A program made the position numbers and the translations under genes. 64,000 nucleotides of DNA, from the IMG/VR virus record IMGVR_UViG_3300048997_000353, positions 44,442 to 108,441 of that record; one strand, 5' to 3'. Below the pieces are notes generated by a model. The model had not been told where the DNA came from and did no database searches. It saw nothing but the letters and a program-made list of their open reading frames with translations. This document shows positions 1 through 64,000 of this stretch, piece by piece. How positions within the stretch are numbered: position 1 is the first letter of the stretch; the number at the start of each line of letters is the position of its first letter. The DNA is from a virus.

Positions 1-1392
1 CGAACCGCCCCAAGTCTTACCGCACTGTTGGCATCTCCTGCCATTTGAAAAAATAATCGTGCACTCTGCGCTGCAATGGGGACAGATGGCGAGAGGCGCT
101 GGCTGTGGAATGTCCGCCGCCGCCCGGATCCGGCGGTGCGTCACATCGTCCATCTTGTTGGACCTGTAATAATAGTGGTACATCACTTCGGGAACATAGT
201 GTTCCAGTTTTACAACATTCAATTCCCGCAACGCATCGGACCAACGGTGATCCTCGCCGAAACCGCCGTCCATGGAAACCTTGAGTGCGAGCGACGTCAG
301 GATCGGATTGACGTGCGAGATGTCCCGGTAGTGACCGTCCTGATCTGAATTCCAACCATCGTATTTCAGGGAATGATAGGTAGGCTTCATCGCGTCGCCA
401 TCGATATAGCACTGCAATTGGAAGCCGACATAATCAATGCCATCAAGCAAGGGCAGAATACTTTCCACATAATCCGGAGCGACAATATCGTCGTCGTCGA
501 CGAAGCAGCTATATTCTCCGACCGCTTGCTCGCGCATGGCCTGGCGGTTTTCCCCGAGGCCCATATTTTCATCGAACAAGCGAATGTCGATTTCCACGCC
601 GGGCGCGCGATCGACTTGCGGCTGCAGGACAGCCAGCAGCTTCTCCAGAAAATCGGCGCGCGACGGCTGCGTCAAAATCATGATTGTCCATTTTGTCGGC
701 ACTTTGACTTCTCCCCTGATTGCTTTTTTTAGTTTTTCCACGTCAGCCTTTCTTCGAAGAGTAAGCGCCTGATAGGTTCCTTCCACCCAATCGCCCTCGT
801 GCCTTTCCAGCCGTTCCTGGGTGGTTTTGTCGATCTGCGCTTTACCGAAGACGTGATGCATGTGCTCGATCACAACGGTGGGCAGATAGCGGCGGCGACC
901 CAATTGATTTGCAAGAAAATTGATCCACGTATCGCCAAAGTCAGAGCTGAAATAGGGCGGCACGAAATACCCGACAGCTTCGACCCAGCGGCGGTGCACG
1001 AACGGATGGGCGCCGGCCTTGTCTGGAGCTGGCCCTCCATCGTTTCCATGGACCATCAGGATCCGGTCCAGGCAGGGAGAAAATGCTTCTTCGACGAGCC
1101 GATTCCAGCCTGGCGTGTGGAAGATCACGTCGTCATTGCATTGCATGACGATATCGCCCTTGGCTATTTTGAAAAGTTCATTCCAGGTCTGCGTGAGCAG
1201 AATTCGCGGACCCACGATATAGCGGATTCCGAGCTGCTCTGCCATCGTCGCAGATGGTTTGTCGTCATCGTCCACGTAGACAATAATTTCGACTGGATGA
1301 GTTGAATCCATCTCAACGGAGCGCCGGATTGACTCGACCGTGCGTGCTAGTCCGGCCGGCCGGCCGCGGGTGGGAAAGAGAACAGAGATCAT
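1..1392 (-). CDS. Tandem GT2-family glycosyltransferase, 3' end runs off the window
   Basis: Absent from the ORF track because it has no stop. Manual translation from ATG 1392 (RBS GGAGAGG) is open to base 1: MISVLFPTRGRP...VYVDDDD...QCNDD, then a second domain ...ENRQAMREQAVGEYSCFVDDDD, then a C-terminal CPHC...CQQC ribbon. Confidence 0.8.
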   Translation of the reverse strand, partial: MISVLFPTRGRPAGLARTVESIRRSVEMDSTHPVEIIVYVDDDDKPSATMAEQLGIRYIVGPRILLTQTWNELFKIAKGDIVMQCNDDVIFHTPGWNRLVEEAFSPCLDRILMVHGNDGGPAPDKAGAHPFVHRRWVEAVGYFVPPYFSSDFGDTWINFLANQLGRRRYLPTVVIEHMHHVFGKAQIDKTTQERLERHEGDWVEGTYQALTLRRKADVEKLKKAIRGEVKVPTKWTIMILTQPSRADFLEKLLAVLQPQVDRAPGVEIDIRLFDENMGLGENRQAMREQAVGEYSCFVDDDDIVAPDYVESILPLLDGIDYVGFQLQCYIDGDAMKPTYHSLKYDGWNSDQDGHYRDISHVNPILTSLALKVSMDGGFGEDHRWSDALRELNVVKLEHYVPEVMYHYYYRSNKMDDVTHRRIRAAADIPQPAPLAICPHCSAECTIIFSNGRRCQQCGKTWGGS

Positions 1393-1595
1393 TCGCCTCT
1401 CCAGATTTGATTGACTCGATCCCTCGTGGTTTCCTTGAATAAAACAGCGCCACTCGGAAGATCGTCACAATGTTCAAACCAGAAGTTAGCTCCCTCCGGA
1501 TCCGAGAGAATATTGAAAACATCGGGAACCAACTGGTTATCGCTAATTTCTAGAAACTGTTCCGCGCCGTTCGTGAATTTCAAAATCAGTTTCAT
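1389..1595 (-). CDS. Hypothetical protein, 68 aa
   Basis: ATGA-type overlaps with both neighbours; starts MKLILKF. Confidence 0.6.
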   Translation of the reverse strand: MKLILKFTNGAEQFLEISDNQLVPDVFNILSDPEGANFWFEHCDDLPSGAVLFKETTRDRVNQIWRGE

Positions 1596-2131
1596 GCAGG
1601 CCTCTGGAAAATGGCCAGCCCCACGATGCTGGGAAAGACCAGGTGTGGCCAATGGAGCTGCTGAAAATAATCGTAGAGTTCTGCGCAATCAAAACCCACG
1701 TCGTGCATGGCCACAATGCCAAGCGGGGCGACGTTGTGATTGCCCAGAAGTTCTAATTCTTCTAGACGGACTGGTTGTATTCCTGAATCGATAAAAACGA
1801 AATCAATGTCCGTGAGCGATACCGACTGAATCAAAACCTTGCCCTGTGATTCCATGACGGTTACTGGAAGGCCCTGCAGCCGGATCGAGGCGGCTTTGAC
1901 AGTTTCCGGATCCACGTCGCAAGTCAACAGCCGTCCAAACCCATTTTTAAGCAGAGCCTTGCCGATCTGTTCCGCGCTATCCCCGACATACGTGCCGGTT
2001 TCGAGGCAGAGTCGCGGCTTCACCAGCCGCACCAGCCCATGCAGAAACTCACCAACCTCGACTTCCACTCCCTTCTGTCTTATGTATAGGTCTTTTCGAT
2101 TACAGGCTGGGATCTGCGGGTAAAGTCTCAT
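1592..2131 (-). CDS. Class I SAM-dependent methyltransferase (Methyltransf_24-like)
   Basis: LCLETGTYVGDS motif I, IDFVFIDSG, GIVAMHD. Confidence 0.85.
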   Translation of the reverse strand: MRLYPQIPACNRKDLYIRQKGVEVEVGEFLHGLVRLVKPRLCLETGTYVGDSAEQIGKALLKNGFGRLLTCDVDPETVKAASIRLQGLPVTVMESQGKVLIQSVSLTDIDFVFIDSGIQPVRLEELELLGNHNVAPLGIVAMHDVGFDCAELYDYFQQLHWPHLVFPSIVGLAIFQRPA

Positions 2132-3174
2132 ACGCCAACTTTCGCTGTGACCGGGGCGAGTAATTTCTCAAGCATTTGCTCCAAGGTGAATTCCCGATGG
2201 ACGAGTTCGCAGCCGGCGCGCGCGATCCGTTCGCGGTCCGCATCATCTTCCATGAAATGCAGAATGTCCTTGGCATTTTGTTTCAGGTAGCCCGGATCGT
2301 AATAGACCAGGTGCTCGTTATTTTTGAAGAGCACATTATTTTTCGAGGATCCACCCGGCATCCTGGGATACATGACGAACGTTCCACAGGCCATCACTTC
2401 GAACACCTTGCAGACGAGCAGCCTCGACATGGGCGGCAGACAGAAAAACACTTTGATCTGGCGATAGTTTTCCGCGAGCAGTTCCGTGCTTTCGAGTTCC
2501 AGCACGCCGCCGATGTCCTGCACGAGAACTTGGCCGTGATGAAACGTCACCGAATCCGGTAAAAACGGTGCGAGCTTGGAGAGATATTCCTGCCGCAAGG
2601 GGTACAGTGAACCGATGAAACCAAGCGCGTACTTCTTTTCATTATACGCGCACGTTTTCAGCCATTCCTCGCTCGTGTCCGGAAAAGCATGTATCCCTGT
2701 GAGTTTTTTAAGTCCCGGCTTGAACATTGTTGTGTCGGCACCGAACGGTAGCCAATCACCGCCATACTTGTCGGCATCCTGCGCCGCCGGAAAAGAATAA
2801 AAATTGGCCCAGCGTTTGAGCTCATCGAGCCGTGCCGGCAAACCCAGGTCCGTACGGTCCATCGTTTCATCGAACCTGGCAATCACTGGCACTTTCAAAT
2901 CCTTCCAGCGACCCTCGTACACATCCGCAAGCCAAGCCTGCGTGTATTCATGAAACGCGCTGATCACCACGTCACAGGAATTCAGATCCTCGATCGACGG
3001 CATTTTGTTTCGAAGAAACTGGATCCCCGGAAGCTGCACACCCGGATGATTCCCAGGGAACGGACAATCCAAAACTTCGTGTCCCATTCGTTCAAGTGTG
3101 AGGCGGTAGCCGCCCAGGGTAAACCAAGATGCTAAAACATTGCGGGGGTAGAACAGAGCAATTTTCACAGGCAA
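2128..3174 (-). CDS. GT-B glycosyltransferase (CgeB/Glyco_trans_1_2-like)
   Basis: LGFIGSLYPLR, KVFEVMACG and RERIARAGCELVHREFT are typical of CgeB-like C-termini. Confidence 0.85.
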   Translation of the reverse strand: MPVKIALFYPRNVLASWFTLGGYRLTLERMGHEVLDCPFPGNHPGVQLPGIQFLRNKMPSIEDLNSCDVVISAFHEYTQAWLADVYEGRWKDLKVPVIARFDETMDRTDLGLPARLDELKRWANFYSFPAAQDADKYGGDWLPFGADTTMFKPGLKKLTGIHAFPDTSEEWLKTCAYNEKKYALGFIGSLYPLRQEYLSKLAPFLPDSVTFHHGQVLVQDIGGVLELESTELLAENYRQIKVFFCLPPMSRLLVCKVFEVMACGTFVMYPRMPGGSSKNNVLFKNNEHLVYYDPGYLKQNAKDILHFMEDDADRERIARAGCELVHREFTLEQMLEKLLAPVTAKVGV

Positions 3175-3194
3175 GACTCTACCATCAAACGGGA

Positions 3195-3344
3195 TTATTT
3201 CTGTTTCGATTTTTGGGGTTGCTGTTTCTGCTGTTGTTCCTGCTGCTGCTTAGTAAGCTGTTTCTGTAATTCGATTTTCAGGATTTCGTTTTCAACATAG
3301 AGCTGCCCAATCTTCCCGTATAGAGTTGCAACCGTGATTTCCAT
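3195..3344 (-). CDS. Small coiled-coil protein, 49 aa
   Basis: RBS AAGGAAA before MEITVATLYGKIGQLYVENE; Gln-rich tail. Confidence 0.55.
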   Translation of the reverse strand: MEITVATLYGKIGQLYVENEILKIELQKQLTKQQQEQQQKQQPQKSKQK

Positions 3345-3354
3345 GATTTTCCTT

Positions 3355-4011
3355 TTAGGAAGTGCTGTCCGTGATGAGTCCGTATGCGGCGAGAGCGGTG
3401 AGCAAACTGGCGAGCGCGGCGTTCGCGCCCTTCGATCCGCTGACGGTTTGTTTCGCTGCGGGCGTTGTGGAGAAGAAGCCGACATCCCCATTTATCTGAA
3501 GAGCATTATCCGCTTGAAGATTACCTCCAAAACGCCACAGCGACGCTGATGCATTCCATCCCAATGAACCGCCAGAAACAGCTTCGTCGGCGTAAATAGC
3601 GAAATCGCCTGACTGGAAAGCATTGATTGCTGCGAACCTGCTAGGGGCGGCCTTGTCATAAAAAACTACGTTGAACACAGCGTTACTATTACTGTCCGTT
3701 CCCAAAGCTAGCAGCGCATGTTCGCCGTCAAAATTACCTACACCTTTCCCCGAGATGACGATCTCGCACTCGTCAAATTCCAAAACATGCCCACCCATCG
3801 CAAACGTCTTATCCGCCGTGGGATCTAGGATCTGATCGAGCGTGGGAAAGCTTCCGCCCCCGCCACCACCGCCGATAGCTGCGCCAGCCGCATAAATCTG
3901 GCCTGTTACATCGTCGATTTCCAGCGATGGAATAATGGCTCCGTTAGATTGCTGTTCAAAAACTGGCGAGGAATTGCCAACAGGAATTGCGACCAATCTT
4001 CGCAGTGCCAT
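3355..4011 (-). CDS. Putative virion decoration/head-fibre-like protein
   Basis: Downstream of the capsid gene; C-terminal GFFSTTPAAKQTVSGSKGANAALASLLTALAAYGLITD resembles phage fibre trimerisation tails. Confidence 0.55.
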   Translation of the reverse strand: MALRRLVAIPVGNSSPVFEQQSNGAIIPSLEIDDVTGQIYAAGAAIGGGGGGGSFPTLDQILDPTADKTFAMGGHVLEFDECEIVISGKGVGNFDGEHALLALGTDSNSNAVFNVVFYDKAAPSRFAAINAFQSGDFAIYADEAVSGGSLGWNASASLWRFGGNLQADNALQINGDVGFFSTTPAAKQTVSGSKGANAALASLLTALAAYGLITDSTS

Positions 4012-4496
4012 TATTTTCCTACCCAGCCCGAAGAAGTAGATCCTCCGGATTCCTTGACATAGAGCGTAGTGCCAGCTCCTCCACTCAAATTCAGATAGAT
4101 CGATCCGACTGGTGCCGCCACCACGCCCGCGGGACTACCAATTCCGCTCATCGGGAGAATCGTGCCACCTTGAAAACTTGCACCAGGCCCCGAGCTGCTC
4201 ACGGTCACGCCAACGCTCACGCCCGCGCCGCCAGTCCACGTCGCAACCAAAATGAAATTGTCGTAGGTATCGCTGAGGGCAATGACCCGCTTGGCATTCG
4301 TCAGTCCCGCGTACGTGTCGAGGATCGCGACGTCGCCATTGTTCTTCACGCCCTGCACAACCAGGTTCACCGTGGCGGGCGCGCCCTTAATTACGTAATC
4401 GAATTCGATGGAGGTGCTGTTCTGCAGAGCGTTTGAAATGGTGACGAGCTTGCCGGATTCATCGACCGTGAACTGCTGCTGCTGAACTTGGCTCAT
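4011..4496 (-). CDS. Putative virion structural protein
   Basis: Beta-rich; GSPAGVVAAPVGSIYLN...LYVKESG...GW motif common in phage structural proteins; RBS CAGGAG. Confidence 0.6.
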   Translation of the reverse strand: MSQVQQQQFTVDESGKLVTISNALQNSTSIEFDYVIKGAPATVNLVVQGVKNNGDVAILDTYAGLTNAKRVIALSDTYDNFILVATWTGGAGVSVGVTVSSSGPGASFQGGTILPMSGIGSPAGVVAAPVGSIYLNLSGGAGTTLYVKESGGSTSSGWVGK

Positions 4497-4607
4497 GAAA
4501 TCTCCTGTGGTACTCTGCTGCGCACATCACGTAGCGGCATGTTCCCACTGGTCATGACACGACGCGACATGTCCGCACACGACGGGACGTTACGGAGCAG
4601 CAAAACT

Positions 4608-4650
4608 AAACCAAGACAATGGCGGGAGCGATTCGTAGTCGCTCCCGCCA
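4608..4650 (-). terminator. Intrinsic terminator after the major capsid gene
   Basis: Inverted repeat TGGCGGGAGCGA/TCGCTCCCGCCA (4620-4650) followed by T-rich sequence on the minus strand. Confidence 0.7.
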
Positions 4651-4661
4651 CCTTTGTTTCC

Positions 4662-6578
4662 TTAGCTTTGGACCGGACCGTACTTGGCTTCGGCCTTTTT
4701 CAAGATGCGGGAGAACAACGCTTTCACTCCGGCCTTGAGGAAGGAAGATTTCTCAACCACACGCGCAGCGCGTTCGCCGTATGTGCGATAGAGATCCATA
4801 ACCAACTTGGCAACTGGTCCCGACTTTTCGTAGTCGTTGACCAGCCAAGTGCGGCACTTGCTGACCCGAGGTCCGGTGAAGAAATTCTCATCGAACGCGA
4901 CTGCTGCCAGCCAGCACGGAGCCACAAAAGGACCGATTCCGGTTCTCACAGCAGTAATCCACGGCATGTAGTGAGCCAATACTTGGTGGATGTACGTGCC
5001 GAAGGTCCACTGCCGGGAAACCGTGGGCCACTCGATCGCGTAGTAATCCCGTTGAGTCAGGAACTGCCGCACGGCCGGGATCCGGCTATGCGGGTAGGGA
5101 TTGGTGTTGATGTCGTACACGATCGTGCCGGCGGGAAACATCGGATGGAGCCGGATGGGAATGACGGCGGAACCGGTGGGGCTGATGGAGTATTTGGATT
5201 TGTACCCCGTCACGGCGAAGCCGGCGGTCAAGCCGGAATCCTGGCCCGCTTTGTCGTACCCGAACACGAAGCTGTTGGTGCCCGTCGACGAGTAGATCAC
5301 TGCGGACTCGAGTGAGGCGCGGACGTCGGACGAAACCCAGATAGCATCGGGTTGGGCTTGGTAGTTATTCCACATGAAGGCGAGGTCGGCTTCGATTTCG
5401 GCGACTTGGCCATTGCCGGCGGGGGTCAAGCTTCCGCCGTTCATGTCGGTCCAGTTTCCGTTGAGGAAAGTGTAAGTACCGAGGCCATCGAAATCGGTGG
5501 TCTGGTAGCTGTTGTCAACGTTGAGGCCAGCGGCGGCACCGGTTTGTGTTCCTGCAGCGGCAGCGACGATGGTGTAGCTGGGCCATGCGGTGATGGCGCC
5601 GAGTTTCACGTTGGCGGCGGATGCGGATACGTTCACACCCCAGAACCAGGCATAGGCGACAGCGCCCTTCATGGCGGGGATGGAGACGTTAACTTTTTGT
5701 GCCGCTGCGTTTGTGGTCACGAGGGCGGCCACGTTGGAAATGGCGCTGCAGCCGCAGGCCACGTTCGTGGTTGTGCCGTCCGCGTTGGTCCGAACGTAAT
5801 TGGTGGTGAGACCGTTTACGACGGAAGGGGGAGCCGCATAGCCGGCCTGTCCGCCCGGGTTCATGCCCATGCCGGTGATGGCGACAACCGCCACAACGAC
5901 GTTGGCCGAAGTTCCGAGCGCGCCCGTTCCTGTTGCCAGGGCAGACGTCACGTTCGTGGCTTGACCGAGAGCGAAACCCAAGTTGCCGGCGTTGAGCGAA
6001 TTGGGACCGGAGTTGCCCCAGATCGTCATCATTTCCTCTTGGAGCCGGAGGCGCGCCAAGTTGCGGAAATGTTCGTCGGCCAGGTTATCGGTGTAGCCTT
6101 CCCCGGCAAACTGCGCCGTGAACGTTTCTCCACCGTCCATGCCCATTTCCTTGTAAGTCGCGAGGTAATCGACTTCGTTCGGCGTGGCGATGGCGTTGCG
6201 TTGCCCTTCGAGCAAACCGGAATAGACGAACGTGGAGTTCGGATTCCGCGTGGCCTTCCAGTGCGCCGAGGTGCCGACGCCGGCATTCACTTTTCCGGAC
6301 TTGCCGATCATCTGGATGAACGGCGTGAGCAACGGGAAAATGAAATAGGCGGGCCCGCGCAGATCGTAAAAATTGAAGCCGAGGGCGGTGGTGACGCCGG
6401 CCTTGATCAGCGCGCGGCCGGCACGCTTAACCAGCGGATGTTCGGGCGACCAGTCCTTGAGGGGGATGGCTCGTGCCTGCTTGCAAAGGTCGGCAATTTG
6501 CGGATCCGACATCGCCTTTGCCATCTGCCCGCGGCTCATCATGGTAGCGGCCGCGTACATTTCTTGCGGAACTTTCAT
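4662..6578 (-). CDS. Major capsid protein with an extra C-terminal ~80 aa Cys-initiated domain
   Basis: Position after protease and scaffold; FYDLRGPAYFIFPLLTP N-terminus; IPIRLHPMFPAGTI...RDYYAIEWP capsid-like C-terminal region; followed by a terminator. Confidence 0.8.
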   Translation of the reverse strand: MKVPQEMYAAATMMSRGQMAKAMSDPQIADLCKQARAIPLKDWSPEHPLVKRAGRALIKAGVTTALGFNFYDLRGPAYFIFPLLTPFIQMIGKSGKVNAGVGTSAHWKATRNPNSTFVYSGLLEGQRNAIATPNEVDYLATYKEMGMDGGETFTAQFAGEGYTDNLADEHFRNLARLRLQEEMMTIWGNSGPNSLNAGNLGFALGQATNVTSALATGTGALGTSANVVVAVVAITGMGMNPGGQAGYAAPPSVVNGLTTNYVRTNADGTTTNVACGCSAISNVAALVTTNAAAQKVNVSIPAMKGAVAYAWFWGVNVSASAANVKLGAITAWPSYTIVAAAAGTQTGAAAGLNVDNSYQTTDFDGLGTYTFLNGNWTDMNGGSLTPAGNGQVAEIEADLAFMWNNYQAQPDAIWVSSDVRASLESAVIYSSTGTNSFVFGYDKAGQDSGLTAGFAVTGYKSKYSISPTGSAVIPIRLHPMFPAGTIVYDINTNPYPHSRIPAVRQFLTQRDYYAIEWPTVSRQWTFGTYIHQVLAHYMPWITAVRTGIGPFVAPCWLAAVAFDENFFTGPRVSKCRTWLVNDYEKSGPVAKLVMDLYRTYGERAARVVEKSSFLKAGVKALFSRILKKAEAKYGPVQS

Positions 6579-6673
6579 CGATTATCTCCAGTCAAAAAAG
6601 AAGTGCTCGCGCAGTGCGAGTGAAACTCTTCTTCGTCTGACCGGGAACGAAGGATGATTTTTGTTACTGCCGT

Positions 6674-7348
6674 TTAGACGCCGAGGGCGTCTGCGAATTC
6701 CGGGGGAACTTTGCTCGAATCGATCGGAGCACCGCCGGGACGCGGAACCATCGTGGGACCCTTGGGCCCATCGGGCAACGCGCCGTGAACGGACGTGGGA
6801 ACCAGTTTGTCGCCAAGCTGCTCGGCAACCTGGGCCATGACCGCTTTTTTGAACATCTCCTTGAATTCGGGAGAGTCCTTGATTTCCTTGACGGCCGATG
6901 TGAGTGCTTCTCCCATGAGACCGCCCACCGTCGCCTTCACGTCGGCACTCTCCAGGAGTTTTGCCGCATTCGATTCAGCCGGAGCTGCTGCTGGATCGGC
7001 CGTTGCGCCTGCGCCGGCAGCCGCTGCCTTTGCAGCCTTGCCGTCACCGTCCATCGCGGTCTGGCAAGCGCCCATGTGTTCGCTGTGTGCCTTGTGAAGA
7101 GTGGCTGCCTCTTCGTGATGTGCTGCCAACGCTTTGTGCATCTCGTGGGCGGCGCCGAAGTAAGCCTTATCCACATGATCGTTTTCCAACGCCTCGTGCT
7201 TGGCCTTGGCCAGAGCCGCGTGATCGGTGTGGGCCTTCGCCATGGCTGTGTTGCACTTGTGCAACGCCATGTGATGTTCGGCGGATTTGCCGAAGTGCGT
7301 TCCCATCCCGCCCATCGCTTTCACGATGGCTTCAACTGTCTTGTCCAT
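6674..7348 (-). CDS. Putative capsid scaffolding protein, His/Ala-rich helical
   Basis: RBS AGGAGG before ATG 7348; lies between protease and capsid; predicted all-helical composition. Confidence 0.6.
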   Translation of the reverse strand: MDKTVEAIVKAMGGMGTHFGKSAEHHMALHKCNTAMAKAHTDHAALAKAKHEALENDHVDKAYFGAAHEMHKALAAHHEEAATLHKAHSEHMGACQTAMDGDGKAAKAAAAGAGATADPAAAPAESNAAKLLESADVKATVGGLMGEALTSAVKEIKDSPEFKEMFKKAVMAQVAEQLGDKLVPTSVHGALPDGPKGPTMVPRPGGAPIDSSKVPPEFADALGV

Positions 7349-7402
7349 GCCGTTCCTCCTGAGATACAGATGCCGCTTGACCGGAGCGGCTGATTCCAAA
7401 AA

Positions 7403-8893
7403 TTAGGCCGTGACGTGAATCCGTTCCTTGATATCTTCCTTGAGCTCCTGACTTTCCTCCTGGACCATTTCGACCAGGATGTCGACCAGGTCATTCACGT
7501 TTTCCTGTAGATGCGCTGGCAGCGGGGAATCGGTGTCCTCTTCCCATTCCTGTTCGGACACGACGCTGAACAGGATATAACTCAGGCCTTGCACATATTC
7601 CGCCAGGCGGGAGACTTCGTACATTCCCTTGGCCAGTTTTCCCAGATCGGAATCGAGAAATGAAAGTGTGTGGCCGACGTCGCCTTTTTTTCGCGACAGC
7701 TTGTTGACGCTGATCCGCGCCTGCTTCCGCAGGTAGGAGTGGATGGAGGCTAGTTTTGCCTTATCCAAGGCCACATCGATTCCCTGTTGCTTCGCGGCGG
7801 CGACGACCCGCGCATACGTTTTATCTTTTTCGCCTGCCGGAATGGCCTTGGTTTGATTGAAGCGCGCCAGGGCTTTGCGGACATGCGATTTGGTTTTGCT
7901 GTCGCTCGAAAATTTAATGGGCAATTCCCAGGTCGCCGGATCGTTCTTGTTGCCGACGTAGGCGAACGCCGAGGAAGCGAGATCTTCGCTGGCCACCCGT
8001 TTCGTTTTCACCTTGGCGATATTGGGATCGGCGGCTTTCAGCAGGGCAACTTCCCTCTCGACTGCGGCGCGGACGAGTTTTTCAATCCGGCCCTCGTCTC
8101 TGAATGTTGGTTCCACTTTGGAGAACTTGCGCAATTCCAGAGCGCCATCGGATTTCACGTAGGCAAAGTGGGCTGAGGCCAAACAGGGATTATCGACGAG
8201 CGAACATTCGCTGGGATTGGCGACGTACCGCATGCAGTTCTTATAAACCGGATCTGGGACCATCTCGCCCACCTTGCGGCCGCCCTGCGAAAATCCGGTG
8301 TACACATTCTTCTGCACTTTTTTCCAGGCATCGTCGTCGACCACTTCGAAACCCATAAAAATTTCGCGGTCATTATCGCGGAAATCGAATCCGATGCCCT
8401 TGCCCACAGCGTCGAGCTGGTGCATGGCACGAAGAGGAAAACAATTATCGCCGCCCGCCGGGTTGGCTTGGCTCGCTTTCTTCATTTCGGCAATGACAGC
8501 TTCGTAGTAGGGCTTGGAGCCAGCATAATCGCAGACTTCATCGTCTTTGTCCGGGACCTCGGCCGTGACGATGCCCCATACCTGTCGCTTGGCCTCGTCG
8601 ATTTTGACGAAGGGAATGAATTTTCGAAATTCACTTGGCATCGCTTTCTCCTTTTTTGCTGGCTCGTACTCGTTGCAGCAATCGCCGGCCGCCACGGGAA
8701 TCAGACCTGTATCATCAACGAAAACTTGCAAGTCTGGATCAGTAATCACATCAAGGTTTGAACAATGTGCCTTCTCCATAAACCTGCAATGACTACACCG
8801 GAACGGTCCATTCTTGGCTCGGGCAAACCCGGTTGCGGCAGTTCCAATCGCCTTCTGCAACTGTTCCACCTCATCACACACACAAAAGCCCAC
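7403..8893 (-). CDS. Prohead maturation protease (XkdF-like) with C-terminal helical domains; alternative start at 8641
   Basis: KIDEAKRQVWGIVTAEVPDKDDE, LRAMHQ, YTGFSQGG and ECSLVDNP match HK97-type protease motifs; AAGGAG RBS precedes ATG 8641. Confidence 0.8.
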   Translation of the reverse strand: MGFCVCDEVEQLQKAIGTAATGFARAKNGPFRCSHCRFMEKAHCSNLDVITDPDLQVFVDDTGLIPVAAGDCCNEYEPAKKEKAMPSEFRKFIPFVKIDEAKRQVWGIVTAEVPDKDDEVCDYAGSKPYYEAVIAEMKKASQANPAGGDNCFPLRAMHQLDAVGKGIGFDFRDNDREIFMGFEVVDDDAWKKVQKNVYTGFSQGGRKVGEMVPDPVYKNCMRYVANPSECSLVDNPCLASAHFAYVKSDGALELRKFSKVEPTFRDEGRIEKLVRAAVEREVALLKAADPNIAKVKTKRVASEDLASSAFAYVGNKNDPATWELPIKFSSDSKTKSHVRKALARFNQTKAIPAGEKDKTYARVVAAAKQQGIDVALDKAKLASIHSYLRKQARISVNKLSRKKGDVGHTLSFLDSDLGKLAKGMYEVSRLAEYVQGLSYILFSVVSEQEWEEDTDSPLPAHLQENVNDLVDILVEMVQEESQELKEDIKERIHVTA

Positions 8894-8971
8894 CGGCGAT
8901 TAACCACTGGCCGGTGGGCTATTTCAAGGCTCGTAATCGTGAGCAAAAGTACCTTGTTTCATTCTCATGCG

Positions 8972-11431
8972 TCAAGAAACTTCAGCCTCATCGCTAATGA
9001 CTAGAGCACACAGGCAATTCACATGCGCTGGATAGGTGGGCACGGATGCGATCGAATAGGGCGAGCCCGCCTCGAGTTCGTCGCACTCATCATCCAGGTC
9101 GTGATTGGAACTCATTTGCCAATCCACGAATTTGACGATTCCTGATTTCCGCCAGGACTCTAAATTCCCGTTTACTTGCGCGCTCGAGATCTCCGTTCTG
9201 GCAATCATGGCGGCGCGCTGGTCGTTGAAGATTCCGGACTTGTCGATCCGCGCTTCGATATCCGCGAGCTTGGGCGTTTTTTCTTCCGCGAACAGTTCCG
9301 TCACGATGTCGTGGATTTTTGTTCTGGTGGTTTCACTGATGGCCCACTTCGCATCCGGATTGGCAATGAGCTTGCCAGAATTGGTGACTTTCATTCCCAC
9401 CATTTCGGCGGCGCGCGCCGAAGCCCATTCCTGCGCTGCTTCGTTCATTCCGGAAATCATGTCCTCATCGGAAATGTCGAGCTGCAGGATCCCGTTGGAC
9501 ACGCCGGCAATGGCGGCGTCCTGAAAATATTCTTCCGTCTCTTCCGCAATTTTGCGCCAGTCATCCGCGATCGATCGCAAAATTGCTTTCACTGTATCGT
9601 CCGCGGCCGCTTTGTGCAGCGTGGGTTCCATCGTTGCGGCCATGTGTCTATCCGGAAGACCGAGAGACTTGGCCAATTGCTTTTTGGTTTTCCGCTTCAT
9701 GGTCGCAAAGTGATCCTTCACAACTTTTTCCACGGCGTTTTTGGCAATGATGGATTGTGGCGCCAATCGATCGGGCGTGATTTTGATGCGTGCGCTCTTG
9801 CCGAATTTGAGAGAACCGGCGGCTTTGCCTTTGCCTTCTTTGCCTTTACCCGGAGGCGTCTGCTGTGCGCCAGCGCCGCCCTTCCCAGGTTTCTCCCCTC
9901 CTTTGTCACCGCCGGTCTCTTCTTGACCAGGAAGTCCGATTTGTCTGCGCGCTGTACCGTTTACCGCAGTTGCTTGCTGGTGTCGCTGCAATTCCATCTT
10001 GGCCTGCGATTCCAGCGCGGCCTGGCCCAGCAAAACAAATCCAGTACCGGTAATGATGCCAAGTTGCGAGGCCTCCGGTTCGTTCCGATCGTCCTCACCC
10101 AGCCGTTCGCGGCCTTCGTTCGGCGTGATAATTCCGCCGCCCACCAAAATTTTAATCGTTTCCGCATTTTTTTGCGGATCAGGTTCGGTGAAGGGCTGGA
10201 ACGCCATCTCATAATCCGGCAGATTGAATTTCTGCTGGATTATGTAATCGATCAAGCCTTTGATGAAATCGACCCAGGGCAGCGTGCCTTCTTCGACCGA
10301 TGCTTCCTGCGATTGCTCGGCCGACGCGCGGTTCATCGCGCGGATCAGTCGTTGCGCCGACGTGCCAAATCCGAAAGCAATCTTCCGGATATGCATGTCG
10401 TCGAATTCGTCCTTGAGCAAGGGCTCTTTGGTGAAAATAATTTGGTCGGGTTTTTCAGCATCATTGAAGCCTTGTACCATCCGCCACTGCCGGCGCGCGG
10501 CTAGATTGCCCGCCAGTTCCGAATTCATCCAGGTCATCGCTTCCGCGATTTTGTCGGGCGGCGTGCCCTTGGGCACAACCTGCACAACGCCTGGCGTCGA
10601 GCCTTCCGTGTAATAGGCCAAGGTAAAAGCCAGCCGCTGCGCGCCAATTTCAATTTCCGTTGCGAGCTGCTCGACAGGGGACATTCCGTAGAGTTGGGAA
10701 GAAATCGTATTCCGCGGAACGATGTTGCGCGGCTTGTAAATGAGTTGGTCGGTAGTCAGATTGACAAGCGGAATGCCCCACCAGTTTTGCGCGTAAGCAG
10801 GTTGCGGCGGCATCGGCGTCCAGCCATTCACGTCGATGTACCGCACAATGGAATCGCCGCGAAGAACGGGCAACTCCACAATTTCTCCCTTGAAGGTTTT
10901 GCGAATCAAAATGGCGACGGCATCGAGCACCAGCAGATCGTCCATCAGTGGCCGAAGCCATTCCTGCCAGTTGTGTTCCCGGTCCGGGCGTTCGAAGAAT
11001 TTACTGAGCTTGACGATTTGCGCATCGCCCTCAGCGCGCTTCTTCGCTTCTTTCTTGGTTTCTCCCGGTTTGCGGCGTAGTTGAACTTCCCAGGGAATTT
11101 TCGCGACGGAATCTTTGACATTCTCGATACAGATCCTCGCGAGGGGATACATCGCGAGCGCCTTGAGCGCCGCCGCCGAATATTCAGCATCCGCGCGCGG
11201 CGTATACAGCAAGTTCTGGCCAGCCCAATATTGAAACCCGCGTGGCTCGGTTCCTTCCGGCGCAATGGGTTTGACAGGTTGAAGGGGAGAATACCAAGTG
11301 CCGGCATCGATACCACGGATGGTTTCATCGGGCGGTTGATAGAGCTGACGGCCGTATTGCTGGAGCGCCTGGACAACAGGGCCAAGGTTGCGGACAGTGA
11401 TCCCGGAACCGGACCCTGGAGAATTAGCCAT
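8972..11431 (-). CDS. Portal protein fused to a Mu gpF-like head morphogenesis domain
   Basis: LYGMSPVEQL and GIITPNEGRERLG portal motifs; C-terminal RAAMIARTE...YPAHVNCLC is the gpF signature. Confidence 0.9.
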   Translation of the reverse strand: MANSPGSGSGITVRNLGPVVQALQQYGRQLYQPPDETIRGIDAGTWYSPLQPVKPIAPEGTEPRGFQYWAGQNLLYTPRADAEYSAAALKALAMYPLARICIENVKDSVAKIPWEVQLRRKPGETKKEAKKRAEGDAQIVKLSKFFERPDREHNWQEWLRPLMDDLLVLDAVAILIRKTFKGEIVELPVLRGDSIVRYIDVNGWTPMPPQPAYAQNWWGIPLVNLTTDQLIYKPRNIVPRNTISSQLYGMSPVEQLATEIEIGAQRLAFTLAYYTEGSTPGVVQVVPKGTPPDKIAEAMTWMNSELAGNLAARRQWRMVQGFNDAEKPDQIIFTKEPLLKDEFDDMHIRKIAFGFGTSAQRLIRAMNRASAEQSQEASVEEGTLPWVDFIKGLIDYIIQQKFNLPDYEMAFQPFTEPDPQKNAETIKILVGGGIITPNEGRERLGEDDRNEPEASQLGIITGTGFVLLGQAALESQAKMELQRHQQATAVNGTARRQIGLPGQEETGGDKGGEKPGKGGAGAQQTPPGKGKEGKGKAAGSLKFGKSARIKITPDRLAPQSIIAKNAVEKVVKDHFATMKRKTKKQLAKSLGLPDRHMAATMEPTLHKAAADDTVKAILRSIADDWRKIAEETEEYFQDAAIAGVSNGILQLDISDEDMISGMNEAAQEWASARAAEMVGMKVTNSGKLIANPDAKWAISETTRTKIHDIVTELFAEEKTPKLADIEARIDKSGIFNDQRAAMIARTEISSAQVNGNLESWRKSGIVKFVDWQMSSNHDLDDECDELEAGSPYSIASVPTYPAHVNCLCALVISDEAEVS

Positions 11432-11774
11432 TTACTTTTGCCGCCCCCTGCATCGCGCCCAACTTCAAAAGCTGATCTTCGGTCTTTTCGAGTTCGGTGC
11501 GGGGCGTTGCCGCTTCGGCCATGCCCGGCTTCTTGTTCACGTCCACGACAGGTTCCTCATAAAACTTCGCACCACAAACACGGCAGGTGTGCTGACACAA
11601 AATTTTTATAGTTGTGCCAGAAGAGGCTCTTGCCACACATCTTAAATTTCCTTTGGACGCGCCGCAGACCGGGCAGCGCGAGTCAGGCCGGATTCGCGCG
11701 ATGTCACGTTGAGTAACAGGCTTAACTAACCACAAAAGTTGTAGCAGTGCAAGCCTGATCCAGTAGAAAAGCAC
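11424..11774 (-). CDS. Zn-ribbon protein
   Basis: CPVCG...CRVCG; overlaps the portal start. Confidence 0.6.
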   Translation of the reverse strand: MLFYWIRLALLQLLWLVKPVTQRDIARIRPDSRCPVCGASKGNLRCVARASSGTTIKILCQHTCRVCGAKFYEEPVVDVNKKPGMAEAATPRTELEKTEDQLLKLGAMQGAAKVNG

Positions 11775-12359
11775 GGACGGATTCTACGCGAGAAAAAAAG
11801 CAAATACTAGCGTGGGTGTTTGAAGCTGTACCAGAAGGTCAGGTTGTGTGCTTTGCTTTTTCCAGCAGCAACCAGGAAACAACACTGGAAAGAGCCATGA
11901 AAATGAGCCCGTCGACGTAAGCCATGATTCCTCCAAACCTCTGGTGGACGACTGAAAGCAACGTTGCCGCCCACCAGATCAGATGCTCGTGGAGAGTGGC
12001 CGGACTCTCCGATACGAGAATTGTCCGCCGCTGTAGGAATTAGGGGAATCAGGCAAAAGCCGTATTTTATTATCGCTTAAAAGTTGGAGCGCCCGCATCG
12101 ACGATCACACCAGGTTGCGGAAGGGGCGCGTGGTTTTCGTGGTATGGGACAAGGCTTCCATCGGCGAGTCTTACGAACTTCTGGTAGCCCTGGCAGGTCT
12201 TGAGAACGATTACGTGTGTTTGGTTCATGCGAACCTCCTTGCTGTGATTGTGATTACGAATGCGGAGTTTTCTACGATTCGGCGCGCCTGTCCATACCAT
12301 TAACGCCTGAGTTAGAGAAAATATGGTAGTTTTTCACAGCTTGTCCACAGATTTTATTT

Positions 12360-12434
12360 TGGAGCGCCTGGCGCGATTCGAACGCGCGACCCGCCTCTTT
12401 AGAGAAGGCTACTCTACCGCTGAGTTACAGGCGC
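12360..12434 (-). tRNA. Amber suppressor tRNA (anticodon CUA) with a Gly-like acceptor stem
   Basis: Cloverleaf GCGCCTG-TA-ACTC AGCGGTA GAGT-A-GCCTT CTCTAAA GAGGC-GGGTC-GCGCG TTCGAAT CGCGC-CAGGCGC-T-CCA. Confidence 0.9.
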
Positions 12435-12467
12435 CCGGTGCAAAAACCATGTCAAATCGCGTGCATA

Positions 12468-12947
12468 TTATTCCAACGATTCGACCAAGCTGGTGCCCGG
12501 TCCGCACTCAAGCGCAGTGAGCTGCCGCCCACTACCGGGCAGAGAATTGGTGCGGACGGTAGGATTTTCACCCACACTTTCAGCTTTAGAGGCCGACGTG
12601 CCTGACACCGCGTCCGCAGTGTATTTCCAAAGTCGGTAGTTCTTCAGCGCCGCGCGCTGTTCCCCCGTGATCGGAGCCGTGGCAATCGCCGTAAATCCAA
12701 AGTTATTATCCGGTTCGGTCCAGAGGTAGTGCGGGATGTAGTTGGCTTGCAGCTTCGCCACGACGCGGCGCAAAGCGGCCACACCGGGCAGGCCGACGAC
12801 GATGATATTGGGAACGAGATCTTCGTTGGGGTGCTGGATGGCGGCGAGATGGAAAACTGCATGATTGGCTTGAACGATTTGGTGAGCGACAGGAATGTCC
12901 TGTCTAACGAAAACGTACACTGCATGGTCAGTGGGAATCTATGTCAT
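12468..12947 (-). CDS. PTH2-family peptidyl-tRNA hydrolase-like protein with an in-frame TAG at codon 3 (the ORF track starts it at GTG 12920)
   Basis: YVFVRQDIPVAHQIVQANHA...WTEPDNNFGFTAIA matches phage PTH2-like proteins; upstream reads ATG ACA TAG ATT CCC ACT GAC CAT GCA GTG TAC in frame. Confidence 0.75.
12491..12540 (-). ncRNA. Miniature tRNA-like element, 50 nt, ACCA end, no anticodon arm
   Basis: GCCCGGT/ACCGGGC 7-bp acceptor plus ACCA, enclosing hairpins GTGGGC-GGCA-GCTCAC and TGCGC-TTGA-GTGCG. Confidence 0.55.
12548..12617 (-). tRNA. Non-canonical 70-nt tRNA with CUA anticodon, reduced D arm and atypical T loop
   Basis: GCGGACG-CG-GTG TCAGG CAC-G-TCGGC CTCTAAA GCTGA-AAGT-GTGGG TGAAAAT CCTAC-CGTCCGC-A-CCA. 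Confidence 0.75.
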
Positions 12948-12954
12948 GGCGAGC

Positions 12955-12983
12955 ATTCTCTGCGTGAACGATGGTGAAGTCAA
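12955..12983 (-). promoter_or_regulatory. sigma70-type promoter for the PTH2/tRNA unit, probably leaderless
   Basis: TTGACT-17 nt-GAGAAT-7 nt-ATG(12947). Confidence 0.55.
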
Positions 12984-12984
12984 C

Positions 12985-13018
12985 AAAAAAAAGGGCGAGC
13001 GTTTCTCGCGCCCGCCCT
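12985..13018 (-). terminator. Intrinsic terminator
   Basis: AGGGCGGGCG-loop-CGCTCGCCCT followed by a T run. Confidence 0.8.
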
Positions 13019-13042
13019 AAACCAACACCCCATTTTCGAAAG

Positions 13043-13327
13043 TTATGCCGAGGCTCCCCTAGCCTTGGCTCGCAGTTCTTGCTCCGCGTGGATCGCTGGC
13101 TCCGCGTCCTGCAGTGGCCGAATAATCCAGAGCGTGCGCTGTCCGGCGGGAACGAAGCTCGCGATCGAATGGCCTTCCTTGCAGCCAACCGTGAAAGCCT
13201 GGCTGCCGTAGACAACTTCGAAATTGCCTTGTTCACCGTCCAGGATGTCGGCCAAGTTTGGATTGTTGCTGACGTAAATTCCTGTCCGTTGCTGCTGTTG
13301 TTGCAATGGGGTTTGTCGATCTAACAT
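13043..13327 (-). CDS. Hypothetical protein
   Basis: ORF ends just before the terminator; RBS GAGGTG. Confidence 0.5.
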   Translation of the reverse strand: MLDRQTPLQQQQQRTGIYVSNNPNLADILDGEQGNFEVVYGSQAFTVGCKEGHSIASFVPAGQRTLWIIRPLQDAEPAIHAEQELRAKARGASA

Positions 13328-13436
13328 TGGTGTTCACCTCTCAGTTTAGGCTGCGCAACCCTCAAGGCTGCCTACGGGAAAGATGGCACAGTTCCATATG
13401 CAAGGGAATCGGGTGCCTGTTGAAACGCTGTGGAAA

Positions 13437-13799
13437 TCAGTGGAAAAGTTTTGCGGAAAGTTTAAGTGGCGGGAATAATTTTGGCGAGCGCAGTAGTTCG
13501 ATGATTGGCTTGTCTGCCTCTAGCACGTGCCATGTATCAGGCACGACTCCGTAATTCTTCCATGCCTTTTCCACCATGATGTTCAAATCCCTGATCGTGA
13601 TCGTGGCTACTTCAATCGGACTCTTTCCCCACTTCCCACCGGCAAAAGTATAAACACCTCCGGAATCCACCGAATAATTCCCAGGTTTTATTTCGCTCGG
13701 AAAACTGAAGATCCGAAACGGCCAGGAGCGCGCAGCGGCCGTAGCTGCCACGCCGCCTACGATCATGCCCAAGAATCCGCGTCTTGAAAGATTACTCAT
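13437..13799 (-). CDS. Protein with a twin-arginine (Tat)-like signal peptide
   Basis: MSNLSRRGFLGMIVGGVAATAAA; RBS GGAG. Confidence 0.65.
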   Translation of the reverse strand: MSNLSRRGFLGMIVGGVAATAAARSWPFRIFSFPSEIKPGNYSVDSGGVYTFAGGKWGKSPIEVATITIRDLNIMVEKAWKNYGVVPDTWHVLEADKPIIELLRSPKLFPPLKLSAKLFH

Positions 13800-13992
13800 A
13801 GAGTTTCTCCACGCGCCGCAAGCAGGCGACGATTTCAGGTTCAACTTGTTGCAGCTTGAGTGTGCCCATCACCACGCGTTCGATATGACGGTTGGCGACG
13901 CCCAGCTCCGTCCAACATCGCGCGCCATCGCCTCGCGTTTCGGCGCGCAACTGGATTGTGTTCCGTCGTTGAATGTAATCTTCAAGAATCAT
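13792..13992 (-). CDS. Hypothetical protein
   Basis: Co-directional ORF overlapping the next start. Confidence 0.45.
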   Translation of the reverse strand: MILEDYIQRRNTIQLRAETRGDGARCWTELGVANRHIERVVMGTLKLQQVEPEIVACLRRVEKLYE

Positions 13993-14044
13993 GAATTTTA
14001 ATGGGACGGTTGGTCACCAGTTATTCCCCGGCAGGGGTGACTCC

Positions 14045-14092
14045 ACGGTACGCCTTCACAAGCAGCGTTTCGTCTCACGACTCTTCAGCCGC
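14045..14092 (-). ncRNA. Type I hammerhead ribozyme
   Basis: Minus strand GCGG-CTGAAGA-GTC GTGA GAC-GAA-ACGCT...GGCGT-A-CCGT: full CUGANGA/GAAA core, stems I-III and a GUA cleavage triplet. Confidence 0.8.
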
Positions 14093-14168
14093 TAATAACG
14101 CCGGGCCAGATGTCAGCAAGACCGTCCCGTCGCTGACCCACGGATCGTACTGCAACATGCCTTAAATT

Positions 14169-14244
14169 TGGTGGACCTGACCGGCTATGATCCGGCTGCC
14201 TCCTGATTGCAAAACAGGCGCTCTCCCAATTGAGCTACAGGCCC
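14169..14244 (-). tRNA. tRNA-Ala(UGC)
   Basis: GGGCCTG/CAGGTCC acceptor with G3:U70 and A73; anticodon loop TTTGCAA; CCA end; atypical T loop ATCATAG. Confidence 0.9.
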
Positions 14245-14254
14245 ACAAGAAATT

Positions 14255-14560
14255 CTACGCTACTTCCGGCAAATAGATGATCCATTGGTGGCCCTGACTG
14301 CACCGCGCCGTTTTGTTTCCGAGATCGACGGTGGTCGCGAGATCAAGTGCGTGGCAAGTTGGGCAAACAATTTGCTCGGCTGGAATATCCTTGCCGGCCA
14401 CGGTCACATATTGAATTTCCCGGTCCATCGCTTCCTCCACTTTCTCGACTTCTTCCGGATCACACAGAAATGCTGAGTCTCCAATGTAAATAATTTCACG
14501 GTCGGCATCAGCGGCGTCGAACGTGAAAACTCCGTAGCGATCTGCCACGACGATTTTCAT
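14255..14560 (-). CDS. Zn-ribbon protein
   Basis: CPTC...CSQGH; ATGA overlap with the upstream gene. Confidence 0.6.
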   Translation of the reverse strand: MKIVVADRYGVFTFDAADADREIIYIGDSAFLCDPEEVEKVEEAMDREIQYVTVAGKDIPAEQIVCPTCHALDLATTVDLGNKTARCSQGHQWIIYLPEVA

Positions 14561-14886
14561 GTTTCGGTGAACACGATTCCCTTGTCTTGCTCGTACCTGC
14601 AACGAATTGTTTTGTCGTTGTGCACAAAAACGACTGACAGAATTGCGTATCGCCCGATTTTGGTTTCAAGTGGCGTTCCCTCTCCCCACACCGGGAGCGA
14701 ACTCTTCACGAGCATATTGGCAGCCAGCTTGCAGCGGTCGAGATCATCGCCCGGCTCGCACTCAAGACGTAAAATCATGTGATTTCTCTTTTCCACTGGA
14801 CCGACGTTCCGGATTTTTCCGGCAATGGGCGGATGCCATTCGTTCCCGTAATAGGTGCCGTTGCACACGACTAGCTTGGTTCTCAT
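14557..14886 (-). CDS. Hypothetical protein
   Basis: Part of a chain of ATGA-coupled ORFs. Confidence 0.55.
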   Translation of the reverse strand: MRTKLVVCNGTYYGNEWHPPIAGKIRNVGPVEKRNHMILRLECEPGDDLDRCKLAANMLVKSSLPVWGEGTPLETKIGRYAILSVVFVHNDKTIRCRYEQDKGIVFTET

Positions 14887-15119
14887 GGCGACACATCCAG
14901 GTTGATTGCTCTTTTGGGAAGCGGCGGCACTTCTTTTCTGAACACGCGGTCCCAATATTTTTCTTCTGGGAATAACGGCCACCAGCCCCCTGGCGTTCTT
15001 TCCCCAACCACTTTCCAAACGATGCCGCACTCGCAGGTTATCGCATCGCCTTTTTCAAGGCGGGCATCATCGACTGGCATGAGCCGTATACAATCCGGGC
15101 ATTGGATGTAGGTATTCAT
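14883..15119 (-). CDS. Zn-ribbon protein ending KRAINLDVSP
   Basis: IQCPDC...ITCECG. Confidence 0.6.
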   Translation of the reverse strand: MNTYIQCPDCIRLMPVDDARLEKGDAITCECGIVWKVVGERTPGGWWPLFPEEKYWDRVFRKEVPPLPKRAINLDVSP

Positions 15120-15120
15120 G

Positions 15121-16071
15121 TTAAACCTCGAAACCAAATTGCAGATCAGCCAGCCCGGTTGCTGGAGTTGCTGACCAGGGAAACGGCCACGGTATCCAGG
15201 TGATGCCATCCGCGCTGCACTCAGCCGCACCGTCTCTAAAAACGGAATCCGTGGGGAATCCTTGCTGCAATCCTTTTCGCAATGGATAACACAAACCATC
15301 GCACTGGACGTGCACCACGTCACCTGGCGCCATCACCAGGGGGGTTGCAAACTCCATCCGTGGTAGCCAGCCGTCCTTGTCCGATATCCCCGAGAATGTG
15401 AAGAACTGCGCCACGCCATTGATTCCGACCGTGATCTTCGCGGGCGTGTTCCGGATGGCGCGGAACCAAAGCGCATACGCAGTGATCGGACTCGATGGCT
15501 TAATCACTTCGCGCCCGTGAAACAAGGGATTGCCGACCCACGCTTCCATGTAGCCGATGCCATCGGCGCATAGCGGCCCCGACAGTCCGAGAATGGGAAC
15601 GTAGCCAAATCGTTCGGTGCGGTTACCCAATGGGCTGACATACACAACTTTTCCGTCCGAGGGAAGAATCAACGGTTGCGGCGCATCTTCGTTTGGCGCA
15701 TTGATGTACAGAGAATCCAGAGAGCAAAAGTTTAGGTCGGGCGCAGGATCAATATTTGTGAACGACAGCACGTACTGCTTGCCAGCTTCAAACGTGAACA
15801 GGTAGGGCAGCCTGAGAACGGGCCAGTCACCAAGAGCCGTGCCCTGCAGGGTCCACGCGAGATTCGTTCCAATGAGGATGATTTTGATCTGGCCGTTGGT
15901 CCCAGCGGCGTACCCTGGCTTGCTGACGATCAGAAACGGCCGCATGGTATCGACCACTAAAGAATTCTTCAGCCGGAAATGCATTTCAACTGTTTTGTTG
16001 CCGTGACCAATCGTGGTGTTGGCGAGCCCATCGGCTGCGAGTGATCCGTAAAATCCGCTTCGTTGAATCAT
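15121..16071 (-). CDS. Beta-rich hypothetical protein, 316 aa
   Basis: Long ORF with an AAGGAG RBS. Confidence 0.7.
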   Translation of the reverse strand: MIQRSGFYGSLAADGLANTTIGHGNKTVEMHFRLKNSLVVDTMRPFLIVSKPGYAAGTNGQIKIILIGTNLAWTLQGTALGDWPVLRLPYLFTFEAGKQYVLSFTNIDPAPDLNFCSLDSLYINAPNEDAPQPLILPSDGKVVYVSPLGNRTERFGYVPILGLSGPLCADGIGYMEAWVGNPLFHGREVIKPSSPITAYALWFRAIRNTPAKITVGINGVAQFFTFSGISDKDGWLPRMEFATPLVMAPGDVVHVQCDGLCYPLRKGLQQGFPTDSVFRDGAAECSADGITWIPWPFPWSATPATGLADLQFGFEV

Positions 16072-16143
16072 GGTCGGTTCGTTCTCCTTTGACAAATGGC
16101 AGAGCATGGAACTTACCTGCATAGCAGGTTAAAGGTCAAGTTT

Positions 16144-16347
16144 TTATTTTTCGTCCTTCTCGTCCCGCGGGATGCAAACAATCCCCCGGGTCCTGCCAAA
16201 ATCGTCTTTGATTCTATGGACGCGCAAGCCAGCCGCCTCGCACTTCTTGATTTCGGCGATGGTTTCTTCGTTGGTAAAAACATGCGGACCTAATTCCTCG
16301 CAGCCCGCTAATAATACTAGCACCAGGAATAATAAAAGTAGCTTCAT
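16144..16347 (-). CDS. Putative lipoprotein
   Basis: MKLLLLFLVLVLLAGC lipobox. Confidence 0.65.
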   Translation of the reverse strand: MKLLLLFLVLVLLAGCEELGPHVFTNEETIAEIKKCEAAGLRVHRIKDDFGRTRGIVCIPRDEKDEK

Positions 16348-16694
16348 GGTTTGTACTCCACCAAAGCTGGCAGACGGCTCATGATCGACGGAAAAAATTG
16401 TGTGGCGAGCTCAAGGCCTTCGGCGAAAGTGTACGTTCCTTCGAGCAGGAATGTGCTGTTGGAACCGGGACGAGAATCTACACTTTGATCCCAGCACGAA
16501 ATTGCCGTCCAACCGTCTTTGTGATGCAACGCGGCAACTCCTTGGCTTTGCCCTTTCGGAGCGAGTATCCCGTCCGGATACCGGCCCCATGGTGACACGA
16601 AATCGTGCGGCGCCGATCTCGGTCCCCACGCGCCGCCCGGCTCCCACATGTAATGGCCCGCTCGTTCGAAGCAGCCGAAATAATAGGCTTTCAT
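16344..16694 (-). CDS. Hypothetical phage protein
   Basis: MKAYYFGC...GWTAISCWDQSVDSRPGSNS; coupled overlaps with neighbours. Confidence 0.7.
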   Translation of the reverse strand: MKAYYFGCFERAGHYMWEPGGAWGPRSAPHDFVSPWGRYPDGILAPKGQSQGVAALHHKDGWTAISCWDQSVDSRPGSNSTFLLEGTYTFAEGLELATQFFPSIMSRLPALVEYKP

Positions 16695-17503
16695 TTTGCC
16701 TCCTGCGAAGCTTCCGGGGTTGGCGGCTCTGGATACCTGCGTTTAATTTCCTCTTTCTGTTGCCGGATGCGCTCGTCCATCTCAGGCGTCCGAATGACAA
16801 CATGGGGAGTGGACGCAGTAACTTTACTTGCCGACGAAGTTGGCTGCATTGCTTGCTGCATTTCCTCGGCCGTCATCGGCGGTCGTGTGCGAATCGAGTT
16901 GGCTTCGGGCAACTGCCGAACTGGCTCATAAAAACGCTCGAGTATTTTCTGGGCTTCCGGTCCGCTGATTAAATTCTGGTCACGCTCGATCTCTTCCTGA
17001 TGCGCGTAGTTCTCCAGGAAATCTTTTTTGCGCCACACGAGGTCGGCCGTTGGACACTCCCACAAGAAAGCCATCCCGCCGGCAGCCTTGATGGCGCGCA
17101 CAATTTTTTCATCCAAGGCGGGCGCCCGACGATCGACTCCAAGATCCGGATGAAAATACTGCCCGATCCACGCGAGTCCCTCTTGCCAGGATTTTTCAGC
17201 GAGAAGGGCCTGCGCGGCACCGTTGGCGGTATCCACGAATTCAAACAGGTGAGCTGGCGTGGGAAACTGGCAAGCCGATGTTGGCTTGAAGGTGCTTTTC
17301 AGTTTCGCGAAGGCTGTTCGCAATCCCTCTTCGGAGAGATCCTTCGTCCTGCGATCCGTGAACAGGGTTTCAATCCAAAGATCAAAAACTGGCGCGCCCA
17401 CAATTTTTTCAGTGAGCGTTCCGATCTTTAAGAGTTCCGTCCGAATTAAGGCCTGAGTTTTCGAGGTTCTGTCGAAGGACTTCGTCTGCATCTGGTCTGC
17501 CAT
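16691..17503 (-). CDS. Replication-associated protein (helicase loader/inhibitor-like)
   Basis: Directly follows the initiator; FPTPAHL motif; AAGGAG RBS. Confidence 0.55.
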   Translation of the reverse strand: MADQMQTKSFDRTSKTQALIRTELLKIGTLTEKIVGAPVFDLWIETLFTDRRTKDLSEEGLRTAFAKLKSTFKPTSACQFPTPAHLFEFVDTANGAAQALLAEKSWQEGLAWIGQYFHPDLGVDRRAPALDEKIVRAIKAAGGMAFLWECPTADLVWRKKDFLENYAHQEEIERDQNLISGPEAQKILERFYEPVRQLPEANSIRTRPPMTAEEMQQAMQPTSSASKVTASTPHVVIRTPEMDERIRQQKEEIKRRYPEPPTPEASQEAK

Positions 17504-18305
17504 TGGTTCTCCTTTTGCCATTCGTTTGGGCGGGTGGTTTATCTTCCCATTGATGGCCGTTCAAAAAAGTGGTGGGATGTGGAATGAATTGGAGTGTGCC
17601 GTCCGCGATGCTACTCGACCATTGCTCGGTCTGGCACCAGAGCTCGACCGCTTCGACCACCTCGGGCCAGCGGTCGTCGGCCTTTACCTGGGACAGCCAG
17701 GCCTTGAGTGCCCGGCCCCGGTGGACCTTCCTCGGGTAGCTGTGCCAGAAGATCGAGAACCCTGGCAAGTCAGGCTCGTTTCGGACACTTCTGTCGCCCG
17801 GGTTTTGGGCAATGGTTTTAGATTCTAATTCTTCATTCTTACTTCTTAATTCTAGAATAGGTGCGTCCTCAGTACAGTCCACAGTGCGTCCTCCATGCGT
17901 CCTCAGTGTCACGTCAGTACCGTCCTCAGTACACGGCTCATAAATTGGGTACTGCCATGACGTTGAAGCATCAGCATTTAGGCGTTGTCCGATGAGTGCG
18001 CCGAATTCCGGTTCATACTTGTTGACCAAACACCTGTAGTTCCCCCTACATCCCGGTGTCCTAAACCTTTTTATGTACGCTTTTTGTTCGATACTCTCAA
18101 GGCTCCTCTGGATGTCCCGGAGGGTCGTTCCTCGGGGTGCCGAGGCCAAAAGCTTACCGGCCGAACCGGTCCAAATCCCGGTCTTGAAGTCGGCCTGCAG
18201 GTGGATCACGGTGTACACACCCAGGTCAAAAAAACCCATCTCCCCCTCTTCTAAATGCTGTTGGATACCGCGGCGGATTTTAATGAAACCCCTGGGGTGT
18301 GCCAA
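17409..18305 (-). CDS. Phage replication initiator protein
   Basis: GFIKIRR N-terminus; FSIFWHSYPRK...FIPHPTTFLNGHQWED C-terminal domain; internal DNA repeats. Confidence 0.8.
   Translation of the reverse strand: MAHPRGFIKIRRGIQQHLEEGEMGFFDLGVYTVIHLQADFKTGIWTGSAGKLLASAPRGTTLRDIQRSLESIEQKAYIKRFRTPGCRGNYRCLVNKYEPEFGALIGQRLNADASTSWQYPIYEPCTEDGTDVTLRTHGGRTVDCTEDAPILELRSKNEELESKTIAQNPGDRSVRNEPDLPGFSIFWHSYPRKVHRGRALKAWLSQVKADDRWPEVVEAVELWCQTEQWSSSIADGTLQFIPHPTTFLNGHQWEDKPPAQTNGKRRTNGRPDADEVLRQNLENSGLNSDGTLKDRNAH
17815..17932. repeat. Putative replication origin (iterons plus AT-rich tract) inside the initiator gene
   Basis: Four copies of a CGTCCTC core, most extending to (GTG)CGTCCTCAGT, at 17861, 17884, 17896 and 17921, next to an AT-rich stretch at 17815-17860. 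Confidence 0.6.
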
Positions 18306-18400
18306 ACGAACGCCCTCCCTTAAAGAGCGAGGCGAGAAAGGCCGGTGTTAAGGGCACCGGCCTGGGGCTCGCTTTGAAACCTGACATGGAACCGGACTGA

Positions 18401-18429
18401 ACGATAACTGCGGCAGGGGAACAGGTCAA
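18401..18429 (-). promoter_or_regulatory. Possible sigma70 promoter for the replication genes
   Basis: TTGACC-17 nt-TATCGT. Confidence 0.4.
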
Positions 18430-18522
18430 GTATGCATTGTTGACCAGATGGACAAACTCACAACATTCTGCGGATTTCCTGTGAGTTTGCCCTGTGGAAA
18501 TACTGTGAATGTGTGAATTAAC

Positions 18523-18960
18523 TCAAACAGAACCAGTTGACAAGCCTTCTTTGGCATTCGCCGAACCCTTACTTAACAGAGACGCTAGATCGTTTCTGTC
18601 GCGGTCGGCGATTTCTTTTTCGATCAATCGCTGAAAAATCGCCTCTGCTTCCGGGTGCAGTTCGAGCCAGGCAATATTTTCTTGCAATTGCTGGCCCTTG
18701 AGCTGGACCGCGCGCAATTCGTCATTCATCCGCTTCTGGATCTCGACGATTTGATCCTTCACGACATCCAGTTCCTGTTTCTGCTTTCCCAGAAATGTAA
18801 CGGGAACTTTTGCCGTGAACGCGCCAGGCCAATTGCCAGAAGGCTGCGGCAGTCCGCGTCCTTCCGAAATACCGCCATCGGGCAACGGTTGTTTCTGTGT
18901 TGGTTTAACCACTGGTTTGATCCTCCATGTGTGAATGTGAAATAAATCAAGAATGCTCAT
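18523..18960 (-). CDS. Coiled-coil hypothetical protein
   Basis: ORF track; heptad-like segment. Confidence 0.6.
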   Translation of the reverse strand: MSILDLFHIHTWRIKPVVKPTQKQPLPDGGISEGRGLPQPSGNWPGAFTAKVPVTFLGKQKQELDVVKDQIVEIQKRMNDELRAVQLKGQQLQENIAWLELHPEAEAIFQRLIEKEIADRDRNDLASLLSKGSANAKEGLSTGSV

Positions 18961-19654
18961 AGCACGATCCCGGTTTCCCTTTTGGGCGGCTCGGGAATGA
19001 CAGGTTTGCGATCCACGGCGTCGGCCAGCTCGCGCAGAAGTTGCGAGAAGCCAGTCGTGCGATCGTGTTCATACACCTTGCCCGACCACACCACTTTATC
19101 GCTGATAAACACCGTGGCTTCGTAATCGGAAATGTTACTGGCGAGGGGCTGCTCGGAAAGATTCCGAACTCGGATGGTCATCATTGAATGATCTCGCGCG
19201 CGTGGTGCAACCGCCGAAACACATTGCCCGCCGCGACCCATCCGTAGGCCATGCCAGTGTCCCTTGTCAGGATCAGGACTGGCGTGAAGCAGTTCGAACA
19301 TCCAAGAACCAATGCGTGACGGCCCTGCTGCTGTTGCCTGTAAACGTCAATCGCTTCCTCGATCGTCAGTCCGTACTTCCGGACGATGATCAGAGGTCCC
19401 GGCAGTTTTTGTTGGTTGTTCAAGTCGGGGCGCCCTATCGAAAATTTCCACGCTGATCAGGTCTGGCCTCAGTACATCGACGCCTTGACGCTCGCAACGC
19501 GGATTCGTGCAGCGGATCAAAGTTAAAATCCGCGGTGATCGTTCGAGTTTATTACCACACAAAAGACAGTAGAAATTCCTGCCTTCCGTGATGAGCATGC
19601 GCGCTTCGGTGCCGTGTGATTCTAGGCCCATGGGCGCGATCACGATAACACGGA

Positions 19655-20107
19655 TTACAATTTTGGTTTCAGAAATCCCCAGCACCAGTTGCCAACTTTG
19701 TAAATCTTCCGAATGCCTTCGCGCTCACTGAACAGTAACGGGTGAACGGCGGCTAGATCAGGCAGAACTGTCGCCGCGTCCGCCACGCGCAAGGGATGCT
19801 GGAATCTCTTCGCGTGGATGCCATACCCGTAAATCCGAAACCACCACAGCCCAGGCTCGCGATAGCCAGAGAATGGCCGGCGCAAGTTCCTGTCGAGATC
19901 CGCGCGGAGCTTGCCCTGTTCGATGTTGGCGAATAGCGGGACCGCTTTCGGTGGACCCTCATCATGAAGCGGGCAATTGACCAGGTCGTGTTCCTGGCAA
20001 TAGGAATTTAGAGACGCCCACAGTGGACCGTGGTTGCAGAGTGTCCACTGTTCCGCGTCGTCATACAGCCGGTTGCAAACGGAACATGTGACGATCATTC
20101 TTCCCAT
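19655..20107 (-). CDS. Cys/His Zn-binding hypothetical protein
   Basis: CSVC...CNH...CQEH...CPLH; GGAGG RBS. Confidence 0.6.
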   Translation of the reverse strand: MGRMIVTCSVCNRLYDDAEQWTLCNHGPLWASLNSYCQEHDLVNCPLHDEGPPKAVPLFANIEQGKLRADLDRNLRRPFSGYREPGLWWFRIYGYGIHAKRFQHPLRVADAATVLPDLAAVHPLLFSEREGIRKIYKVGNWCWGFLKPKL

Positions 20108-20567
20108 TCCTCCAATTTTAATTCCATAGGTTCAGGAACACGAACACCCAATGTAACCGTAAGGCGCAAAATCACCCTGCGGAGAATGGCGTGCCCTGTA
20201 CTCCACTGGAAATTGTTTGTCCTCAGCAGGAACGAGCCCGTATGTGTTACCCAGAGAATCAGTCACGAACAAAACGGGATGATTCAACTTCACGCGGATC
20301 TGGTTGTCGACCGTGACCGCGTAAGGCAATGAAATCGAATAACACGTAGCATCCGTGGTTGTTACGTGCCATGTCATCCACTGTTTCAAGTTCATGTTTG
20401 CAGACTCCGTCCGACGGCCGCGATGACCTGTTTTTGAAGCATAGCCGTCAGTTCCGGGATGGGCACAAAAACGCCACTGCACGAATCTATTTTTGGCTCT
20501 GGCATAAATTTTGCGGCCAGTGCGCCGCTGAATATGCCAGCGAGGCGCGCGAACAAGGCCCGCCGGT

Positions 20568-20786
20568 TCATGTGGGCTCCTTTACGTCGGACTTGGGTTT
20601 CCCCTTCACGGCTTGCGGCCGCTCAATGAGATCGGCCAGGATGCCGATCGCTTCGAGGACGCGCAGTTGGCCGCGAACCATGTCGACCTGCAGATCCCGG
20701 TCATGCGTGCGCGGCATTGAGGAATTTTCCAACTTCGAGACTGTCTGCTGCTGTTGCTCGATCAGTTCTTGGATTGTTTCTGCCAT
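20568..20786 (-). CDS. Hypothetical protein immediately downstream of array A
   Basis: AAGGAG RBS before ATG 20786. Confidence 0.7.
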   Translation of the reverse strand: MAETIQELIEQQQQTVSKLENSSMPRTHDRDLQVDMVRGQLRVLEAIGILADLIERPQAVKGKPKSDVKEPT

Positions 20787-20815
20787 TTCTTAGAGCTCCT
20801 TTTTAGATTTGTACT

Positions 20816-21558
20816 GCCGCTAGCTTCAGTCCTGGTTTCGTCGTGTAATATCTAGTGATGCCGCCTCGTGCAGTCACGTGAAGTGTGGTGATGCCGCTGC
20901 ATCCTGTTTTGCCTGACTCAGTTTCGCCGTTAGATGGTGCCGACCGGCTCCGCTTTGTCGTGCCGCTAAGTCGAGTCCGAAATTGTCTCGTCATGTCATG
21001 CCGCTACATTTCGTTTCGTCCGGTTTGCAAATTGCCGCCCCCGCGATGCTGCGTGATGCGATGTCCTGTCAAGCCGCTCGGTCTGGCGGTGCGAAGTGGA
21101 ATCGAGTAACGCCGCTCTGTCCGGTCAGGTATGGTTCAGTGGGGTAAAGCCGTTTCGTTAAGTTTTGTCCTGTCACGAAATGTCCTATCAGGCCGCTGTG
21201 TTCAGTTCTGTTCTGTGGTGTCGCATACGGCCGCTGCATCGAATTTTGTAAGATTTAATCTGGCGTTGCCGCTCCGTGGGATCCAGTAGTATCAAGTAAA
21301 GTCTGGTCAAGCCGCTGTGTATTTGTCATGTCACGTCCAGTCGGGCCGCTCGGTCAAGTTGTGCCGTGTGCGGTCTAGCCCGGCCGCTCCGTGGAGTTCA
21401 GTTTCGTTCAATTGCGTCCTGCCGCTACGTGACGTAAAGTTCGGTGAAGTGGTGCCGCTGAGTCACGCTTGGTGAAGCGGTGCCGCTCCGTGGTGTCATG
21501 CCGCGCCTGGTTGAGCAATGCCGCTATGTGGTGTGGCGTGATGTTAAGTGACGCCGCT
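20816..21558 (-). repeat. Pentamer-periodic array A: 21 anchors, 20 unique units
   Basis: GCCGCT-type anchors (+ strand) at 20816, 20860, 20893, 20926, 20962, 21000, 21034, 21073, 21111, 21149, 21192, 21230, 21268, 21311, 21345, 21383, 21421, 21454, 21482, 21520, 21553. Example unit: GCCGCT CT GTC CG GTC AG GTA TG GTT CA GTG GG GTA AA. Strand inferred from flanking genes. Confidence 0.95.
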
Positions 21559-21577
21559 CGGTTTTTGGAAAATGAAT

Positions 21578-21742
21578 GGGAACCGCTGAACATTGGAGTA
21601 ACAGTCCAACTCTTTGCGGTTCCCCTTGAAACGGCCACGGCTCCGAGGCTAATCGCGGGTTGATCGTAAGCAGTTACGATGCTTCGTATCCCTATCGCCG
21701 TCCTCCGCCTATAGCTCCACTTGGTCACTAGGGCCGTTTCAA
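21578..21742 (-). ncRNA. Structured leader upstream of array A
   Basis: Stems GGGAACCGC/GCGGTTCCC (21578-21624) and TTGAAACGGCC/GGCCGTTTCAA (21626-21742) enclosing ATCGTAA/TTACGAT. Confidence 0.55.
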
Positions 21743-21930
21743 TTACCAATCTTGGCGCGGACAAAGCAGTCTTTTGCCTCAAGCAGTTTGCGGAGTCCAG
21801 CCGATTTCTCAGGCCCATCAGGAAGTTGCGCGTCCATCGAGCAGGCGAGCGCGAATACATCTCCGCTCACGCCCCTTAGGTGCTCTGGTAAGTGTGCGAA
21901 GTCGAAATATTTCATAATCGGTGATGGCAC
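21739..21930 (-). CDS. Small helical-hairpin phage protein, 63 aa (possibly Acb2/Tad1-like)
   Basis: GGAGG RBS plus GTG 21930; KYFDFAHLP...LPDGPEKSAGLRKLLEAKDCFVRA. Confidence 0.75.
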   Translation of the reverse strand: MPSPIMKYFDFAHLPEHLRGVSGDVFALACSMDAQLPDGPEKSAGLRKLLEAKDCFVRAKIGN

Positions 21931-21998
21931 AGTGTTCCTCCATTTCGAGTTGCGATTATAAGGGGCCGGATTCGGCGCTCCGGCCTGCGCTTCGTGAT

Positions 21999-22814
21999 TT
22001 AAGCCGTCGCCGCCTTGGCTGTTTCCGCGCCGTTCGCCTTGGCTGGTGCCTCGATCACTGGCTTCTCCCGCTTCTTCTGCCGGTCGCCCATCTCGATCTC
22101 GGCTTCGTCGACCCGGAAGCGGCCGCGGCCCAGCGATCGGCAACTGCCCAAACCGCACATCATAATCATCGCAGTGACGTCGGTAAGATCAACCTCCTTC
22201 ACGTTGGTGGTCAAGAATCGGAAGTTGAACGAAAATCTCGAGCCCGACGCCACACACTCGGAATGCTGGTAAATGCTCTTGGGTCCCTTCGGCGTATTCA
22301 CCGAACCCATGAACGCACTCCAATAAGTTTTGGCCGGGCCTGTCATGTCCTCGTTCAGCATGTACACCTTGTCCGGGGAATCAGCGTCGAGCAAACTAAA
22401 TCCATCGGCCAAGACGCGCGCTGCTTCCGAGAAATCACCCTTCGTTCCCCGCAGATCGGAAAATATTTTGAGACGCGATGCGGCCTGCTTTATGCAGGCC
22501 TGCACCATCCAGTTGCCGATATACGCTCCGCGCTCCGTGCGCCGGAGAGCGTTGACTCCATACACTTGCTCGGGCTGCAATTCCCCGGTTTCGCTCGGAA
22601 GTTCCTCCTGCCCAACCTCTTCGTGAAGGATTCTCTGGACAGCCTTCTCGGCATCATCGCCGGTCAGTTCCAAATGATGCTCCACGAACGCGCGAACACC
22701 ACGTTCATCCGCTGGTTGCCCGCCCACAAACTCGGTTACGAAAGTGGCTTGCACTTTCACAACTCCCGTTAGTTTCTGGTAAATCGCTTCTAGGTCTTTT
22801 GCGTTGAATTTCAT
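21999..22814 (-). CDS. Stand-alone Cas7-like RAMP protein, 271 aa
   Basis: AAAGGAG RBS plus ATG 22814; N-terminal beta strand with FVGG; central YIGNWMVQACIKQAA (equivalent to the RAMP IPGSSLKG-helix); SECVASGSRFSFNF; C-terminal Gly-rich loop GLGSCRSLGRGRF. Confidence 0.8.
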   Translation of the reverse strand: MKFNAKDLEAIYQKLTGVVKVQATFVTEFVGGQPADERGVRAFVEHHLELTGDDAEKAVQRILHEEVGQEELPSETGELQPEQVYGVNALRRTERGAYIGNWMVQACIKQAASRLKIFSDLRGTKGDFSEAARVLADGFSLLDADSPDKVYMLNEDMTGPAKTYWSAFMGSVNTPKGPKSIYQHSECVASGSRFSFNFRFLTTNVKEVDLTDVTAMIMMCGLGSCRSLGRGRFRVDEAEIEMGDRQKKREKPVIEAPAKANGAETAKAATA

Positions 22815-22870
22815 TTTCTGTTCTCCTTTGTGATCTGCGAACGAATCGATCATTGCTCGCTAGATTTCGT

Positions 22871-23621
22871 GCCGAAAAGTTTCGTTTTGCCGCTATGTGG
22901 TGTCCAGTAGCGTGTGGTCATGCCAAGTACAGTAGCGCCGCTCTGTGCGGTCGAGTAACTGTCGAATTGGGTCCGGTCTTGTCGTGCCGCTCTGTGACGT
23001 ATAGTAAAGTCTTGTCTTGTCCCGCCGCTCTGAACGGTTGAATGGAGTTGGGTGCCGCCGCTGGGTCGCATCGTGTAATGTTCTGTCATGCTTCGCGACG
23101 CCGCTGGATACTGCGATGTCGAGTGTAGTCGAGCCGTTGCGTGGAATATGGTGAAGTGGCGTACTGCCGCAGTAGTGCCACGCGCTGTCCAATGCGGAAT
23201 TGCCGCTCGGTCGAGTCCGGTGCAGTAGGGTCTTGTGGTATGGAGCCGCTGCGTAGAATCGAGTCCTGTGACATCATGGGTTGCCGTTTTATTCTGCTCG
23301 GTTTGGTCGAAGTCAAGTTTGCCGCTCCGTCATGCCGCTCTGTCGTGTCGAGTTCAATGGTGTGCGGTCGTGTAAAGTCCTGCCGCTCCGTGCTGCCAGG
23401 TTGTGTCGTGTGAGATGGGGTATAGCCGCTCTGTTGCATAGAGTTATGTTGTGTCCAGCCGCTCAGTCTTGTCGTGTCTGGGCATGTGGAGTTTGGCCGC
23501 TGTGTAAAGCTCAGTTCGAGTGCGCTTTGCCGCCTGCGTGATGCCGTGCGCGATGGTGTAATGCCGCTGAATCGGGTGCCAACTTGTGAAGTGCTGTCAA
23601 ATGGCATCTTGTCGAGCCGCT
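22871..23621 (-). repeat. Pentamer-periodic array B: 20 anchors plus one degenerate, 19 units
   Basis: Anchors at 22889, 22937, 22986, 23024, 23057, 23100, 23133, 23166, 23202, 23245, 23283, 23321, 23334, 23382, 23425, 23458, 23496, 23529, 23563, 23616, and degenerate GCCGAA at 22871. Example: GCCGCT CT GTG AC GTA TA GTA AA GTC TT GTC TT GTC CC. Confidence 0.95.
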
Positions 23622-23624
23622 AGA

Positions 23625-23957
23625 TTATTTCTTTCCGGTTGGAGTTCCGCAGTTCGAACAGAACTTCGCACCTGCGATTTGCGTGTTACAGGTTCCGCAG
23701 ATCAAGTCCTCCGGTGCAGGCCCCGAAATGAGACGGATCTCCTTCTCGGGCCGCTTACCGCGGTTTAATCGTTGGTTTTGAATCATCAAATCGCCAATTT
23801 TGCAAAATATTTTGGCATTGCCTTGTTTGATGCGCGCGACAGCTTCCGTCATGGAGCCATCGTCGATCCCTTCTCCGATCTGGTTGACCAGGGCCACAAC
23901 ATCCCCTAGATTTTCAACCTTGATTGTCTTTCTTGCCGCCGGCGGTTGGTCGGTCAT
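23625..23957 (-). CDS. Protein with a C-terminal zinc ribbon, 110 aa, between arrays B and C
   Basis: AAAGGAG RBS; CGTC...AKFCSNCG. Confidence 0.8.
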   Translation of the reverse strand: MTDQPPAARKTIKVENLGDVVALVNQIGEGIDDGSMTEAVARIKQGNAKIFCKIGDLMIQNQRLNRGKRPEKEIRLISGPAPEDLICGTCNTQIAGAKFCSNCGTPTGKK

Positions 23958-24016
23958 CTTTTCTCCTTTAAGAGTTTAGTTCTCTCGCATTTTTGGGCTT
24001 CGTTTTGTTTTGTGTT

Positions 24017-24540
24017 GCCGCTTTATCGAGTAGAGTCACGTACAGTGCTGTCGAGTAACGCCGCTGTGTCGCGTACCGTCGAGTCAGGTGACGGCCAGTA
24101 GCGCCGCTGAGTAAAGTCGAGTCGGATCGGGTCCCGTATTGCCGTTCCGTAAGGTCACGTTGGGTTGAGCCGCTGGGTAAAGTCCAGTCTTATCCCGTCG
24201 AGTCGCGGAGAATACTGCCGGGTCATGTGGCGCCGCTGCGTTGTGTAAGGTCAAGGATTGTCGGGTCGAGTGGGGAAAGGCCGCTCGGTGGTATAAAGTT
24301 GCGTGCAGTCGGAGCATGCCGCTGCGCAGAGCTGTGTGAGGGAATGTGGCAAATTGCCGTTCGGTGTGGATAGGTTTCGTCATGTCATGCCGCATTATCA
24401 AGTGGAGTCTGGTGGGATCGGGCCGCTTGTCTTGTTGAGTGCGGTGTCGGAGGGTCATGCCGCTATATTGAATTGGGTCGGGTCGGAGCATGGAAAGTGG
24501 GGCCGCTACGACTTGTGACGTTCTGGTTGGTATCGCCGCT
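24017..24540 (-). repeat. Pentamer-periodic array C: 14 anchors, 13 units, with partial units at both ends
   Basis: Anchors at 24017, 24060, 24103, 24141, 24169, 24232, 24280, 24318, 24356, 24389, 24422, 24459, 24502, 24535. Example: GCCGCT TT ATC GA GTA GA GTC AC GTA CA GTG CT GTC GA GTA AC. Confidence 0.95.
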
Positions 24541-24561
24541 TGGTAAAGGTTATGTGTTGAC

Positions 24562-24730
24562 TGACCTGTTACAAGGACACCCGCAAGGATTGGCGTGTGC
24601 CGACGCCTACGTTTTATGCCCCACTCCTGCGTTAATTCGCGACCTTGGCTAGTGTCAGTCGCTCTTACGAGCGGGTTTTCCCCAGCGGCAACCTGTGGAG
24701 CCTCCCTGTGGGTGCCCATGTAACAGGTCA
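24562..24730 (-). ncRNA. Multibranched structured RNA leader upstream of array C
   Basis: Perfect 12-bp closing stem TGACCTGTTACA/TGTAACAGGTCA, a further ~15-bp stem with G-U pairs on the minus strand, and internal hairpins such as CGCTC-GTAA-GAGCG. Confidence 0.65.
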
Positions 24731-24739
24731 ATCGTGTGT

Positions 24740-24880
24740 TCATATTTTCTTCTTCTTGGCTGCTGACTTAACAATGGACTCCAGGGTTTCGTACTGCCGC
24801 TTGCCCGCCATGGCGGCGAGAATCCGCAACAGCCGAAGCGTTTCTGGTGTGACTTTGGTGCTTACCAGAGGTTCCCGCAT
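24740..24880 (-). CDS. Ribbon-helix-helix-like regulator, 46 aa
   Basis: Below the ORF-track cutoff; MREPLVSTKVTPETLRLLRILAAMAGKRQYETLESIVKSAAKKKKI; AAGGAA RBS. Confidence 0.65.
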   Translation of the reverse strand: MREPLVSTKVTPETLRLLRILAAMAGKRQYETLESIVKSAAKKKKI

Positions 24881-25066
24881 TTATTTCCTTGGCGCGCGTG
24901 CCAAACCAATTTTGCGCTGGAGTGAACTAATATGAGATTGCGAGCAATCTAGAACGCTTGCAATCTCGGCCTGGGTAAATCCTTTGCGGCACAGTTCCCG
25001 CACTCGCTTATGAGTCACTGCAACCCTCCTGAGTTGTTCACTGTGGCTGTAGTAGGTTTTCCACAT
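24881..25066 (-). CDS. HTH DNA-binding protein
   Basis: KGFTQAEIASVLDCSQSHISSL; GGAG RBS. Confidence 0.75.
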   Translation of the reverse strand: MWKTYYSHSEQLRRVAVTHKRVRELCRKGFTQAEIASVLDCSQSHISSLQRKIGLARAPRK

Positions 25067-25133
25067 CTCCAAAATAACTAAGAGATTGTGCTGTAACCTT
25101 GTCACTTTTCGTTCGAGGGTCATGGAGGCAAGT

Positions 25134-25172
25134 GTTATACGCCTAGACGTAAAAAGAGTCAAATGCTATTAT
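25134..25172. promoter_or_regulatory. Overlapping divergent sigma70 promoters; the leftward one faces the RAMP/array locus
   Basis: Minus strand: TTGACT(25162-25157)-17-TATAAC(25139-25134). Plus strand: TAGACG(25144)-17-TATTAT(25167). Confidence 0.7.
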
Positions 25173-25197
25173 TCGCGCTCACACGGAGGACCGATTC

Positions 25198-25760
25198 GTG
25201 CCCAAGATCAAGTACAGAGAATTCAAGTTCCGGCCCGCCACGCTCGCGATGATTAAGAAGGCGAACGAAATTATTGCGGAGTACGCCGCGCAAGGCTTTG
25301 ATTTGACGCTCCGGCAAATGTACTACCAGTTCGTTTCATGCAGAACACGCGCGGCGGGCAGAAGCCAATCGTGTTTCATTTCGGGGATATGGACCCAAGC
25401 GGACGAGATATGAGTCGAGATATTGTCGATCGACTGGAACTGTTCACGCGCAGCGAACTTAGGTTCGAACGCCTGGCGCTCAACATGGACCAGGTGCGGC
25501 AGTATAATCCTCCACCCAATCCTGCGAAGATCACTGATTCGCGGGCCAATGGCTATATCGCTGAATTCGGCGGTGAGTCCTGGGAACTGGATGCGCTGGA
25601 ACCGGCCGTGCTCGAAGCTTTGGTGCGCAACGCGATCGAGTCCGTCGTCGATCAGGATTTAATGGATGAAGCGATGGAAGAACAAACCAAGCACCGGAAA
25701 ACATTGGAGCTGATTGCTTCGAAATTCCAGAAGGTCGAAAGGTTGGTGAACCGGCCATGA
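25198..25760 (+). pseudogene. Toprim-domain (Topo VI-A/JetD-like) gene with an internal deletion and frameshift
   Basis: The N-terminal LTLRQMYYQFVS segment and the C-terminal FHFGDMDPSG...WELDALEP segment lie in different frames, joined near 25340; the usual central EVWVEKDAL...RGY segment is absent. Confidence 0.7.
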
Positions 25761-26506
25761 AAATTTACTTGGTAACGCAAGGCGAGTATTCGGACTATCA
25801 GATTCTTGGCGCGTTCAGCACTGAGGAAAAAGCTCAACAATTTGCTGCTGGCCACGGAACCATCGAACCATTTGAAGTGGATGACCCAGAGAATGATCTT
25901 CGGGGATTCCGCACGATGTGGTGTATTAACATTTATTTGGAAACCGGGAACATGCATCACCCGTTTGGTGGTCCACAACAAGGCGCATGGGAGAGAGTCT
26001 TTAGAGAAGTATAGTGCCCGTGGCATGGTGGAATTCTACATGGGTTGTCTTGCGCCAAATGAACCCCCAATAGCTAAGGCCTATTCTTTTGTTTCGGCAG
26101 ACCATGCCAAAAAACTTGCCGCAGAAGCAAGGCAAGCATGGCTGCGGATGGGTTCACCAAAAGCAGTCTGGGACAAGCACGACAATGGAACGACTGTTTA
26201 CAACGGAGTAAAAACCCAGGCAATAACAGACGAACTCAGACAAGCCATGCTGCCAGTGATTCTCACAGATTAGGCAGGATCAGGCGCAGGATCTGGCGCA
26301 GTAATATCGCGCACGTAGACAACCTCACTGCCATTGAACGACATTCTGCCGACTTCTTTTAGACACACCTGAAACTCTCGCATTGCGATTCTCCTTTGAA
26401 GGCTTCTTGCATTTGTGGGATTGGCCAGATGTGACGAGGACGCCACACAGCGGGCAGTTCATGTCCATACCGAGAATCGTGAGGACGCAGGTTGCGTACT
26501 TTATTT

Positions 26507-26932
26507 TTACTCGCATAATCCCAATTTTCGGATGGCCAGCTCGACATTGGCCGACGTGAGTCCCGTGGCCCATTTCGTGAGAACCAGGTGTCCCATGAGC
26601 GGCTCCATGCACTGATCATCGTCGAGGATGGCGAAGCGTTCGATCTCGAGCTTGGTTTCCAGTAGCCATTCGTGGATCTCGATCCCGCGCGCAAGGCCGT
26701 GAGGATAGCAGGTCTTGCCCATCACCGGAGCCGTCACGCCCCACTCGACAAGGATTTTCTCGATATCGTCGAACACGCGCCAGGTCGAGCTCACCACAAT
26801 CTGGGCGCCGGTCGCATGTGTGATTTGATTGAGCAGCTTGACCAGTTCGGGATCGGCCTTGCGCACGCCGTACTTGCGCGCGGACGCATTACTGATGAGC
26901 ACCCCGTCGATATCGAGAAATAGAATTTTCAC
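26507..26932 (-). CDS. HAD-superfamily protein (Swiss-Army-knife RNA-repair-like HAD)
   Basis: KILFLDIDGVL, IVVSSTWR, RGIEIHEWL, FAILDD. Confidence 0.85.
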   Translation of the reverse strand: MKILFLDIDGVLISNASARKYGVRKADPELVKLLNQITHATGAQIVVSSTWRVFDDIEKILVEWGVTAPVMGKTCYPHGLARGIEIHEWLLETKLEIERFAILDDDQCMEPLMGHLVLTKWATGLTSANVELAIRKLGLCE

Positions 26933-27362
26933 GGCATGAACACCTCTGGATGATGCAAGGCAACCACTCTTCTTTTGTGGCCACAGCGCAGACACTTGGT
27001 TCCATCCATGTCGTGCCTGATGAAATTGCCCACCGCACTCATGCACCTGCGTCGCTTGGCGCGAAACTGTGCTTTGCCGCCAGGCAGCGGCCGGCGAGCC
27101 TTTCTTGCAGCGATTGCCATACGTTCAACGTAGCGCATCATTCCTCCCGAAAGTTAGATCCACCGGCCGCGCGGGCCACGCGCAAACGCTTCCCATCTTC
27201 GGCGCTCCGCGACAGCCAAGGGCTCGTCATGATAAAACGCAAGCAATCCTCCACACTCCCCGCATTCCCAGCCCAACGCGGCAAAGCTGCCATGGAATTT
27301 CTGTTGCCATGTGTCGCACTGGCAGAAGCAACAAAGATGCCTGCGGCACTCTGTCCGGAACG

Positions 27363-27578
27363 TCATGGTAAAGCGTACTCAAAAATAAGCCTCTGCATTT
27401 CCATGTAAATTGCGACTGGAACCAAAACGGCAAGCGGTTCCTGCCTGTATAAAATCAGCATAGGTTCATCGAGTTGGCGAAGCCGCTGCGCGTTCATCAC
27501 TTGCAGCACCGAAACAGGCAACGTCCGCTTGGGAATGAATCGGAGATGATCTTTGTCCGATGATTCAGTTTGGTCCAT
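27363..27578 (-). CDS. Small protein, Phd/YefM antitoxin-like
   Basis: EPMLILYRQEPLAVLVPVAIY resembles the Phd/YefM core. Confidence 0.45.
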   Translation of the reverse strand: MDQTESSDKDHLRFIPKRTLPVSVLQVMNAQRLRQLDEPMLILYRQEPLAVLVPVAIYMEMQRLIFEYALP

Positions 27579-27832
27579 TCAATCCCCGATCTCTGCGATG
27601 TGCTCGCAGAGCAGAGTATCATTATCGGCACGTCTGAAAACTCGCCCATTACAGAACCCGCTCAGTTCCGGAAAATCTTCTTGTCGGAGAGGTTCAGGAA
27701 TAATAGGAACCAGCTTGCCAGCGTTGTGAATAGCCCAGCGCCTGGCATGGTCGTCAACGCTATCGTGGTGCTCGTGTTCGATGGCGTGCAAGATTTGTGT
27801 GGCAGAGCGGAGTTTCACAAGCACCGTTTTGA

Positions 27833-28216
27833 TTACGGTGTTTCCCTCGGCATGGGCATCCACGCAGGTCCGTCCTCTCCCACCGTTTGGACCATGGTGA
27901 ACTGAATCCCGCCTCGATCGTTCTTGAAAATGGCTTTGGCGCCGCGGCCGCATTGCTTGCAGACCGCGCCGGCGGTGTACGCTGCTTCTGTTTCGAGCAC
28001 GCGATGGACGAGGAAATCAGGCTCGGCGCAAAATGGACACGGCACATGACAAGTTGTCTCGGCACCGATGCCGGAGAGCTTCTGATTGCTAAAAAACTTG
28101 GCTTCGTATTCTTCCCTGGAGGTGCAATCGCTCATGGTTTCACCCGCTTGGTCTCTCGCTCCACGATCTTTGAAACGCACGCCTTCTCCCCGAGTTTCCT
28201 TAAGCAAAATTTGCAA
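27833..28216 (-). CDS. Zn-ribbon protein (likely start MSDCT)
   Basis: CPFC...CKQC. Confidence 0.6.
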   Translation of the reverse strand: MQILLKETRGEGVRFKDRGARDQAGETMSDCTSREEYEAKFFSNQKLSGIGAETTCHVPCPFCAEPDFLVHRVLETEAAYTAGAVCKQCGRGAKAIFKNDRGGIQFTMVQTVGEDGPAWMPMPRETP

Positions 28217-28374
28217 GTTACCCCTTCTCCGATATTCATGCCGTCTGAACCCGTTTGCATTCGACCACAGAGCGTGGTTGTAAGCGTCCCGCCGAACGGA
28301 CCTTTTCTAACGATTGACTTGTGGAGCACTACTCGGCGCTTAGCATAGGTCATCATTTCACAGCCTTCTCTCTG

Positions 28375-28632
28375 TCATCGGTTATGCACCTTGGGCGTTG
28401 TGAAGACCCGATACTGCCCCCAGCATTCGCGCGGCCACTCAATAAGTTCCCCTAGTTCGACCATCCGGTCCACGCACGCGACTTGCTCCCATGCGCAAAT
28501 GCCAGCCTCCTCCAATCTGAAGGCCCCCGCCTTTTTCAGCAGTTCGTTCACCTGATCGCGTACCCTGATAAATATTCTTTGGCCCGGCTCGGTGAAAAGA
28601 TACTCGCGCTCTGCTTTGTAGTCGTAACTCAT
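28375..28632 (-). CDS. Hypothetical phage protein
   Basis: GGAGGG RBS; MSYDYKAEREYLFTEPGQ...LLKKAGAF...ACVDRMVELGEL. Confidence 0.7.
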   Translation of the reverse strand: MSYDYKAEREYLFTEPGQRIFIRVRDQVNELLKKAGAFRLEEAGICAWEQVACVDRMVELGELIEWPRECWGQYRVFTTPKVHNR

Positions 28633-28650
28633 TTTCCCTCCACCTGTTTC

Positions 28651-29220
28651 TCATGATTGCGCCCTGACCGGCGACAGCTTGCCCCGCTGAAACGATTCAA
28701 TCCACTCCCGCACTTTACTCTTGCCCGGCGGCAGAGGAACGACTGCAACAAAATAAAAGAAGATCACTACCCCAAGACACCACAGCACGTTCTCGGTAAA
28801 TACAGCCAGCCTGTGCTCTGTTACCCAGATTAATTTCACGGTGTACCGTGCCGTGAAAGATATCCACAGCAGCCGCCAAAACAATCCGTAGCGTATTGAT
28901 GCTGCAATGCCTTTGGGTAGTGTGTCCGCTCCCGATTGGACATGCCGGTCGGCCTCATCGCAAAGCTTGCCGTCATGTGCCAGAAGAACAATCACAAAAG
29001 CAGTAAGCGCGGCATTAATGATGCTGGGCCGATCCGCCGACAGCTTTAGGAAATAATCGGCAAGATTGAACACGCCAGAACAAAACGTGATGAATCTTCC
29101 TTGCTTGGCGATGAAATAAGTTGTCCGTCCGGTCAACCGCTGAAACCAGTGCGCGAACGTGGTGCATCTGGCAAGGATCCAATTATCCGTAACACGGAAA
29201 GGATTCATCATTCGTCCCAC
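28651..29220 (-). CDS. Membrane protein, about 4 TM segments
   Basis: Several hydrophobic segments. Confidence 0.65.
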   Translation of the reverse strand: MGRMMNPFRVTDNWILARCTTFAHWFQRLTGRTTYFIAKQGRFITFCSGVFNLADYFLKLSADRPSIINAALTAFVIVLLAHDGKLCDEADRHVQSGADTLPKGIAASIRYGLFWRLLWISFTARYTVKLIWVTEHRLAVFTENVLWCLGVVIFFYFVAVVPLPPGKSKVREWIESFQRGKLSPVRAQS

Positions 29221-30006
29221 TCATTCAGCTTTTTTGAGAGTTGGCGTTCGAGCTTTTGCATTTGCGCGATTTCGGGAACCAAATCTTCTTCGTAATGAAG
29301 TTGAATTACTGAAGCTGCTGTTGACCATCCGTGAATCTTTGAATACTCTCGCGGTAGAAATTCGGTCATTTTCATGATTCTCCTTGTGGAAATGCTGTTC
29401 CAATTCCTTGGGCTCAGGATTGGACGCGAAATAATGCCAGTTCGCTAGGACAGCGGCCGCGGTGATCAGATGGTGCATGAACTTGCCATCGTCGCCGGCG
29501 CGCTGCGCGTGCAATGCTTTCCCGGCAAGATAACCGATCACCCAGAACCATTCTTCCGGCCCTTTCGCGCGGTCCTGTTCGATCCCCCAGCGGGTGAGTT
29601 GGTGTGCGGCCTCGATCTTGACGCCTGCCAGGAAGTCGTTAATCTCCGGTCGGTTGAGTAACTCGCGAAGTGCCTGGCAATCTTCCCGGTCACAAGGATA
29701 CTTGCCCAATTTTGGAATCATCTGGCGCCTGCGAGTGAGCGGGTCATTTCCCTCGTTAATCGTATTCCGTAAATCGCTCGCCTCGTTACGCGCATCGGCA
29801 AGAGAAAGCTCGGGATATTTTCCGATGGTGTACCGGCGTTCGCGCTGGTTGATGCGATAGTTCAGCACGAAGGAGATGGCACCGCCGGCCGTCACTCGCA
29901 CAGCGAATCCGCGCACAGAGTCCTTCCCGTCATAGAAATACAATTTATTTCCCTTCGCCGGACGCGGCAATTTCGGGATTGTTTTTTCACTTATGAGAAC
30001 GCTCAT
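29221..30006 (-). CDS. Integrase arm-type DNA-binding domain fused to a MazG-like helical domain; no recombinase catalytic domain
   Basis: VRGFAVRVTAGGAISFVLNYR...RRYTIGKYPELSLADARNEA...GNDP, then AAHQLTRWG...EEWFWVIGYLAGKA...LITAAAVLANW. Confidence 0.7.
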   Translation of the reverse strand: MSVLISEKTIPKLPRPAKGNKLYFYDGKDSVRGFAVRVTAGGAISFVLNYRINQRERRYTIGKYPELSLADARNEASDLRNTINEGNDPLTRRRQMIPKLGKYPCDREDCQALRELLNRPEINDFLAGVKIEAAHQLTRWGIEQDRAKGPEEWFWVIGYLAGKALHAQRAGDDGKFMHHLITAAAVLANWHYFASNPEPKELEQHFHKENHENDRISTARVFKDSRMVNSSFSNSTSLRRRFGSRNRANAKARTPTLKKAE

Positions 30007-30272
30007 ACAACCTCCCGTCACGGACCGTTAGCATCGCGGCAAACCGGACACATCCCGTCCACGCCAGGCAGTAAATTCCGGGGCAAGATCGTCCATTCCG
30101 TGTGCGTCAAAAAGACAAAAGGGAAATGGGTTTGGGAGGTCCACCAGTGAGAGGGAGACACATCCCCATCTGTATCGAGCACAATCTTCCGTTGAAGGTC
30201 CGGCACCGCACCCGATACCAGCGACCGTCTGCCTCGCGGCCGGCCAGGGGAACGGTTCTCCGCTCATCCTGA

Positions 30273-31250
30273 TTATTCCTCCAGTTTCATCGCGCGCTTG
30301 CCGCCGATCACCGGCCCAGGCGCACTCGGTTGTGCTTTCTGTTGCGGTTCGGCCTTCGTAGCGCACACAACACACATGTACACCACGGCGGGATCTGTTC
30401 CAACTGGCACGTTCAGCATGACGCCACACTTGAAACAGTTGGCGTTATACTGCGGCACTGGCATTGGCCGGTTGTATGCCCCATTTTGCCAGGGATTCCA
30501 CCGCTTCTGTTCGCATTCCGGGCATACGAAGTTCGCGCCCGAGGTCCACCAAGCCGGTGCGGGTTGCGGTCTCTTACATTCGACGCAGTAACAGTACTGT
30601 GGATAGACCGTAAAGTTTCCGCTGGTCGGATACACCGGATCGGTCGGACCAGGCCGGTTGTCAACGGTCACCGAACCGTCTGGGTTTATATACCATGTTC
30701 TGCTTGGGTACACTGGCTCACTTGCTACGACTGTAACAACTCCAGTGGACCTGGATAGCTCCTGCAGAAGATTACCGGTTTCACTCAGTTCCTCTGGATT
30801 CCAAAGAATTAAACATTTTGTTTCGAGGGACGCTATTGTTGGTAGAAGTCCCCAACCGGGAGACCTCAATTGTGGGCGCAAGAAATCCGAGATCACACTC
30901 GGGTCCATCCTTTGAGTTTCATCAAAAATCAGCAAACCGGGCGGCGCCGTGCGAATCAAATCGCAGATATCACGTGCATTTTGGACCCCGACGAAACGGA
31001 ATTGGTTGATCCAGTCGGTGGTACTGGACGCCAATTGCGAAAGCTGCCACTTCATTTGCTGCACCATGTTAAAGCCTGAAGGTAAATACCAAACGGGCAG
31101 ACCATCAGAAATTCGGCTGAGAGTTTGAGCCGCGGCGACCCAAGTCTTTCCCGATCGACGTGGGCCCACAAACATGCGTAGGGCAGACTGAGACACCAGG
31201 ATCTCAGCTTGCTTGAGCGTGGCACTGCTTAAATTGAGATTGAACATCAC
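30273..31250 (-). CDS. P-loop NTPase (terminase/helicase-like) with C-terminal Zn ribbons
   Basis: GPRRSGKT Walker A, LIFDE Walker B, four CxxC pairs. Confidence 0.7.
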   Translation of the reverse strand: MMFNLNLSSATLKQAEILVSQSALRMFVGPRRSGKTWVAAAQTLSRISDGLPVWYLPSGFNMVQQMKWQLSQLASSTTDWINQFRFVGVQNARDICDLIRTAPPGLLIFDETQRMDPSVISDFLRPQLRSPGWGLLPTIASLETKCLILWNPEELSETGNLLQELSRSTGVVTVVASEPVYPSRTWYINPDGSVTVDNRPGPTDPVYPTSGNFTVYPQYCYCVECKRPQPAPAWWTSGANFVCPECEQKRWNPWQNGAYNRPMPVPQYNANCFKCGVMLNVPVGTDPAVVYMCVVCATKAEPQQKAQPSAPGPVIGGKRAMKLEE

Positions 31251-31334
31251 TGGTCTGATTCTCCGGTAGTCGTGGCGGCCGCAATGGGGGTAGAGACCGC
31301 CACGTTTATTCCCAGACGCGCCATTTGCGCGAGA

Positions 31335-32483
31335 CTAGCACATTTCTAAAACAACCGCGTGCATAACTCGTCCGTCCAGTTCCACGACTTCACCGACAAA
31401 GCGATCGGCCGTAACCCCGAAGATGCTGACATGCGGTTCGCCGTTGGACGATTTGTGGTTATAAATCAAATTGGATTTGAAGGGAAGCCCCAGAACTTTT
31501 TGCACGGCTGCGATGGCGTTGTCTGGCTTGTACTGGAACACACTCGCCTCATCCTTGCCCCGCAACAGTTCTGTTCCCATCCGTTTGACCGAATCCTTGT
31601 GAATGGCTTCCCAAGACAATGGCAGATCGAATAGCTCCACCGTCTTGCAGCCCTGTTCGGTAATGAGTGCCAGGCCCGCCTGATTTTCGTGCAACCGCGC
31701 CTTGGACAGCACGGCATCGAAACTCTTGGCGAACGCGTCGAAGTTCTGTTTGAGATTGTCTGATTGGAATGCAGACCCAGACGGCGGAATGGAATCTTCC
31801 ACCGGAGGGATATATGGTTCGTCGCCAAACCGGATGCCGCGGTTGCTGCCCATGGCCACGGGACGCGTATGGCCTGACAACGATCGCGTTGGAGTTGCAT
31901 TCATCATTCTGGTTCGCATGCGTCCCGGAAGGTCCGGAAGGCGGGATTTCTGATAAACGCCCGTGGTTGATCCAAGAGGCATGGACACAGAACCCGTGTA
32001 GGTTTCCACGGCGTCCCACATGGTTCGTTGATCGGAAGAGGCGTAGCCACTCGTGTAGGTTCTCGAGTCCAAGTCGAGCGGCGTGATCCCACCGTATTTG
32101 AACTCGGCGCCCGGATGAATTCCATGCGTGGCATGAATGCACCGCACGTTCAGGCCAACTTCCATTCCAGGATACAGAATGGCAGAACGGGTAAGCGCAC
32201 GCGTCTGTGTGCCCTTACCTTCAAAGATGGTGCCGGAACGGACAAACACGTTTTTCTTTGACGTGTTTTTGAGATTCACTTTGTTGATGCTGCCAGAGTC
32301 ATGAATCAGGACTTCTTCAGTTTCCGGCATGGTGATGTACTGCCGTTCCTGGGACGTGACCCGCAGAATGGGAAGGATGCAAACGAGTGAATTATCGGAC
32401 GGCCGGTCCGGTTCACCGAATTTGAATCCAAACTCTTGTTCAGAAACAGTTTTGAAAATGGAATCGACAGAAAGGGTGAGCAT
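31335..32483 (-). CDS. ARPP-1/DUF6569-like protein
   Basis: GSINKVNLKN...VFVRSGTIFEG...QTR...VRCIH resembles the ARPP-1 family pattern. Confidence 0.6.
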   Translation of the reverse strand: MLTLSVDSIFKTVSEQEFGFKFGEPDRPSDNSLVCILPILRVTSQERQYITMPETEEVLIHDSGSINKVNLKNTSKKNVFVRSGTIFEGKGTQTRALTRSAILYPGMEVGLNVRCIHATHGIHPGAEFKYGGITPLDLDSRTYTSGYASSDQRTMWDAVETYTGSVSMPLGSTTGVYQKSRLPDLPGRMRTRMMNATPTRSLSGHTRPVAMGSNRGIRFGDEPYIPPVEDSIPPSGSAFQSDNLKQNFDAFAKSFDAVLSKARLHENQAGLALITEQGCKTVELFDLPLSWEAIHKDSVKRMGTELLRGKDEASVFQYKPDNAIAAVQKVLGLPFKSNLIYNHKSSNGEPHVSIFGVTADRFVGEVVELDGRVMHAVVLEMC

Positions 32484-32542
32484 CAGGTTCTCCTGTTCCG
32501 AGGATTCTTCCCCGGTTAAATTTGAGTACGCCGCGCAGCGTA

Positions 32543-32851
32543 TCAGGCTTTGACAGCTTTGTCAGTAGGAAATAATTCGGGATGGGCTAGGCGCACCTTG
32601 GCAACCTGAATGGCCAGCGCTGCAATAAATTCTTCGAGCGGCCGTTCAAAATCCTTCTTATCCAAGAAAAATGTTTGGCAGAAGTCCAGATTCGGATCAA
32701 TCCACAGGTGTAACCCGAGCCGGTCCTGCCATCCGTCATGGTCATTGCCGTACTGATTATAGGTAATGGAATGATGACGAGTTTCGAGGCGTTCACCGGG
32801 CGGAAATGCCAGTTCAATTCTTTTCATGAATTCCAACAGCTTGTCTCTCAT
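32543..32851 (-). CDS. Hypothetical protein
   Basis: AAGGAG RBS; ATGA overlap. Confidence 0.6.
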   Translation of the reverse strand: MRDKLLEFMKRIELAFPPGERLETRHHSITYNQYGNDHDGWQDRLGLHLWIDPNLDFCQTFFLDKKDFERPLEEFIAALAIQVAKVRLAHPELFPTDKAVKA

Positions 32852-33180
32852 CGGTCTCCTTGTGTGATCCAGTGTTTGATTCCTACAGCGTCGTGGATAC
32901 CCAGCTTTGCAAAAATGTTTTGCTTGTGATTCCGGACGGTCTGATAGGCGATGCCCAGCGTTTCTGCGATATGTTTTTCCTGCATCCCATCGGCCACAAG
33001 CTGAGCCACCTGCAACTCGCGCGCGGTCAGTTTCCGGTTGGATTGGACTTCGCCATGATTCTGGTGATTCCGTATAGTTTCAAACGTGGTATCCAGCAAC
33101 TGGTTGAATTCACCAATCCCACGCGCCCGGGACCGACGATCCTCCGTGGCGCGTGTCTTGGCGCGACGACCGCTACTCAA
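32848..33180 (-). CDS. LuxR/GerE-type HTH regulator
   Basis: LTARELQVAQLVADG...IAETLGIAYQTVRNHKQNIFAKLG. Confidence 0.85.
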   Translation of the reverse strand: MSSGRRAKTRATEDRRSRARGIGEFNQLLDTTFETIRNHQNHGEVQSNRKLTARELQVAQLVADGMQEKHIAETLGIAYQTVRNHKQNIFAKLGIHDAVGIKHWITQGDR

Positions 33181-33560
33181 TTAAGCCGCCGTCGTTGTCT
33201 GTGCGACGCATTCACCGCACATCGCATCTGGTTCCTGTGGACAGTTCTCTGTGTGACACGGCAAACGCCGGCAACAGCGCGGGCAGTGGTGATAATGGGT
33301 TTCAGGTGGAGCGGCGTGTAGATCGGGAGTGAGATTCACGTCCCCTCCAATCGCTAAACCCGTTGCGGCAACGCTGACATCCTTTTGATCTTCCATCTCT
33401 TCCTCCTTTTAGTGGTACTATCCGGACCGTCGATTGTTGAACAAAACTTGGCAGTTCTGGACAACAAAAAAAACGACAAAACACCATTCGCATTGCCGAA
33501 AGCTGCCTAACAACAGCGAGAGGGGCCGGATTCAAACCGGCCTCTTCGGTTTCCCACAGT

Positions 33561-33636
33561 GCTGCCGTAGCTCAATTGGTAGAGCCGACGATCTGTAATC
33601 GTCCTGTTTGGGGTTCAAGTCCTCACGGCAGCCCCA
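33561..33636 (+). tRNA. tRNA-Thr(UGU) with C at position 33
   Basis: GCTGCCG/CGGCAGC acceptor; GACGA TCTGTAA TCGTC anticodon arm; TTCAAGT T loop; CCA end. Confidence 0.85.
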
Positions 33637-33638
33637 CT

Positions 33639-34175
33639 TCATTGAGACACCTTGATTTCCTTTTGGAATCCGCACTCGTTGCAACGGTAAACCGTACCGA
33701 TAAAAACCGTGCAACTCGAACTGCATTCCGGGCAAGCGGGCAGCAGGACAACCGGAATATCTGACACCATCGGTGCGCTGGCCATCCAGGCAGTGCGTGC
33801 TTTCCATGCTCGCACAGCCTCGAGATGTTCTTCCTTCTTTCGGATTTGGCTGCGCGCCCACCGCATTTTCTTGAGACAAGCTGGCGAACAATATTTGCGA
33901 CGATTATCTTTCCGCTTATCGCAGATGGGACACAGACTGACCCAGATGGCATCCGGCGCCGGAACGTGCGGTTCCCATTCTGGCCAGAGTGGTTCGCCGC
34001 CCAGGAGCGAACGATCCGTTTTCAGCTCCCACATTTTTACCGGACAGTCGCTCAAGGTTTCATGCGGAAAGATTTGACCCCTTCGATCTCGTGGATGGCG
34101 GTGGCGAGCCGTTCGTATTCTTGGATCATTTGCGTAGCTCGTGCGCAGCGCGGCCGCCGACAGGATGCGTGCCAT
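33639..34175 (-). CDS. Cys-rich Zn-finger protein (start uncertain)
   Basis: CPIC...YCSPAC...CPEC...CNEC. Confidence 0.55.
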   Translation of the reverse strand: MARILSAAALRTSYANDPRIRTARHRHPRDRRGQIFPHETLSDCPVKMWELKTDRSLLGGEPLWPEWEPHVPAPDAIWVSLCPICDKRKDNRRKYCSPACLKKMRWARSQIRKKEEHLEAVRAWKARTAWMASAPMVSDIPVVLLPACPECSSSCTVFIGTVYRCNECGFQKEIKVSQ

Positions 34176-35949
34176 TTGATTTGGCCTTATTCCACTGCAG
34201 ACCGCACTGCCGGCACTTGAACTGTGAGCCCAGGTCCGCGAGCAACACGGATTTGCATTCTGGACACTTCGGCGTGTTGTCCGACAGCATGATCTTCGCC
34301 AGTTCCAGTGGGTCCATATCCTTGGCTTTCTCTGCGGCGATGAGTGCTGGCGATTTCGGCGGTGTGTTTAGAATCTTCATCTGTCTCTCGATTCCCCCGG
34401 CTTTGTAAAACTCAACTAAACCCAGGACTCCCGGCTTGGCGCCTAACGCATCTTCGGCCAGACAATAGGCCCAAAAGTGATCGGCATGACCATACGTCGC
34501 GTCGTGATCGGCGTCAAATCTACTTTGTCCGGTAAGCGATGTGCTTTTCTTGACGGAGCGGAACGCATACCGAATCTTGTCGGCATCAGGGATGCGAACC
34601 TTCCCTTCGAGCATGCGGTTCTTGGCATGAACGGCTAGGGCTTCTTTGGATTTGAGCGTGAAGTCCACGCCCTCGATGCGGCTACCGAATTCCTCGTGCA
34701 AATCTTCGTACACAGCCAGGCCCATGCCGGTTTTATCAATGCTCATCCGGGCGCACATGGGCATCAGCGCACGCGCCTGGCGTTTCTGTTCCGGTAGCGG
34801 CAAGTTTTCAAACTCAATGACTCCGCGTGTCCAACTGACGTCGCCCACCTCTTCGATAATCCACAACACCGAAAGGTCTCGATTGCGGGCCACGTCCCAG
34901 CCGGCATACAGCTTTTGATTCCACTGACCCATGGGCGGGCCTGTCACCGCGCCGGCATCTACGCAGGCCTGAAACAGTTCTGGCGGAATCCACTGCGCAT
35001 TAATGGCCACAAATGCGCACATGTATTCCTGCATCCACGTATCTTCGTCGAGACAATCCGCGCGAATCTCGGCCAGATCAAGCACTTTGCCAAAACGGTC
35101 TGTGCAGCCCTGCGCGATGGCTTCGACGAGCGTACAGCGATGCGGGGACCAGGCCGGATTCCGGACAACCCCGTCCACCAGCCCGGCATCATTCGCAAGT
35201 TCGTAATAGGTGCCCTGCTGGCCATTCGGCGTGGAAATAATCTTGATGCGATATCCGCGCGTGATCGACGGTGTAATGGCAGCGTAAATTTCTTTGGGAC
35301 TTAACTGGAATCCAAATTCGTCCAGCGTTACATCCCCCTCATATGAACGCGCGGTATCCGGATTGGCCGGCAGCGCAATAATCCGGAAGTTGTCCCCAAA
35401 GCGGACTTCGTGCGTCATGATCGACGTGCCTGGCATGTAGGCATCCACGTATTGAGCAATTACGCCCAGGGCTCGTACATGCGGCGCAACCGAATCTGTG
35501 ATGAACTCTTTGGCCTGGCGCTCTCCGCGAGACAGCACAATGCCCATACTCTTGGACAAGCCGTTTTGTTTTTCTTGCAGACGACTGAGGATTTGATCGA
35601 AGCCTTCCGCGAACGAGAAACCAATACGCCGGGATTTATTCGCTATCTTCCGACGGCTCCGGTCCTCGATCCACCGTTTCTGGTAAGGATAAAGTTGCAG
35701 AAGATTCTTCGGCAGTTCCCGCGCCGGCTTCACTTCCACTTTCGGCGCAGTCGGCGTCGGGGGTAACTTCGATGACTTTGTTGTCCCGCTGGTCGTAGAT
35801 GCGGATTCCGTAGATGGTGGAGATGGCGGCGACGAGATCGCCGGATCCCCCGAGCTTCGCTGAGATTTCGAGTTGCTCTTGTCCGTCCGGACTTTGGAAG
35901 CTGCGGATGACGGGCGGTCCTTCGACTCGGTCGGTGATTTCTCGGGCAA
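34126..35949 (-). CDS. terL: Terminase large subunit (Mu gp28-like); true start probably near 35739
   Basis: YPYQKRW Q-motif, KSRRIGFS Walker A, VTLDEF Walker B, ISTPNG, nuclease motifs AGWDVAR, IDKTGMG and HADHFWA. Confidence 0.93.
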   Translation of the reverse strand: MPEKSPTESKDRPSSAASKVRTDKSNSKSQRSSGDPAISSPPSPPSTESASTTSGTTKSSKLPPTPTAPKVEVKPARELPKNLLQLYPYQKRWIEDRSRRKIANKSRRIGFSFAEGFDQILSRLQEKQNGLSKSMGIVLSRGERQAKEFITDSVAPHVRALGVIAQYVDAYMPGTSIMTHEVRFGDNFRIIALPANPDTARSYEGDVTLDEFGFQLSPKEIYAAITPSITRGYRIKIISTPNGQQGTYYELANDAGLVDGVVRNPAWSPHRCTLVEAIAQGCTDRFGKVLDLAEIRADCLDEDTWMQEYMCAFVAINAQWIPPELFQACVDAGAVTGPPMGQWNQKLYAGWDVARNRDLSVLWIIEEVGDVSWTRGVIEFENLPLPEQKRQARALMPMCARMSIDKTGMGLAVYEDLHEEFGSRIEGVDFTLKSKEALAVHAKNRMLEGKVRIPDADKIRYAFRSVKKSTSLTGQSRFDADHDATYGHADHFWAYCLAEDALGAKPGVLGLVEFYKAGGIERQMKILNTPPKSPALIAAEKAKDMDPLELAKIMLSDNTPKCPECKSVLLADLGSQFKCRQCGLQWNKAKSNGTHPVGGRAAHELRK

Positions 35950-36172
35950 ACGCTATGTTTCCCTTCTGAATCGCCTGGATCAACCCAGCCTTTGCAAAAG
36001 CCACGGCGATTGTATCCCGATTTAAGTCGATTTTCAGCGCACTCAGTTTCTTTTTGAGCAACCGATGATACTGCTTTGTAATGGGCCGGCCCTTCAGGTT
36101 ACCCGATTGACCTGGCTTCCACATACGCGCTGGATTTGCTGATTTACCCTTCGTCCAATCGGGATTCGCCAT
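35636..36172 (-). CDS. terS: Terminase small subunit (DUF5681-like)
   Basis: WKPGQSGNLKGRP...AREITDRVEG; upstream of terL. Confidence 0.8.
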   Translation of the reverse strand: MANPDWTKGKSANPARMWKPGQSGNLKGRPITKQYHRLLKKKLSALKIDLNRDTIAVAFAKAGLIQAIQKGNIAFAREITDRVEGPPVIRSFQSPDGQEQLEISAKLGGSGDLVAAISTIYGIRIYDQRDNKVIEVTPDADCAESGSEAGAGTAEESSATLSLPETVDRGPEPSEDSE

Positions 36173-36233
36173 GGCCCTGTTCTCCGCAACAAGAATTCCT
36201 GATGCTATTCCTGTTCAAATTTGAGTCTAACCG

Positions 36234-36268
36234 AAAAAAAGCGGGCGACCCATACTAAGATCGCCCGC
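36234..36268 (-). terminator. Intrinsic terminator
   Basis: GCGGGCGA/TCGCCCGC stem plus T7. Confidence 0.75.
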
Positions 36269-36292
36269 GTGGACCAGCGTGTGTGGAAGCGA

Positions 36293-36394
36293 CTACCCGC
36301 CCCCTCCGCCTCCGCCGCCCTTGCCTTTCTTGCCGCCACCAGACTTCTTGGCACCGCGGGCTTTCAGTTTCTTCGCTGCTTTCCTCTTGGCCAT
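36293..36394 (-). CDS. 33-aa Lys/Gly-rich basic peptide
   Basis: MAKRKAAKKLKARGAKKSGGGKKGKGGGGGGGG; RBS AAAGGTG; own terminator. Confidence 0.7.
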   Translation of the reverse strand: MAKRKAAKKLKARGAKKSGGGKKGKGGGGGGGG

Positions 36395-36574
36395 AATCAC
36401 ACCTTTCCTCTGATCAGAGCTTCAAGGCCGGAACGCTGAGCGAAATCATACGCTGGCACACTCACACTCACAACGAAAAACACGCGCAGAGGTACACAGG
36501 CGTGCAAGGTTTAGGCTGCGTTGACTCACATACATTGTTGTGCTTTCATTTACACGCGCAAGGAGCGCACAAGG

Positions 36575-36949
36575 ATGCTTTGCTTATCACTGCGAGAACC
36601 GTGGGTCACAGCGATTTTCAAGCTGGGCAAAAACGTAGAGAACCGGACGTGGCGCACGAATTTTCGCGGACAATTAGGTATTCACGTTTCGAGCACAATC
36701 GACACAGAACAGATGATGCGGCTCGGCCTAAAACGCGCTGACCTGTTTCCCCTGGGCCACGTGGTGGGATTCGTGGAACTGTACGATATCGTGTCGGCCG
36801 CCAATAGCAAATGGGCAATAGAAGATCAATGGCATTGGCTGATTCGCACGCCCATCAAGATTCGGCCGGTCCGCTGGCGGGGACAGTTGAATTTATTTCA
36901 GGCGCAGGTAGCGGCGATTCCGTTGCGCTTAAACGGCCCTTTGCAATAA
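36575..36949 (+). CDS. ASCH domain protein
   Basis: LSLREPW...GKNVENRTWRTNFRGQLGIH; AAGGAG RBS. Confidence 0.85.
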   Translation: MLCLSLREPWVTAIFKLGKNVENRTWRTNFRGQLGIHVSSTIDTEQMMRLGLKRADLFPLGHVVGFVELYDIVSAANSKWAIEDQWHWLIRTPIKIRPVRWRGQLNLFQAQVAAIPLRLNGPLQ

Positions 36950-37640
36950 GCTGCCTGAAATCCACCCCACTCTGATAGCGATTCTCCGGCAAGCAATTCT
37001 CCTTCAAGAAATTGTCACAGTCCTGGGCATTGCGAAACACGACAACCACATAATAATCCTCGCGACTGGCCTCCTTGATCTTGGCATCGAGCGCCGTGTA
37101 GGAGTCGGCGAGCATACGTGCTTTGTCGGCGAGCTCGTCCAGGCGGTCGGTGCCATCGAGCCAGATATCTTCGCCGAAGGTGTGGAACATATCGTCGCGC
37201 TCAAATCCGGCTGATTCCAGATCGAAACCCTCGGTGAGCAACAGGCCTTTTAATTCGGGCAAGAGCCAGTCGCCCTGGGCATTGGGATTGTTGAGCAGGA
37301 CGTTTAATTCCTTCTCGCGCAACTCTTCGACGTCGATGGCAGCGACGCGCAAGCGATATTTAGACGTGCCGGCCAGGGTATCCAGCGCAATCAGGCGCTG
37401 ATGCCCGCCTACAACGCGGCCGGTCCGACGATTCCAGGTGATAGGAGAGACCATGCCGTGCCGTTTGAGTCCTTCGCGCAGCTTCCGCTTTTCCTGATCG
37501 GTCATGACGCGCGGATTGTACTCAGCGTTGGAGATGGCGGAGCGGTCCACTTCCACGATTTCATAATTCTCTAATCCCAGGCTAGCGAGAGTCTTGACCT
37601 GCTCTTGCTCGGATTCGGCAGACTTTTTCTTTTTCGACAT
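36855..37640 (-). CDS. ParB/Srx N-terminal domain protein
   Basis: AEYNPR...VVGGHQRL. Confidence 0.85.
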   Translation of the reverse strand: MSKKKKSAESEQEQVKTLASLGLENYEIVEVDRSAISNAEYNPRVMTDQEKRKLREGLKRHGMVSPITWNRRTGRVVGGHQRLIALDTLAGTSKYRLRVAAIDVEELREKELNVLLNNPNAQGDWLLPELKGLLLTEGFDLESAGFERDDMFHTFGEDIWLDGTDRLDELADKARMLADSYTALDAKIKEASREDYYVVVVFRNAQDCDNFLKENCLPENRYQSGVDFRQLIAKGRLSATESPLPAPEINSTVPASGPAES

Positions 37641-38329
37641 CACGGGCGCCCTCCTGGGCTTGGCACACTGTAAAACTTGCGTTTCCAAATGGCCGCTTCC
37701 GCAAACGGAAAATACTGGCACAGCTTTCTGAAATCGTTGGGGAACGTGTCATGGAGCCAGAACAAGGACCGGTCCGTGAGATCGATCCCACTCGTATCGC
37801 CGGCGGACGGCGGCAACGGAATATTGTGCAGCCGTAGATAATTGAGCACATCGAAACGATTCCAGTCGGCCAGGGGATGCACAACATCGCTGTTGCGGGC
37901 GATGGTCATGAGCCAGCGGCGTGACGCGGAATCCGATTTTTTCTGGCCGGTCATAATCAGGCGCGTGTTCGTGTCCGACATGGCCAGCACGTACACGTCC
38001 CGCAACTTGTATTCCTTAATGGCATCGCGGCGAAAGCTGGGATGGCAATAGATGCCGTTGCTGATAAACCGCGAAGCATTCCAGTGCGGATACAGGCGAA
38101 TCTTGATGCCCCACTTCTGCTCGGCTTGCTGCATGGCCACGTCCACGCATTCGAGTCCGGGAATCAAATACATGAAAAAGGCCTCGACCCGCTTAAATGA
38201 ACGCAGGCACAGATCCATGACGGCGCGGCTGTCCTTGCCGTCACTATAGGAAATCAGGACGGACTCGTAGCGGTCGGCATAGCTTTTGACGTTTGCAATT
38301 GCATCGTTAATGACGGTGGTGGTGGCCAT
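37640..38329 (-). CDS. PAPS-reductase-family (PP-loop) protein
   Basis: ISYSDGKDS, TGQKKSDSASRR, HPLADW. Confidence 0.85.
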   Translation of the reverse strand: MATTTVINDAIANVKSYADRYESVLISYSDGKDSRAVMDLCLRSFKRVEAFFMYLIPGLECVDVAMQQAEQKWGIKIRLYPHWNASRFISNGIYCHPSFRRDAIKEYKLRDVYVLAMSDTNTRLIMTGQKKSDSASRRWLMTIARNSDVVHPLADWNRFDVLNYLRLHNIPLPPSAGDTSGIDLTDRSLFWLHDTFPNDFRKLCQYFPFAEAAIWKRKFYSVPSPGGRP

Positions 38330-38550
38330 GCGGGCAGTCTACCTGAAATTAAAACGCCCTGCGATGGTCAAACCACCGAAGGCAGGGCGTTTGGGTTGTG
38401 TCCTAAACTGAGGGTTCTCTCTGGAACGCCGGAAGTATCACACGAATATTTAAGCAAAGAAGAGAATATTTCCGGGGCGGTTCCCAGTCCGATACCTCAT
38501 TCCGCCCCGGCTCGGCAATCCCTCTAGCTAAGTGCACCGGACTATACAGC

Positions 38551-38868
38551 ATGGTTGAGATGAAAACAACTCAACGGGAAACTGATATATTCTGTCCGCA
38601 AATGGACCTACACATTTTGCAAGCGCAGTTAAGACGCACCAGACAAGCAGGCGCAAAATGGAGGGCACACCACCCTCAACTCGCCTTCTCTGCTCGAAAT
38701 GCTGTCCGACGTGCCCGCGATTCCGGGCGATTGAAACCTAAACTGTGCGCTGTTTGTGGCGAACAAGGCACGGTTGCCCACCATGCCGACTATTCGAAGC
38801 CACTAAAGATCGTTTGGCTGTGCGTCAAAGACCATACACAGGTTCATCACGCCGTATCAAAAAGATAA
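38551..38868 (+). CDS. HNH-like Zn-binding protein
   Basis: CAVCG...AHHADYSKPLKIVWLCVKDH. Confidence 0.7.
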   Translation: MVEMKTTQRETDIFCPQMDLHILQAQLRRTRQAGAKWRAHHPQLAFSARNAVRRARDSGRLKPKLCAVCGEQGTVAHHADYSKPLKIVWLCVKDHTQVHHAVSKR

Positions 38869-38966
38869 CAATTTCAGCCATTTGGCCGTACATAGTTAAG
38901 CAACGAAACAAAGGCGAAGGCTTGGCTAGACAGTGCTCCAAAACATGCTTGGCAGGAAAATAAGAC

Positions 38967-38995
38967 TTGCTCCGTAACATGGCCTGTAGGATAAT
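38967..38995 (+). promoter_or_regulatory. Possible sigma70 promoter at the start of the rightward arm
   Basis: TTGCTC-17-GATAAT in an AT-rich context. Confidence 0.45.
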
Positions 38996-39039
38996 TACGT
39001 TAATGATATGCGTTAACTATATGAGAGAAAACATATAGG

Positions 39040-39480
39040 GACTTAAGCCGGACGCCAGCAGGGACCGGAACAGGGGTTCAACGCATTAGATTCCAGAGCA
39101 AAGTTAGGATGTGGCCTTGAGCCGATGATTCCTACTAACTTCCGCGATGTGGCCCCGCGCCGAATTCGGGATGGTCCTCTGGAGTTGATTAGGTTCCTAC
39201 AGAATAGCTCTATGGTTTGTTGTCCTATCGCTGACCATAGTGAAGGAAAGCCAATTCCTCTACCTGTACACAATCCACGGACGAAAGAAGATGCCTAAGT
39301 CAGATGAAGCGCAATCGGATAGCGCGGAATTATCCGTCCGACGCGTAGAACGGTAAGTCTACGCCACAACAGATTTTGCAGATGGACTCCGGTCAGGACC
39401 GCCGAGAAAGCGGAACCCGCAGGCTACACGCTAGGCAAACCGGAGTTAATGCACACGGTCCGTCCAAAGTCGGACCAAAT
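39040..39480 (+). ncRNA. Candidate large structured RNA, about 440 nt
   Basis: No convincing ORF; stems AAGTTAG/CTAACTT, CTATGGT/ACCATAG, CGGATA/TATCCG, GCGTAGA/TCTACGC, ACTCCGG/CCGGAGT, GGTCCG/CGGACC. Confidence 0.45.
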
Positions 39481-39511
39481 TTTGGTGGTGGACGCCAAGG
39501 AGAATCAGACC

Positions 39512-39913
39512 ATGCAATCGCGACACGTCAAGGATCAAGGTATGAACTGGATTCGCAAGGAAAAGCGCCTGGCTATTTATCTGCGTGACGGTCTGGCCTG
39601 CGTGTATTGCGGCCAGAGTGTTGAGGATGGCGTGCAATTAACGCTCGATCATCTGATCTGCTACAAGCACCGCGGCACCAATCACGAATCCAATCTCGTG
39701 ACGGCTTGCCTTCAGTGCAATTCCTCGCGCGGTGCACGGCCCTGGAAACTGTTTGCCAAGAAAGTGGCCGGATACATCAACCACGGCGTCACAGCCAAGC
39801 AAATCGTTAGCTTCATTAGCAAAACGATTGCGCGGCCGCTGGACGTGAAAGCGGCCCAGAAACTAATTGCAAGGCGCGGGGGATTCGTCAAGGCTGTGTA
39901 CGGCAAGCGGTAG
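39512..39913 (+). CDS. HNH endonuclease
   Basis: RDGLACVYCG...LTLDHL...NHESNLVTACLQCNSSRG. Confidence 0.9.
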   Translation: MQSRHVKDQGMNWIRKEKRLAIYLRDGLACVYCGQSVEDGVQLTLDHLICYKHRGTNHESNLVTACLQCNSSRGARPWKLFAKKVAGYINHGVTAKQIVSFISKTIARPLDVKAAQKLIARRGGFVKAVYGKR

Positions 39914-40351
39914 GGTTGACAACGTAACTCAAATCTGATTTAAAGGAGCTACGCCAATGCACAACGAAACGCAACGGCAATACCGGGAGCACCGCCGACA
40001 ACTGACGATGGCGGCAATCCTGATTCTGACTGCCGGATTTTCCCTCTTCATTACCGTGCACCATTCGCAGGACGCAGTAATGCAGCACATCGCAAAAATC
40101 CTCAAGTAACCAGTCTGCCCGTAACTGGCACGGCGAAGCCAGTTCAATAGGAGAATGACCATGACCGCGACCATGACCGCGAGCACTGGTGTGACCGTGA
40201 ACGGAATGCCGCTCCAGCAATATCTCGGAATTGCCGAACGGGCCGAAGTGGATTTTGGCGATGGCAAGAGCCGTGAGATTCAGAAGTTTTTCCGCGACGA
40301 AATCAGGATGATGCGGCGCCCTGGGCTGCGGCTCCAGAAGGCGGTGCAATC

Positions 40352-40789
40352 GTGACACCTGAACTGCCGAAAGACATACTGGCTTCCGATCTGGAACGCG
40401 TGAAGGCGCCACAGTCTGTGTACAAAACAAACCGGGCCTACAAAGCATTCTTCGGCAAACCGGAACACAAGATCGTGGCCGAATTCGAAATGTGGTATTG
40501 CAACGGCATGGGCTGGGTGATCCCGACGCTGTTGATCCGCACGACGCGGCGAATGGACCGCGCAAACCGAACCTACGCCACTTCCCTTAACGGCCATCAG
40601 TGCCGCGTGGGAATGGGGCCGCATGTGCTCCGGCAAGTGACGGTGTATGTCCGCGCAACACGGCAATCTGCCTTGCAAAAGTATCTGGACCTGAAACTGA
40701 AAGGCGAGCAAGACTCCAATCAGATCAGGGACAGAATCTCTACCCGCCGTGCGATGGGGACGATGCGGCGTTCAATCTACGGTTTCTAG
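40352..40789 (+). CDS. Hypothetical basic protein
   Basis: ORF coupled to 40155-40355. Confidence 0.6.
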   Translation: MTPELPKDILASDLERVKAPQSVYKTNRAYKAFFGKPEHKIVAEFEMWYCNGMGWVIPTLLIRTTRRMDRANRTYATSLNGHQCRVGMGPHVLRQVTVYVRATRQSALQKYLDLKLKGEQDSNQIRDRISTRRAMGTMRRSIYGF

Positions 40790-41174
40790 GGTACAGGCTA
40801 GACGTTAGGCGCTTGGGACACTCTCAAAACAGGCTCAAAACACAGTAAAAACCCAATGAATTAGGGCTGTTTTTGAGGGTATAGGGCAAAGGTAGCAGGA
40901 TTGCTGCAAGATGGCTGTAATAGGCTGCAAACGGGCATAGCTACAGGCTAGGTTATGGCACACGACAAGGAGAATACATGCAGACTACAGGCAAGGCGAG
41001 CAAGAAGCCAGTCGGACAGAGGGTCCGCGAGACGCTGATTCAAATTCAAATCCTCTGCGCACGCGGCGCACCGCTCGACAAGATCTGGGAAGTGGCAGAG
41101 CAAGGCATCGAGAAAAGCAATTCGCGACACTGAAAGTCGTGGTGGACGAACATTCGCAAAAGGAGAATGGACCA

Positions 41175-41684
41175 ATGGCTATCGGAACGTGGGACGACTT
41201 CACCGACAAGTTTGGATTCCAAGATGGCGCTGGCGTAGAGGATACCGACTTCCGCGCTCGCGCCGTGCTGGTCAAGAAGCTGAACGATCACCCGGTCATG
41301 CAGAAAGCGAAAATCACGGCGGTCGAATATGATCGGCCTGGAATGCACAACCCCTGCATGATCCTACTGTTCAAGAATCCGAATCGACTCACAGCCAAGC
41401 AATTGCTAAAGAAATTCCTAGTGGAAGCGGACTTCATCGAGACTGAACTTCCCGAGGACGACGTGGACGTGAACGAAATGATTTCGGAAGCCTACGCTTC
41501 GGTCATGCCTACCAACCCTCAACTTTCCGGCCGCGAACTGGCAACGGTCCTCGCGGCGCTCCGCGCTTGGCAGCGGATTAAGGATTGCAATTACACCGTG
41601 AAAGATTTCGCGGATTATTTCCACGATCACAAGCCGCTGTCGCCAAAACAGATTGACCGCCTCTGCGAACGCATCAACCGATAA
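41175..41684 (+). CDS. Hypothetical protein
   Basis: Extended RBS cassette; C-terminal RELATVLAALRAWQ...QIDRLCERIN domain. Confidence 0.7.
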   Translation: MAIGTWDDFTDKFGFQDGAGVEDTDFRARAVLVKKLNDHPVMQKAKITAVEYDRPGMHNPCMILLFKNPNRLTAKQLLKKFLVEADFIETELPEDDVDVNEMISEAYASVMPTNPQLSGRELATVLAALRAWQRIKDCNYTVKDFADYFHDHKPLSPKQIDRLCERINR

Positions 41685-41739
41685 CCGATACGCAACGGAC
41701 CGCGTGGAAGGGCCGGGGACAAAAAGGAGAATCGAGACC

Positions 41740-42873
41740 ATGAAAAGCATAAGCCTGTACTACTCTGACCTAGCGATGGGTGGGAGTTCAGACAAGGAAT
41801 ATCACCTACAGATCGAATTGATTTTGGGAAGCGGCTATATGGTGAACTTCCAATATGGCCGGCGGGGCGGCACCATGCAGCCGGGCACGAAAACTCCGAG
41901 ACCTGTCCCCGAGGCCGAGGCCAGGCGCATCTTCGATCGACTCGTGGCCGAGAAAACCGGAAAGGGTTACGCTCCGGGTCAATCAAGGAACACAGCCGTG
42001 CAGCCGTCGCCCAGCCGTCTCAAGGATGATCCCGACGCAATGGAAGCGGCAATTACAACTGCGCAAGCGATCCGCACAAAGTATCCCGTCGAGAAGCTGG
42101 GCGAGATTGGCCTGAACGACGTGGAGCGGTTCTTGACGTCTGCCAATTACTTCATGCAGCGGAAAGAAGATGGCGAACGCAGGCAGATTGCCAAGACCGA
42201 AGCGGGCGTCGTCGGCTACAACAAGCTGGGCAACGCCGTTGAACTGCCGCGCGTTCTCGTGGCGGAAATTAATCGCCTCAACATGCGGACACTGTTTCTG
42301 GATGGCGAGATCATCGGAGATCGGTACATCGCGTGGGACCTGCTCATGGCCGATGGCGTCAGCATCGCGTCACAGGCCTACGAAACCCGGCTCGCCAAAC
42401 TCACGAAGCTGATTCCCGCGAAAAATAAACTGCTGTCCATCGTGCCGACCTGGGACAAGACAGCGCAGAAGCAAGGTGCCCTCGCATTGCTCAAGAAAAA
42501 CCGTGGCGAAGGCGTGGCCTTCAAACTCAAAACAGCGCCGTATCGCGCTGGGATTGGTTCCCACAAGAAATTCAAGTTTCTCAAATCCGCAAGCTGCTAC
42601 GTGTCCGCGGTTGGCATCAACGGCAAAAGCAACGCGGAACTTTCCTTGCTGGACGACCGCACCGGCGAGTGGGTGGAAGTGGCGCACGCATCCACGATCG
42701 GCAAAGGCAAAATCGAGAAGGGCATGATCGTTGAAGTAATTTTCCTCAACGCTACAGCCGGCAGGCGGCTCTACCAACCTCGGATTAAAGAAGTCCGGGA
42801 AGACGTGGACCTATATGACTGCACCATATCCCGTCAACTCAAACCGGAAGTATTCAAAGAAGGCGTGCAGTGA
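41740..42873 (+). CDS. WGR-domain ATP-dependent DNA ligase
   Basis: SSDKEY...YGRRG...KTGKGY (WGR domain); RKEDGER motif I, LDGEI, AWDLL, GEGVAFK, KKFKF; OB-fold with LYQPR. Confidence 0.88.
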   Translation: MKSISLYYSDLAMGGSSDKEYHLQIELILGSGYMVNFQYGRRGGTMQPGTKTPRPVPEAEARRIFDRLVAEKTGKGYAPGQSRNTAVQPSPSRLKDDPDAMEAAITTAQAIRTKYPVEKLGEIGLNDVERFLTSANYFMQRKEDGERRQIAKTEAGVVGYNKLGNAVELPRVLVAEINRLNMRTLFLDGEIIGDRYIAWDLLMADGVSIASQAYETRLAKLTKLIPAKNKLLSIVPTWDKTAQKQGALALLKKNRGEGVAFKLKTAPYRAGIGSHKKFKFLKSASCYVSAVGINGKSNAELSLLDDRTGEWVEVAHASTIGKGKIEKGMIVEVIFLNATAGRRLYQPRIKEVREDVDLYDCTISRQLKPEVFKEGVQ

Positions 42874-42997
42874 AGGCCGTCCTTCTACTTCTCGTGCTCA
42901 CGCCAGCCGATGATGTGATCGTGCTGGCCCTGCTGTGGCTCGCCAAACATTTTTTGCATCACTGAAAGTCGTGGTGGACCAAAAAGGAGAATCGACC

Positions 42998-43285
42998 ATG
43001 TGCAGCAACTGCGATTACGATTGGGAGCCAGACTTCGATAGCCAAGTCGAAGAGGAACGGTTGGTCGTGCTCGACCAGCAAAATCTGTGCGTCTGCGAAC
43101 AGCCCGGACACTTTAATTCCGGTGTCCCCGGCGTGCTGGCGCATCTTGAGAATGGGAAACTGGCGGGCCGCGTCGAGCGGTGCGACCAGTGCAAAAGATA
43201 TGACACCGATCAGGATGCGCGGTATGCTTTCTTCTCCGCGTACAACAATCCCCTGTTCTACGGACATAACAAGGAGGCCGCATGA
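42998..43285 (+). CDS. Cys-rich hypothetical protein
   Basis: Extended RBS cassette. Confidence 0.65.
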   Translation: MCSNCDYDWEPDFDSQVEEERLVVLDQQNLCVCEQPGHFNSGVPGVLAHLENGKLAGRVERCDQCKRYDTDQDARYAFFSAYNNPLFYGHNKEAA

Positions 43286-43653
43286 CATTTCGGGACCCGC
43301 TATCGCAGAAAGCCGAATTGCACTGCGACTTCTGCGATGTACCGAACCCTGAACCCAGCAAAACCTACGCGTGTCAATCCTTCGACACGATGGCGGTGCT
43401 TACTGGCGCACGCGTGATTGAGCCGGCAAGGTTCGCCGGAACGCCAATCAAACTCATGTCGAGCGTTGGCTCATGGCTCGCGTGCCAGACCTGCGCCGCC
43501 TTGATCGACGCCAACGATATAGACGGACTCACAGACCGCGCCGTCGAGCACCTGTCGAGTCCAACCGAAACGCCGGAGCAAACTGAATTCCTCCGGCAGT
43601 TCATGCGGCGTCAGAATGAACAGTTCATGAAACTCAGACTCGCGATTCAGTAA
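43282..43653 (+). CDS. Zn-binding hypothetical protein
   Basis: CDFC...WLACQTCAALI. Confidence 0.7.
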   Translation: MTFRDPLSQKAELHCDFCDVPNPEPSKTYACQSFDTMAVLTGARVIEPARFAGTPIKLMSSVGSWLACQTCAALIDANDIDGLTDRAVEHLSSPTETPEQTEFLRQFMRRQNEQFMKLRLAIQ

Positions 43654-43695
43654 AAACGGGCCGGTACGTCAAAACTAAAAAGGAGAATCAAGACC

Positions 43696-45189
43696 ATGAC
43701 CATGACATTCCTCGACCAGTTCAAGGCAGCACGCAGAGTATCTACTCCACTGATTGTTGTTCGAACCCCAGATCCAGCAGCCACGATTGGTGCCATCGGT
43801 TCCCTTGCAAATGGCGTTCGTCCTCCCCTCTTGCTGTGGGATATCGTTCGCGGCTTGGTCGGAGTTGGCAGGGAAGGCGAAGAAGTCGTGCGGCAAATCT
43901 GCGGACAAGAAGATCCTTCGATGATGACCAATCCAGTGGAGGCACTCAGCAAGGTAACGCGGATGCCGAAGAATTCCATCCTGCTGTTTGCGAACGCCCA
44001 GCGGTACATGGGTGAGGCGTCCGTGATTCAGGCGGTGTGGAATCTGCGGGACCTGTTCAAACAGGACTACCGGGCACTCGTCATGCTGTGCCCCATGATT
44101 ACACTGCCGCCTGAGCTAGCGAATGACGTGCTCATTCTGGACGAGCCGTTACCCGACCTGGCTCAACTGACGGTGATCGTGAACGACACGTACACGGCGG
44201 TGAATCTGCCGCTGCCGAAGCCTGATATTGCCGCGCGGGCGGTGGACGCAATCTCTGGCCTTGCGGCGTTTCCAGCCGAGCAAGTCTGCGCCATGAGCAT
44301 CACGAAACAAGGTCTCGATCTCGAAGCGCTCTGGGAACGCAAGCGCCAACAGATCGAACAAACCCCGGGCCTGTCGGTGTGGCGCGGCGGCGAACGGTTC
44401 TCCGACATTGGCGGATGCAAAAACATCAAATCGTTTTCCTCCCGCGTCCTCAATGGCGAAGAACGGCCCCGGTCTATCGTCTTTATCGACGAAATCGAGA
44501 AGGCTCTGGCCGGAGCGGGCGGCGATACCAGCGGCACGTCACAGGAAATGCTGGGCACGCTGCTTACCTTCATGCAGGACAAGAACGCGACGGGCATGCT
44601 GTTCATCGGGCCCCCAGGCGCAGCCAAAACTGCGATGGCCAAAGCGGCTGGCAATGAAGCGGGCATTCCGACCATCGCGTTCGATATGTCCGGGATGAAG
44701 GGTTCCCTCGTTGGCGAATCCGGCGCAAACATGCGGACCGCGCTCAAGGTGGTCGAAGCGGTTTCGCAAAACCGGGCGCTGTTCATCGCAACCTGCAATT
44801 CCATCAGCGCACTGCCGCCGGAACTGCGGCGTCGGTTCTCCTTCGGCACATTCTTTTTTGATCTGCCGGACACAGAAGAACGCGAAGCCATCTGGAAGAT
44901 TTATCTCGCCAAGTACAATCTGACCAACGGCAAGGCGCGACGCCCAGCCGATGAAGATTGGACGGGCGCGGAAATCAAACAGTGCTGCAACTTGGCCTAC
45001 CGGCTCAAAACGTCGCTCGAAGATGCAGCGACCTACATTGTGCCCGTTGCCAAGAGCGCGGCCGAACAAATCTCCACCCTCCGCAAACAAGCGTCTGGCC
45101 GATTTATTTCTGCCAGCTATTCCGGTATCTACCAGGGCGCTTCCACCCTCCCGGCATCGGACGGCAAGCGGAAAGTGTCAGTCCAATGA
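43696..45189 (+). CDS. Ycf46-like AAA+ ATPase
   Basis: LLLWD N-domain, LPPEL, FSDIGG, GPPGAAKT, IATCNSISALPPELRRRF...FFFDLP, WTGAEI. Unusually, a FIDEIEK (Walker B-like) segment precedes Walker A. Confidence 0.85.
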   Translation: MTMTFLDQFKAARRVSTPLIVVRTPDPAATIGAIGSLANGVRPPLLLWDIVRGLVGVGREGEEVVRQICGQEDPSMMTNPVEALSKVTRMPKNSILLFANAQRYMGEASVIQAVWNLRDLFKQDYRALVMLCPMITLPPELANDVLILDEPLPDLAQLTVIVNDTYTAVNLPLPKPDIAARAVDAISGLAAFPAEQVCAMSITKQGLDLEALWERKRQQIEQTPGLSVWRGGERFSDIGGCKNIKSFSSRVLNGEERPRSIVFIDEIEKALAGAGGDTSGTSQEMLGTLLTFMQDKNATGMLFIGPPGAAKTAMAKAAGNEAGIPTIAFDMSGMKGSLVGESGANMRTALKVVEAVSQNRALFIATCNSISALPPELRRRFSFGTFFFDLPDTEEREAIWKIYLAKYNLTNGKARRPADEDWTGAEIKQCCNLAYRLKTSLEDAATYIVPVAKSAAEQISTLRKQASGRFISASYSGIYQGASTLPASDGKRKVSVQ

Positions 45190-45671
45190 GTCCCAGCAGG
45201 CTCCTTCCGGCGAAAGCCGGATGGGATAACCGATGGGAAATCATCAGCGACGCCAGCGGTGAGAAATACACCGTTGGCCAGCGGTCGTTCGGCACGTGGT
45301 CCTGCTCGTGCAAGAAGTGGATTTTTTCGAAGGCGCCGAAGCCAGATTGCAAGCACATTCTCGAACTGAAAACCGAACGCGCCCGAACGGACCGCACGCC
45401 CACACCAACCATTGACCGCGATATTCCACGCGACTCAATCCGCCTTCTCTACCACTGTTTCGGGTGCGACAACGACGTCGAGCCTGAAATGCGACGTGAC
45501 GGCGCAGCGTTTTGCCCGCTCTGCGGCTCATTCGCCCTTGGCGGCGGAGGCAGCGAGAGATTCCGAACCAAACCGGCCGAGTACATGGCTGAACTCAACA
45601 AACCAAAACCGGAACCCAAACCGTCGCCGTTTCCCAGCAAGACGCGGCGCGCAATTCGACTGGAGGATTGA
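45186..45671 (+). CDS. SWIM zinc-finger protein
   Basis: WSCSC...CKH plus a second Zn ribbon; ends RRAIRLED. Confidence 0.75.
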   Translation: MSPSRLLPAKAGWDNRWEIISDASGEKYTVGQRSFGTWSCSCKKWIFSKAPKPDCKHILELKTERARTDRTPTPTIDRDIPRDSIRLLYHCFGCDNDVEPEMRRDGAAFCPLCGSFALGGGGSERFRTKPAEYMAELNKPKPEPKPSPFPSKTRRAIRLED

Positions 45672-45710
45672 AAATGGCCGCACAACAACTCAGAAAAAAG
45701 GTGGTGGACG

Positions 45711-46052
45711 ATGCCCTGTGACACAATCCAGCGCAGCAGTATTAGTCTCGAACTGAAAGCCGACAACAAGACGTTTTTAATTGCGGCTCTCAAGGCCCTC
45801 GGCTACACAGTGAGCGAATCGGGCGAAGTGGTCCGGTTCGTCGTCAGAGAAAATTACGAAACGCTCACTGGCAGCTTCATCAACGGCAAACTCAGACTCG
45901 AAGGCGATACCAGCACGGTCAATCGCTTCAACGTCAACGCCGTCAAACGCGCTTACTCATTCCAAGTCGTGCAGTCCCAGGCCAAAAAACACGGCTGGAC
46001 ACTGAAACAGACGAAAGACAATAAATTCGTCGTCCAGAAAAGAGGAATGTAG
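45711..46052 (+). CDS. DUF1257/Ycf35-like protein
   Basis: LIAALKALGY...VKRAYSFQVVQSQAKKHGW; adjacent to the Ycf46-like AAA gene. Confidence 0.6.
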   Translation: MPCDTIQRSSISLELKADNKTFLIAALKALGYTVSESGEVVRFVVRENYETLTGSFINGKLRLEGDTSTVNRFNVNAVKRAYSFQVVQSQAKKHGWTLKQTKDNKFVVQKRGM

Positions 46053-46055
46053 ACC

Positions 46056-46262
46056 ATGAAAAACGACGAAATGACTATCGAAATCCTCGAAGATGGCACG
46101 ATCAAAACCACGACCAACCCGATCTCTGGAGCCAATCACCAGAACGCCGAAGAATTCTTGAAGTCCATGGCGCGTCTGGCGGGCGGCGAGACAACCCGCG
46201 TGCGGCGCAACGATCGCCACGAACACGGCCACACGCATACCGACGAACGGATCAAGCAATGA
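46056..46262 (+). CDS. DUF2997-like small protein
   Basis: MTIEILEDGTIKTTT...SG; synteny with the AAA and DUF1257-like genes. Confidence 0.6.
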   Translation: MKNDEMTIEILEDGTIKTTTNPISGANHQNAEEFLKSMARLAGGETTRVRRNDRHEHGHTHTDERIKQ

Positions 46263-46513
46263 AGGTCCGGTACCACAAAGCGGAAGAGATTATCGCCAAC
46301 ATCCGGAAGTATCACGGCTTCCGCTCTGCGAGTATCACGCACATGGCCCGGCTGAATTCAGAAACAGAACTCGAGATCGTGCCGGTGCCACATCCGCCCG
46401 ATCCTGAATCAGCCGGAAAATGCAGTTTGCCCCGGTTCCAATCCGTAGACGGTTTGCGTTGGGTATGCGGCCACTTTGCCGAGATCGACTAATTCAAAAG
46501 GAGAATCAAGACC

Positions 46514-47437
46514 ATGGCAACCAAAGCTACTATCGTAGAACAATCCCTCGGAGATCAGCTACAGGAACGCGCAGTCGGATTGATCCTCACATTCTCCGGC
46601 ATCGGCAACCGCCGGAAAGTGAGCATGTCCGATGTGGAAGTGGACGCCGACAAGGAACTCTTGGCGATGTCGAAAAAACTAATCGACGCGGAAGAGTTTG
46701 AGGCCATCCAATCGCTCGACGGCGAAGCGCGCCGCTATATCGAAACCCGCGCTCTGCCCTCGCAATTAAAGAAGGGAATCTATTTACTTCCCAACGCGCT
46801 CGTCACCGAAGTGGAAGAAAAACTGTCCGAGTTTGCTGCCAAGCGCGGCACGCTGGTCGAAGCCTTGCTGCTGCGCTACAGCGAACTGGTTGCCGAATCC
46901 CGCCGGCGACTCAAATCACTCTTCGATGCCACTGACTATCCCAACGCTGACTACATCCGCAACGCGTTCAAGCTGTCCTGGCGCATCATCGGATTCACAA
47001 CGCCGACCAGCCTCAAGGAACTCGACCGGGCGCTCTACGACCGCGAATGCAAGAAGGCCGCGGAACAGTGGGCCGAATCGTGGAAAAACATTGAGCAACT
47101 TCTCGCGTGGAATCTGGCCGATCTGGTCGAACATTTGATCGGCCGCCTCGAACCCGACGAGAAAACCGGGAAAAAGAAAACGTTTAAGGACTCCGCCGTG
47201 ACTAAAATTCAAGATTTCCTCAACACGTTCGACGCGCGGAACATCGGCAATTCAACCGAACTCAAGGCGCTGGTCGACAAAACCAGAGTTTTGATTGCGG
47301 ATGTAAACCCCGAGCAACTCCGCACCAGTCCCCGCACGCGGGATACGGTTGCCAAGGGTTTCGAGAAGATTGCCGACCTACTCGATCCAATGCTCGTCGA
47401 AAAACCAACTCGCGCTATTTCGTTTGAAGAGGATTGA
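46514..47437 (+). CDS. DUF3150-like helical protein
   Basis: GIYLLP...LFDATDYP...; extended RBS cassette; ends RAISFEED. Confidence 0.6.
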   Translation: MATKATIVEQSLGDQLQERAVGLILTFSGIGNRRKVSMSDVEVDADKELLAMSKKLIDAEEFEAIQSLDGEARRYIETRALPSQLKKGIYLLPNALVTEVEEKLSEFAAKRGTLVEALLLRYSELVAESRRRLKSLFDATDYPNADYIRNAFKLSWRIIGFTTPTSLKELDRALYDRECKKAAEQWAESWKNIEQLLAWNLADLVEHLIGRLEPDEKTGKKKTFKDSAVTKIQDFLNTFDARNIGNSTELKALVDKTRVLIADVNPEQLRTSPRTRDTVAKGFEKIADLLDPMLVEKPTRAISFEED

Positions 47438-47593
47438 GTTTGGCGGAGTCACCGGCCACTTGGCTTCGCCAGGCAGGGCGCGCAGTACGTCATGGTCCTG
47501 CGCGCCCTGTTCTAACTTTTCGGTTTGTTTTTGCCGCTGGATTTTGTCTCGTGATGTCAGGTCATGCGGGGTGTCGCCGCAAAGGAGAATATC

Positions 47594-48259
47594 ATGCTAC
47601 CGATTATTTGCTTGGGATTTTTGTTAGGCATGAGGCACGCGACTGATGTGGACCATGTGTTTGCCGTAACGACGCTGGTTTCCCGCTATCGCAGCGCGGC
47701 GCGTGCGGCCATCGTCGGCGCGTTGTGGGGTGTTGGACATACGGTCATGGTGATGATCGTCGGCACTGGAATCATTTTATTCCAGTGGGTGATTCCAGTC
47801 CGGGCCGGTTTGGGAATGGAATTTTCGGTTGCCTTGATGCTGGTCGTTCTTGGGATTCTGAATTTAACCGGAGTCCCAGGCCGACAGGTTGAAGTGTACG
47901 ATCACGCGACCGATGAATTCGTTCCACGTCCGCAACCACGGCTTGTGGCAACAATCAGGCCGGTGGTGGTCGGATTAGTTCACGGCTTGGCAGGGTCCGC
48001 AGCAATCGCGCTCATGGTTCTCAGTACAATCCACGAACCGCGCTTGGCTGTCGCGTATCTTGCATTGTTTGGGACCGGAACACTGGCCGGGATGATGCTG
48101 ATTACAGCGGCGCTCGCGTATTCCTTCACGAAGATGCCAGCGCAGTTACTCCGCATTGGTTCTGGCATCCTGTCTCTCGGCTTCGGTCTTTTCTTGATCT
48201 ATCAAATCGGAATCGTCGGTGGGCTCTTTACAAGCCATCCGGTCTGGAGTCCACGATGA
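47594..48259 (+). CDS. NiCoT/HoxN/UreH-family nickel/cobalt transporter
   Basis: GMRHATDVDH, WGVGHT and GLVHGLAGSAA motifs; about 6 TM helices. Confidence 0.88.
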   Translation: MLPIICLGFLLGMRHATDVDHVFAVTTLVSRYRSAARAAIVGALWGVGHTVMVMIVGTGIILFQWVIPVRAGLGMEFSVALMLVVLGILNLTGVPGRQVEVYDHATDEFVPRPQPRLVATIRPVVVGLVHGLAGSAAIALMVLSTIHEPRLAVAYLALFGTGTLAGMMLITAALAYSFTKMPAQLLRIGSGILSLGFGLFLIYQIGIVGGLFTSHPVWSPR

Positions 48260-48597
48260 AACTACAAAAGATCATTTACGTGCCGGAAGCAAGAGTAGAA
48301 TTTTCCGCCGAGGACGTGAACGCGCTGTTCGCGGCATCGAGGGAGCACTACGATACGCTGTGTCGGCAACAGTCGGAGCCAGGTGGAATGCTTTGGGGAC
48401 TCCGTAACCGGATTGAATATCCGCCTGTTGAACGGTGTCTGACGACTCACGACATTGACTTGCTTTCGAAGATTTCCGAACGCATCAAAAACGTCCTAAA
48501 TGACGACCGTCGCGATGCGGTCATTTCCGGAATCCGTTCTGAGTTACATAGGATTTTCAGAACGCTCAACGATGAATACAAGAGGCTAAACCCATGA
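48256..48597 (+). CDS. Hypothetical protein
   Basis: ATGA-coupled ORF. Confidence 0.55.
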   Translation: MKLQKIIYVPEARVEFSAEDVNALFAASREHYDTLCRQQSEPGGMLWGLRNRIEYPPVERCLTTHDIDLLSKISERIKNVLNDDRRDAVISGIRSELHRIFRTLNDEYKRLNP

Positions 48598-49573
48598 AAC
48601 TCAACTGCGGCGAGTGCCTCGACAAACACGTAACGGTGATTCGGCTGTGGCAAGACGGAACTTGTCCATGCTGCCTCAGCGGGCACGATCTGGTGACGTG
48701 GACAACTTCAAACGGAGAAAAACGCCACGGAGTGCGGAAATTCGCGAAGGCTGGCTCCGACACGTATGTCCTGTGGATAAATCCAAGCGGAGCCGTCAAC
48801 GGCGGCGGTTGGGTGGACCCGGCGCAACTCACCGAGGGCCACACATGAAATCCAAACAGGATTGGGTTGTCATTCGTGATGCCGGCGCGACGGCGCTGTG
48901 CTTGCGGTGCGGCAAAATGGCGTCCGTCAAATTGCCGATGCCGTTGATGATGTATGTCGCGGCGATGAAAAGAATTCTGCAAACTTCACCGCAGGTGCAA
49001 ACCGAAATGACGCGTCTATTCGTGGTGCCCACAAAGCAAACTTTCCAAAAGCGCCGAGCGACCACAGTGCAACTCACACTGGCACAGCGCATCCTGCTAT
49101 CCGAACTCCAGTTGAAGCGCATGACGGCTGGCAAACGGAAGCCGACTATCACGCAGATGGTTAGCGAAGGCCTCGCGTTGCTGTTCCGGCGAGAGAAAAT
49201 CAAGGAGAACCCATGAAGGAATTCATCGTCAAAGTGCAATGGCCCATTTCGACCAATGAGCCGCAACCGCTTGTTCTGGTTTACAACCGAGATCGGTCAA
49301 TCCATCAAAAGTTTCCTGCAACCACGGAACTTCGAGAGCGGATGAACAATCGCCCGAAGGTTTATTTTTGGGCGGTTGTCAATCAACTCAATGGCAAGCT
49401 GGAACTCGGGAGAAACGCTCCCGATCAAAACTGGTAGGAAAGGCCGGGAATTGCTCCCCGGCCCGAATGTTTTGCCGCTGTGTGACGTAATGATCCGTGG
49501 TGTCTAGTCCTGCCGCTTTGCAAAAGCATATCACGCAACCGACGCGTAGAAGTCGCAAAAGGAGAATCGACCA

Positions 49574-50416
49574 ATGGCCACAAAAGTTTGGAAGGGATTT
49601 TTGAACTTCGGCCTTGTAACCATTCCAGTATATTTGAATACAGGCGCACGCGGCGAGAGCGTGAGCCTCAACACGTTCCACGAACCCTGCGGCTCCCGCG
49701 TTCGGATGCCGAAGTTCTGCGACACCTGCAACAAACAGATTCCCCCGGAAGAGATCGTGAAGGGCTACGCGAACGGCGATTCGTATGTGCCCATCACAAA
49801 AGAAGAATTGGAATCCATCGCGCCGGCTTCGGACAGGACGATGGAAATTCGCGAATGCGTCGAAGCCGACAAAGTTGATCCGATTTATTTGGCTGAATCC
49901 TTCTACTTGCTCCCGGACGATGCGGGCAGGAAAGCCTATTCCCTGCTGGTCCAGGCGCTCGCGGATTCCGGGCGCTGTGCCATCGCACAACTCACAAAGA
50001 GTAATCGCGAACACATCGTCCTGCTCAGGCCGCGCGAGAATGGCCTCGTGGCGCATTTCCTTTACTTCGAAAACGAAGTCAACCGCGTGCCTGAGTTTGA
50101 ATCTCTCAAACAGATCGAGCTGTCGAAGGCGGAGCACAAGATGGCCGCGCAGTTGGTGGACGATCTAGCCGCGCCGTTCGAACCTGGCCAGTACGAGGAT
50201 GGATACTCGATGCGACTCAACGCCTTAATCGCGTCCAAACTCGACAAGAACACACCAGCACCGAAACCCATCAAGTCCCAGGCACCTGCGTCAATGGATC
50301 TATCGGCGGCGCTGGCGGCTTCGCTGGGCCGACCGAAGCGGAAAATCACGCTCGACGAAGAACCGGCTGCCCCGAAAAAAGCTGGAGCTGGCAAGAAGGG
50401 ACGCCGAGTAGCGTAA
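49574..50416 (+). CDS. ku: NHEJ Ku protein
   Basis: WKGFLNFGLVTIPVYL...EEIVKGY...VDPIYLAESFYLLPD. Confidence 0.95.
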   Translation: MATKVWKGFLNFGLVTIPVYLNTGARGESVSLNTFHEPCGSRVRMPKFCDTCNKQIPPEEIVKGYANGDSYVPITKEELESIAPASDRTMEIRECVEADKVDPIYLAESFYLLPDDAGRKAYSLLVQALADSGRCAIAQLTKSNREHIVLLRPRENGLVAHFLYFENEVNRVPEFESLKQIELSKAEHKMAAQLVDDLAAPFEPGQYEDGYSMRLNALIASKLDKNTPAPKPIKSQAPASMDLSAALAASLGRPKRKITLDEEPAAPKKAGAGKKGRRVA

Positions 50417-50427
50417 GGAGAATCGAA

Positions 50428-50865
50428 ATGTCGTGGGAAACTGCAAAAGATAAGCTGATCTGTTTCATGCTGGTTGACGATTCCCTTGGCATAAAAGTGT
50501 GTGGACCCAGCGCCAAGGGAATCGCCTTCTGGCGAGCGTTCATTCTTGAGGATCGTCAAACCGGGGAAATCCATGCGGTTTGGCGATTCAAATATCCGGA
50601 CGGCAATACTAGCTGGACGGAAATCACATGCACGAACGGACTATCGGGGGACGCGGCAAAGAACCATCTGCGCTGTGCCCTTGAAGATGTAATCAACAAG
50701 GCCAATGACGTTTTTGGATTGCCGCAGAAGGTCGAGTGCTTCTATCCACCGGACGACGGCGGTGATCCAGGAAAAACTTTGCTGTGGCTCGACGAGCACG
50801 ACTTGATTGAATTCAGGGTTGAGAAAATCGATCCCAAGAAAGGAGATGGCGGACATGGATCGTGA
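50428..50865 (+). CDS. Hypothetical protein
   Basis: TAAGGAG RBS. Confidence 0.65.
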   Translation: MSWETAKDKLICFMLVDDSLGIKVCGPSAKGIAFWRAFILEDRQTGEIHAVWRFKYPDGNTSWTEITCTNGLSGDAAKNHLRCALEDVINKANDVFGLPQKVECFYPPDDGGDPGKTLLWLDEHDLIEFRVEKIDPKKGDGGHGS

Positions 50866-51067
50866 AGGAGACCAAACTACATGGCATATTCGCCTGTCTA
50901 GAAAAGTGGGTGATATTGAAGTGTGGAGATTATGGAAAGGAGACGAACCACAATCCAGCGAAATGCCTAAGTCTGTAGTTCAGAAATGGCTTGGTGAAGA
51001 GATTGCAAAAAAGACAGGCCTAGATTTCCCGCAGCACAAATCAAAACTAAAAAGGAGAATCGACCGC

Positions 51068-51832
51068 ATGACTCAGAAAAAGTATGTAATTCATCCTCTC
51101 GCATTGCTGTTCCCGGCTGTGGCGGGCAAGGCGTTCAACGATCTGGTCGCCGATATCAAGGCGCACGGCTTGCTGAATCCCATTGTCCGACAGGGCCACA
51201 CGATCATCGACGGCCGCACGCGCTTGGAAGCATGTAAGCAAGCGCGTGTGACGCCGAAGTTCGTGGAGTTTTCTTCGCTGGGCCAGAAGTGCACAGTCGA
51301 GAACTACATTTGGTCCTCGAATGTGGAACGCCGTCACCTGACCGAAGATCAGCGGGCCGTTGTGGCGCACGAATGGGCCAACGCGCTCGCGGAACAGGCT
51401 CGGGCCCGGCAAGTCGCGGCGCTCAAGAAGGGCAAGGTCGTGCAGATGAAATCAAAATCTGCAGGACCGGCAAAACCCAACGCGACCCGGCGTGCTGTGG
51501 CCGAACAGGGCCAGGTATCGGTGCATAAGATTCAACAGGTCGAAATGACCAAAAAGCATGCGCCCGAACTGGTCAAAAAGGTTGCTTCCGGAAAAATGAA
51601 GTTGAGGGACGCTGCGAAAATTGCGGCCAAGCGCATTCCCAAGCGCAAGGCGCAGCGGGCGCGGCTAATCGTCCATCCGCTCAGCACGCGCGCGGCGGTC
51701 GGAAAGGTGGTGGACAGCTTCGCAGCGGACGTGAAGAATATTTTGCCCAGAGTTACGGACCATGGCGCATTCTTCCGCTCGTTGCTCGACCACGTTGAAT
51801 CGTTCTGCAGAAAAATGAAGAAAGCGGCATAA
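51068..51832 (+). CDS. ParB-like N-terminal domain protein
   Basis: IHPLALLFP...LVADIKAHGLLNPI...IIDGRTRLEAC...NVERRHL. Confidence 0.85.
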   Translation: MTQKKYVIHPLALLFPAVAGKAFNDLVADIKAHGLLNPIVRQGHTIIDGRTRLEACKQARVTPKFVEFSSLGQKCTVENYIWSSNVERRHLTEDQRAVVAHEWANALAEQARARQVAALKKGKVVQMKSKSAGPAKPNATRRAVAEQGQVSVHKIQQVEMTKKHAPELVKKVASGKMKLRDAAKIAAKRIPKRKAQRARLIVHPLSTRAAVGKVVDSFAADVKNILPRVTDHGAFFRSLLDHVESFCRKMKKAA

Positions 51833-52184
51833 GTCCTGCTACAAAAGTCAGGAGCCGGGCGACTCGATATCGCCCGGCTTGCATTTCAAAAAGGAGAATC
51901 AGACCATGCAAGGCTCAATGCTGACCGAAAGCCAGCTCTACAACGTCCTCAGTTGCTTTCACGCCGATCAAGAAGAGGGAAGATTCATCGTCCGCGGACA
52001 TATCACGTCTTTTCTTGGCATGGGTCAGGAATTCGTGATTGACGAGTCCGCCGAATACCGATGTTCCGAATCTGGAACAGAGCGATGGTTTAATTTGCTG
52101 GCGGCCGTGAAGGTGACGAGTTATCACATGCCTATCCAGGTGTTTTGATTTTGGCTCCAAAAATCTAACAAGGAGAATCGACCA

Positions 52185-52433
52185 ATGGCAGAGCAAGCAC
52201 CCAGCATTACCCTCAAGGAATTCGACCGGAAGTTTTGCACGCCAACGCCTGGCAATCTCAGGCGGGCCGCGCACGCGTTGCGGGAATTTTATCTCTCGCA
52301 TCCGTTCAGGCAACCGCGCGGCGAAAAGCCTATCACGAAAGCGCAACTCGAACAGCAAGCGCAGACGCGCACGGCGAAACAGATAGCGTTTCTGTATCCC
52401 GGCGTGGCCGCGCAGAAACAGAAGGCTGCGTGA
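52185..52433 (+). CDS. Hypothetical protein
   Basis: Extended RBS cassette. Confidence 0.6.
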   Translation: MAEQAPSITLKEFDRKFCTPTPGNLRRAAHALREFYLSHPFRQPRGEKPITKAQLEQQAQTRTAKQIAFLYPGVAAQKQKAA

Positions 52434-52711
52434 CAGGCCTTCCGCTTCTGCTTTGCAATCCCCAGATTGTGCGGCTCGAAGTTGAGCGGCGGCCGGACCG
52501 CGCGTATCGCGGTTCCGGCTTTTGGGGATTGTACGGATACGATGCCAGCGGAACGCAAGTGTGGGGTTCCGCTGGCTACCGTACAAAGCGTGACGCCAAC
52601 GGCCGGAAAGACAAGGGCTGCATGTGCACAAAACATTTCCCGCAGATAAGCGACCCAGATCCCGTGCCAACGCCGCAAACCAGGCGGGCAATTCGATTGG
52701 AGTTGCTATGA
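52430..52711 (+). CDS. Hypothetical protein ending RRAIRLELL
   Basis: GTGA overlap with the upstream gene. Confidence 0.5.
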   Translation: MTGLPLLLCNPQIVRLEVERRPDRAYRGSGFWGLYGYDASGTQVWGSAGYRTKRDANGRKDKGCMCTKHFPQISDPDPVPTPQTRRAIRLELL

Positions 52712-53136
52712 AAATCGCGATGGTCGGCGCGAACGATCCTCTCACGTTTGACGATCACATGCGTCTGGATGCGGCCGGATGCTACCTGCCGTTTCCGCGC
52801 GATGATGAAACCTTGGATATCGTCAACCTGAATCACGGCCGGGATTTCCTCACCGAACGGCGCAAATACGATGCTGTAATCCTTCACAGCATTTTCCATC
52901 CCAAAATAAAACATGCAGCCGAAACGCTCGATCATCCCGGCACGCGATTGTCGCCACATCACAGCGTGGAACGATGGCGGAAACGGCTTTGTTCAACTGA
53001 CGCAAGGATCATTGTCGTTTGGGAATTGTTGCCATCCGTTCTGCATGGCTGGGAACTAGATGAACTGGACGGATACAAAATCTATCACCGAGACGCGCGA
53101 GTCACCGCTTACAAAAAAAGGAGAATCTCGAAATGA
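52708..53136 (+). CDS. Hypothetical protein
   Basis: ATGA overlap; GGAG RBS. Confidence 0.55.
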   Translation: MKIAMVGANDPLTFDDHMRLDAAGCYLPFPRDDETLDIVNLNHGRDFLTERRKYDAVILHSIFHPKIKHAAETLDHPGTRLSPHHSVERWRKRLCSTDARIIVVWELLPSVLHGWELDELDGYKIYHRDARVTAYKKRRISK

Positions 53137-53483
53137 CGCAACCAAAGACCGCGCCGGAAGGCGCAATCTGCAAGGTGTGTAAGAAGGGAATGCTCGTGGC
53201 CGAGGGATGCATCATGATTACCGTTCCGATCTACGGCACGCCGGAAGTCCGCGGCAAGAATCGCAGGCCGCTTAAGGTACTGGACCCCGTAAAGTACGGC
53301 GATGAAATCAGGTTTCGTGGACTGGTTAGCGCCGAAGCCAACGCCGAGGCCAACAAGGGGCGCTGTCACGATTGCGGCGCCCTACCCGGAAACTATCACC
53401 ATCCCGGATGCGATTGGGAAGAATGCCCAAACTGCCACGGCCAGATGCTCTTTTGCGGCGGGGAATGCGGGGCACCGAATTGA
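53133..53483 (+). CDS. Cys/His-rich Zn-binding protein
   Basis: RCHDCGALPGNYHHPGCDWEECPNCHGQ. Confidence 0.75.
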   Translation: MTQPKTAPEGAICKVCKKGMLVAEGCIMITVPIYGTPEVRGKNRRPLKVLDPVKYGDEIRFRGLVSAEANAEANKGRCHDCGALPGNYHHPGCDWEECPNCHGQMLFCGGECGAPN

Positions 53484-54008
53484 CTAACGAACGCGTAAAC
53501 ATAGGCGGTATCGACGCGGAAGTAATGTCCGTGGAAGATATTCAAAAATCGGGCGCACCAATCATGGCTGTGCCCGTCAAGATGGCGCTGTCGCTCAAAA
53601 ACTATCCGCCGGGAACTAGGTCCGGTTATCCGTGCTCGATCTGCAACGAAGATTGCATCTTGGCTCCATCCGGGCAGGAAGTTTTCAAGGCTGGCCGCAA
53701 TCCCGTGATTTGCATGGAATGTTTCATGGTGAAGCTGAAACAAGAAAAGGATGGTGCCGTGTGAAGAAGAAACCACTCGACCTAGCGAAGCTGAGTAAAA
53801 CTCCCGAAATGCTGGCCACGTTCCAGTTGCTCGCCATGACCAAACTGAAACAGTGGGACCTGGAACGGGACATCGAACGAATGGCTCGTCGCACGTTTGA
53901 TGGCATGGACAGAGCCATAAGCGACTACTGCGCTGCCTGTGCCGAGCCGGTTGTCGCGAAGCCGGAAGATTTGAGATTTTATCTCGAATCGCTGGTGGTG
54001 GAGCAATA

Positions 54009-54803
54009 ATGCTCGATCAACACCAAAAAAGATTCGTCAAGATCGTTGAAGGTTTGTCCTACGGAAAATCCAACATCCTGCGCGACTTCTGCGAGATCGG
54101 CGCTATCACTCTGGCCAACAGCATCCAGATCAAGGATGCCGCGTGGCAGGCCCGAGAGAAGCGGTACCTAGAAGTTGTGAAGGCCTACAAACCGGAAGAA
54201 CTCGGACTGTTCGCGGAAATGCTGGCGTGCGTCGTCAATTCCCTGACTGATGGCGACGGCTTTAATTTCCATGACTGCCTGGGCGAGCTCCACATGGCGG
54301 ATGAAATCACGGGCCGCTCCAAGTGGGATTCCGACGTGGCCTTCACGCCGAAAGAAGTCGCACTCATGATGGCCAGAATCACTTTCTCCGGAATGAAAAA
54401 GATACCGGCGAAGGGATATATCACCGTATCCGAGCCGGCGTGTGGCGGCGGCAGCATGGTTATTGCCGCATGCGCCGTGCTCAAGGAAATGGGCTACAAC
54501 TTTCAACAGCAACTTCATGTGACGGCCGTCGAGTTGCGCTCGATGATTGCTCACATGGCCTACATTCAATTTTCCCTGTTGCACATCCCGGCGGTGGTGG
54601 TGGTCCACGGCAATTCCCTATCGCTTGAATCGTGGTCAGTCTGGCAAACACCCGCGCACGTTCTGGGTTTTTGGGACGCGCGGCTGCGCGATTTTGTTGC
54701 GCCTGAACCGCAAATCAAACAGGCAATCCAATTCAACAAGCGCGGCCAATCCGCGTTCGATTTTCATGTACCGGCACGGGATAAGAAAAGGAAAACCGCA
54801 TGA
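54009..54803 (+). CDS. N6-adenine DNA methyltransferase-like protein lacking an NPPY/F motif
   Basis: FTPKEVA, EPACGGGSM, MAYIQFSLLHIPA...HGNSL. Confidence 0.75.
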   Translation: MLDQHQKRFVKIVEGLSYGKSNILRDFCEIGAITLANSIQIKDAAWQAREKRYLEVVKAYKPEELGLFAEMLACVVNSLTDGDGFNFHDCLGELHMADEITGRSKWDSDVAFTPKEVALMMARITFSGMKKIPAKGYITVSEPACGGGSMVIAACAVLKEMGYNFQQQLHVTAVELRSMIAHMAYIQFSLLHIPAVVVVHGNSLSLESWSVWQTPAHVLGFWDARLRDFVAPEPQIKQAIQFNKRGQSAFDFHVPARDKKRKTA

Positions 54804-55049
54804 CGGCAGCCGGCAGCCGCGAATTGCCGCCCATAAACAGGAGCTCCGCATGGCAGACCTAATTAAGACGGATCACTACAACGATAATCTGGTACACGCT
54901 ACGGACAAGGAGCCGGCAACCGCACTTGAGGCTCTGGAACAAGCCGTCGCTATGCTCAACGCGATTCGAGACGGTAAAAACTTCGGCATGATTCATTACC
55001 ACGAGAAGCTAACGCAATTCGAGGAAATCATCAAAGCCAGCCGTGACGT

Positions 55050-55277
55050 ATGACAATCGACGAGCGTCGCCGTAGACTCCAGACCGCGCAGAGCATGGTC
55101 AAAACCACACAGAAGCGGATTCGCCGGTTGAATACCGCCCTGAAAAATTGGGAGCGCCGCGTCAACATGCACCAGAAAGCCATTCGGGATGCGGAACTCG
55201 AAGCGTACCAGAAGAGAATCACCGAACTGGAATCGCAGGTTGGCAGACCGCGCCGGGGCATCCGATTGGAGCCGTAA
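55050..55277 (+). CDS. Coiled-coil protein ending RRGIRLEP
   Basis: ORF track. Confidence 0.6.
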   Translation: MTIDERRRRLQTAQSMVKTTQKRIRRLNTALKNWERRVNMHQKAIRDAELEAYQKRITELESQVGRPRRGIRLEP

Positions 55278-55534
55278 TGAAAATTGTTATCCAATTTGAA
55301 AATAATGATGAAAAACAATGGTTTGGCGGCGGCGGCGATATCCTTGCTGCTGATGCTACCGGCTTGGAGCTAAATATTGACTATCAGACGCAGACGTTCA
55401 CTAGCGCGAACGGCTTCCAAACACGGATGGCCGGCAACCAAAGAATTACCATGAAAGTCGTTCTGACCAACGCTTCATTTGTCCAGAACTGGCCGGAGAA
55501 ACCGTTGGCCAAACGCGCAATCACACTCGAATAA
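55277..55534 (+). CDS. Hypothetical protein ending KRAITLE
   Basis: TAATG coupling with the upstream gene. Confidence 0.6.
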   Translation: MKIVIQFENNDEKQWFGGGGDILAADATGLELNIDYQTQTFTSANGFQTRMAGNQRITMKVVLTNASFVQNWPEKPLAKRAITLE

Positions 55535-55550
55535 AAAAGGAGAATTGACC

Positions 55551-56186
55551 GTGAAAACACTACTTGAAGCAGCAAAGGATGCATTGATGCTGTTGCAGAG
55601 CATTCAGTACAAGGAGCAAGAGCGGACCGGGAAACACGACATGCTTCCGTTTCCAGAAACCGAGGCTCTACAACACGCTATCGACAATCCGCCGAATTAC
55701 TATGTGATCTGTTCGGAAGGCGTGACGCGGGCACTCATCGAAGTTGCGTGGCCTGGTGCTTCCGCCGGCGGAAAACTTCGAACCTTGAATGAAACGGTGA
55801 TTGATCTAGACGTGTTCGAATCCGATAATCCGGACGCCAAAACCGAATTCGAAAAACTCATGCCAGAGGAAATCTTTGTGATCAAAGCCTACGATGCGGG
55901 CGAGTTCGCGGCTATTCAAAAGCGTTTCTCCGTGACGCATTCGGAGTGGATTACAAAAGATGGATTCGAACAAATCGAAGGTAAGGATTGCACCATCACG
56001 CTGGAACGACGGCCGCATTACTGCGACCGGGGAACCATCCTGGCCCACGTTAATGTGAAACGGGGCGGCGATTCCCTCGCCCTTAATCTCGATTTTGCCG
56101 ATGGCTGGCCCCGCTATTACATGGACGAGTACCGCGGCAAGCTGGAGTGCGAAGATTGGCTCCGGAAACGGAAGCAATGGCTATGA
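55551..56186 (+). CDS. Hypothetical protein
   Basis: Extended RBS cassette plus GTG; RPHYCDRG...DFADGWPRYY domain. Confidence 0.7.
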   Translation: MKTLLEAAKDALMLLQSIQYKEQERTGKHDMLPFPETEALQHAIDNPPNYYVICSEGVTRALIEVAWPGASAGGKLRTLNETVIDLDVFESDNPDAKTEFEKLMPEEIFVIKAYDAGEFAAIQKRFSVTHSEWITKDGFEQIEGKDCTITLERRPHYCDRGTILAHVNVKRGGDSLALNLDFADGWPRYYMDEYRGKLECEDWLRKRKQWL

Positions 56187-56593
56187 CAGGATTTGTTGCG
56201 TCGTGCCATCGCTGCCAGATGAACGATCCGAACAAGCTGCAAACTTACGAAGTGGCTGACAGCAAGCGCGGCCTGCGCCTGTTAATCAACGTGACGGCCG
56301 CGTACGCATTTGCCAGGCTCAATCTCACCGCCATGGAAATTCCCGTGGACTACGTTCAGAAAATGGTCCTCGTCAATATGAGTGAAACATTTTGCGGCGC
56401 TCACGTTGAACACGTTGACAGGACCAAGCCGGCCATCGTTGGAATCTTCGAAAACGACAAAGAAGTAGCCATGCTCCTGCTCGACGGAACGCACCGCATG
56501 TTTGGCTCTGTCAAACACGGCGAACCGGCGATGGCCTATGTTCTTGAACCGAGCGATTTACTGCGATTTGTGATTGAGAGGACCGCGATATGA
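56183..56593 (+). CDS. Small ParB/Srx-fold-like protein
   Basis: HVEHVDRTKPAIV...LLDGTHR. Confidence 0.6.
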   Translation: MTGFVASCHRCQMNDPNKLQTYEVADSKRGLRLLINVTAAYAFARLNLTAMEIPVDYVQKMVLVNMSETFCGAHVEHVDRTKPAIVGIFENDKEVAMLLLDGTHRMFGSVKHGEPAMAYVLEPSDLLRFVIERTAI

Positions 56594-57207
56594 CAGAGGC
56601 TGTGAAGTGGCTTCGCGAACAAGGGATCGAGCCAAAACCATTTCGGATTGGTGATTACAAGGCTGGGGATTTGTCGCTGGAAAAATGGAAAATCAGGGAT
56701 AAGTTCATAGCCAAATTCGGCTTTGCCATCATGAGTGACGAAGCCGGGGAAATTATCGCGCGGTATGCACCCATCCTGGAAGTCGGTGCCGGGTGCGGTT
56801 ATTGGAGCTATGAATTGCGGAAGGCTGGCGTCGACGTTGTCGCTACTGAACCTCATCCGGGGATGAAGTATGGCGCTATTCCCGAAGCGTGGAAACCGTG
56901 GATCGAACTTGATCCCATAACAGGGACCGACGCCGTGGCGAAATATCCGGGGCGGTCATTACTGGTTGGCTGGCCAAGCCTGAACGATCCTTGGCCGTCA
57001 GATACTCTCAAGGCATTTAACAATCCCGGCTCGATCGTGATCTACGTCGGGGAAGGCGATGGCGGCTGCACCGCAGACGACAACTTCCACAACCAACTTC
57101 GTGATGATTTTGAATTGATTATGGACGTCGCAATACCGCAGTTCGTTGGAATACACGACGATTTGACTGTTTGGCAGCGGAAACAACGCAGGGCAATCAC
57201 ACTCTAA
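56590..57207 (+). CDS. SAM-dependent methyltransferase-like protein
   Basis: ILEVGAGCGYW...LLVGWP...IYVGEGDGGCTAD; ends RRAITL. Confidence 0.75.
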   Translation: MTEAVKWLREQGIEPKPFRIGDYKAGDLSLEKWKIRDKFIAKFGFAIMSDEAGEIIARYAPILEVGAGCGYWSYELRKAGVDVVATEPHPGMKYGAIPEAWKPWIELDPITGTDAVAKYPGRSLLVGWPSLNDPWPSDTLKAFNNPGSIVIYVGEGDGGCTADDNFHNQLRDDFELIMDVAIPQFVGIHDDLTVWQRKQRRAITL

Positions 57208-57239
57208 CTAAAACATTAAAAAGGAGAATCACAAAGACC

Positions 57240-57977
57240 ATGACCAATCTCGCTCTGGAATTTCCGCAATCCCTCGCAGATAAATACCGGCCGCGCCGGC
57301 TGCAAGATTTCATTGGAGTCTCGGTGCCACGTCGGGTGATGCAATCGTTCATCCGGCGTCCCTACAGTTCCACATGGTTTCTGCTGGGTCCCTCGGGCAT
57401 GGGCAAAACGTCGATGGCCCAGGCAGTCGGACTCGAGATCGGCGCCGAAGTTCATCACATTCCAAGTCAGAGCTGCGACTTGGCAGCCATTGACCATGTT
57501 TGCCAGATGTGCCACTACGTTCCCGCCAACGGACAGTTCCACCTGGTCGTGGTGGACGAAGCGGACCGGATGACAAACGGGGCCCAGCTCGCTCTGCTTT
57601 CCAAGCTGGATTCCACCGCGTTTCCTCCACAAACCATTTTCTTTTTCACGGCGAATACATCCTTGCCGCTCGAACCCAGGTTTCTATCCAGATGCCGGAT
57701 CCTGGTATTCGAAGCGGAATCGCTCGAAACCGAACTTGCCCATTACTTGAGGCGCGTGTATAACCTTGAGTGTGGCTTAACCTTGCCTCTAAGTTACTTC
57801 ACCGCAATAGCCAAGGATAGCGAGAATAACGTCCGGGATGCCCTCGGCAAACTGGAAATCGAGATCATGCTCGATCACCCAAGGAAGGGACGAAATGCCA
57901 AAGCAAAAAATGCCAGAGGCTCTAAGAAAATATTTCCGAAAGTTCGCGAGCAAGGGCGGCAAGGCGCGAGCCGCTAA
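57240..57977 (+). CDS. Clamp-loader (RFC/DnaX)-like AAA+ ATPase
   Basis: LADKYRPRRLQDFIG, GPSGMGKT, VVDEAD, FLSRC. Confidence 0.88.
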   Translation: MTNLALEFPQSLADKYRPRRLQDFIGVSVPRRVMQSFIRRPYSSTWFLLGPSGMGKTSMAQAVGLEIGAEVHHIPSQSCDLAAIDHVCQMCHYVPANGQFHLVVVDEADRMTNGAQLALLSKLDSTAFPPQTIFFFTANTSLPLEPRFLSRCRILVFEAESLETELAHYLRRVYNLECGLTLPLSYFTAIAKDSENNVRDALGKLEIEIMLDHPRKGRNAKAKNARGSKKIFPKVREQGRQGASR

Positions 57978-58155
57978 GTACGACGGGAAAACCCTGTCAG
58001 AGTGGGGCAGTAAGGGTGGCCGTCCACCGGGAGGAACCGATAAGAAGCTGGCGGATGCGCTGAAAGAGGCCGGGGGTAATCATTCCCTGGCCGCTCGCCG
58101 GCTCGGGATTGCGCGTAACACGCTCTACCGCCGACTGCAGAAAGAAAAAAAATAA
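57895..58155 (+). CDS. KGG-repeat plus Fis-type HTH protein
   Basis: SKGG twice; ALKEAGGNHSLAARRLGIARNTLYRRL. Confidence 0.8.
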   Translation: MPKQKMPEALRKYFRKFASKGGKARAAKYDGKTLSEWGSKGGRPPGGTDKKLADALKEAGGNHSLAARRLGIARNTLYRRLQKEKK

Positions 58156-58170
58156 ACAAAAGGAGAATCA

Positions 58171-59163
58171 ATGGCCGACCACAGCAACATTGAATGGACG
58201 GATGCGACGTGGAACTGCATCCGTGGTTGCTCTCGCATCTCGGAAGGCTGCCGGCACTGCTATGCAGAGCGTGTGGCGGCACGGTTTTCCGGACCGGGCC
58301 AGCCGTATGAAGGGCTCGCGGTCATGAAAACCGTGTACGGCCAATCGGAATGCGAACTCGATCCACTACGAGCACCGAGCCGGAAGGAACCCCGCTGGAC
58401 TGGCGAAGTCCGATTCATCACGGAACACCTGGAAGATCCGCTGCGCTGGAAAAAGCCCCGCATGATCTTCGTGAATTCCATGTCTGATCTGTTTCACGAG
58501 GATGTGCCCGATGAATGGATCGATCGGATCTTCGCGGTGATGGCGCTGGCTCCGCGGCATACGTTTCAGGTTCTCACCAAAAGGCCTGGGCGGATGCTGA
58601 ATTACTTGGGAGCTCCTGGGTGCATGTGGCGTTGGACGCGCCACATGCCCAATATGGACGGAAAATCTATCGGGCATTGGGAGGATGAATTCAAGCAAGG
58701 CGCTTTGAATAATGTTTGGCTTGGCGTTTCTGTCGAAGATCAAGAAACAGCAGACAACCGTATCCCGCTATTGCTGCAAACTCCCGCCGCTGTCCGCTGG
58801 GTGAGCTACGAACCGGCGCTCGGCCCGGTCGATTTTAGATCGCACTTTTGCGGGCACTGCGCTGGACACGACTTCGCTGGTGGGTTTTGCACTCATCGTA
58901 AGCACGAAGGGGTGCAGCATCTCGATTGGATCGTCTGCGGCGGCGAGTCCGGACCAAGCGCGCGACCGTTTGATGTGCAGTGGGCAATAAGCACGGTCAA
59001 ACAATGCAAGGTTTCCAAAGTACCGTGCTTCGTGAAACAGCTTGGCGCACATCCGTTTGACAGTACCCAACCCGGCCGGCCGCATTTAGCACTGAATGAC
59101 CGGAAGGGCGGCGAAATGGCTGAATGGCCAGAAGGGTTGAGGGTGCGCGAGTACCCTCGATGA
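58171..59163 (+). CDS. Phage Gp37/Gp68 (DUF5131) family protein
   Basis: IEWTDATWN...GCSRISEGCRHCYA, IFVNSMSDLFH, FQVLTKRP, WIVCGGESG. Confidence 0.92.
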   Translation: MADHSNIEWTDATWNCIRGCSRISEGCRHCYAERVAARFSGPGQPYEGLAVMKTVYGQSECELDPLRAPSRKEPRWTGEVRFITEHLEDPLRWKKPRMIFVNSMSDLFHEDVPDEWIDRIFAVMALAPRHTFQVLTKRPGRMLNYLGAPGCMWRWTRHMPNMDGKSIGHWEDEFKQGALNNVWLGVSVEDQETADNRIPLLLQTPAAVRWVSYEPALGPVDFRSHFCGHCAGHDFAGGFCTHRKHEGVQHLDWIVCGGESGPSARPFDVQWAISTVKQCKVSKVPCFVKQLGAHPFDSTQPGRPHLALNDRKGGEMAEWPEGLRVREYPR

Positions 59164-59419
59164 ACCCGAGCCATAATGGCGTAGTTCCACCCTCGCAAAG
59201 AATCCCGTTGAAGTGCCCAAACAAATGGTGTCGGCGTCCGCTTTTGTGGGGTGCCAATCTCGAACCGGAACGGCTTGGTTGCGTTCTCTGCAAAAACTTC
59301 TTTTTGTTTGCATGGCTGCTGCCGAAGTTGGACTTACTCAAACTTCGCTCTGGCAATGCCGGTCAAGTCATGCAGTACGTCAACAGCTTGATTAAGGACG
59401 CATAAAACTGGAGGCAACA

Positions 59420-59869
59420 ATGAAAGTAATTGGATGGGCATTTGTAATTGTCGTTGCGGTGATCGCGTTGTGGTTTGTTGGTGCCACGCTCGGTTGGTTT
59501 GGCCGCGCAGCAGACGTGGTACAGCAAGAAGTTGATCCCTACGCGCTGCAACGGAAATACGAATGGTTCAAGGATTCAGCGGCACAGCTAGACGCTCGCC
59601 GTGCTGATATCGCCGTCTATGAAAACCGATTCAAGGCCATCGGCGGGAAGGTTGGAGAATGTCCGCCAGGTGCGGCCCGCGTCGAGCGCGAGCAGTGCAT
59701 GGTGTGGGTACAGGAAGTGTCCGGCGTGATTGCAAGTTACAACGATCTCGCGTCGCAATATAACGCGGAGATGGCGAAGTGGAATTGGAGATTTGTGAAC
59801 GTGGGCCAATTACCGCAGGGCGCGACAGAACCGTTGCCGCGCGGCTTCAAGCCCTACCAATACAACTAA
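59420..59869 (+). CDS. Membrane-anchored coiled-coil protein
   Basis: N-terminal TM segment; KYEWFKD...YNDLASQYNA. Confidence 0.7.
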   Translation: MKVIGWAFVIVVAVIALWFVGATLGWFGRAADVVQQEVDPYALQRKYEWFKDSAAQLDARRADIAVYENRFKAIGGKVGECPPGAARVEREQCMVWVQEVSGVIASYNDLASQYNAEMAKWNWRFVNVGQLPQGATEPLPRGFKPYQYN

Positions 59870-59880
59870 AAGGAGAGAAA

Positions 59881-60441
59881 ATGAAATCACGGATTGGCTT
59901 TCTGTTTTTGATTTTAGCTTTGGCGTTTGCAGGGATGGGAAGTAGCTGTGATCCGCCAGCGCAGTCAACGAGCGGCGTGGCAAAGGTTACGGCGGAGATC
60001 CCCACTGGACCGGATGGAATGACCGTAGAGCAGCGCAATATCAAGGACCGCCTCGCGATGGACAATAAGCCCGGGTCCATCAAGCACCTGTACATAATCT
60101 CTGCGTACAGCGGCCAGGTCATTCTCTACTCGACGGTCAAAGGAAAAGTCACGTCGAGCGGGAAGCGCCTGACGCCGTATTCAGCAAATTACACCAGCAA
60201 TTCAGCGGGCAGCGAAGGATTTCGGGTCAACTTGCCGAACGGCGAATACTTCCGGACCAGCGAAGTGCTTCAGGACGATGGGACCTACGGGGAATCGATT
60301 CCCTACATTTATTGGTGGGACGTGACCGGGAAGTATCGTCAGATTTATGTCAGTGGCGGAACAATAGTTATGCTTTCCGATCAACCGCTTCCCGTAAAGA
60401 GCATCACCATGAACCTTGAAGTATCTGAACAAAAACAGTGA
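59881..60441 (+). CDS. Putative lipoprotein
   Basis: Signal peptide plus Cys; VKGKVTSSGKRL...DDGTYG. Confidence 0.7.
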   Translation: MKSRIGFLFLILALAFAGMGSSCDPPAQSTSGVAKVTAEIPTGPDGMTVEQRNIKDRLAMDNKPGSIKHLYIISAYSGQVILYSTVKGKVTSSGKRLTPYSANYTSNSAGSEGFRVNLPNGEYFRTSEVLQDDGTYGESIPYIYWWDVTGKYRQIYVSGGTIVMLSDQPLPVKSITMNLEVSEQKQ

Positions 60442-61080
60442 CGTGAAAAATGCAGCGGGCCGGGAGACCAATCCCGGCCCGCAAGGAGAATCAAACCGCA
60501 AGACCCGCAAGCGAGGCATGCAGCCAGCCCAAACCGTACCACAGACAGTAAATACAAAGCAACTGGAGGCACGTATGAACTTGAACAATTTCCTGGATTT
60601 CGTCGCGTTCGTTTTGATTTTCAAGTGGGCGTTTCTCGGTGCCTACGCGTGGCTCCGGTACGGATTTGACGGAGTCCTCTTCATCTGGTCCAAGGATTTT
60701 TCTGCTTCGCTTCGAGCCTGGCAACAGCTTGAGCGAACGCGGAAGCGGAAGGAGGAAAAACTTGCGATTGCAAGAGCAGGAGAGACGGAAACTATTCAAC
60801 GCGTTGCTCGGTAAAACGGTTGGTATGGACTACGACACCATGCGCATTCTGGAAGATATCGCCGTACATGACCTGCGCGCCATCGAGCCGGTCGTTGAGG
60901 ACATCATTCAGAATGCCATTAAAACCGGGATGAAAGAAGGGCTCCGGCGCTATGCGACGATGGTTTTCAAAAACGGGCTAGGCCGCATTGGTTCACCGGA
61001 GCGGATCGCGTACCAAGTTTTTGCGGAGATTGACGCATTGCCCGTAGCGGAAATAGAAAAAATCATAAAGGAGAATACGC

Positions 61081-62754
61081 ATGACAGCGAGCACAGTGGT
61101 AGCAGTGCAACAACAACTGGAGAAAATCAGCCTGAACCAGATCAAGGAATCCACAACTAACCCACGAAAGCATTTCGAACCGAAGGCCATGGCTGAACTC
61201 GTGGCCAGCGTTACAGAGAAAGGCCTGATTGTCCCGCCATTGGTTCGTCCATTCCGCGATGGCCACTACGAAATCGTAGCCGGGGCGCGGCGGTTCCGCG
61301 CAGCCAAGCAAGCCAAACTTTCCGAGATTTTTTGCATCGTGCGAGAGCTCACGGACGACCAGGCGCTAGAGATCCAGGTCATTGAAAATCTACAGCGCGA
61401 AGATGTGCACCCACTGGAAGAAGCCGAAGGCTACAGACAGCTTCTCGATCGAGCCACACATGATTTCGCATCCCTTGCTGCCAAGGTCGGCAAATCAGAA
61501 AGCTACATCCACCAGCGGATTAAATTGCGCGACTTGATTGCTCCCGCCAAGAAAATGTTTCTCGAAGAGGCCCTGAGCCTGGGGCACGCGCAATTGCTCT
61601 GCCGGCTCCAAACCGCCCAGCAGAAGGAAGCAATCGCCTGGATCTCGCGCGGCGATTCTGTCCGTGGATTCAGGTCTGAAATTTACCGCCATTTCCATCT
61701 CCGGCTTAAGAACGCCGTGTTCAACACGGAAGATCCGCAACTGGTTCCGGCAGCCGGGGCGTGCGAGGATTGTCCGAAACGGACAGGTGCGAACCCGGGC
61801 CTGTTCTCGGAAATTAAGGAAGCCGACACGTGCACGGATCCATCCTGCTTCCAGCAGAAAGAAAACGCGTTCGTGAAAATCCAAGTTGGCACGCATCCTG
61901 ATGCCGAAATGGTGTCGATCGGACGGCGCTATCCAGAAGAGATTCGAGGGCTGTCTCCAGACCAATGGCTCCAAGCTGGCACGAAGAAGTGCGATTCAGT
62001 CTTGGAAGCCGTGATCGTGCAGAGTGGCGGCGAAGAAATTACCTATGGCGACAAAAAGGGACTTCGCCTGGGACAAGTTCTCTCGATTTGCAGGAACTCG
62101 AAGTGCCGTGTGCACCGCGAGGTATCCGACTACAATCCGAACACGGGCGGTAGCCGGAAAGCGGACAAGGCACGAAAGATCGAACTGCGGCGCCGGGGAC
62201 TTGTTTTTAAGGAACTCGCATCCGAGCCGTTCACGGTTGCAGAGAAGGACTACCGCGCCATCCTCGATCACATGATCGTCGGCCTCGGCCACGACCACGC
62301 TAAGGCTTTGTGTGACGCGATGGGATGGGACGTACCCAAATCCGAGACTGGACATGGACAACGCTCCTACGATGTTGTGGTCAAGGAAAAACTAGCCAAA
62401 CTTAGCCCAGAGGGGATCGAGCAATGGCTCTACCTACTCACACTCGCCGAAAGTGAGCTCTGGTTCTATACGTTCAGCAAAATTTCCTCCAAGCTGCTCG
62501 ACGCCAAAGCGAAAGCCACCGGCGTGCCGCTCGCAGCTATTGCGAAAGAGTCAAAACAACCTGTCCGGAAAGGGATAAAGGCCGGGACCTGCCGGCATTG
62601 CGGCTGCACCGAAAAACGAGCGTGTCGATATCAGGTCAAGACTAAAGACTTCAAGGGTCCTCGATCTTGCTCCTGGGTTGATGCGACAAAAACCGTTTGC
62701 AGTAATCCAATCTGCGTCAAGAAGGAGGCGTCTCGGAAGGCGAAGGCGGCATAA
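61081..62754 (+). CDS. ParB/RepB/Spo0J family partition protein with Cys-rich extensions
   Basis: NPRKHF...YEIVAGARRFRAA...IENLQRED, HTH, several CxxC. Confidence 0.9.
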   Translation: MTASTVVAVQQQLEKISLNQIKESTTNPRKHFEPKAMAELVASVTEKGLIVPPLVRPFRDGHYEIVAGARRFRAAKQAKLSEIFCIVRELTDDQALEIQVIENLQREDVHPLEEAEGYRQLLDRATHDFASLAAKVGKSESYIHQRIKLRDLIAPAKKMFLEEALSLGHAQLLCRLQTAQQKEAIAWISRGDSVRGFRSEIYRHFHLRLKNAVFNTEDPQLVPAAGACEDCPKRTGANPGLFSEIKEADTCTDPSCFQQKENAFVKIQVGTHPDAEMVSIGRRYPEEIRGLSPDQWLQAGTKKCDSVLEAVIVQSGGEEITYGDKKGLRLGQVLSICRNSKCRVHREVSDYNPNTGGSRKADKARKIELRRRGLVFKELASEPFTVAEKDYRAILDHMIVGLGHDHAKALCDAMGWDVPKSETGHGQRSYDVVVKEKLAKLSPEGIEQWLYLLTLAESELWFYTFSKISSKLLDAKAKATGVPLAAIAKESKQPVRKGIKAGTCRHCGCTEKRACRYQVKTKDFKGPRSCSWVDATKTVCSNPICVKKEASRKAKAA

Positions 62755-63395
62755 CCACTTGGAGGGCACGGAATTCCTCGGCGCGGATATGCATGGCCAT
62801 CGTATCGGCGAGCGACCGTGCCATCCACCGGGCAACCATGGAACACCGCTTGAGCGGCGCTCGCCCTTTGTGAATCCGTCGCGGGCGCCGCACTAGAATC
62901 ATGTACGGATCACACGTTGCCAGACCAGCAAATGGAAGCTTCCTCTCAATCCACCTGAGAGCTGAGGCTTCCATTTTTTTTGGGACAACGAAGGAAAAAT
63001 AGTTTGGAAAATATTCGGCACGCCATTTATTCTCACCGCCCATTGCGGGCAGGCCGCCGTTTTGATGTTTGTATTTCCGCATTTCGCGGTACAAATCTTC
63101 CATGGATTGTTTGATTTCCCATTCGTACTGATAACGGCTTGCGGACATGGACCAGACATCGTGCGCCTGGAAGGATGGCTCGACGGCGACCAGGACATGC
63201 CGGAGCGAAAAGACGGCATACTTCACGACGGCGGCCTTAAGCGGCAGGGCGTTTTTGTTCACGGTTTGCGCGGCTCCGGTTCGAGCCACATGCCGCACCG
63301 TTGACAGTGCCGCCGATCCTGGCCGCGAAACTTCCCGATATTCTCCGTATGCTCCTGCCTGTCTGGCGTTCCCTGCACGACACACGGTCGCCACT

Positions 63396-63593
63396 TCAAG
63401 ATTTTTCAGCTTTCAAGTCCACCACCCTTGGGCTGTGCCAAATCGGATGCAGTTCGATCGACTTCACCAGTGCGCCGCCATCGGCAGCCTCGATCCATCC
63501 GAGGATATGGTCTTTTTCATTCTCGTCCAGAAAGTGAACTTCATACCGCTGCCCGTTATAGCCCACCCTTCCGCGCATCAGTGAACAGGTCAT
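63396..63593 (-). CDS. Hypothetical protein
   Basis: GGAGG RBS. Confidence 0.55.
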   Translation of the reverse strand: MTCSLMRGRVGYNGQRYEVHFLDENEKDHILGWIEAADGGALVKSIELHPIWHSPRVVDLKAEKS

Positions 63594-63604
63594 AGCCGAT
63601 CCTC

Positions 63605-63895
63605 CTAGTCGAGAGTTATTGCTCTGCCTTTTCGGATGGCTGGGACTTCTGGATCCACGGTCACATCTTCGGTGTCAACGAGGTCATAGCGAAGCCCGCG
63701 AAACTTAAGTTCTGCGACGATGCTATCGCGGAGCCAGCGCCAGCGTTCGGCTTTCATAAAGGGAAGAGTTGTGAGGAATGAAAGATAATCATCCGGCACC
63801 AGGCGTACGCGCACACCCTTATATTTTGTTCCGAATGGAATTGTGGCGCGGCCGTGCCTCACTCGGCCCGTCCATATGAGGCAGTCCCCTCCCAA
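63605..63895 (-). CDS. DUF3820-like small protein ending GRAITLD
   Basis: TIPFGTKYKG...VPDDYLSFL. Confidence 0.6.
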   Translation of the reverse strand: MGGDCLIWTGRVRHGRATIPFGTKYKGVRVRLVPDDYLSFLTTLPFMKAERWRWLRDSIVAELKFRGLRYDLVDTEDVTVDPEVPAIRKGRAITLD

Positions 63896-63916
63896 TTATC
63901 TCTCACGATTATATAC

Positions 63917-63945
63917 TTGACAAAAGTAGGCCATTAGCTTATCCT
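63917..63945 (+). promoter_or_regulatory. sigma70-type promoter
   Basis: TTGACA-17-TATCCT. Confidence 0.6.
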
Positions 63946-64000
63946 TTACATATGAGAGCAAGAGTCAACCTTTCTTGGGCTTACGGGAAGCAGCCGCAAC

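What the first reader, a model, noticed from the sequence alone, without database searches (positions are those of the whole stretch)
20816..25172. Candidate RNA-guided system: a lone Cas7-like RAMP among three 5-nt-periodic, anchor-delimited arrays
Seen: three arrays (20816-21558, 22889-23621, 24017-24540) contain 55 GCCGCT-type anchors. Between anchors the sequence is unique, yet GT (sometimes AT or GC) recurs every 5 nt as NN-GTN-NN-GTN. On the gene strand this reads AGCGGC-NN-(NAC-NN)n. The arrays flank a single 271-aa RAMP with a Gly-rich loop. No cas1/2/3/5/6/8/10 or palindromic CRISPR repeat is visible in the window. Known: Cas7 RAMPs polymerise along guide RNA with a fixed nucleotide step (6 nt in Cascade). 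Inference: each anchor-to-anchor unit is a guide RNA coated by one RAMP per pentamer, with constant bases bound by protein and variable bases read as a gapped target code, giving about 52 guides. With no linked nuclease, binding or silencing of competing phages or host genes is the likely output. From memory, unverified, phage RAMP systems with alternating GGY/NN guides (VIPR) have been reported recently; this locus would be a variant with a different constant motif and a hexamer anchor.
Basis: partly seen in the sequence, partly recalled or inferred. Interest (0 to 1): 0.97.

Follow-up and report, generated by a model that had tools for sequence, protein, structure and literature searches.

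The report
Divergent phage VIPR guide-RNA system
A soil phage carries a VIPR system, a CRISPR-like kind first described in 2026: one small RNA-binding protein flanked by about 55 short guide units written in five-letter steps, here with a different fixed triplet and a six-letter punctuation mark, so it is real and tidy but not a new kind of system.

Summary
Three arrays (window 20816-21558, 22871-23621, 24017-24540) hold 58 AGCGGC-type anchors and 55 units. Of these, 45 have lengths of 5n+3 (binomial p 1e-22). They are the only strongly 5-periodic DNA in the 108-kb phage record.

On the gene (-) strand each unit reads AGC, GGC-NN, then (g-A-Y-NN)n. The Y position is never a purine (0 of 231 pentamers).

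The 271-aa protein has no Pfam or PDB match. Its broadened family profile matches the Escherichia phage SUSP1 Vipr family (hhalign 94.8%, E 4.9e-8). Relatives carry the same arrays on the gene strand in 9 of 10 loci examined.

This is a VIPR system (bioRxiv 10.64898/2026.04.26.720920). It belongs to a divergent, almost wholly metagenomic clade that uses gAY instead of GGY. It has no structured tail. A 3-nt phase-shifting mark (NGC before G-R-C) separates the units.

A later preprint (10.64898/2026.10.21.760802) already lists GAC/NN VIPR-like arrays, and this scan has met VIPR-like loci on other DNA.

I found no targets: gapped-pattern hits occur at roughly chance rate. Guide function is inferred, not shown.

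The parts
24881..25162 (-). 93-aa helix-turn-helix protein at the head of the minus-strand gene block (context, possible regulator)
   Evidence: Pfam Sigma70_r4 E 4.2e-5, below the curated cut-off. PHROG transcriptional regulator E 1.2e-6.
24740..24880 (-). 46-aa small ORF; no family assigned
   Evidence: ORF seen. No Pfam hit and no PHROG hit.
24541..24745 (-). about 200-nt strongly structured leader directly upstream of array 3 on the gene strand
   Evidence: Minus-strand RNA fold -90.5 kcal/mol, z -6.9. Plus strand -80.1 kcal/mol, z -3.6. No Rfam match at E<=1. Not found in the relatives' DNA held.
24017..24540 (-). array 3: 14-15 anchor-delimited units of g-A-Y-NN pentamers
23625..23957 (-). 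110-aa protein with a C-terminal zinc ribbon. Its N-terminal helical part weakly resembles the small gene that precedes the array in 4 relatives; candidate accessory gene.
   Evidence: Zinc-ribbon Pfam hits, E 0.003-0.02, all below cut-off. Alignment A4 with the L001, L002, L003 and L006 upstream proteins shows 10-25% identity. No likeness to SUSP1 Vap1 (hhalign 0.2%).
22871..23621 (-). array 2: about 22 units. It starts 3 nt after the stop codon of the zinc-ribbon gene and ends 75 nt before the vipr-like start codon.
21999..22814 (-). vipr-like gene, 271 aa (alternative start at 22853 gives 284 aa). Stand-alone RAMP with G-loop GLGSCRSLGRGRF.
21739..21930 (-). 63-aa ORF of a widespread phage family of unknown function
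   Evidence: phrog_1761 E 2e-28
21559..21740 (-). structured spacer upstream of array 1
   Evidence: Fold -64.4 kcal/mol, z -3.1. No similarity to the other leader.
20816..21558 (-). array 1: about 23 units, followed within about 30 nt by the ribosome-binding site and start of the next minus-strand ORF (20568-20786)

Best explanation
This is a VIPR (Viral Interference Programmable Repeat) system of a 108-kb uncultured soil phage.

The whole block from 25162 to 20568 is read on the minus strand. Its order is: regulator genes, structured leader, array 3, zinc-ribbon gene, array 2, vipr-like gene, small ORF, array 1.

The array transcripts carry about 55 guide units. Each unit is AGC, then GGC-NN, then 5-9 pentamers g-A-Y-NN.

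By homology with SUSP1 Vipr, one protein copy binds each pentamer. It buries the constant triplet, with the strict pyrimidine in a purine-excluding pocket. It presents the two variable bases, which together read 12-20 bases of a double-stranded DNA target, skipping bases in between.

With no nuclease in the locus, the likely output is transcriptional silencing of rival phages or other mobile elements.

Two things differ from the characterised type. First, the constant triplet is gAY, not GGY. In the hhalign pairing, different residues stand at the SUSP1 positions that hold G1 and G2: G-loop D177 and W178 become Ser and a small residue, and thumb R138 aligns with an invariant Glu. R179, which holds Y3, is kept. 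Second, guides have no structured 3' tail. They are separated by a 3-nt register break (NGC in front of a G-R-C triplet), which I infer marks filament ends or cutting sites.

Shown here: the array anatomy, its conservation next to the gene family, and the protein homology. Inferred: transcription strand, RNA binding, unit separation, the gapped code and silencing.
For: Homology: profile A5 (63 family members) against profile A2 (38 SUSP1-type Viprs) gives hhalign 94.8%, E 4.9e-8, 136 columns. The match covers helix-1 through the G-loop. The narrower profile A1 gave 39%, E 3e-4. P0262, P0258 and P0252 hit both profiles.

The SUSP1 locus, read directly, has GGT-NN repeats on the gene strand on both sides of vipr.

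Co-occurrence: the window plus L001-L007 and L010 carry such arrays on the gene strand next to the gene. L008 (27% identity, partial match) does not. In 5 whole virus records the array pattern occurs 21 times forward, 0 reverse and 0 in the backwards control, and only at the arrays.

Motif, per-locus logos on the gene strand: position 2 is A 56-86% with G second in 7 of 8 loci; position 3 is a pyrimidine with 0% purine in 6 of 8 loci; positions 4-5 are variable. This matches the purine-excluding Y3 pocket of the cryo-EM preprint.

Strand: arrays begin at or within 3 nt of the upstream gene's stop codon. They end 24-75 nt before the vipr start, and array 1 runs into the next gene's ribosome-binding site. 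The leader folds 10 kcal/mol better as minus-strand RNA.

Not coding: anchors fall in all three frames (21/20/14).

Generality: a branch only about 25% identical (L033-L036) has x-A-C-NN pentamers, TGCGAC anchors and again 5n+3 units. In L036, 35 of 38 units fit (p 1.5e-21).

Phage context: portal, terminase and ParB genes; the record is a virus record.
Against: Single-sequence and narrow-profile searches give nothing significant. Best PDB hits are Csm4 E 0.4 and Csm3 E 0.87. Pfam finds no RAMP family in any of 26 members. hhalign against the single SUSP1 protein gives 3.9%.

No target found. In 487 kb of own and related phage DNA, real guides do no better than order-permuted guides at skip 0, 1 or 2. 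Two 18-base gapped patterns gave 1 hit each in IMG/VR against 0 for one reversed control. One of them gave 7 hits in metagenomes, which is about what chance allows by my rough estimate.

In SUSP1, GGY>GAY was among the substitutions tested (fig. S12 legend), and the Results text read says perturbing the GGY motifs abolished silencing. This clade must therefore read its triplet differently, and the residue pairings I give rest on a low-identity alignment.

The constant triplet G-A-C is its own near reverse complement, so the motif alone does not fix the strand.
Confidence: 0.85

Rival explanations
1. The same VIPR-type system, but the units are not separate guides. Each array would act as one long RNA, with the NGC mark only resetting the register so that a string of short protein filaments forms on an uncut transcript.
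For: No ribozyme, tail or known processing signal lies between units (Rfam). No nuclease gene is in the locus. Arrays lie inside a polycistronic block, between genes that must still be translated.
Against: The VIPR preprint's fig. S18 legend describes processed vrRNAs that abut in 'staggered' arrays. The 5n+3 unit rule with a narrow length range (28-53 nt) looks like a selected guide length.
Confidence: 0.2
2. The guides are made from the plus strand, antisense to the genes. They would read R-U-y-NN, equivalent to the YNNNG repeat class named in the VIPR preprint's methods.
For: G-A-C and G-T-C are reverse complements, so the same DNA gives a G-rich, GGY-like motif on the plus strand (GT at 82% and 85%). 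The preprint lists YNNNG repeats among its alternatives. The sigma-70 scan found no minus-strand promoter, but it is uninformative for an unknown host.
Against: The invariable position would then be a strict purine at position 1, with a loose position 3. That is the opposite of the Vipr pocket logic. Arrays are wedged between minus-strand genes with no room for their own promoters or terminators. SUSP1 vrRNAs are co-oriented with vipr. The leader folds better on the minus strand.
Confidence: 0.07
3. The arrays act as DNA, for example as binding-site arrays for a DNA-binding protein or as a recombination substrate, and the neighbouring RAMP is unrelated to them.
For: The period of 5 bp is half a helical turn. 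A ParB-like gene is in the window. Duplicated units in L003 and L005 show unit-level recombination.
Against: The association with the Vipr-like gene holds across about 25% protein identity, with the same strand and the same 5n+3 rule. The protein is homologous to an RNA-binding Vipr.
Confidence: 0.03
4. The arrays are translated: long minus-strand ORFs of 173 and 219 aa run through arrays 2 and 3.
For: The ORFs 23086-23607 and 24084-24743 exist.
Against: The period is 5, not 3. Anchors fall in all three frames (21/20/14). The open frames follow from the T-poor strand composition. Unit contents are unrelated to one another (25% identity).
Confidence: 0.01

Closest known systems
Type II VIPR of Escherichia phage SUSP1 (Vipr, vap1, four vrRNAs). 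Sources: bioRxiv 10.64898/2026.04.26.720920 (Results, methods sections 18 and 20 and figure-legend passages read) and 10.64898/2026.04.26.720927 (sections 5 and 6 read). The locus was read directly in KT454805.
   Same: It is phage-encoded and built on a stand-alone RAMP homologous at profile level. Pentamer arrays of a constant triplet plus variable NN lie on the gene strand on both sides of the gene. The third constant base is a strict pyrimidine. There are no cas genes, CRISPR repeats or nuclease.
   Different: The triplet is gAY, not GGY. The protein is 271 aa against 195 aa, with an unaligned N-terminal 80 residues. The G-loop is G-S-x-R instead of G-D-W-R. There is no roughly 40-nt pseudoknot tail. 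Guides have 6-10 NN units instead of 9-16. There are about 55 guides instead of 4. Units are separated by an AGCGGC mark that shifts the register by 3 nt. The accessory gene is not related to vap1.
'Staggered' vrRNA arrays and alternative repeat classes (NNNGG, YNNNG, NNNNG) of the same preprint (fig. S18 legend and methods section 20)
   Same: Guides abut one another with no spacer or tail, so the end of one marks the start of the next. The constant motif departs from GGY.
   Different: The figure and supplementary data could not be seen, so I cannot tell whether those arrays use an anchor word or a 5n+3 rule. None of the listed repeat classes has A at the position where all of them keep G. 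The accessible text contains no 'hexamer', 'delimit' or 'punctuat'.
Non-canonical VIPR-like clusters found by a genomic language model (bioRxiv 10.64898/2026.10.21.760802; passages of section 2.3, the fig. S10 legend and section 4.22 read)
   Same: The preprint reports 21 period-5 clusters with triplets such as GAC/NN or CAC/NN next to a Vipr-like fold, in genomes and metagenomes. This locus very likely belongs to that set.
   Different: In the text I could read, that work gives motifs and folds only. It does not give the anchor, the unit-length rule, the residue changes or any mechanism. Membership of this protein family in those clusters could not be checked.
Class 1 CRISPR-Cas backbones (Cas7, Csm3, Csm4)
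   Same: The RAMP G-loop motif is shared. The only weak PDB hits are Csm4 (E 0.4) and Csm3 (E 0.87) at the G-loop. Per the papers, the protein polymerises along a guide with a fixed step.
   Different: The step is 5 nt, not 6. There is no repeat-spacer array and no cas1 or other cas genes. Pairing is gapped rather than contiguous, by homology.

Membership tests
VIPR | Stand-alone Vipr protein: a RAMP homologous to described Viprs | tested here: met
   hhalign A5 against the SUSP1-family profile A2: 94.8%, E 4.9e-8, 136 columns. Bridging proteins hit both profiles. This is sequence-profile evidence only.
VIPR | RRM core, G-loop and thumb seen in a structure or a model | not testable with these tools
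The G-loop motif GLGSxRSxxxGKF is visible in the alignment. The Atlas held no model.
VIPR | Tandem 5-nt repeats of constant triplet plus variable NN, next to vipr and on its strand | tested here: met
   conserved in 9 of 10 related loci
VIPR | Constant triplet GGY | tested here: not met
   The triplet is g-A-Y: A 83% at position 2 in the window and 56-86% across 8 loci. The preprints allow 'a related consensus' and list GAC/NN.
VIPR | Third constant base restricted to pyrimidine (purine-excluding pocket) | tested here: met
   0 purines in 231 pentamers in the window, and 0% in 6 of 8 loci
VIPR | Structured invariant 3' tail after the repeat tract (type II) | tested here: not met
   Units abut, separated only by AGCGGC. 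No conserved tail is present. Other published types also lack it, by the fig. S18 and S19 legends.
VIPR | Minimal locus outside CRISPR context, mostly viral | tested here: met
   The record is a virus record with portal and terminase genes. No Cas1, Pfam RAMP or CRISPR repeat family was found.
VIPR | vap accessory gene | tested here: inconclusive
   A small helical protein precedes the array in 5 of 10 loci, with weak similarity (A4). It is not related to SUSP1 Vap1.
VIPR | vrRNAs expressed and bound by Vipr | not testable with these tools
   Needs small-RNA sequencing and a pull-down.
VIPR | Targets matched by NN with a 1-nt skip | tested here: inconclusive
   No enrichment over permuted guides in 487 kb. 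Collection hits occur at roughly chance rate.
CRISPR-Cas class 1 | Repeat-spacer array plus cas1/cas2 and further cas genes | tested here: not met

The most novel reading that the evidence does not exclude
A large, almost wholly metagenomic Vipr clade has rewritten both halves of the system. The clade has 449 clusters at 50% identity and a G-loop G-S-x-R.

First, the protein's grip on the constant triplet has changed: G-G-Y has become x-A-Y. The changed residues are those that hold G1 and G2 in SUSP1. This would be a natural experiment showing how the handle code can be re-engineered.

Second, guide biogenesis has changed. A 3-nt register-breaking mark (NGC before G-R-C; unit length always 5n+3) replaces tails and ribozymes. 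One transcript can then carry dozens of short guides whose ends are set by the filament itself or by a cut at the break.

I found no statement of the 5n+3 rule or the anchor in the accessible text of the four preprints. Their supplements were closed.
Probability: 0.3. Interest if true: 0.6.

Novelty: new variant of a known kind. Interest (0 to 1): 0.45.

Why it matters
VIPR is a months-old class of RNA-guided DNA binders whose rules rest on one characterised type.

This locus and its clade show the same design working with a different constant triplet and different contact residues. It has much shorter guides, 12-20 read bases. Its tail-less, punctuated arrays pack about 55 guides into 2 kb.

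If confirmed, the pairing of G-loop and thumb residues with the triplet gives a direct handle for engineering orthogonal Vipr and guide sets. The 3-nt punctuation gives a simple way to multiplex guides.

For phage biology, 55 unique guides in one phage implies a broad list of rivals or host genes being silenced.

It does not change the picture of what VIPR is.

Tried and rejected

Direct sequence searches led nowhere:
- phmmer and hmmsearch against PDB gave only E 0.4-0.9 hits.
- Pfam and PHROGs found nothing for the protein.
- tblastn against 50,697 phage records gave only chance hits at E >= 0.3.
- The ESM Atlas returned only unnamed viral clusters; the best RAMP cluster scored 0.76, which is a lead only.

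Targets, local: all in-phase guides of 8 loci were run against local DNA at skips 0-3, and showed no excess over shuffles. That was 132 guides and 116.
- One search showed an apparent excess: 20 of 116 against 39 of 580. It vanished when the control kept the dinucleotides and permuted only their order. It was therefore a composition effect, and I reject it.

Targets, collections: the gapped 18-base pattern of the longest guide hit L026. That site lies in a phrog_26752 gene, the skip base falls on the wobble position, and 19 of 20 bases match.
- The second guide hit a PAPS-reductase-like gene with the skip base at codon position 1.
- The reversed control gave 0 hits.
- In metagenomes the first pattern gave 7 hits. 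One is the L026 contig again. Two are homologous small proteins that match 20 of 20 in wobble phase (L040, L045). The others lie in short frames.
- My rough size estimates are not tool results. They put chance at about 1 hit per viral scan and about 10 for the metagenome scan. I therefore do not claim any target.

Codon-phase test: the window's NN composition correlates with antisense codon positions 1-2 (r 0.78), but equally with sense positions 2-3 (r 0.76). In relatives it correlates with nothing in particular. Register-avoidance constraints could produce this, so I reject it as evidence.

Leaders: the two structured regions are unrelated to each other. They are absent from the relatives held and unknown to Rfam.

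Promoter and terminator scan: at shuffle level.

Literature: the claim that the anchor or 5n+3 rule is not in print rests only on word searches within two preprints (and the passages) and on two library searches. Supplementary figures and tables were not visible and may show it.

Full report
WHAT IS THERE. The window lies in a single 108,441-bp virus record, estimated 71% complete. It has portal, large terminase and ParB-like genes. All genes between 25162 and 20568 are on the minus strand.

Three non-coding stretches interrupt these genes: 20816-21558, 22871-23621 and 24017-24540. On the plus strand they read GCCGC(T) followed by pentamers NNN-R-T and three more bases.

I counted 44 exact GCCGCT in the arrays out of 73 in the window. 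The reverse word never occurs there. With one-mismatch variants there are 58 anchors and 55 units. Of these, 45 have a length of 3 mod 5, mostly 33, 38, 43 or 48 nt (p 1.2e-22).

In 231 in-phase pentamers the fourth base is G 82% / A 18% and never a pyrimidine. The fifth is T 85%.

A sliding lag-5 statistic over the whole record has sd 0.042 and reaches 0.255 only in these arrays. The single exception above 0.12 is a weak 0.13 signal at window 4410-4510.

Variable positions of different units are 25% identical, which is unrelated. The anchors fall in all three reading frames, so the long open frames through arrays 2 and 3 are composition artefacts.

READING THE UNIT. On the gene strand a unit is AGC, then GGC-NN, then (g-A-Y-NN) repeated 5-9 times. 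The anchor is thus an extra constant-like triplet (AGC) with no NN, placed before a canonical GGC-NN pentamer. That is why unit lengths are 5n+3.

Position 3 is C 82% / T 18% with no purine. Position 2 is A 83%. Position 1 is only weakly G, at 38%.

THE PROTEIN. The gene at 21999-22814 encodes 271 aa, identical to database cluster P0001. An AAGGAG-type ribosome-binding site precedes the start.
- It has no Pfam or PHROG family.
- It has no significant PDB relative. The only hits are to the G-loops of Csm4 (E 0.4) and Csm3 (E 0.87).
- A word-indexed search found 28 relatives. All come from metagenome-derived sources (Logan, ENA, JGI; one marked 'src'), and none carries an NCBI source label.
- An exhaustive profile search found 449 clusters at E<=1e-3 and 102 at E<=1e-30.
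- One scan of 185,579 species genomes found a single relative, on a 5.4-kb contig of a Rhodospirillales MAG.
- None was found in 50,697 deposited phage genomes.

LINK TO VIPR. The library holds the preprints that define VIPR. I read the Results and methods sections 18 and 20 of 10.64898/2026.04.26.720920, plus legend passages. I read sections 5 and 6 of the cryo-EM companion 10.64898/2026.04.26.720927.

I fetched phage SUSP1 (KT454805) and read its locus. A 195-aa gene and a 146-aa gene are flanked by GGT-NN repeats on the gene strand, each tract followed by a tail.

The hhalign results were as follows:
- My first alignment against the single SUSP1 protein gave only 3.9%, but it aligned the G-loops.
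- Against a 38-member SUSP1-family profile it gave 39%, E 3e-4.
- After broadening my family to 63 members it gave 94.8%, E 4.9e-8 over 136 columns, from helix-1 to the C-terminal G-loop.

Three distant members (P0262, P0258, P0252) hit both profiles. I take homology to Vipr as established at sequence-profile level.

CO-OCCURRENCE. Eight IMG/VR loci encode relatives.
- Six show a period-5 signal beside the gene.
- L006 has a more degenerate array. L008 (27% identity, partial match) has none.
- The MAG contig L010 has a short array just upstream of the gene.
- In all of them the anchor reads (A)GCGGC on the gene strand, and the logo is g-A-Y-NN with a strict pyrimidine.
- In five whole records the array pattern occurs 21 times, always forward and always at these arrays, with none in the backwards control. 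One of the five records had no exact match.

A branch of the family only about 25% identical to the window protein (L033-L036) carries arrays downstream of the gene. These have x-A-C-NN pentamers and a different anchor, TGCGAC, and again follow the 5n+3 rule. In L036, 35 of 38 units fit (p 1.5e-21).

The register-breaking mark is therefore a property of the whole clade and not a quirk of this phage. The clade-wide G-loop is G-L-G-S-x-R-S.

WHICH STRAND. GAC is nearly its own reverse complement, so the motif alone is ambiguous. On the plus strand the arrays read R-U-y-NN, or YNNNG. Four observations favour the gene strand:
- The invariable feature is a pyrimidine at triplet position 3. That is what the SUSP1 structure explains by a purine-excluding pocket.
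- Arrays start at or within 3 nt of the upstream stop codon. They end 24-75 nt before the vipr start codon, and array 1 runs into the next gene's ribosome-binding site. This leaves no room for separate promoters or terminators.
- SUSP1 guides are co-oriented with vipr.
- The 205-nt leader before array 3 folds to -90.5 kcal/mol (z -6.9) as minus-strand RNA, against -80.1 (z -3.6) for the plus strand.

The consensus promoter scan was at shuffle level and says nothing.

HOW IT PROBABLY WORKS. By homology, one protomer binds each pentamer. Two neighbouring protomers bury the triplet, and the NN pairs are presented to read double-stranded DNA discontinuously. There is no nuclease gene in the block, so silencing is the likely output.

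In the hhalign pairing, SUSP1 D177 and W178 (contacts of G1 and G2) correspond to S224 and a small residue. R179 (the Y3 contact) corresponds to a conserved Arg. Thumb R138 (a salt bridge to G2) corresponds to E186, invariant in alignment A1.

This fits a change of the middle base from G to A with the pyrimidine kept. It rests on a low-identity alignment and is inference.

What the NGC mark does is unknown. My preferred reading is that the missing NN breaks the filament register and defines guide ends, with or without cleavage.

TARGETS. None was found; details are under Tried and rejected. In short, the local searches were negative against a proper control. One apparent excess was a composition artefact. 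Exact gapped-pattern scans gave 1, 1 and 0 (control) hits in IMG/VR and 7 in metagenomes.

One hit is a 20-of-20 wobble-phase match, found in two homologous small proteins (L040, L045). Such numbers are within what I estimate chance allows.

WHAT IS KNOWN. The class, its skip rule and seven types are in print. The methods name NNNGG, YNNNG and NNNNG alternatives and 'staggered' arrays.

A later preprint, 10.64898/2026.10.21.760802, reports 21 non-canonical period-5 clusters, including GAC/NN and CAC/NN, beside Vipr-like folds (passages and section 4.22 read). The motif variant is therefore already listed.

I read only passages of 10.64898/2026.10.15.759431. It shows solo vrRNAs on satellites. 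The orphan array on L030 may be of that kind.

I found no mention of an anchor word or of a 5n+3 rule in the accessible text. The supplementary figures that might show them were closed. This scan has also noted VIPR-like loci on other DNA: 617 notes in at least 414 genomes hold all six search words (VIPR, vrRNA, pentamer, RAMP, array, phage), and all eight shown describe VIPR-like loci.

VERDICT. This is a real VIPR system. It is a divergent variant in its gAY triplet, changed contact residues, tail-less punctuated arrays and about 55 short guides. It is well supported by anatomy, conservation and profile homology. Function and targets are not shown. Interest is moderate.

Noticed in passing
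window 39377-39474 (+): A Twister-P5 ribozyme match just above the Rfam gathering score (39.5 against 37.6 bits, E 1e-4).
   Followed up: no
window 24541-24745 (-): A very stable 205-nt structure with a closing stem of about 15 bp heads array 3 (z -6.9). It contains one GCCGCU, the complement of the anchor, in a hairpin; a 6-mer match like this is expected by chance about 5% of the time. It is not in Rfam and not in the relatives held.
   Followed up: partly
L030 3538-3713 (-): A short array of AGCGGC and g-A-Y-NN units on an 11.3-kb viral contig with no detectable Vipr-like gene (tblastn E<=1e-3). It is possibly a 'solo' guide array like those described on SUSP1 satellites.
   Followed up: partly
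L003 2600-2760 and L005 4100-4260, 4760-4900: Neighbouring units are near-duplicates that differ at a few variable bases. This suggests that new guides arise by unit duplication and point change.
   Followed up: no
L033 about 4975-5050 and L034 about 4975-5050: A conserved element of about 75 nt with a GC-rich hairpin sits between two stretches of pentamer units in two distant-clade loci. It has no Rfam match at E<=0.1.
   Followed up: partly
L045 755-2522 and L040 328-1617: Tandem small paralogous genes of unknown family on short metagenome contigs. One paralogue in each contig matches the longest window guide 20 of 20 in wobble phase (peptide EGPLKLKAFE). Chance is not excluded.
   Followed up: partly
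window 4410-4710: A weak lag-5 signal (0.13) in two 200-nt scan windows starting at 4410 and 4510, partly overlapping coding frames. It is the only one outside the arrays.
   Followed up: no
L007 4721-5070 (+): A related phage (provirus record) carries a full tmRNA gene (108.7 bits) and a tRNA about 2 kb from its VIPR-like locus.
   Followed up: no

What the first reader, a model, noticed from the sequence alone, without database searches (positions are those of the whole stretch)
20816..24540. Array unit lengths are quantised in steps of 5 nt (8+5n)
Manual anchor-to-anchor distances. A: 44,33,33,36,38,34,39,38,38,43,38,38,43,34,38,38,33,28,38,33. B: 48,49,38,33,43,33,33,36,43,38,38,13,48,43,33,38,33,34,53. 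C: 43,43,38,28,63,48,38,38,33,33,37,43,33. So 43 of 52 fit 8+5n, against about 1 in 5 by chance, and most exceptions are off by 1 nt. I saw no two identical units. Phase is conserved while content diverges, unlike a slippage microsatellite, and period 5 is not a codon signal. Inference: guides gain or lose whole protein footprints. Cas1-type capture would not interleave constant bases, so a different diversification route is implied.
Basis: seen in the sequence. Interest (0 to 1): 0.85.

Follow-up and report, generated by a model that had tools for sequence, protein, structure and literature searches.

The report
Divergent phage VIPR guide-RNA arrays
The 5-base length steps are real: the three arrays are guide-RNA genes of a VIPR system (a CRISPR-like phage DNA silencer first described in 2026) in which one Cas7-like subunit covers each 5-base repeat; this soil phage's version uses other fixed letters and a 6-base punctuation mark, and one guide spells its own protein gene perfectly.

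Summary
Observation confirmed. The same rule holds in about 33 related metagenomic loci (420 of 567 distances).

On the gene-sense (minus) strand each unit reads AGC | GGC-NN | (x-R-Y-NN)k. Y is always a pyrimidine, R is mostly A, and NN is free.

The 271-aa gene between arrays A and B has a Cas7/Csm3 fold (Z 12). Its G-loop region is homologous to Vipr of phage SUSP1.

This matches the VIPR systems of 2026 preprints: one protomer per pentamer, fixed trinucleotide held by protein, and NN pairing with DNA under a read-2-skip-1 code.

In near-identical arrays, substitutions concentrate at variable positions. Units are duplicated, lost or replaced whole.

New detail: the guide nearest vipr matches the phage's own vipr 18/18 under the skip-1 code. 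It lies in wobble phase on the most conserved motif (genome-wide E about 1e-5), which suggests autoregulation. Other targets were not found.

It is a variant of a known kind. Non-GGY motifs are already in print, and this scan holds over 500 earlier VIPR notes on other DNA. No RNA data exist.

The parts
24017..24545 (-). Array C, first in the sense direction: 14 anchor-delimited units of 28-63 nt
   Evidence: Parse; sense-strand pentamer layout
22889..23625 (-). Array B, directly upstream of vipr: about 20 units of 13-53 nt
20816..21590 (-). Array A, downstream of vipr and the 63-aa gene: about 21 units of 28-44 nt
21999..22814 (-). vipr-like gene, 271 aa: a stand-alone Cas7-like RAMP with the G-loop GLGSxRSLGRGRF and a basic C-terminal tail
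   Evidence: No Pfam or PHROG hit. AF2 model pLDDT 84. Foldseek hits Csm3/Cmr4/type VII Cas7 at E 8e-7. VIA Z 12.5-10.4 over residues 8-248. hhalign to the SUSP1-type Vipr profile gives prob 88.5%, E 2.7e-6 over 53 columns. Bridging HMM hits.
22895..22942 (-). Self-matching guide unit, the last complete unit before vipr. Its nine dinucleotides are GC TG TT AT CA GC TG AC AT.
22483..22508 (+). Predicted target of that guide inside vipr (codons 103-111, MVQACIKQA). It matches 18/18 under the NNx code, with the skipped base at the codon wobble position.
   Evidence: genome-wide E 1.3e-5; the only hit among 30 strand/register/skip combinations; 0 of 1500 shuffles reach 18. Alignment.
23625..23957 (-). 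110-aa gene with a C-terminal zinc ribbon between arrays C and B; candidate accessory (vap-like) gene
   Evidence: Weak Zn-ribbon Pfam hits. A Zn-ribbon small protein lies just upstream of vipr in 7 related loci, and one of them is weakly similar to this gene.
21739..21930 (-). 63-aa gene directly after vipr; function unknown and its role in the system unproven
   Evidence: phrog_1761 at E 2e-28, unknown function. Not conserved next to vipr in relatives.
24559..24733 (-). Very stable 175-nt multibranch hairpin directly 5' of array C; a possible leader, with no established link to the system
   Evidence: MFE -90.5 kcal/mol, z -7.1 on the minus strand against -79.1, z -4.0 on the plus strand. 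No Rfam match.

Best explanation
The three arrays are multi-guide vrRNA genes of a divergent VIPR system carried by a tailed soil phage.

They are read on the minus strand, the strand of all neighbouring genes. Each unit is AGC, then a canonical GGC-NN pentamer, then k pentamers x-R-Y-NN. That gives length 3+5m = 8+5k.

By homology with solved Vipr filaments, one copy of the 271-aa Cas7-like protein binds each pentamer. The protein holds the fixed trinucleotide and presents the two free bases. The free dinucleotides then pair with DNA in a read-2-skip-1 code (3 bp per pentamer).

Unit length can therefore change only by whole protomer footprints of 5 nt. The AGC|GGC junction is a repeat that lacks its NN, so it breaks the register and marks where one guide ends and the next begins.

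Most guides presumably silence competing mobile elements. The guide next to vipr matches vipr itself perfectly and most likely feeds back on vipr expression.

Shown here: the periodic anatomy and its conservation, the RAMP fold and Vipr homology, the substitution pattern, and the code-consistent self match.

Inferred: transcription, processing at the anchors, filament formation, DNA binding, silencing and autoregulation.
For: 1. Anatomy. 43 of 52 unit lengths are 8+5n. In 428 in-phase units from about 33 loci, the sense strand reads A-G-C-G-G-C then N N, then x (G 40%), R (A 70 / G 20), Y (C 90 / T 9, purine 1% or less), N, N, repeated to the unit end.

2. Association. An array lies directly beside the homologous gene, on the same strand, in about 33 of 43 loci at 33-54% protein identity. 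Vipr is the only conserved neighbour.

3. Protein. It has a Cas7/Csm3 fold. Its top BFVD matches are phage stand-alone RAMPs. Its profile aligns with the SUSP1-type Vipr profile over the strand-helix-G-loop-strand region (prob 88.5%, E 2.7e-6). Intermediate proteins are hit by both profiles. The G-loop residues that read G1 and G2 in SUSP1 Vipr (D177, W178; paper read) are Ser and a small residue here, which fits the loss of G-G.

4. Published mechanism. One protomer binds one pentamer, the Y pocket excludes purines, and NN pairs under a 1-nt skip rule. SUSP1 vrRNAs lie sense to vipr.

5. Code test. One window guide matches its own phage 18/18 only in register 0 with skip 1. The match runs exactly from the first to the last NN of the unit and is in wobble phase. 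In L031 the equivalent last upstream unit hits the same vipr motif.

6. Evolution. Constant positions change 3.4 times less than variable ones. Whole units are duplicated, lost or replaced.

7. Composition. NN dinucleotide usage fits codon positions 1-2 better than other phases (modest).
Against: - No RNA data exist, so neither the transcribed strand nor processing at AGCGGC is observed.
- The target test cannot tell the two strands apart. The strand call rests on the strict Y position, the weak G at x, co-orientation with vipr and a more stable minus-strand leader fold.
- Sequence similarity to canonical Vipr is confined to about 50 C-terminal columns.
- Guides are short: 6-9 pentamers here and 4-6 in many relatives, against 9-16 in the characterised systems. 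That gives only 10-18 specified bases, and it is unclear whether this is specific enough.
- No conserved structured 3' tail is present.
- Apart from the self match, no target was found above chance.
- Pooled over all 320-393 family guides, there is no enrichment of matches to vipr genes.
Confidence: 0.85

Rival explanations
1. The same VIPR-like system, but the guides are transcribed from the plus strand, antisense to the genes. The pentamer would then be R-T-x/NN and the anchor GCCGCT.
For: The published non-canonical motif list includes WGT/NN, and the plus strand here reads W(60%)-G-T. The skip-1 self match is symmetric and fits either strand.
Against: The register fixed by the self match puts NN directly after the pyrimidine on the minus strand, as in GGY/NN. 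On the plus strand the fixed trinucleotide would be G-T-x with an unconstrained third base. The minus-strand Y is 100% pyrimidine in 254 pentamers, matching the purine-excluding pocket. Arrays are co-oriented with vipr in all loci, as in SUSP1. All genes from 17 to 29 kb are on the minus strand.
Confidence: 0.07
2. The arrays make a non-targeting RNA scaffold or decoy. The RNA would load the phage RAMP, or soak up host Cas7-type proteins, without guiding anything.
For: Phage RNA anti-CRISPRs that mimic repeats are known (my own knowledge). Most guides have no identifiable target.
Against: A decoy needs only the fixed letters. Here the free dinucleotides are hypervariable between units and turn over by whole units. 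One unit also spells a 26-bp site of the phage perfectly in the published code, and in codon phase.
Confidence: 0.04
3. The arrays act as double-stranded DNA: iteron, centromere-like or primase-site arrays bound by a DNA-binding protein such as the nearby RHH, HTH or Zn-ribbon proteins.
For: Small DNA-binding proteins flank the arrays. NNGTC-type pentamers resemble T7-class primase recognition sites (my own knowledge).
Against: A 5-bp period is half a helical turn. The pattern is strongly strand-asymmetric. The only conserved neighbour across about 33 loci is an RNA-binding RAMP, not the RHH, HTH or Zn-ribbon genes. The fifth pentamer base is C in only 39%. This reading does not explain the skip-1 self match.
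Confidence: 0.03

Closest known systems
Type II VIPR of Escherichia phage SUSP1 and a Pseudomonas fulva prophage (bioRxiv 10.64898/2026.04.26.720920, .720927 and 10.64898/2026.10.15.759431)
   Same: Phage-borne stand-alone RAMP flanked by non-coding arrays on its own strand. 5-nt repeats with a fixed trinucleotide ending in a pyrimidine and two free bases. The read-2-skip-1 code fits. Guides against vipr genes are reported there too.
   Different: The fixed letters are x-A-Y here, not G-G-Y. The protein is 271 aa, not about 195 aa, and is alignable only around the G-loop. About 55 guides of 6-9 pentamers sit in three dense arrays, against four vrRNAs of 9-16 pentamers. There is no roughly 40-nt pseudoknotted 3' tail; units are separated only by AGCGGC. 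One guide matches the phage's own contig perfectly, whereas that paper found no self hits at 80% or more.
Non-canonical VIPR-like clusters (GAC/NN, CAC/NN, WGT/NN, TGH/NN) in bioRxiv 10.64898/2026.10.21.760802
   Same: Period-5 arrays beside Vipr-like folds with fixed trinucleotides other than GGY. GAC/CAC (minus strand) or WGT (plus strand) describes the pentamers here.
   Different: That text gives motifs only (read). It does not mention anchor punctuation, quantised unit lengths, targets or self-matching. I could not check whether this family is one of their 21 clusters.
'Staggered' vrRNA arrays (legend of fig. S18, bioRxiv 10.64898/2026.04.26.720920)
   Same: [quoted passage not shown]
   Different: Only the legend is held, and it describes 1-nt overlaps. 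Neither the figure nor the sequences could be compared, so identity with the AGCGGC-punctuated layout is open.
Class 1 CRISPR-Cas backbone (Cas7/Csm3/Cmr4 on crRNA)
   Same: RAMP fold with G-loop and thumb. The protein polymerises on a guide with a fixed footprint. An 8-nt constant part per unit recalls the 8-nt 5' handle.
   Different: The period is 5 nt, not 6. Two to three letters of every footprint are fixed. Repeats are 6 nt. Pfam and PHROG scans of the ten ORFs flanking the arrays found no Cas1, Cas2, Cas6, Cas5 or large subunit. The guide is read discontinuously.

Membership tests
VIPR (Vipr + vrRNA), broad sense | Stand-alone RAMP protein with RRM core, G-loop and thumb, outside a CRISPR-cas locus | tested here: met
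   AF2 model pLDDT 84. Foldseek hits Csm3/Cmr4/type VII Cas7 at E 8e-7. VIA Z 12.5, rmsd 4.3, 170 residues aligned. The G-loop GLGSxKSLERGKF is conserved. Neighbouring ORFs have no Cas families.
VIPR (Vipr + vrRNA), broad sense | Sequence homology of the protein to described Vipr proteins | tested here: met
   The match is partial. hhalign of A1 against the SUSP1-type alignment A2 gives prob 88.5%, E 2.7e-6 over 53 C-terminal columns. The A2 HMM hits intermediates and members of the A1 family at 2e-7 to 1e-3, and the A1 HMM hits one canonical member at 4e-6, in small local databases. The single-sequence comparison was insignificant.
VIPR (Vipr + vrRNA), broad sense | Tandem pentanucleotide repeats: a fixed trinucleotide ending in a pyrimidine alternating with a hypervariable NN | tested here: met
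   x-R-Y/NN on the sense strand, with Y at least 99% pyrimidine and NN at 0.00-0.03 bit. The consensus is x-A-Y, not G-G-Y, so this is a 'related consensus'.
VIPR (Vipr + vrRNA), broad sense | NN dinucleotides specify DNA with one skipped base per repeat | tested here: met
   Tested in silico only. One guide matches 18/18 with skip 1 and nothing with skip 0 or 2. The skipped base is at the wobble position. Binding itself cannot be tested here.
VIPR (Vipr + vrRNA), broad sense | Arrays are transcribed into small RNAs that co-purify with the protein | not testable with these tools
   No RNA run was available to test this.
VIPR type II (SUSP1-like) | Each vrRNA has 9-16 GGY/NN repeats capped by a conserved structured 3' tail of about 40 nt | tested here: not met
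   Units have 2-12 pentamers, mostly 6-8, and are separated only by AGCGGC. SUSP1 vrRNAs with their tails were read for comparison.
CRISPR-Cas, class 1 | Direct repeats of about 23-50 nt alternating with unconstrained spacers; 6-nt Cas7 periodicity; adaptation and processing genes | tested here: not met
   The repeat is 6 nt, the 'spacers' carry fixed letters every 5 nt, and no such array is called by TRF. Flanking ORFs have no Cas families.

The most novel reading that the evidence does not exclude
This may be a VIPR architecture not among the seven described types. It has tail-less, polycistronic arrays in which guides are delimited only by a repeat that lacks its NN (AGC directly followed by GGC). 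It uses x-A-Y instead of G-G-Y. It also has a dedicated guide, placed immediately upstream of vipr, that matches the phage's own vipr perfectly and sets Vipr levels by negative feedback. That contrasts with the 'rival-targeting with self escape' pattern seen in L031 and in earlier notes of this scan.
Probability: 0.3. Interest if true: 0.6.

Novelty: new variant of a known kind. Interest (0 to 1): 0.45.

Why it matters
The finding explains a striking raw-sequence regularity by a mechanism that has only just been described, and it extends that mechanism in five ways.

- The read-2-skip-1 code appears to hold in a family whose protein shares only the G-loop region with the characterised Vipr and whose fixed letters differ.
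- The residues that read G1 and G2 in SUSP1 Vipr are replaced here. That gives a natural pairing of protein change with RNA-motif change, useful for re-engineering scaffold specificity.
- The AGCGGC punctuation suggests a very compact way to encode dozens of guides (about 55 in 2 kb) without tails or ribozymes.
- A perfect self-match on vipr would be a simple autoregulatory circuit, testable with a reporter.
- The roughly 555 cluster representatives found by the profile show that the family is common in soil, peat and groundwater viromes.

Tried and rejected
- The Vipr-like protein found nothing in GenBank phages by tblastn. The single-sequence scan of IMG/VR found nothing. The profile found one IMG/VR locus and one MAG contig.
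- Rfam has no family in the locus.
- Six guides were scanned as NNx patterns against IMG/VR. The 24- and 20-letter guides gave 0 hits. Two 18-letter guides gave 1 hit each. Two 16-letter guides gave 29 hits each. These counts are what chance gives in about 60 Gb.
- Seed-and-confirm on those 60 loci gave only marginal second hits: two guides on one 37%-GC phage (L101 = L105), and several weak wobble-phased hits in a repetitive tape-measure gene in L073. I count these as inconclusive.
- Pooled over all family guides, matches to vipr genes are not enriched. Only three self hits stand out. One of them, window guide 21192 on vipr 22703-22722 at 13/14, is not in wobble phase and may be chance.
- A tracrRNA-like anti-anchor idea was dropped. 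GCCGCU does occur in the 175-nt hairpin, but GCCGCT is not enriched near arrays in relatives.
- No sigma-70-like promoter or terminator excess was found on either strand.
- The neighbouring small genes (RHH, HTH, 63 aa, 72 aa) are not conserved beside vipr in relatives.
- No RNA holder was listed among public runs.
- SUSP1 Vipr could not be folded here because the tool refuses proteins from annotated records.
Full report
**Observation**

I read 20500-24900 and scripted the parse. With the anchor GCCG[CT]N, the three arrays are A 20816-21590, B 22889-23625 and C 24017-24545. 43 of 52 distances equal 8+5n (binomial p 2e-21).

Inside in-phase units, the plus strand reads GCCGCT, then (N N R T N)k, then N N. 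Position 3 is G 83% / A 17% and never a pyrimidine. Position 4 is T 83%. The other three positions are essentially free.

No two units are alike; the best same-length pair is 63% identical. The arrays are confined to this locus of the 108-kb contig. The contig is a tailed phage with portal and large terminase genes, and the only public run that holds the stretch (possibly its source) is a soil metagenome.

**Context and strand**

All genes from 17 to 29 kb lie on the minus strand. In the sense direction the order is:

1. a 46-aa RHH-like gene and a 93-aa HTH gene
2. a very stable 175-nt hairpin
3. array C
4. a 110-aa zinc-ribbon gene
5. array B
6. a 271-aa gene
7. a 63-aa gene
8. array A

The 271-aa protein has no Pfam or PHROG family. 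It has 61 homologues by word search and 555 cluster representatives by profile, all unnamed.

**The protein**

An AlphaFold model built on the family alignment (pLDDT 84) matches Csm3, Cmr4 and type VII Cas7. Foldseek gives E 8e-7. VIA gives Z 12.5 to 10.4 over residues 8-248. In the viral library its best matches are stand-alone phage RAMPs.

**Conservation of the module**

I fetched 43 metagenomic or viral loci and one MAG contig that encode homologues at 33-54% identity. In about 33 of them an array of [A/G/T]GCGGC anchors lies directly beside the gene on the gene's strand. 420 of 567 anchor distances are 3 mod 5.

No other gene is conserved beside it. A small zinc-ribbon protein recurs in 7 loci.

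Pooling 428 in-phase units, the sense strand reads A-G-C-G-G-C, N N, then x (G 40%), R (A 70%, G 20%), Y (C 90%, T 9%, purine 1% or less), N N, repeated to the end of the unit.

The anchor can therefore be read as AGC, an x-R-Y with no NN after it, followed by a canonical GGC-NN pentamer.

**What it is**

A literature search led to the VIPR preprints. I read the following:

- *Discovery paper* (10.64898/2026.04.26.720920). It describes phage-borne stand-alone RAMPs (Vipr) with vrRNAs made of GGY/NN pentamers whose NN letters pair with DNA under a 1-nt skip rule. It lists seven types, 'related' consensus motifs, staggered arrays and ribozyme-interspersed arrays.
- *Structure paper* (.720927). 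One protomer binds one repeat. G1 is read by D177, G2 is stacked on W178, and Y3 sits in a pocket that excludes purines. NN is exposed and the target base at the skip is flipped out.
- *Language-model survey* (10.64898/2026.10.21.760802). It lists non-canonical fixed trinucleotides beside Vipr-like folds: GAC, CAC, WGT and TGH.

I fetched phage SUSP1 (KT454805) and confirmed that its GGY/NN tracts, with their tails, lie on the vipr strand.

Homology tests between the two protein families gave these results:

- The window family profile against a profile of SUSP1-type Vipr homologues aligns over the last strand, helix, G-loop and strand (hhalign prob 88.5%, E 2.7e-6).
- Proteins that match the window family's profile at library-wide E of about 1e-22 to 1e-27 are also hit by the canonical Vipr HMM at 2e-7 to 4e-5.
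- In that alignment D177 and W178 of SUSP1 Vipr correspond to an invariant Ser and a small residue here. That agrees with the loss of the two G's from the RNA motif. This last point is an inference.

**Code test**

I decoded each sense-strand unit into its NN dinucleotides and searched the phage genome and all fetched loci, with arrays masked, under skip 0, 1 and 2, using shuffled-order controls.

One hit stands far above chance. The unit at 22895-22942 is the last complete unit before vipr. Its dinucleotides are GC TG TT AT CA GC TG AC AT. It matches plus-strand 22483-22508 at 18 of 18 letters with skip 1.

- Genome-wide E is 1.3e-5, and 0 of 1500 shuffles reach 18.
- Of 30 strand/register/skip combinations, only register 0 with skip 1 finds it. 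The mirror reading on the other strand is the same test.
- The site is the antisense of vipr codons 103-111 (MVQACIKQA), the most conserved motif of the family.
- Every skipped base is a codon third position.
- The match starts at the first NN after GGC and ends at the last NN before AGC. It does not extend into the neighbouring unit, as read from the sequence.

This supports three points: the register, the unit as the guide, and the anchor as punctuation.

In L031 (49% identical protein) the positionally equivalent last upstream unit hits the same motif two codons further upstream. It matches its own gene at 14/16 and the L034 gene at 15/16. One self mismatch is a Leu TTA versus CTN switch. 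That is the 'aimed at relatives, self escapes' pattern already in print and in earlier notes of this scan. The window's guide is instead perfect on self, which is why I favour autoregulation here. This is inference.

**Evolution of arrays**

I compared four near-identical pairs (L001/L014, L020/L024, L039/L040, L004/L005). Substitutions per aligned site by position class were:

| Position class | Substitutions per site |
|---|---|
| Y | 0.9% |
| Anchor | 2.0% |
| R | 2.3% |
| N4 | 3.8% |
| N5 | 6.8% |
| x | 6.9% |

Constant versus variable positions give Fisher p 4e-7.

The differences include a clean 38-nt deletion between duplicated units, a 10-nt deletion, several 5-nt indels, some 1-nt indels, and whole units replaced by unrelated ones. 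Blocks of units are shared in different order among L020, L021, L023 and L024.

So arrays diversify by unit duplication, shuffling, replacement and point change at the free letters. No Cas1-like gene is in the neighbourhood.

**Limits**

- No RNA data exist.
- The strand call is indirect. It rests on the strict pyrimidine, the NN position directly after it, co-orientation with vipr, and a leader hairpin that is more stable on the minus strand.
- Natural targets other than vipr were not found. IMG/VR pattern scans returned chance-level counts and second-guide confirmation was marginal.
- NN usage fits codon positions 1-2 best, but only modestly.
- Guides are short, so specificity is an open question.
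- I could not see figs S17-S18 or data S4 of the discovery paper, so I cannot say whether this architecture is already one of the seven types.

**Verdict**

The system is a divergent member of the VIPR class, known since April 2026. This scan already holds 537 VIPR notes from at least 366 genomes.

The variant features are x-A-Y fixed letters, tail-less AGCGGC-punctuated arrays with about 55 short guides, and a perfectly self-matching guide on vipr.

Noticed in passing
window 24559-24733 (-): A 175-nt multibranch hairpin with a roughly 30-bp closing stem lies directly 5' of array C. MFE is -90.5 kcal/mol (z -7.1) on the minus strand and -79.1 (z -4.0) on the plus strand. It has no Rfam match. 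It contains one GCCGCU, the complement of the anchor, but that hexamer is not enriched near arrays in relatives.
   Followed up: partly
window 39377-39474 (+): Type-P5 twister ribozyme match (Rfam RF02684, 39.5 bits against a gathering score of 37.6).
   Followed up: no
window 12363-12434 (-), 12551-12617 (-), 14172-14244 (-), 33561-33633 (+): Four tRNA genes in the phage. Unchecked earlier notes of this scan mention CUA-anticodon tRNAs and a hammerhead near 14003-14168.
   Followed up: no
window 26507-27046 (-): 179-aa protein with a HAD_SAK_2 domain, the HAD domain of 'Swiss army knife' RNA-repair proteins (Pfam E 5e-25).
   Followed up: no
window 24743-25162 (-): A 46-aa protein with an RHH-like sequence pattern (judged by eye; no family hit) and a 93-aa HTH protein (sigma-70 region 4-like, E 4e-5) sit just upstream of the hairpin and array C. 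They are not conserved beside vipr in relatives.
   Followed up: partly
L031 6614-6657 and L034 8298-8320: In L031 the last guide before vipr matches the vipr of another phage (L034) better than its own: 15/16 against 14/16. One self mismatch is a synonymous Leu TTA/CTN switch. This looks like system-against-system targeting with self escape.
   Followed up: partly
L001 2501-2957 vs L014 1163-1581: A 38-nt unit is present twice in tandem in one phage and once in its near-identical relative. The paralogous units differ only in a few pentamers, a direct trace of guide birth by unit duplication.
   Followed up: yes
window 61081-62754 (+) and 50807-51832 (+): Two ParB-like nuclease-domain proteins in the phage (PHROG E 2e-38 and 2e-9).
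   Followed up: no
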